Positions 1 to 6,037 of a stretch of DNA of 6,037 nucleotides are shown here, one piece after another. Origin of the DNA: a virus; IMG/VR virus record IMGVR_UViG_3300020030_000036, positions 1 through 6,037 of that record; one strand, 5' to 3'. Numbering within the stretch: the first letter of the stretch is position 1; every line of letters starts with the position of its first letter. The notes below the pieces were generated by a model. That model was not told the DNA's origin. It ran no database searches and worked only from the letters and a program-made list of their open reading frames with translations. The translations under genes and the position numbers were made by a program.

Positions 1-121
1 ACTTCGTCGTGGTCTTACTTTGATTTTGAGAAGCGTATCAGTTATAACTACTCGATTCCTCGATACTACCTTAGATATCTTAAACCGGAAGATGACGTTG
101 TTCGCTCGATTACCGCTGCTG
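1..121. repeat. Terminal redundancy: exact copy of 5917..6037, the circularisation overlap of a 5,916-nt circular genome
   Basis: Base-by-base comparison shows 1-121 (acttcgtcgtggtcttac...attaccgctgctg) identical to 5917-6037. The Rep reading frame runs through it without interruption. Confidence 0.95.
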
Positions 122-360
122 ATGCTTATGCACATTTTAGCAAGTCTCCTTTGGTTAAGCGTATTGTGTCTCTGTGTGTTGAGCGGTTCGGCCTCAATTC
201 CTCCGTATCCCGTAGAGAGACGTATACGTGGGAGCAAAAGCAAATGATGCGTTTTTCCGCTTCCTCTCGTAAGATGCCCGATTTTGACCCCCCTACTTGG
301 CTAGATTTGGATATCCTTCAGTTTTGGAGAGACCATTATAAACTTCAACTAATTACTTAA
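1..360 (+). CDS. Replication initiation protein (Microviridae VP4 / protein A-like), C-terminal portion. It continues from 5206..5916 across the circular junction, with stop TAA at 358-360.
   Basis: Frame 1 is open from base 1 (TSSWSYFDFEKRISYNYSIPRYYLRYLKPEDD...QFWRDHYKLQLIT*). The first 121 nt duplicate the window end, where the same frame carries the Rep N-terminal and catalytic motifs. The listed ORF 151..360 is only the tail of this frame. Confidence 0.9.
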   Translation, partial: TSSWSYFDFEKRISYNYSIPRYYLRYLKPEDDVVRSITAADAYAHFSKSPLVKRIVSLCVERFGLNSSVSRRETYTWEQKQMMRFSASSRKMPDFDPPTWLDLDILQFWRDHYKLQLIT

Positions 361-363
361 TTT

Positions 364-2163
364 ATGGGAAGACAACCTTTTATTTCTCACGTTGTTAACG
401 GCTACTCTCGGTATGATGTTCCCGAGAGTAAGGCCTTTACGTGCACACCGGGTATTTTGTATCCTGTGCGCATCGATTTCATTAATGCTCGAGACCGTGT
501 GTCTATCGAGCAGGGCATTGACGTCCGCAGTAATCCTCTTGCTGTTCCGACGTTTAACCCCTACACTATTCGTTTGCATCGTTTTTGGGTGCCACTTCAG
601 TTGTACCACCCCGAGATGAGGACTAATGGCAGTAAGTTCGACATGAACGATTTAAGTTTGAATTGGATTACCGCTCTTGTTGGTACTTCCGGTACGACGA
701 CCCCTAATTCCGCCCTTGGAACTTCGCGAGCCTACCCCAATTCGCTTATGTCTTGGCTCCGCGTTTCTAATAAGACATCGCTGCAACTTTCTGACCAGCC
801 TCCTTATACCGCCAGTCTTCCTTCCGGTGCTTCGGTTAATCAGTGGGCTAATGCTGATACGTATCTTGCCTATTGGGATATTGTTCGAAATTACTATGGT
901 TACTCGCAGTGGGGGTTATATTCGATTGCGTGGCCCGCTTCCTGGTCGCTCATGCAAGACTCTTACTCTTTTGCTGACGGTGCTACGTTTTTTAAGCAAG
1001 AGTTTGCCAACTTAGAGTTTCTCGACGCTTATTTTGAGAGTCAGTTCTACCCGTCGGCTGTTTCGAGTACGAATAACACTTTTAATAGAGGCAACCTGTT
1101 TTTCCAGATAGTCAACTCCCAGCTACCTTCGGGCGGTGATCAAGATGGCTATCCCGTTTCTACTACGCTTCCTAGTGGCTCTAGAATCATCGTCGACAAT
1201 GGTCCTTCTGGCCAGTTCTCCACCTCTGTAGACAAGACCCCTGTCTCTGGTATTTCAATCTTCTTGTTTGCGCATCCGATGGCTGTTATACCTTCGAATC
1301 CTGATCGTTTTAGTCGCCTTGTTCCCATAGGCTCTTCTTCTGCTGTTTCTATGTCTGGCGTAAGCACTATCCCGCAGTTGGCTATTGCTTCTCGTCTTCA
1401 GGAATACAAGGACTTGCTCGGCGCTGGTGGTACTCGTTATAGTGATTGGCTGGAGACGTTTTTTGCCTCTAAAATTGAGCACGTCGATAGACCTAAACTC
1501 CTCTTTAGCGCGTCGCAGACCGTTAATGTGCAGATTGTTATGAACCAGGCTGGACAAAACAATTTCGCTAATCAGGGCGCAAATGGCCCCTTGGGACAGC
1601 AGGGTGGCGCTATTGCTTTCAACGATAGGTTAGGCCGTCGACAGTCTTACTATTTCCGCGAGCCCGGCTATTTGATTGACATGTTGAGCATTCGCCCTGT
1701 TTATTTTTGGAGTGGCGTCACCCCCGATTATTTAAACTATCAAGGCTCTGATTATTTTAACCCTATTTATAACGATATTGGCTATCAGGATGTCCCCGCT
1801 GCGCGGCTTTTTAGTAACGCTGCAGGTTCGGACCTTGATCTCGCGGTTGCCTACGAGCCTTGTTTTAACGAGTTCCGTTCATCCTATGATGAGGTATTAG
1901 GCTCGTTGTCCTCGTATCCCGCTCCCACGTTAGGCGCGTCTAAGAGGCTTTACTCGTATTGGGTGCAGCAACGTTCTCTTGGTTTTTCGTATGTAGGCTC
2001 CGCTGCCGCTAATTATTACCCTGCACTCTTTGTGGATGTGGCGCAAGTTAATTCGCCCTTTGCTTCCAATTCAGAGGATAACTTCTTTATAAATATGTCT
2101 TATTCGGTTCAGAAGAAGAACCTGATTAATAAAACATTCGCAACTCGTTTGTCTAATCGCTAA
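364..2163 (+). CDS. Major capsid protein (Microviridae VP1 / F-like), 599 aa
   Basis: This is the longest ORF. Its N-terminal region (SRYDVPESKAFTCTPGILYPVRIDFINARDRVSIEQGIDVRSNPLAVPTFNPYTIRLHRFWVPLQLY) follows the conserved microvirus capsid pattern: short N-terminal segment, G-x-L-x-P, a basic/acidic turn, then hydrophobic FxVPxxLxW-like strand. Size and position immediately after Rep are typical. The ATG lies 3 nt after the Rep stop. Confidence 0.93.
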   Translation: MGRQPFISHVVNGYSRYDVPESKAFTCTPGILYPVRIDFINARDRVSIEQGIDVRSNPLAVPTFNPYTIRLHRFWVPLQLYHPEMRTNGSKFDMNDLSLNWITALVGTSGTTTPNSALGTSRAYPNSLMSWLRVSNKTSLQLSDQPPYTASLPSGASVNQWANADTYLAYWDIVRNYYGYSQWGLYSIAWPASWSLMQDSYSFADGATFFKQEFANLEFLDAYFESQFYPSAVSSTNNTFNRGNLFFQIVNSQLPSGGDQDGYPVSTTLPSGSRIIVDNGPSGQFSTSVDKTPVSGISIFLFAHPMAVIPSNPDRFSRLVPIGSSSAVSMSGVSTIPQLAIASRLQEYKDLLGAGGTRYSDWLETFFASKIEHVDRPKLLFSASQTVNVQIVMNQAGQNNFANQGANGPLGQQGGAIAFNDRLGRRQSYYFREPGYLIDMLSIRPVYFWSGVTPDYLNYQGSDYFNPIYNDIGYQDVPAARLFSNAAGSDLDLAVAYEPCFNEFRSSYDEVLGSLSSYPAPTLGASKRLYSYWVQQRSLGFSYVGSAAANYYPALFVDVAQVNSPFASNSEDNFFINMSYSVQKKNLINKTFATRLSNR

Positions 2164-2175
2164 TACATTAATTTT

Positions 2176-2472
2176 ATGGCACTTGATTGGCTTCTTGAAG
2201 ATGCTCCCGCCTATGTCTCTCGCGGTCAGCGTATTCTTTCCGTTCTTGATGGCTCTGGCTCCGTTGATGTTTTGCCTGGTCGACCCGATGTGGTGGTAGA
2301 ACCTTCTGATTTTGATAAGGGTGAAAAGTTTAACCCTGAGATTGATTTTGACCCTAATTCGTTCTCTCGTATGGATAAGTTTGATGGTCTCGAAGTTGGC
2401 CAGGAACTTATTGATTCAGAATTAGATAGGTCGAAATCTGCTTCGAAACCTACTACCTCTGAAGAAAAATAG
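2176..2472 (+). CDS. Small acidic hypothetical protein (98 aa); possible scaffolding-type protein
   Basis: Clean ATG ORF 12 nt after the VP1 stop, on the same strand and not overlapping neighbours. It is strongly D/E-rich (EPSDFDKGEKFNPEIDFDPNSF...ELIDSELD). No motif was recognised, so the function is inferred only from position and charge. Confidence 0.6.
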   Translation: MALDWLLEDAPAYVSRGQRILSVLDGSGSVDVLPGRPDVVVEPSDFDKGEKFNPEIDFDPNSFSRMDKFDGLEVGQELIDSELDRSKSASKPTTSEEK

Positions 2473-2494
2473 TATGTCCTTTACTTGACGATAT

Positions 2495-2797
2495 ATGTTA
2501 CGTGCGCGGACCCCTTCGGAAAGAGTCCGTGAATTTCTGAAGGTTATTGGTAACGACTGCCGGAGAGGCCGCGCATTTTTCTATCGTTCTTTAAATTTCA
2601 TTCCTATGCCTGATACTAAACAACCCTTCTATAAATCGAAGTCTTTTTGGACGCTTGTTTCGTCTATTATTGCCGCGTTGGCTGCTTTTTTTCTTGCTTC
2701 GTGTTCTGCTCAAGCTAGAATGCAGCGCAGCGGTGTTCATATCGATACCGTGCGTGTCGATTATATCATTCGTTCTAACAATTTAACTCGCATATAA
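2495..2797 (+). CDS. Small membrane protein / putative lipoprotein. The start is ambiguous: ATG 2495 gives 100 aa, internal ATG 2606 gives a 63-aa lipoprotein precursor.
   Basis: From Met38 (ATG 2606) the sequence is MPDTKQPFYKSKSFWTLVSSIIAALAAFFLASC|SAQ.... This has a Lys-containing n-region, an approximately 18-residue hydrophobic core, then the lipobox L-A-S-C (Cys codon 2702-2704), leaving a 31-aa mature peptide. The stop (2795-2797) is 1 nt before the VP2 ATG. The upstream 37 codons are Arg-rich and contain a small hairpin (2505-2531), so they may or may not be translated. Confidence 0.6.
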   Translation: MLRARTPSERVREFLKVIGNDCRRGRAFFYRSLNFIPMPDTKQPFYKSKSFWTLVSSIIAALAAFFLASCSAQARMQRSGVHIDTVRVDYIIRSNNLTRI

Positions 2798-2798
2798 T

Positions 2799-4061
2799 AT
2801 GGCCATACCTGTTGCTGCTGCCGGTGCTGCTACCTCTTTTGGTCGCGCCCTTGGTGAGTCTGCCGCTTCTACCGGCACTAATGGTTTAATAAACGGCTTT
2901 TTAGGCCAACTTTTTGGTGGCATGAACGCCCGTCGCCAATGGCGATATCAACAAAAGCAGATGAAACTTCAGCAGCAGTACGCTCTTGAGCAAATGCAGA
3001 AGCAATCAGAACTTTCTTACGCTAACTGGCAAAAACAATTTGATTACGAAAACGCATATAATGACCCATCGAAGGTTTTCGACCGCTATTTGAAGGCTGG
3101 TGTAACGCCTGCCGCTGTTTTAGGCTCTTCCGGTGTTGGAGTAAACGCTACTATGTCTGGCGGCTCCGCCTCTATGCCCTCCGCCTCAGGTCCTTCTGGT
3201 GGCGCTCCCGTTAGCCCTAGTGTCTTCGCCCCTGGTGATCCTACTGCTATCGCGCAGAACATGTTGGCTCGTTCTTCGGTCGATCGCAATGACGCTGCCG
3301 CTAATCGTGATAATGCTGAAGCCGAGCTTATGAGAGGCAACACTCATAGTGCAGACTGGCGAAAGGAGATGGATGAGTTGGAGAAGAAGTCTTTAGAACA
3401 TCAGATTAACAACGTTTCCGAATTAATTCGTCTTAATCGTGCTTTAGCCGATATCCATGCTGCTGATGCTGAGTACGCTGATCTTATGTCTACATACAAG
3501 TTTCAAGATTTTGTTGCTATGTACGCGAAACATGTTGAGGAAGCAAATCAGCTTAAGAAGTACAACGATAAATACTTCGATGCTGTTTATGCTGCTCAAA
3601 TCGCTCGGGATTTTGCTGCTGCTTACGAGTCCGCCGCCTCTGGCGATGTCTTGAATGTTGAATCAGAAATACGTAAGGTTAACTTGGCCGACCTTCGCGA
3701 GTGGTTTAATCTCAATTGGGACGCCGTTATTGATGTTCCAGAAGTTAATGAAAAAGGCAAGCCTACCGGCAAGACGGTGAAGATGACAGGCCGTGAGATT
3801 CATGAGAAACTTATGGGACTCGCTGCTTCGGAAGGTGAACAAAATCTCTCAGGTCGCTGGTTTCAAAATCGATCCAGCAAGAATGCTTTTGGTTATAGCA
3901 TGGCGAGAACCGCCCTGGTTGGTGCCATGGCTATCGCCGGCACGGCCGCGACGAAGCGTCCTGTTCCTGTCGGTTATGATGAAAATGTGGAAAGATACGA
4001 TAAATATGGTGAATTTGTTGGAGGTACGAGGGTTACCCGTCGCGATTTGACGAAGAAATGA
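2799..4061 (+). CDS. Minor capsid / DNA pilot protein (Microviridae VP2 / H-like), 420 aa
   Basis: It has a Gly/Ala-rich hydrophobic N-terminus, then a Gln-rich helical segment. The conserved VP2-type motif follows: NWQKQFDYENAYNDPSKVFDRYLKAGVTPAAVLG (compare the N-x-Y-N-S-P...AGLNP pattern of microvirus VP2). Next come a Ser/Gly/Pro low-complexity linker and a long helical C-terminal half. Size and position after VP1 are typical. Confidence 0.85.
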   Translation: MAIPVAAAGAATSFGRALGESAASTGTNGLINGFLGQLFGGMNARRQWRYQQKQMKLQQQYALEQMQKQSELSYANWQKQFDYENAYNDPSKVFDRYLKAGVTPAAVLGSSGVGVNATMSGGSASMPSASGPSGGAPVSPSVFAPGDPTAIAQNMLARSSVDRNDAAANRDNAEAELMRGNTHSADWRKEMDELEKKSLEHQINNVSELIRLNRALADIHAADAEYADLMSTYKFQDFVAMYAKHVEEANQLKKYNDKYFDAVYAAQIARDFAAAYESAASGDVLNVESEIRKVNLADLREWFNLNWDAVIDVPEVNEKGKPTGKTVKMTGREIHEKLMGLAASEGEQNLSGRWFQNRSSKNAFGYSMARTALVGAMAIAGTAATKRPVPVGYDENVERYDKYGEFVGGTRVTRRDLTKK

Positions 4062-4084
4062 ACAGTTCTTCCAACCTTTTGAGC

Positions 4085-4115
4085 TTTGTTGCACGTTCTT
4101 TTTACCGTATATTTG
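4085..4115 (+). promoter_or_regulatory. Candidate Bacteroidota sigma-AB-type promoter (-33 TTTG / -7 TAnnTTTG) driving the accessory ORFs
   Basis: TTTG at 4085-4088, a 19-nt spacer, then TATATTTG at 4108-4115. It lies in the 80-nt VP2-ORF4142 intergenic gap, 26 nt upstream of the ATG at 4142. This matches the published Bacteroides consensus TTTG-N19-21-TAnnTTTG. Confidence 0.5.
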
Positions 4116-4141
4116 TATCGTAAACCAATAACCATACTACC

Positions 4142-4453
4142 ATGAAAGCAAATGAAAAATCTAGATTCGTAGACCTCTCTGTTGATGTTATCGAGTACAT
4201 GTTCACTGAGTGGCTTGTTCGTCAAGGTATCTTTTCTAAATTTAAAGCGAACTATGAGGGTTTTAGTACAAATCATCGATCCTTTCGCGCCAATTTACGT
4301 GATCGGCTTCGCTTTTTGTGTCACACCTCCGGCCCTGGCAGCCTTATTTCTACGGCTTTTCCGTTCGCTCTGACGCGAGAAGGTTATGAATTTTGGGTAG
4401 ACAAATCGAATCGTTGGTGTCAATTTTGTATAGATTTTAAATCGACTTTTTAA
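4142..4453 (+). CDS. Hypothetical protein, 103 aa (accessory ORF 1)
   Basis: ATG ORF following the candidate promoter, with no overlap with neighbours. The C-terminal half is aromatic-rich (AFPFALTREGYEFWVDKSNRWCQFC) and has C60-H61 plus a C93-x-x-C96 pair. No family was confidently recognised. Confidence 0.6.
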   Translation: MKANEKSRFVDLSVDVIEYMFTEWLVRQGIFSKFKANYEGFSTNHRSFRANLRDRLRFLCHTSGPGSLISTAFPFALTREGYEFWVDKSNRWCQFCIDFKSTF

Positions 4454-4464
4454 ATTATATTATT

Positions 4465-4788
4465 ATGTCTCAAGTTCACATTGTTATTCGCCGGATTAAT
4501 CCGGCCTTGAAAATTGATCTCGCCCAGGTAGGTCGCCTCGAAGAAGACCGATTTGAATCGATTCCCTTGGAGGTTCTTGCAAATTCCGCTATTTCGAGTA
4601 TCTTGAAACGTTCTGAAATTAGCGATTCGCTTTATGTTGATCATTCAAGTATACCTAAACTTATTGCTATCTGTGAAGGTTTCCCTGATTTTCGTGTCGA
4701 ATTTTTTGACAATACACTTGTCCTTATGTTTTACCGTGATCTAGATCGTAATGAAAGCGCGACGAAAGAAGAAGGGGAAGGGCACTAA
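4465..4788 (+). CDS. Hypothetical protein, 107 aa (accessory ORF 2)
   Basis: ATG ORF 11 nt after the previous stop, on the same strand and followed by a strong hairpin. It has an acidic C-terminal tail (ESATKEEGEGH). No motif was recognised. Confidence 0.55.
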   Translation: MSQVHIVIRRINPALKIDLAQVGRLEEDRFESIPLEVLANSAISSILKRSEISDSLYVDHSSIPKLIAICEGFPDFRVEFFDNTLVLMFYRDLDRNESATKEEGEGH

Positions 4789-4833
4789 AGTAGTGACCCG
4801 CCCGCTTGGTGGAAGAGTCCTCTGATGCGGTAG

Positions 4834-4867
4834 ACCTGCAGGAGGCTCTTCTCCTGCAGGTTTTCTC
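4834..4867 (+). terminator. Perfect hairpin (11-bp stem, 6-nt loop) followed by a T-run; candidate intrinsic terminator and/or ssDNA structural element
   Basis: ACCTGCAGGAG (4834-4844), loop GCTCTT (4845-4850), CTCCTGCAGGT (4851-4861), then TTTCTC. It lies 46 nt after the stop of ORF 4465..4788. Confidence 0.6.
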
Positions 4868-5005
4868 ATTGACATATACTCTTCGAGCCGTTAAGAGCGC
4901 GGCGAGTAAGTGTTTCCGGAGCCGATAATATCGCGGACGCGAGATTGAGGCCCGAAACAGCACAGCCCGCTTAGGCTCGTGTTGTGTAACGTAATTTTTT
5001 TAGTT

Positions 5006-5206
5006 ATGGATTTTTTCGATTTCAGACCTCGTTTTTCCCCCGTGATTGACGGCATTCCCTACTGTTTTTCTGTTGCGGCATACCGTGGTAAGAAGCGCGT
5101 TGTTATCGCCTGGTTCTCCGACGAAGAGCCGGCGAAGGATTACCTTGTTCGCTGTCGTCGTGATTATCCTGCTGTCAAGTTTGACTGTCTTAGAAGTATT
5201 TTGTAA
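5006..5206 (+). CDS. Hypothetical small protein, 66 aa, translationally coupled to Rep (accessory ORF 3; possible VP5 / protein C-like)
   Basis: The ORF track begins at GTG 4979, but the first ATG is at 5006 (MDFFDFRPRF...). The stop TAA (5204-5206) overlaps the Rep ATG (5206-5208) as TAATG. No motif was recognised. Confidence 0.5.
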   Translation: MDFFDFRPRFSPVIDGIPYCFSVAAYRGKKRVVIAWFSDEEPAKDYLVRCRRDYPAVKFDCLRSIL

Positions 5207-6037
5207 TGCCTTGTTCGTCACCTATATGGATACGCAATCGTCGCTATTTTGACAAGAAGAATCCCTGTCGTAATGGCTCCGATGTCGCCAAGTCCGCCCT
5301 GGCTCTCCGTCCCTGGGATATCGCGCGTCAATGGCTTATGGTCCCATGTGGAAAGTGCGAAGACTGCCTGCGTCGTCAACGTAATGATTGGTTTGTCCGG
5401 CTCGAGCGTGAGCTTGCCCGTTGTAAGGCTGATGGTCAGCAAGCCATTTTTATTACAATAACGATCGCTCCAAAGCACTACGACAAAGCCCTGCTTGACC
5501 CGTCCTGGTTTATTCGAAAATTCAACGAGCGACTACGGCATAAACTCGGCCATTCGTTTAAACACGCTTTTTTTCAGGAGTTTGGCACCCACCCAGAAAC
5601 GGGAAATGAACCCCGATTGCATTTTCATGGCTTTTTATTTGGCACAAACGTTCTCTATAACACGATTCGTTCTGCTGTTCGAGACCTCGGTTTCGTATGG
5701 CTTGCAAAAGCGACACACAAACGTGCTCGCTACTGCGTTAAGTATGTTACTAAACAAATTCAGTTTAATCCCGAAGAAATTTCGGGTAAATTCGTTACCG
5801 TAAATGGAACAATTACACCTTTATCTTGCCTCCTCCAACATCGCCGTTATACGCGAAAATTCGTATCTGCTGGCGTTGGTGATTTTCTTGGCTACATGCC
5901 TCGTCCTTCTGTTCGTACTTCGTCGTGGTCTTACTTTGATTTTGAGAAGCGTATCAGTTATAACTACTCGATTCCTCGATACTACCTTAGATATCTTAAA
6001 CCGGAAGATGACGTTGTTCGCTCGATTACCGCTGCTG
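5206..6037 (+). CDS. Replication initiation protein (Microviridae VP4 / protein A-like, HUH rolling-circle endonuclease), N-terminal portion. It runs off the window end and continues at 1..360.
   Basis: My own translation of frame 1 from ATG 5206 gives MPCSSPIWIRNRRYFDKKNPC...MVPCGKCEDCLRRQRNDWFVRL. This contains the typical microvirus Rep N-terminus and CxxCxxC box. It also contains motif 1 FITITI (5449-5466), HUH motif LHFHGFLF (HFHGFLF at 5620-5640) and the catalytic Tyr motif YCVKYVTK (5731-5754). The ORF track does not list it because it has no stop inside the window end. Stops at 5182 and 5191 in this frame exclude an earlier start. Confidence 0.93.
   Translation, partial: MPCSSPIWIRNRRYFDKKNPCRNGSDVAKSALALRPWDIARQWLMVPCGKCEDCLRRQRNDWFVRLERELARCKADGQQAIFITITIAPKHYDKALLDPSWFIRKFNERLRHKLGHSFKHAFFQEFGTHPETGNEPRLHFHGFLFGTNVLYNTIRSAVRDLGFVWLAKATHKRARYCVKYVTKQIQFNPEEISGKFVTVNGTITPLSCLLQHRRYTRKFVSAGVGDFLGYMPRPSVRTSSWSYFDFEKRISYNYSIPRYYLRYLKPEDDVVRSITAA
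5917..6037. repeat. Terminal redundancy: exact copy of 1..121
   Basis: Identical 121-nt string at both window ends. Confidence 0.95.

What the first reader, a model, noticed from the sequence alone, without database searches (positions are those of the whole stretch)
2495..2797. Tiny lipoprotein (31-aa mature peptide) wedged between VP1 and VP2: candidate lysis or superinfection-exclusion factor
From ATG 2606 the ORF encodes a textbook lipoprotein signal: a K-rich n-region, a hydrophobic core and the lipobox LAS|C. The mature peptide is only 31 aa (CSAQARMQRSGVHIDTVRVDYIIRSNNLTRI). Microviruses outside the phiX174 group have no established lysis gene. Very small lipoproteins act elsewhere as bacteriocin-release (lysis) proteins of colicin plasmids, which have mature peptides of about 28 aa. 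They also act as o-spanins (Rz1) and as receptor-blocking exclusion proteins (T5 Llp, Cor). A lipoprotein inside the structural module of a 5.9-kb phage is unusual. The mature end lacks the acidic residues after Cys that mark surface export in Bacteroidota, suggesting a periplasm-facing location. The 37 Arg-rich codons upstream (2495-2605) raise an alternative: a 100-aa type II membrane protein with a basic cytoplasmic tail.
Basis: partly seen in the sequence, partly recalled or inferred. Interest (0 to 1): 0.7.

Follow-up and report, generated by a model that had tools for sequence, protein, structure and literature searches.

The report
Core small lipoprotein of gut microviruses
A 5.9-kb gut microvirus carries a strongly conserved 63-codon gene for a tiny lipid-anchored envelope peptide, present in every evaluable relative, which is the best candidate so far for how these phages break open their Bacteroidota hosts, though its function is untested.

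Summary
The ORF is real, but the gene is the short form. Translation starts at ATG 2606 and gives a 63-aa precursor with a 31-aa mature peptide. The 63 codons are under strong purifying selection (dN/dS 0.065; off-frame controls 2.6-2.8). The lipobox cysteine is kept in essentially all of 249 distinct relatives, including some with an unrelated signal peptide.

The 37 "Arg-rich codons" upstream (2495-2605) are not coding. They show no codon periodicity, and the frame is broken in 47 of 82 relatives. They overlap a conserved structured element (2480-2589) that shows base-pair covariation and a phiX174-origin-like motif.

The gene is intact in 70 of 70 evaluable genomes selected by VP1. It is as conserved as the replication protein and much more conserved than VP1 or VP2. 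It moves between two genomic slots. Related copies lie in microvirus prophages of Alistipes.

No known protein family matches. The clade has no M15 peptidase, and seven M15-carrying microviruses lack this lipoprotein.

My best reading is a periplasm-facing lipopeptide that acts on a conserved envelope target to cause lysis (about 0.4). Superinfection exclusion is the main rival. Function remains inference.

The parts
2606..2797 (+). Lipoprotein gene: 63 codons plus TAA stop. This is the real coding unit of the finding.
   Evidence: dN/dS is 0.065 over 83 loci, with off-frame controls of 2.8 and 2.6. The gene is intact in 70 of 70 evaluable VP1-selected genomes. M1 is conserved in distant relatives that have stop codons immediately upstream.
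2606..2701 (+). Signal peptide, residues 1-32: n-region with K5/K10/K12 and hydrophobic core F14-L30.
   Evidence: F14, W15, T16, L17, A23, A24 and F29 are invariant in divergent members. dN/dS is 0.046, lower than for the mature part. AlphaFold2 predicts a helix at residues 12-34 with pLDDT 85-89.
2693..2704 (+). Lipobox L30-A31-S32-C33. Cys33 is the predicted lipidation and cleavage site.
   Evidence: The PS51257 pattern with Cys at positions 15-35 is found in 229 of 249 distinct family members. Residue -1 is always S, G or A among the pattern-matching members. The most common boxes are LASC (105) and LSSC (73).
2702..2794 (+). Mature lipopeptide, 31 aa: CSAQARMQRSGVHIDTVRVDYIIRSNNLTRI.
   Evidence: The modal mature length is 31 aa (188 members). 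No D or E occurs at +2 to +5 in any of 234 sequences. AlphaFold2 gives no confident fold for the monomer, with pLDDT 52-64.
2732..2776 (+). Conserved core G43-S57 (GVHIDTVRVDYIIRS), with the alternating pattern of a beta strand.
   Evidence: dN/dS is 0.032 for codons 42-57. G43, H45, D47, T48 and V49 are invariant in 10 divergent members. The core is retained behind an unrelated signal peptide in L092, L093, P0227, P0240 and P0242.
2480..2589 (+). Conserved structured non-coding element that produces the apparent 37-codon N-terminal extension. It has an invariant 5' box TTTACTTGACGATATATG (2480-2497), an outer stem (2502-2509 paired with 2569-2576), an inner hairpin (2513-2543) and a 3' box TTTTTCTATCGTTC (2576-2589).
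   Evidence: 12 of 27 predicted pairs show compensatory double changes, and the inner hairpin pairs have 8-13 such sequences each. It is a candidate terminator and/or replication origin (inference). Rfam has no match.
2495..2605 (+). The 37 'Arg-rich codons': an open frame in the window, but not a conserved coding region.
   Evidence: A stop codon lies in this stretch in 39 of 82 relatives, and 8 of 82 have no ATG at -37. One-nucleotide indels occur within it. There is no codon periodicity.
2795..2801 (+). Junction TAA-T-ATG between the lipoprotein stop and the VP2 start.
   Evidence: The gap is 1 nt in 79 of 81 loci that have the gene in this slot. Co-transcription or translational coupling with VP2 is an inference.

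Best explanation
The gene at 2606-2797 encodes a 63-aa prolipoprotein.

Shown or strongly supported by sequence evidence:
- It is a real gene under strong purifying selection.
- It has a Sec-type signal peptide ending in a lipobox with an invariant Cys.
- It is a core gene of a large clade of gut microviruses linked to Bacteroidota (Alistipes).

Inferred mechanism:
- The precursor is exported.
- Lgt lipidates Cys33 and signal peptidase II cleaves before it.
- This leaves a 31-residue cationic lipopeptide anchored in the periplasm. It is not flipped to the surface, because the acidic export signal is missing.
- Its invariant strand-like core (GVHIDTVRVDY) engages a conserved host envelope component.
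- This damages cell-wall or outer-membrane integrity and releases progeny. In that reading it is the phage's single-gene lysis effector, and it works like a colicin-release or entericidin-type bacteriolytic lipoprotein.
- The unusually conserved signal peptide may itself contribute, as the stable signal peptide of colicin lysis proteins does.
- The gene lies behind a terminator-like structure and abuts VP2, so it is probably expressed late and at low level.

The 100-aa reading is an artefact of a conserved non-coding element that happens to be open in this frame.
For: Real gene, short start:
- dN/dS is 0.065 against 2.6-2.8 in the off-frames. The upstream 37 codons show no periodicity.
- The upstream frame is broken in 47 of 82 relatives.
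- Distant relatives start at the equivalent Met with stops just upstream.

Lipoprotein:
- The PS51257 pattern is present in 229 of 249 members.
- The Cys and the mature core are kept when the signal peptide is swapped (L092, L093, P0227, P0240, P0242).
- The signal peptide and Cys are kept when the mature peptide is swapped (L156-L158, P0243-P0261).
- Two nr entries are already named 'MAG TPA: lipoprotein [Microviridae sp.]'.

Periplasm-facing: 0 of 234 sequences have D or E at +2 to +5.

Core function:
- The gene is intact in 70 of 70 evaluable genomes chosen by VP1 alone.

Conserved host target rather than variable receptor:
- Median identity is 86% for the lipoprotein, against 70% for VP1 and 53% for VP2 in the same genomes.
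- Identity to the Alistipes prophage copy is 75%, while VP1 is 22% and VP4 is 26%.

Independent cassette: the gene sits between VP1 and VP2 in some lineages and upstream of VP4 in others.

No other lysis enzyme:
- Pfam and PHROGs find none in the window.
- The M15 peptidase of Bacteroides microvirus phiHBP1 (PMC13064476) is absent from 219 clade loci.
- Seven M15-carrying microviruses lack this lipoprotein.
- Roux et al. 2012 (PMC3394797) state that phiX174 is the only microvirus with an elucidated lysis mechanism.
Against: - No experiment and no homology to any lysis protein. The functional step is inference only.
- The complementary distribution with M15 is confounded by phylogeny, and the reverse direction rests on only 7 genomes.
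- The mature peptide falls into discrete sequence types behind a constant signal peptide. That pattern could also reflect specificity or exclusion functions.
- The gene is present in prophages, where an exclusion role would also make sense.
- The hydrophobic helix is long, about 17-19 residues with the Cys at position 33. An uncleaved membrane anchor therefore cannot be excluded without a signal peptidase II test.
- An embedded hydrophobic ORF (20-247, inside VP4) stays open in 70 of 75 relatives and could be an E-like lysis gene.
- In a sister clade the lipoprotein frame runs on for about 135 codons to a basic tail, which the simple model does not explain.
Confidence: 0.4

Rival explanations
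1. Superinfection-exclusion or receptor-masking lipoprotein, working like T5 Llp or the Cor proteins. The lipopeptide binds the phage's outer-membrane receptor from the periplasmic side. This blocks a second infection and prevents progeny from being lost on debris or vesicles. In lysogens it would protect the host.
For: Small phage lipoproteins are classic exclusion factors (established knowledge). The gene is present in all four Alistipes prophages found. The mature peptide comes in discrete types behind a constant signal peptide, as expected for specificity determinants.
Against: Accessory exclusion genes are usually sporadic, but this one is intact in 70 of 70 evaluable genomes. It does not co-vary with the receptor-facing proteins: 86% identity where VP1 is 70% and VP2 is 53%, and 75% where VP1 is 22%. 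There is no sequence match to Llp or Cor families or to any PHROG.
Confidence: 0.2
2. Outer-membrane step of lysis only (spanin-like or disruptin-like). The lipopeptide sits in the inner leaflet of the outer membrane and destabilises it at the end of infection. Cell-wall failure would be caused by another product, possibly an embedded ORF such as 20-247.
For: Its size and lipid anchor resemble the o-spanin Rz1 (established knowledge). In the sister clade the same N-terminal module is joined by a long linker to a 12-20-residue hydrophobic stretch plus a basic tail, which resembles the unimolecular spanin layout. The embedded hydrophobic ORF in VP4 stays open in 70 of 75 genomes.
Against: The mature peptide has no proline and no cysteine other than the lipidated one, unlike Rz1 (sequence). 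The 63-aa form has no C-terminal membrane segment. No i-spanin-like partner was identified; the downstream gene is the DNA pilot protein. The embedded ORF has no conserved ATG, and 5.8% of synonymous resamples stay open by chance.
Confidence: 0.12
3. A 100-aa type II membrane protein that starts at ATG 2495 and has a basic cytoplasmic tail.
For: The frame is open in the window. 117 of the best 120 database hits were called as 100-aa proteins.
Against: Those hits are biased by gene callers that take the longest ORF and by the 100-aa query. In loci retrieved with the 63-aa query, 39 of 82 have a stop in the extension and 8 of 82 lack the ATG. One-nucleotide indels occur within the extension. pS is 0.16 and dN/dS is about equal in all three frames. 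The stretch is a covarying structure. Distant relatives lack it entirely.
Confidence: 0.02
4. An envelope lipoprotein with another essential role in the infection cycle. Examples are organising membrane-associated replication or assembly, helping DNA delivery together with VP2, or modulating host envelope physiology. It would not itself be lytic.
For: It has core-gene status and is tightly juxtaposed with VP2, with a 1-nt gap in 79 of 81 loci. In the sister clade it shares a reading frame with a J-like basic tail.
Against: The VP2 linkage is not universal. In Dulem 219, bajarodmic 765 and 634, and the Alistipes prophages the gene sits upstream of VP4. No precedent for such a role is known to me in Microviridae.
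Confidence: 0.2

Closest known systems
Colicin lysis / bacteriocin-release proteins (BRPs; Pfam Lysis_col PF02402)
   Same: A very small prolipoprotein with a mature peptide of about 28-31 residues and an SPase II lipobox. It is encoded on a small replicon and proposed to cause envelope permeabilisation. Its signal peptide appears to be functionally important. The BRP properties are from established knowledge; the size and lipobox here are.
   Different: There is no sequence similarity (no Pfam hit even at E<=10). The host phylum is different (Bacteroidota). The gene is encoded by a phage, not a plasmid. Dependence on OMPLA is unknown.
Entericidin B (EcnB; Pfam PF08085), a chromosomal bacteriolytic lipoprotein of enterobacteria
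   Same: A tiny cationic lipopeptide whose overproduction lyses cells (established knowledge). It has the same precursor architecture.
   Different: There is no sequence similarity. Entericidins are predicted amphipathic helices, whereas this mature peptide has a strand-like alternating pattern and no confident fold.
phiX174 protein E and other single-gene lysis proteins (Sgl)
   Same: It would be a single small membrane-targeted protein of a tiny ssDNA phage that lacks any muralytic enzyme. In the sister clade the ORF is overprinted on another gene, as E is on D.
   Different: E is a non-lipidated, N-terminally anchored inner-membrane protein that inhibits MraY from the membrane or cytoplasmic side. 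Here a lipobox Cys is invariant, so the effector part would be periplasmic. In the window the gene stands alone and is not embedded.
Phage o-spanin Rz1 and unimolecular spanin T1 gp11
   Same: A small phage-encoded outer-membrane lipoprotein that acts in lysis. The extended sister forms have a lipoprotein N-terminus plus a hydrophobic and basic C-terminus.
   Different: The mature peptide has no prolines, no intermolecular Cys, no i-spanin partner and no C-terminal membrane segment in the 63-aa form.
T5 Llp and Cor (phi80/N15) exclusion lipoproteins
   Same: A small phage lipoprotein facing the periplasm that could act on an outer-membrane protein.
   Different: Those proteins are about 60 aa when mature and folded, are accessory, and are specific to FhuA. 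This one is 31 aa, is a core gene, is more conserved than the capsid and pilot proteins, and shows no sequence match.

Membership tests
Bacterial lipoprotein (signal peptidase II substrate; PROSITE PS51257) | Positively charged n-region, hydrophobic core, and lipobox [LVI..][ASTG..][GAS]-C with the Cys within residues 15-35 | tested here: met
   In the window K5, K10 and K12 form the n-region, F14-L30 is the core (mean Kyte-Doolittle score 2.0), and LAS-C places the Cys at 33. The pattern is met in 229 of 249 distinct family members.
Bacterial lipoprotein (signal peptidase II substrate; PROSITE PS51257) | Evolutionary invariance of the lipidated Cys | tested here: met
   The Cys is invariant in divergent members, including those with swapped signal peptides or swapped mature peptides. 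One exception was seen: P0087 has Ser.
Bacterial lipoprotein (signal peptidase II substrate; PROSITE PS51257) | Actual diacylglyceryl modification and globomycin-sensitive cleavage | not testable with these tools
   This needs labelling, mass spectrometry or globomycin. SignalP and LipoP were not available; a PROSITE-rule script was used instead.
Bacteroidota surface-exposed lipoproteins (lipoprotein export signal) | Acidic residues within about +2 to +5 after the Cys | tested here: not met
   The sequence is C-S-A-Q-A-R, and 0 of 234 family sequences have D or E at +2 to +5. The rule itself is taken from established knowledge (Lauber 2016; Valguarnera 2018).
Colicin lysis proteins (Pfam PF02402 Lysis_col) | Sequence membership in the family profile | tested here: not met
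   There is no Pfam hit except LPAM_1 (lipid attachment site) at E=1. NCBIfam shows only weak lipoprotein-leader matches.
Colicin lysis proteins (Pfam PF02402 Lysis_col) | Mature lipopeptide of about 27-35 residues | tested here: met
   31 residues in the window, and 31 is the modal length (188 members).
Colicin lysis proteins (Pfam PF02402 Lysis_col) | Causes quasi-lysis through phospholipase A activation | not testable with these tools
   This requires expression experiments.
Entericidin (Pfam PF08085) | Sequence membership in the family profile | tested here: not met
   No hit at E<=10.
o-spanin (Rz1-like) | Proline-rich periplasmic domain with a Cys for intermolecular disulfide, and an adjacent or embedded i-spanin gene | tested here: not met
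   The mature peptide has 0 Pro and only the lipid Cys. The neighbouring genes are an acidic ORF and the DNA pilot protein VP2 (phrog_8689).
Unimolecular spanin (T1 gp11-like) | N-terminal lipobox plus a C-terminal transmembrane segment in one chain | tested here: not met
   The window protein ends 30 residues after the Cys with no hydrophobic segment. The extended sister forms have only a 12-20-residue hydrophobic stretch before a basic tail, which is inconclusive for them.
Exclusion lipoproteins (T5 Llp, Cor) | Sequence membership, and specificity that tracks the phage's receptor-binding proteins | tested here: not met
   No PHROG or Pfam match. Lipoprotein identity is 86% where VP1 is 70% and VP2 is 53%. 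The lack of co-variation is indirect evidence only.
phiX174 E-type single-gene lysis protein | Small membrane protein sufficient for lysis, with no muralytic enzyme in the genome | tested here: inconclusive
   There is no muralytic domain in the window's ORFs and no M15 in 219 clade loci. Sufficiency for lysis cannot be tested here.

The most novel reading that the evidence does not exclude
This family is the long-missing lysis gene of a large group of non-phiX174 microviruses, and it is a new class of 'protein antibiotic'. In this reading a 31-residue lipid-anchored strand peptide, possibly together with its released and unusually conserved signal peptide, attacks a conserved periplasmic or envelope target of Bacteroidota from the periplasmic side. 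Known single-gene lysis proteins instead hit the cytoplasmic or membrane steps MurA, MraY and MurJ. The family's modular evolution would then offer a natural library of variants. That modularity includes signal and mature modules swapped independently, two genomic slots, and overprinted extended forms.
Probability: 0.3. Interest if true: 0.8.

Novelty: new variant of a known kind. Interest (0 to 1): 0.6.

Why it matters
Microviruses are among the most abundant gut phages. According to Roux et al. 2012 (PMC3394797), phiX174 was the only one whose lysis mechanism had been elucidated. Four full-text searches of the held paper library turned up no later description of a microvirus lysis lipoprotein.

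A 63-codon core gene that is easy to synthesise and express makes the question directly testable for a whole clade linked to Alistipes and other Bacteroidales. If it is lytic, its target would be a conserved and accessible weak point of the Bacteroidota envelope. It would also be the first lipoprotein-type single-gene lysis protein. If it is an exclusion factor, it would be the smallest known and the first reported in Microviridae.

The work also corrects annotation. Many database entries call a 100-aa protein that is really a 63-aa gene preceded by a structured regulatory or origin-like element. A conserved 24-codon J-like gene is unannotated.

Tried and rejected
- Family searches. Pfam, PHROGs, NCBIfam and PADLOC gave no significant family for the short form, an extended form or two divergent members. 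The only matches were to lipid-attachment motifs and a marginal PADLOC match (PDC-M02A, E=0.003-0.03) that I could not interpret.
- Rfam gave no match for the upstream element at E<=1.
- The simple terminator scan did not flag the element, because its loop is too large.
- AlphaFold2 with a 33-sequence alignment predicted only the signal-peptide helix. The mature part had low confidence, so no fold search was run.
- Literature searches found no description of this protein. The term sets were: Microviridae + lipoprotein + lysis; single-gene lysis + microvirus; Alpavirinae + lipoprotein; Alistipes + microvirus; gokushovirus + lysis + signal peptide. A search for the phiX174 origin sequence found no paper, so I verified the sequence directly in phiX174 records.
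- The profile search of 1.84 billion representatives found no cellular homologues. The two weakest hits (P0262, P0263) are spurious or are microviral fragments.
- I considered that two genomes lacked the gene. L202 turned out to be an artefact of my circularisation, and L165 is an incomplete contig that breaks inside the slot.
- I considered the +1-frame ORF 2655-2786 and the minus-strand ORF 2591-2740 as the real genes. I rejected them because frame 0 alone shows purifying selection, and the +1 ORF is open in only 29 of 68 relatives.
- A beta-signal or BAM-mimic reading of the core motif was considered, but it does not match the canonical motif convincingly. It is left as speculation.
Full report
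**1. Observation**

The window is a complete circular microvirus genome with a 121-nt terminal redundancy, so the true length is 5916 nt. Its layout is as follows:
- The replication gene VP4 wraps the ends (about 5206-5916 plus 1-360).
- VP1 is at 364-2163 (Phage_F, phrog_514).
- An acidic 98-aa ORF is at 2176-2472.
- The finding's ORF is at 2495-2797.
- VP2, the DNA pilot protein, is at 2799-4061 (phrog_8689).
- Small ORFs follow.

The short form satisfies the PROSITE PS51257 lipoprotein rule. The 100-aa form puts the Cys at residue 70 and does not.

**2. The gene is real and starts at 2606**

Homologues are abundant:
- 420 clusters with the 100-aa query and 676 with a profile, in a protein database clustered at 90% identity. 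All are on contigs of about 13 kb or less.
- 67 clusters at 50% identity among 1.84 billion representatives.
- 29 plus 21 GenBank microvirus records.
- 157 IMG/VR loci.

Over 83 loci the 63 codons have dN/dS of 0.065, with nearly saturated synonymous sites (pS 0.63). The two off-frames give 2.8 and 2.6.

The 37 codons upstream behave quite differently.
- Even among the 35 loci where they are open, pS is only 0.16. dN/dS is 0.43, compared with 0.49 and 0.76 in the other two frames, so there is no codon periodicity.
- Among 82 loci retrieved with the 63-aa query, 39 have a stop in this stretch and 8 lack the ATG.
- One-nucleotide indels occur inside it.
- Distant relatives have a stop directly upstream of the conserved Met.

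The 117 of 120 top hits that are '100 aa' reflect longest-ORF gene calling and a query that rewarded the extension. The type II membrane-protein alternative is therefore rejected.

**3. What the upstream stretch is**

Positions 2480-2589 form a conserved element. It has an invariant 5' box (TTTACTTGACGATATATG), a GC-rich outer stem, an inner hairpin and an invariant T-rich 3' box (TTTTTCTATCGTTC).

RNAalifold on 36 distinct sequences finds 27 pairs, of which 12 have compensatory double changes. The inner-hairpin pairs have 8-13 such sequences each. Rfam has no match.

Two functions are plausible, both by inference. The first is a leaky terminator after the capsid module, like the terminators after phiX174 genes F, G and H (my knowledge). 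The second is the replication origin. The 5' box contains ACTTGA. In microviruses where the lipoprotein sits elsewhere (Dulem 219, bajarodmic 765), the same intergenic slot holds a hairpin whose loop reads ACTTGATA. This is identical to the core of the 30-nt phiX174 origin CAACTTGATATTAATAAC..., whose presence at phiX174 4299-4328 I verified. That this sequence is the origin, nicked after CAACTTG, is from my knowledge.

**4. Lipoprotein nature**

Of 249 distinct family members, 229 match the PS51257 pattern with the Cys at positions 15-35. Most of the remainder still have [SGA]-C with minor deviations, or are fragments.

The strongest argument is modularity.
- Some relatives keep the lipobox Cys and the GVHIDTVRVDY core behind a completely different signal peptide (L092, L093, P0227, P0240, P0242).
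- Others keep the signal peptide and Cys with a different 28-35-aa mature peptide (L156-L158, P0243-P0261).
- The Cys is the one constant.

No member has an acidic residue at +2 to +5 (0 of 234). By the known Bacteroidota export-signal rule, this predicts a periplasm-facing rather than a surface-exposed protein.

AlphaFold2 predicts only the signal-peptide helix (residues 12-34, pLDDT 85-89). The mature part has low confidence. This is consistent with a peptide that folds only on a partner or a membrane.

One caveat remains. The hydrophobic helix is long and the Cys lies at position 33, so cleavage needs experimental proof.

**5. Distribution, host and evolution**

In an unbiased set chosen by VP1 similarity alone (VP1 68-91% identical), 70 of 71 near-complete genomes carry the intact gene. 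The exception is an incomplete contig that breaks inside the slot. It is therefore a core gene.

In the genomes whose VP1 is below 75% identical to the window's, median identities to the window are:

| Protein | Median identity |
|---|---|
| Lipoprotein | 86% |
| VP4 | 88% |
| ORF98 | 88% |
| VP1 | 70% |
| VP2 | 53% |
| ORF107 | 52% |
| ORF103 | 46% |

Among 185,579 species genomes, the family occurs only in four Alistipes assemblies. There it lies inside microvirus prophages next to VP4, VP1 and VP2 homologues. In those prophages the lipoprotein is 75% identical to the window's, while VP1 is 22% and VP4 is 26%.

The gene occupies two different slots. It lies between the structured element and VP2 in the window's clade, with a 1-nt gap to the VP2 ATG in 79 of 81 loci. 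In Dulem 219, bajarodmic 765 and 634, and the prophages it lies just upstream of VP4.

The window's GC content (45.8%) is within the range of the Alistipes prophages (43-50%), whose host flanks are 55-61%. Alistipes, or at least Bacteroidales, is therefore a reasonable host but is not proven for this clade.

**6. Function**

No known family matches in Pfam, PHROGs, NCBIfam or PADLOC. The argument is circumstantial.

- Every lytic phage needs a lysis function. This 5.9-kb genome encodes no muralytic enzyme.
- The M15 peptidase is the candidate endolysin of the only cultured Bacteroidota microvirus, phiHBP1 (PMC13064476), and of many other microviruses (Roux 2012, PMC3394797). It is absent from all 219 clade loci.
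- Conversely, seven M15-carrying microviruses, including phiHBP1, have no member of this family.
- The gene is core and is more conserved than the receptor-facing proteins. This fits a conserved host target better than a variable receptor.
- Tiny lipoproteins that lyse cells exist (colicin-release proteins, entericidin B; my knowledge).
- The signal peptide is under even tighter constraint (dN/dS 0.046) than the mature part (0.087). This is unusual, and it recalls the functional stable signal peptide of colicin-release proteins.

I therefore rank the readings as follows: lysis effector first (about 0.4), exclusion second (about 0.2), another essential envelope role (about 0.2), and an outer-membrane-only, spanin-like role (about 0.12).

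Points against lysis:
- The M15 complementarity is confounded by phylogeny.
- The mature peptide's discrete types could be specificity determinants.
- The gene's presence in prophages fits exclusion equally well.
- An embedded hydrophobic ORF inside VP4 (20-247) remains open in 70 of 75 genomes, although it lacks a conserved ATG and 5.8% of synonymous resamples stay open by chance.

**7. An unexplained relative**

In about 30 of the 67 50%-identity clusters, the lipoprotein ORF has no stop after the core. It continues for about 135 codons through another gene (118-140 aa, a different frame, with conserved FDP..PVYTC and HLWGKMF motifs). It ends in a conserved basic tail, RSRRGGRRGKPRPKIKTIPLGGSHL, just before VP4.

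Resampling synonymous codons of the overlapped gene leaves the lipoprotein frame open in only 1-38% of trials per lineage. The open frame therefore seems to be selected.

The window encodes the same tail as a separate 24-codon gene at 4751-4825 (MKARRKKKGKGTKVVTRPLGGRVL). It is conserved with its ATG in 68 of 74 genomes. It resembles the phiX174 J DNA-binding peptide (my knowledge). Why a J-like tail shares a frame with a lipoprotein is not explained. Internal initiation, frameshifting or a spanin-like architecture are all possible.

**8. Novelty**

Two nr entries already carry the automatic name 'MAG TPA: lipoprotein [Microviridae sp.]', so the bare annotation exists. I found no paper discussing it. 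Phage small lipoproteins and bacteriolytic lipopeptides are known kinds. A core lipoprotein as the candidate lysis gene of microviruses, unrelated in sequence to any of them, would be a new variant.

Noticed in passing
window 2480-2589: A conserved structured intergenic element with strong base-pair covariation. It is flanked by an invariant 5' box TTTACTTGACGATATATG and an invariant 3' box TTTTTCTATCGTTC. It is a candidate terminator and/or plus-strand replication origin. Related microviruses (L086 395-510, L088 280-380) carry ACTTGATA, the core of the phiX174 origin, in a hairpin loop at the same slot.
   Followed up: partly
window 4751-4825 (+): An unannotated 24-codon gene, MKARRKKKGKGTKVVTRPLGGRVL, overlapping the end of ORF107 (4465-4788). 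It is conserved with its ATG in 68 of 74 related genomes. It resembles the phiX174 J DNA-binding peptide, with a basic stretch and a xGGxxL end.
   Followed up: partly
L090 2486-3118; L091 6977-7585; L095 2432-3025; L100 1440-2027; L117 406-984: In a sister clade the lipoprotein ORF has no stop after the core. It runs about 135 codons through a second gene in another frame and ends in the J-like basic tail just before VP4. Synonymous resampling suggests the open frame is selected. The product and its purpose are unexplained.
   Followed up: partly
L156 3507-3704; L157 2428-2625; L158 3749-3946: Relatives have, at the same slot, a lipoprotein with the same signal peptide but an unusual LESC box and a different 33-aa mature peptide (T.RHYVVQSASSVKSGDTTRTTITYEQVGNFKRP). 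The mature module therefore comes in discrete types.
   Followed up: partly
between the structured element and the lipoprotein ATG in L008, L009, L016, L024, L026, L027, L029, L032, L034, L044, L083 and L157 (absent from the window, would lie near 2596): An insertion of about 90 nt, GC-rich and hairpin-forming (TTGTTTACACCATTGTGGCGAGGTGACGCATTTCGCGGTTCGGAGAACCGCC...), is present in some genomes only. It looks like a small mobile or regulatory structured element.
   Followed up: no
window 20-247 (+), inside the 3' part of VP4 in another frame: A hydrophobic 75-codon embedded ORF with a membrane-helix-like segment and a basic C-terminus. It stays open in 70 of 75 related genomes. It has no conserved ATG, and 5.8% of synonymous resamples stay open by chance. 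It is a weak E-like rival candidate for lysis.
   Followed up: partly
window 1-121 and 5917-6037: The last 121 nt repeat the first 121 nt (an assembly overlap of a circular genome). The genome is 5916 nt, and VP4 runs across the junction.
   Followed up: yes
window 2176-2472 (+): An acidic 98-aa ORF directly after VP1 is as conserved as VP4 (median 88% identity) but matches no family. By its position and composition it is probably the internal scaffolding protein.
   Followed up: no
L091-L094 (Alistipes genomes), prophage parts about 6900-12000: Microvirus prophages are integrated in Alistipes chromosomes. Their GC content is 43-50%, against 55-61% in the host flanks. I found no paper in the held library linking this microvirus group to Alistipes.
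   Followed up: partly
window 2606-2794; P0203: A marginal match of the lipobox plus mature region to the PADLOC candidate defence model PDC-M02A (E=0.026 for the window protein, 0.0028 for P0203). I could not evaluate it further.
   Followed up: no

What the first reader, a model, noticed from the sequence alone, without database searches (positions are those of the whole stretch)
4062..5206. Self-contained accessory cassette of three unknown small ORFs between VP2 and Rep
About 1.1 kb, nearly a fifth of the genome, is occupied by ORFs of 103, 107 and 66 aa that match none of the core microvirus functions I can recognise. The block begins with its own Bacteroides-type promoter (4085-4115). 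The first two ORFs are followed by a perfect hairpin plus T-run (4834-4867), which suggests a separate transcription unit from the structural genes. In such a size-constrained capsid, retained accessory genes usually have strong selective value, for example host takeover, anti-defence, lysogeny control, exclusion or DNA packaging. ORF 4142..4453 has an aromatic C-terminal motif (AFPFALTREGYEFWVDKSNRW) followed by CxxC. It resembles an F/W-x-x-T-x-E-G-x-x-F/Y-W motif I recall seeing in other phage hypothetical proteins, but that recollection is unverified.
Basis: partly seen in the sequence, partly recalled or inferred. Interest (0 to 1): 0.65.

Follow-up and report, generated by a model that had tools for sequence, protein, structure and literature searches.

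The report
Conserved microvirus small-gene unit, hidden packaging gene
The 1.1-kb block is not a loose add-on cassette but a conserved expression unit of a gut microvirus lineage, and it hides an unannotated 24-residue gene for the basic peptide that packs the DNA; only the first ORF looks like a true accessory gene.

Summary
ORFs of 103, 107 and 66 aa, a Bacteroidota-type promoter match (4085-4115) and a hairpin with a T-run (4832-4870) are all present, and all recur in about 59 complete relatives.

The "accessory cassette" reading is only partly right:
- **Fixed synteny.** The order VP2-ORF1-ORF2-ORF3-Rep is the same in every complete relative. All three ORFs are under purifying selection (dN/dS 0.15-0.30).
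- **A missed fourth gene.** Positions 4751-4825 encode MKARRKKKGKGTKVVTRPLGGRVL, overprinted on the 3' end of ORF2. The ATG is present in 59 of 59 relatives. The stop sits at one fixed position but varies between TGA, TAA and TAG. Variation falls at third codon positions. The peptide has the size, charge and GGxx[L/F] C-terminus of phiX174/alpha3 J and gokushovirus VP8, which is a core function.
- **ORF1** is a five-helix protein missing from four relatives. It belongs to a large unnamed phage domain family (…AF.W..T.EG..FW…), so it is the one plausible accessory gene.
- **ORF2** has an α/β fold and occurs throughout the wider lineage.
- **ORF3** overlaps the Rep start by 1 nt in 56 of 60 genomes.

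The functions of ORF1, ORF2 and ORF3 remain inferred. I found no homology to VP3, VP5, B, C or D.

The parts
4085..4115 (+). Bacteroidota-type promoter-like site: -33 TTTG (4085-4088), 19-nt spacer, -7 TATATTTG (4108-4115). It ends 26 nt before the ORF1 ATG.
   Evidence: It is the only full match in the window. The -7 box lies 25-27 nt before ORF1 in 50 of 60 relatives, and 31 of 59 carry the full motif. No transcription start was mapped.
4142..4453 (+). ORF1, 103 aa, basic (pI 9.2) and rich in aromatic residues, predicted as a five-helix bundle. It belongs to an unnamed domain family (F..FL…N … aF.W..T.EG..FW……W).
   Evidence: Homologues share 48-97% identity. dN/dS is 0.26. The model has pLDDT 83 and no PDB match. 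An exhaustive profile search gave 121 hits, including tandem-repeat proteins. Those hits link to PHROGs 10949, 16354, 25460 and 20568, all of unknown function. ORF1 is absent from L003, L079, L089 and L091.
4465..4788 (+). ORF2, 107 aa, acidic (pI 4.9), with a compact α/β fold and a disordered tail (residues 97-107) that lies over the J-like gene.
   Evidence: There are 163 homologue clusters, almost all of 107 aa. dN/dS is 0.30. The model has pLDDT 86. PDB gave no significant match. The fold is shared with uncharacterised proteins of other microviruses (BFVD, E 1e-6 to 4e-4, TM 0.65-0.75). Homologues occur in all six distant relatives checked.
4751..4825 (+). Hidden overprinted gene for the 24-aa peptide MKARRKKKGKGTKVVTRPLGGRVL (net charge +10). 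It is a J/VP8-like DNA-packaging peptide. It overlaps the last 38 nt of ORF2 in the +1 frame and runs 37 nt past the ORF2 stop.
   Evidence: The ATG is present in 59 of 59 relatives. The stop is at one fixed position, as TGA in 26, TAA in 25 and TAG in 8. Entropy by codon position is 0.15/0.12/0.90 and jumps to 1.32 after the stop. Codon differences are 313 synonymous against 81 non-synonymous. The peptide aligns with alpha3 J, phiX174 J, Chp2 ORF8 and phiMH2K J-like, with M1, R4 and the GG pair invariant. A simple filter finds only this ORF and the known J/VP8 genes. It is also present in L089 and L092.
4832..4870 (+). Terminator-like hairpin (core stem 4835-4844/4851-4860, loop GCTCTT) followed by TTTTCTCATT. 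It begins 7 nt after the J-like stop.
   Evidence: Fold results are. The hairpin is conserved in position across relatives, and 8 of 10 aligned pairs have compensatory changes. The simple scan did not list it. Termination was not measured.
4871..5005 (+). Structured non-coding stretch with two further hairpins. Relatives carry different interchangeable modules here.
   Evidence: The RNA fold z-score is -4.15 for 4789-5005. The ssDNA fold z-score is -4.66 for 4826-5005. Module classes are shown. Rfam gave no match.
5006..5206 (+). ORF3, 66 aa, mildly basic (pI 8.9). Its stop overlaps the Rep start (TAATG, 5204-5208).
   Evidence: There are 143 homologue clusters, nearly all of 66 aa and 61-95% identical. 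dN/dS is 0.15. The 1-nt overlap with Rep holds in 56 of 60 genomes. ORF3 is present in 26 GenBank microvirus records and unannotated in most of them. No family or PDB match was found.
5206..6037 (+). Start of Rep (VP4). It continues through the terminal repeat to window position 360, giving 356 aa. It is listed because ORF3 is coupled to it.
   Evidence: Pfam REP_ORF2-G2P and PHROG 942 match it. The terminal repeat is shown and the 356-aa length.

Best explanation
The block is the conserved small-gene expression unit of a lineage of gut and wastewater microviruses that probably infect Bacteroidota.

**Proposed mechanism**
1. A host-type promoter at 4085-4115 starts a transcript that carries ORF1, ORF2 and a hidden 24-codon gene (4751-4825) overprinted on the end of ORF2.
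2. That gene makes a very basic peptide. Like phiX174 J and gokushovirus VP8, the peptide binds the single-stranded genome with its Lys/Arg-rich N-terminal half. It anchors its C-terminal PLGGRVL in the inner face of the capsid protein during packaging.
3. A hairpin and T-run 7 nt after its stop ends or attenuates most transcripts.
4. Read-through transcripts supply ORF3 and Rep at a lower level. ORF3 and Rep overlap by one base and are probably translated together.

**What each ORF probably does**
- ORF2 is universal in the wider lineage and physically interlocked with the J-like gene. It most likely acts in assembly or packaging.
- ORF3 most likely acts with Rep.
- ORF1 is the only real accessory gene. 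It is dispensable and belongs to a promiscuous phage domain family that also sits among the small early genes of tailed phages.

**Shown:** that all four genes are real and conserved, the J-like features, the conserved promoter motif, the conserved hairpin, and the ORF3/Rep overlap.
**Inferred:** transcription starts and stops, and every biochemical role.
For: **Conservation**
- Synteny holds in about 59 complete genomes.
- ORF lengths are fixed.
- Selection is purifying: dN/dS is 0.26, 0.30 and 0.15 for ORF1-3, against 0.07-0.10 for VP1, VP2 and Rep.

**J-like gene**
- The coding signature is clear: ATG in 59 of 59, interchanging stop codons at one position, third-position variation, and 313 synonymous against 81 non-synonymous codon differences.
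- It has the same length as alpha3 J (24 aa). It shares M, R and the C-terminal GGxx[L/F] with J of phiX174 and alpha3 and VP8 of Chp2 and phiMH2K.
- It is the only ORF in these genomes that passes a filter which also recovers exactly the known J/VP8 genes.
- Published structures show the last four residues of J/VP8 buried in the same hydrophobic capsid pocket in all solved microviruses (PMC11281519).
- Its place between VP2 and VP4 matches gokushoviruses.

**Expression signals**
- The promoter motif is conserved 26 nt before ORF1.
- No Shine-Dalgarno sequence precedes any gene (0 of 61), as expected for Bacteroidota.
- The hairpin shows compensatory changes.
- ORF3 and Rep overlap in 56 of 60 genomes.

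**ORF1 and ORF2**
- ORF1 is lost in four genomes and has a wide family.
- The ORF2 fold occurs in other microviruses, and ORF2 homologues occur in all distant relatives checked.
- The conserved but disordered ORF2 tail is explained by the overlap.
Against: - No transcript, protein or virion data exist. The public runs that hold related sequence are kept only as contigs and share at most 24% of the sampled words.
- The promoter match alone is not significant: 15% of shuffles give a match.
- The window's T-run is short (TTTTC), and the simple terminator scan missed the site.
- The J-like peptide does not hit Pfam Microvir_J. Neither do the accepted gokushovirus VP8 proteins.
- ORF1, ORF2 and ORF3 have no detectable similarity to VP3, VP5, B, C, D or K or to any PDB entry. 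Their assigned roles therefore rest on position and coupling only.
- ORF1 and ORF2 evolve about three times faster than the known core genes. That also fits host-interaction genes.
- The host is not established. No prophage was found in GTDB representative genomes.
Confidence: 0.55

Rival explanations
1. One reading: the whole block is a self-contained accessory cassette (host takeover, anti-defence, exclusion) that is retained because it gives a selective advantage but is not needed to make particles.
For: ORF1-3 match no known microvirus function. ORF1 and ORF2 have higher dN/dS than the core genes. GC content is lower (0.39-0.40) across ORF1-ORF2. ORF1 belongs to a family also found among small early genes of tailed phages. 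The block has its own promoter and hairpin.
Against: ORF2 and ORF3 are present, with fixed lengths, in every complete relative, including distant ones. The block holds the J/VP8-like packaging gene. ORF3 is coupled to Rep. No PADLOC hit was found. The promoter here is the only consensus promoter in the genome, so it is unlikely to serve optional genes only.
Confidence: 0.15
2. ORF1 and/or ORF2 are highly diverged positional counterparts of the gokushovirus internal scaffolding protein VP3 and of VP5. The block would then be the ancestral VP2-VP3-VP5-VP8-VP4 arrangement with sequences changed beyond recognition.
For: In phiMH2K the order is VP2, VP3, VP5, J-like, VP4. In Chp2 it is VP2, VP3, ORF8, VP4. 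Here the J-like gene sits in the same place, after two genes of about 100 aa. The placement between promoter and terminator suggests high expression, as for phiX174 D and J (textbook knowledge, not tested here).
Against: hhalign and HMMER find nothing. ORF2 is a compact α/β domain and ORF1 a helical bundle. Neither resembles the largely extended B/VP3 scaffolds, which I know from memory only. ORF1 is dispensable. Krupovic and Forterre assigned the scaffold role in Bacteroidetes proviruses to the ORF after VP1 (PMC3091885). Here that is the acidic 98-aa ORF at 2176-2472.
Confidence: 0.2
3. The hairpin and the structured stretch 4826-5005 work mainly on the single-stranded DNA, as the site where the host primes complementary-strand synthesis, rather than as a transcription terminator. 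Both roles could coexist.
For: This is the largest non-coding stretch of the genome. It folds far better than shuffles as ssDNA (z -4.66). Relatives carry different but always structured modules here. phiX174 and G4 place their priming hairpins in intergenic regions (textbook knowledge).
Against: The first hairpin is always followed by a T-rich tract and always sits just after a stop codon, which is the terminator pattern. No known priming-site motif was recognised, and Rfam gave nothing.
Confidence: 0.3
4. The conserved 4751-4825 stretch is not translated. Its conservation reflects a nucleic-acid signal such as a Rep recognition site.
For: The sequence just after the ORF2 stop is the most conserved non-annotated DNA in the block. 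No peptide evidence exists.
Against: Variation has a strict period of three. The stop codon alternates between TGA, TAA and TAG at one position. The ATG is invariant. Amino-acid changes are limited to K/R, V/I and A/S. In distant relatives the DNA has diverged but the peptide pattern persists.
Confidence: 0.03

Closest known systems
phiX174/alpha3 protein J (Pfam PF04726 Microvir_J) and gokushovirus VP8 (Chp2 ORF8, phiMH2K putative DNA-binding protein, SpV4 VP8)
   Same: The 4751-4825 product is 24 aa, the same length as alpha3 J. It has a Lys/Arg-rich N-terminal half and a C-terminus of GG-x-x-hydrophobic. Its gene lies between VP2 and VP4, as in gokushoviruses.
   Different: It does not hit the Pfam J model. 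It ends in Leu rather than Phe, as phiMH2K also does. Its gene is overprinted on the 3' end of the upstream gene instead of standing alone. It is not annotated in any relative I examined.
phiX174 D-(E)-J transcription unit with promoter PD and terminator TJ (textbook knowledge, not tested here)
   Same: The layout is promoter, then morphogenesis-type small genes, then the J-type gene, then a hairpin terminator right after it. Read-through reaches the downstream genes.
   Different: The upstream genes (ORF1, ORF2) are unrelated to D. The genes downstream are ORF3 and Rep, not the capsid gene. The promoter is of the Bacteroidota type.
Overprinted genes of phiX174 (E inside D, B and K inside A)
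   Same: A short gene is read in a second frame of another gene in a size-limited genome. The overlapped part of the host gene (the ORF2 tail) is disordered and follows the constraints of the inner gene.
   Different: Only half of the small gene overlaps. The other half extends past the stop of ORF2.
PHROG families 10949, 16354, 25460, 20568, 30073 and 38635 (all of unknown function)
   Same: ORF1 and its distant relatives hit these families through the aF.W..T.EG..FW motif region.
   Different: ORF1 hits phrog_10949 only weakly (E 0.0017). None of these families has a Pfam model or a known role.
Bacteroidetes microvirus proviruses (Alpavirinae; Krupovic and Forterre 2011, PMC3091885)
   Same: The set of recognisable genes is the same (VP1, VP2, VP4). 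A conserved small ORF follows VP1, and the probable host is Bacteroidota.
   Different: That study reported no J/VP8 homologue in those proviruses. This lineage has one. No integrated copy of this lineage was found. I did not test whether the window belongs to Alpavirinae.

Membership tests
Microvirus J / VP8 DNA-packaging peptide | Very small ORF (about 20-45 aa) | tested here: met
   It is 24 aa, the same as alpha3 J.
Microvirus J / VP8 DNA-packaging peptide | Lys/Arg-rich with no acidic residues | tested here: met
   It has 10 K+R and 0 D+E, with pI 12.
Microvirus J / VP8 DNA-packaging peptide | C-terminal anchor GG-x-x-hydrophobic, buried in the capsid protein | tested here: met
   The sequence motif PLGGRVL aligns with YVGGSQF, YVGGQQF, MRGGIRF and MRGGIRL. 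Burial in the capsid is known for solved viruses (PMC11281519) but could not be tested here.
Microvirus J / VP8 DNA-packaging peptide | Match to Pfam PF04726 (Microvir_J) | tested here: not met
   There was no hit at E up to 10. Alpha3 J hits at 1.6e-14. Chp2 ORF8 and the phiMH2K J-like protein also fail, so the model covers only Bullavirinae.
Microvirus J / VP8 DNA-packaging peptide | Present in virions, bound to ssDNA | not testable with these tools
   This needs virion proteomics or cryo-EM.
Gokushovirus VP3 internal scaffold (Pfam PF09675) / phiX174 B | Sequence or profile similarity | tested here: not met
   ORF1, ORF2, ORF3 and the 98-aa ORF gave no Pfam hit. hhalign probability was 1.1% or less.
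Gokushovirus VP5 / phiX174 C | Sequence or profile similarity | tested here: not met
   hhalign probability was below 1% for ORF1, ORF2 and ORF3.
Bacteroidota sigma-AB type promoter | -33 TTTG and -7 TAnnTTTG, 19-21 nt apart | tested here: met
   The site at 4085-4115 has a 19-nt spacer. The motif is conserved in position in relatives.
Bacteroidota sigma-AB type promoter | Transcription start a few bases downstream | not testable with these tools
   No usable RNA runs were found.
Intrinsic terminator | GC-rich hairpin followed by a U-run | tested here: inconclusive
   The hairpin is strong and covaries. The run is only TTTT in the window, though it reaches 8 T in relatives. The simple scan missed the site.
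Accessory (variable, horizontally shared) phage gene | Presence or absence varies among close relatives, and homologues exist outside the lineage | tested here: met
   This holds for ORF1 only. It is absent from L003, L079, L089 and L091. Its family reaches other phages and tandem-repeat proteins.
Accessory (variable, horizontally shared) phage gene | The same feature, applied to ORF2 and ORF3 | tested here: not met
   Both are present in all complete relatives and in the distant relatives. No homologues were seen outside microviruses.

The most novel reading that the evidence does not exclude
ORF1 marks a large, unnamed family of small phage proteins. These are single domains of about 80-105 aa or arrays of 2-5 copies, with the signature aF.W..T.EG..FW……W. 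The family is shared between ssDNA microviruses and tailed phages, where it sits among early small genes. It could be a portable module that binds a host target for takeover or counter-defence. Separately, ORF2 could be a new kind of microvirus assembly or packaging protein whose gene gave rise to the J-type gene by overprinting.
Probability: 0.3. Interest if true: 0.6.

Novelty: new variant of a known kind. Interest (0 to 1): 0.45.

Why it matters
Gut microviruses outside the phiX174 and gokushovirus groups are annotated with three genes (VP1, VP2, VP4) and a handful of "hypothetical proteins". An earlier study reported no J/VP8 equivalent in the Bacteroidetes proviruses.

- **Annotation gap.** This lineage has a J/VP8-type peptide gene hidden in a second reading frame. 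That fills a gap in how these phages are thought to pack their DNA. Gene callers and GenBank records miss both this gene and, in most records, ORF3. A simple filter (small, basic, ends in GGxx-hydrophobic) can find the peptide gene elsewhere.
- **Expression map.** The conserved promoter, terminator and ORF3/Rep overlap give a testable expression map for an uncultured phage group.
- **A new domain to define.** The ORF1 domain family is a concrete candidate for a new Pfam-type family. ORF1 is also the sensible first choice for accessory-function tests such as toxicity, partner pull-down and defence assays.

Tried and rejected
- **Family libraries.** Pfam, PHROGs, NCBIfam and PADLOC scans of ORF1-3 gave nothing annotated. 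The weak HTH_25 hit of ORF2 (E 0.002, 6 of 50 members) falls on predicted beta strands and was rejected.
- **PDB by sequence profile.** This gave nothing. The 8fje "E8" hit of ORF2 is a designed repeat protein whose score is summed over its repeats, so I rejected it.
- **PDB by fold.** ORF2's best match was GFRP (E 0.04, TM 0.36-0.46), which is not convincing. ORF1 had no match.
- **hhalign against known microvirus proteins.** Comparisons with Chp2/phiMH2K VP3 and VP5 and phiX174/alpha3 B, C, D and K were all negative.
- **P0322**, a hit in the ORF1 profile search, is an FN3 repeat protein and a false positive.
- **Prophage and host search.** Searches of GTDB representative genomes with ORF3 and Rep profiles found nothing. 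A 10.2-kb contig turned out to be a concatemer.
- **Possible ORF3-Rep fusion in MG945170.** This is only a 16-nt overlap, not a fusion.
- **RNA evidence.** Available runs are contigs of related strains only. I did not lay reads.
- **Rfam and tRNA scans** of the region found nothing.
- **AP2-like idea for ORF3.** ORF3 (YRGKKRVVIAWFSDEEPAKDY) reminded me of AP2-type DNA-binding domains.
Full report
**What the window is.** The window is a complete microvirus genome. Its first and last 121 nt are identical, so the circle is 5916 nt. All genes are on the + strand:
- VP1, 364-2163
- an acidic 98-aa ORF, 2176-2472
- a membrane or lipoprotein-like ORF, 2495-2797
- VP2, 2799-4061
- the block in question
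- Rep, which starts at 5206 and ends at window position 360, giving 356 aa

GenBank relatives are unclassified Microviridae of 5.5-6.1 kb from animal and human faeces. IMG/VR gave 80 further loci, 57 of them circular by terminal overlap.

**Checking the observation.** Each has many homologues:
- ORF1 has 25 clusters at 48-97% identity.
- ORF2 has 163 clusters, almost all of exactly 107 aa.
- ORF3 has 143 clusters, almost all of 66 aa.

Pairwise dN/dS is 0.26 for ORF1, 0.30 for ORF2 and 0.15 for ORF3. For VP1, VP2, Rep and the 98-aa ORF it is 0.07-0.10. The three ORFs are therefore real genes under purifying selection, although ORF1 and ORF2 are looser than the known core genes.

The promoter match TTTG-N19-TATATTTG (4085-4115) is the only one in the window, but that alone is not significant. 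Conservation is what makes it credible. The -7 box ends 25-27 nt before the ORF1 ATG in 50 of 60 genomes, while the rest of the spacer diverges. Where a relative carries the full motif in this intergenic region, it is almost always the only full match in that genome. No gene in 61 genomes has a Shine-Dalgarno sequence, which fits a Bacteroidota host.

The hairpin has a core stem at 4835-4844/4851-4860, followed by TTTTCTCATT. The simple scan did not list it. Relatives have an equivalent GC-rich hairpin at the same place with different stem sequences. In a 28-sequence alignment, 8 of 10 aligned pairs show compensatory double changes, and most relatives have T-rich tails.

The CxxC of ORF1 is not conserved.

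**The missed gene.** The roughly 37 nt after the ORF2 stop are far more conserved than the DNA that follows, and the variable positions fall every third base. Reading the +1 frame gives a 24-codon ORF at 4751-4825, MKARRKKKGKGTKVVTRPLGGRVL. Across 59 relatives:
- The ATG is always present at the same offset.
- The stop is always at the same position, as TGA (26), TAA (25) or TAG (8).
- Mean entropy by codon position is 0.15/0.12/0.90 in both the overlapping and the free half, and it jumps to 1.32 right after the stop.
- Codon differences from the consensus are 313 synonymous against 81 non-synonymous.
- The 22 peptide variants differ only by K/R, V/I and A/S changes, plus single T/I, G/S and L/V swaps.

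The same peptide pattern is found at the end of the ORF2 homologue in six more distant genomes. No GenBank record that I examined annotates it.

The peptide aligns with alpha3 J (also 24 aa), phiX174 J, Chp2 ORF8 and the phiMH2K J-like protein. M1, an early Arg and the GG pair four residues from a hydrophobic C-terminus are invariant. A crude filter (15-60 aa, strongly basic, ending in GG then 1-3 residues then a hydrophobic residue) picks exactly the known J/VP8 genes in the four reference phages. In six of this lineage's genomes it picks only this ORF; L089 and L092, whose peptides end in LG rather than GG, were found by eye.

Published structures show that the last four residues of J/VP8 sit in the same hydrophobic capsid pocket in all solved microviruses (PMC11281519). 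Pfam's J model does not hit the peptide, but it also misses the gokushovirus proteins.

I conclude that this is the lineage's J/VP8-type packaging peptide. It also explains why residues 97-107 of ORF2 are conserved yet predicted disordered. In the overlap, the inner frame sets the constraints.

**ORF1.** AlphaFold with the family alignment gives a five-helix bundle (pLDDT 83) with no PDB match. An exhaustive profile search of 1.84 billion representatives gave 121 hits. Beyond the ~105-aa microvirus family (about 30 hits, most of 99-111 aa) there are many proteins of 65-125 aa. There are also proteins of about 130-570 aa with 2-5 copies of the same unit: F..FL…N, a variable link, then aF.W..T.EG..FW……W. 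P0322 is an FN3 false positive.

These proteins have no Pfam family. They hit six PHROGs of unknown function, and ORF1 itself touches one of them. Members occur among small early-region genes of Pseudomonas phage phiNV3 and of a crAss-like Bacteroides phage, though the scores there are modest.

ORF1 is missing from two close genomes (L003 = MG945141, and L079). It is also missing from two distant ones that keep ORF2, the J-like gene and ORF3 (L089, L091). It is the only gene in the block that behaves as accessory.

**ORF2.** The model is a compact α/β domain (pLDDT 86). The best PDB matches are not significant. In the viral structure library, after one same-family member (52% identity), the next five hits (E below 0.01) are proteins of 98-174 aa at 16-20% identity. 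Two are named as uncharacterised microvirus proteins, including marmot Microvirus mar42, and the other three carry no name. A profile finds ORF2 homologues of 98-108 aa in all six distant relatives. ORF2 is thus a lineage-wide protein that is physically interlocked with the packaging peptide gene.

**ORF3.** This is the best conserved of the three at the amino-acid level (67-86% identical to the window in the close relatives). It occurs in 26 GenBank records, mostly unannotated. Its stop overlaps the Rep start (TAATG or TGATG) in 56 of 60 genomes. No family, PDB or profile match was found.

**How the unit probably works.** Gene spacing is tight everywhere except at three places. One is the ~80-nt VP2-ORF1 gap that holds the promoter. 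The second is the 100-210 nt after the J-like stop, which begin with the hairpin. The third is the variable gap after the 98-aa ORF.

My reading is promoter, then ORF1, ORF2 and J-like, then an attenuating terminator, then read-through into the coupled ORF3-Rep pair. This resembles the phiX174 PD-D-J-TJ unit (textbook knowledge) and the gokushovirus order VP2-VP3-(VP5)-VP8-VP4. Position therefore suggests assembly or packaging roles for ORF2 and a Rep-linked role for ORF3. No similarity to VP3, VP5, B, C, D or K supports this, so these roles are inferences.

The stretch 4826-5005 folds much better than shuffles both as RNA and as ssDNA, and it comes in interchangeable modules among relatives. 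It may also hold the complementary-strand origin.

**Verdict.** The J-like gene is a new, overprinted member of a known kind. ORF1, ORF2 and ORF3 remain families of unknown function, now with defined folds (ORF1, ORF2), distributions and couplings. No transcript or protein data could be obtained, and the host is inferred only from expression signals.

Noticed in passing
window 1-121 and 5917-6037: There is an exact 121-nt terminal repeat, an assembly sign of a circle. The true genome is 5916 nt. Rep must be read across the repeat (5206-6037, then 122-360, giving 356 aa); a naive wrap gives a false 284-aa Rep.
   Followed up: yes
window 2495-2797 (probable true start 2606): The 100-aa ORF probably starts at an internal Met. 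That gives a 63-aa peptide with a signal-like helix and lipobox (…AAFFLAS-C-SAQ). About half of the relatives have only the 61-65-aa form, and a 1-nt gap to VP2 occurs in 60 of 61 genomes. It is a candidate lysis or superinfection-exclusion lipoprotein.
   Followed up: partly
window 4871-5005; IGR after the ORF2 homologue in L001-L086: The non-coding stretch after the terminator is strongly structured. It occurs in at least three different module types among otherwise close relatives (about 100, 135, 215 and 245 nt intergenic classes). It is a candidate complementary-strand origin that is exchanged by recombination.
   Followed up: partly
L007-L086 against the window (VP1, VP2): Identity to the window is bimodal. 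VP2 is either 43-56% or 70-94% identical, and VP1 is about 70% or about 89%, in different combinations. The lineage is therefore mosaic, with capsid, pilot and small-gene modules reassorting.
   Followed up: no
window 5006-5206 and 4751-4825; GenBank MG945784, MG945455, OM869610, PQ006896, PP511490 and others: ORF3 is unannotated in most GenBank relatives. The J-like peptide is unannotated in every GenBank relative whose annotation I examined. Gene callers in the metagenome collections also skip both.
   Followed up: yes
relatives, 22 nt before the Rep ATG (inside ORF3 codons I-K-F-D); not in the window: A second conserved TAnnTTTG box lies 22 nt upstream of Rep in 39 of 60 genomes, with geometry like the box before ORF1. 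It may be a coding by-product or an internal Rep promoter. The window has GTCAAGTTTG instead.
   Followed up: no
window 2176-2472: The acidic 98-aa ORF after VP1 (pI 4.2) is 76-96% identical across relatives, which makes it the most conserved small protein after the J-like peptide. It sits where Krupovic and Forterre placed a predicted VP3-like scaffold in Bacteroidetes proviruses. hhalign against Chp2/phiMH2K VP3 found nothing.
   Followed up: partly
window 4051-4650: GC content falls to 0.39-0.40 over ORF1 and the first half of ORF2, against about 0.46 for the genome.
   Followed up: no
L094 (ENA scaffold, 10,168 nt): A contig that looked like a possible prophage is a 1.7-copy head-to-tail concatemer of a relative's genome, not an integrated copy.
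   Followed up: yes
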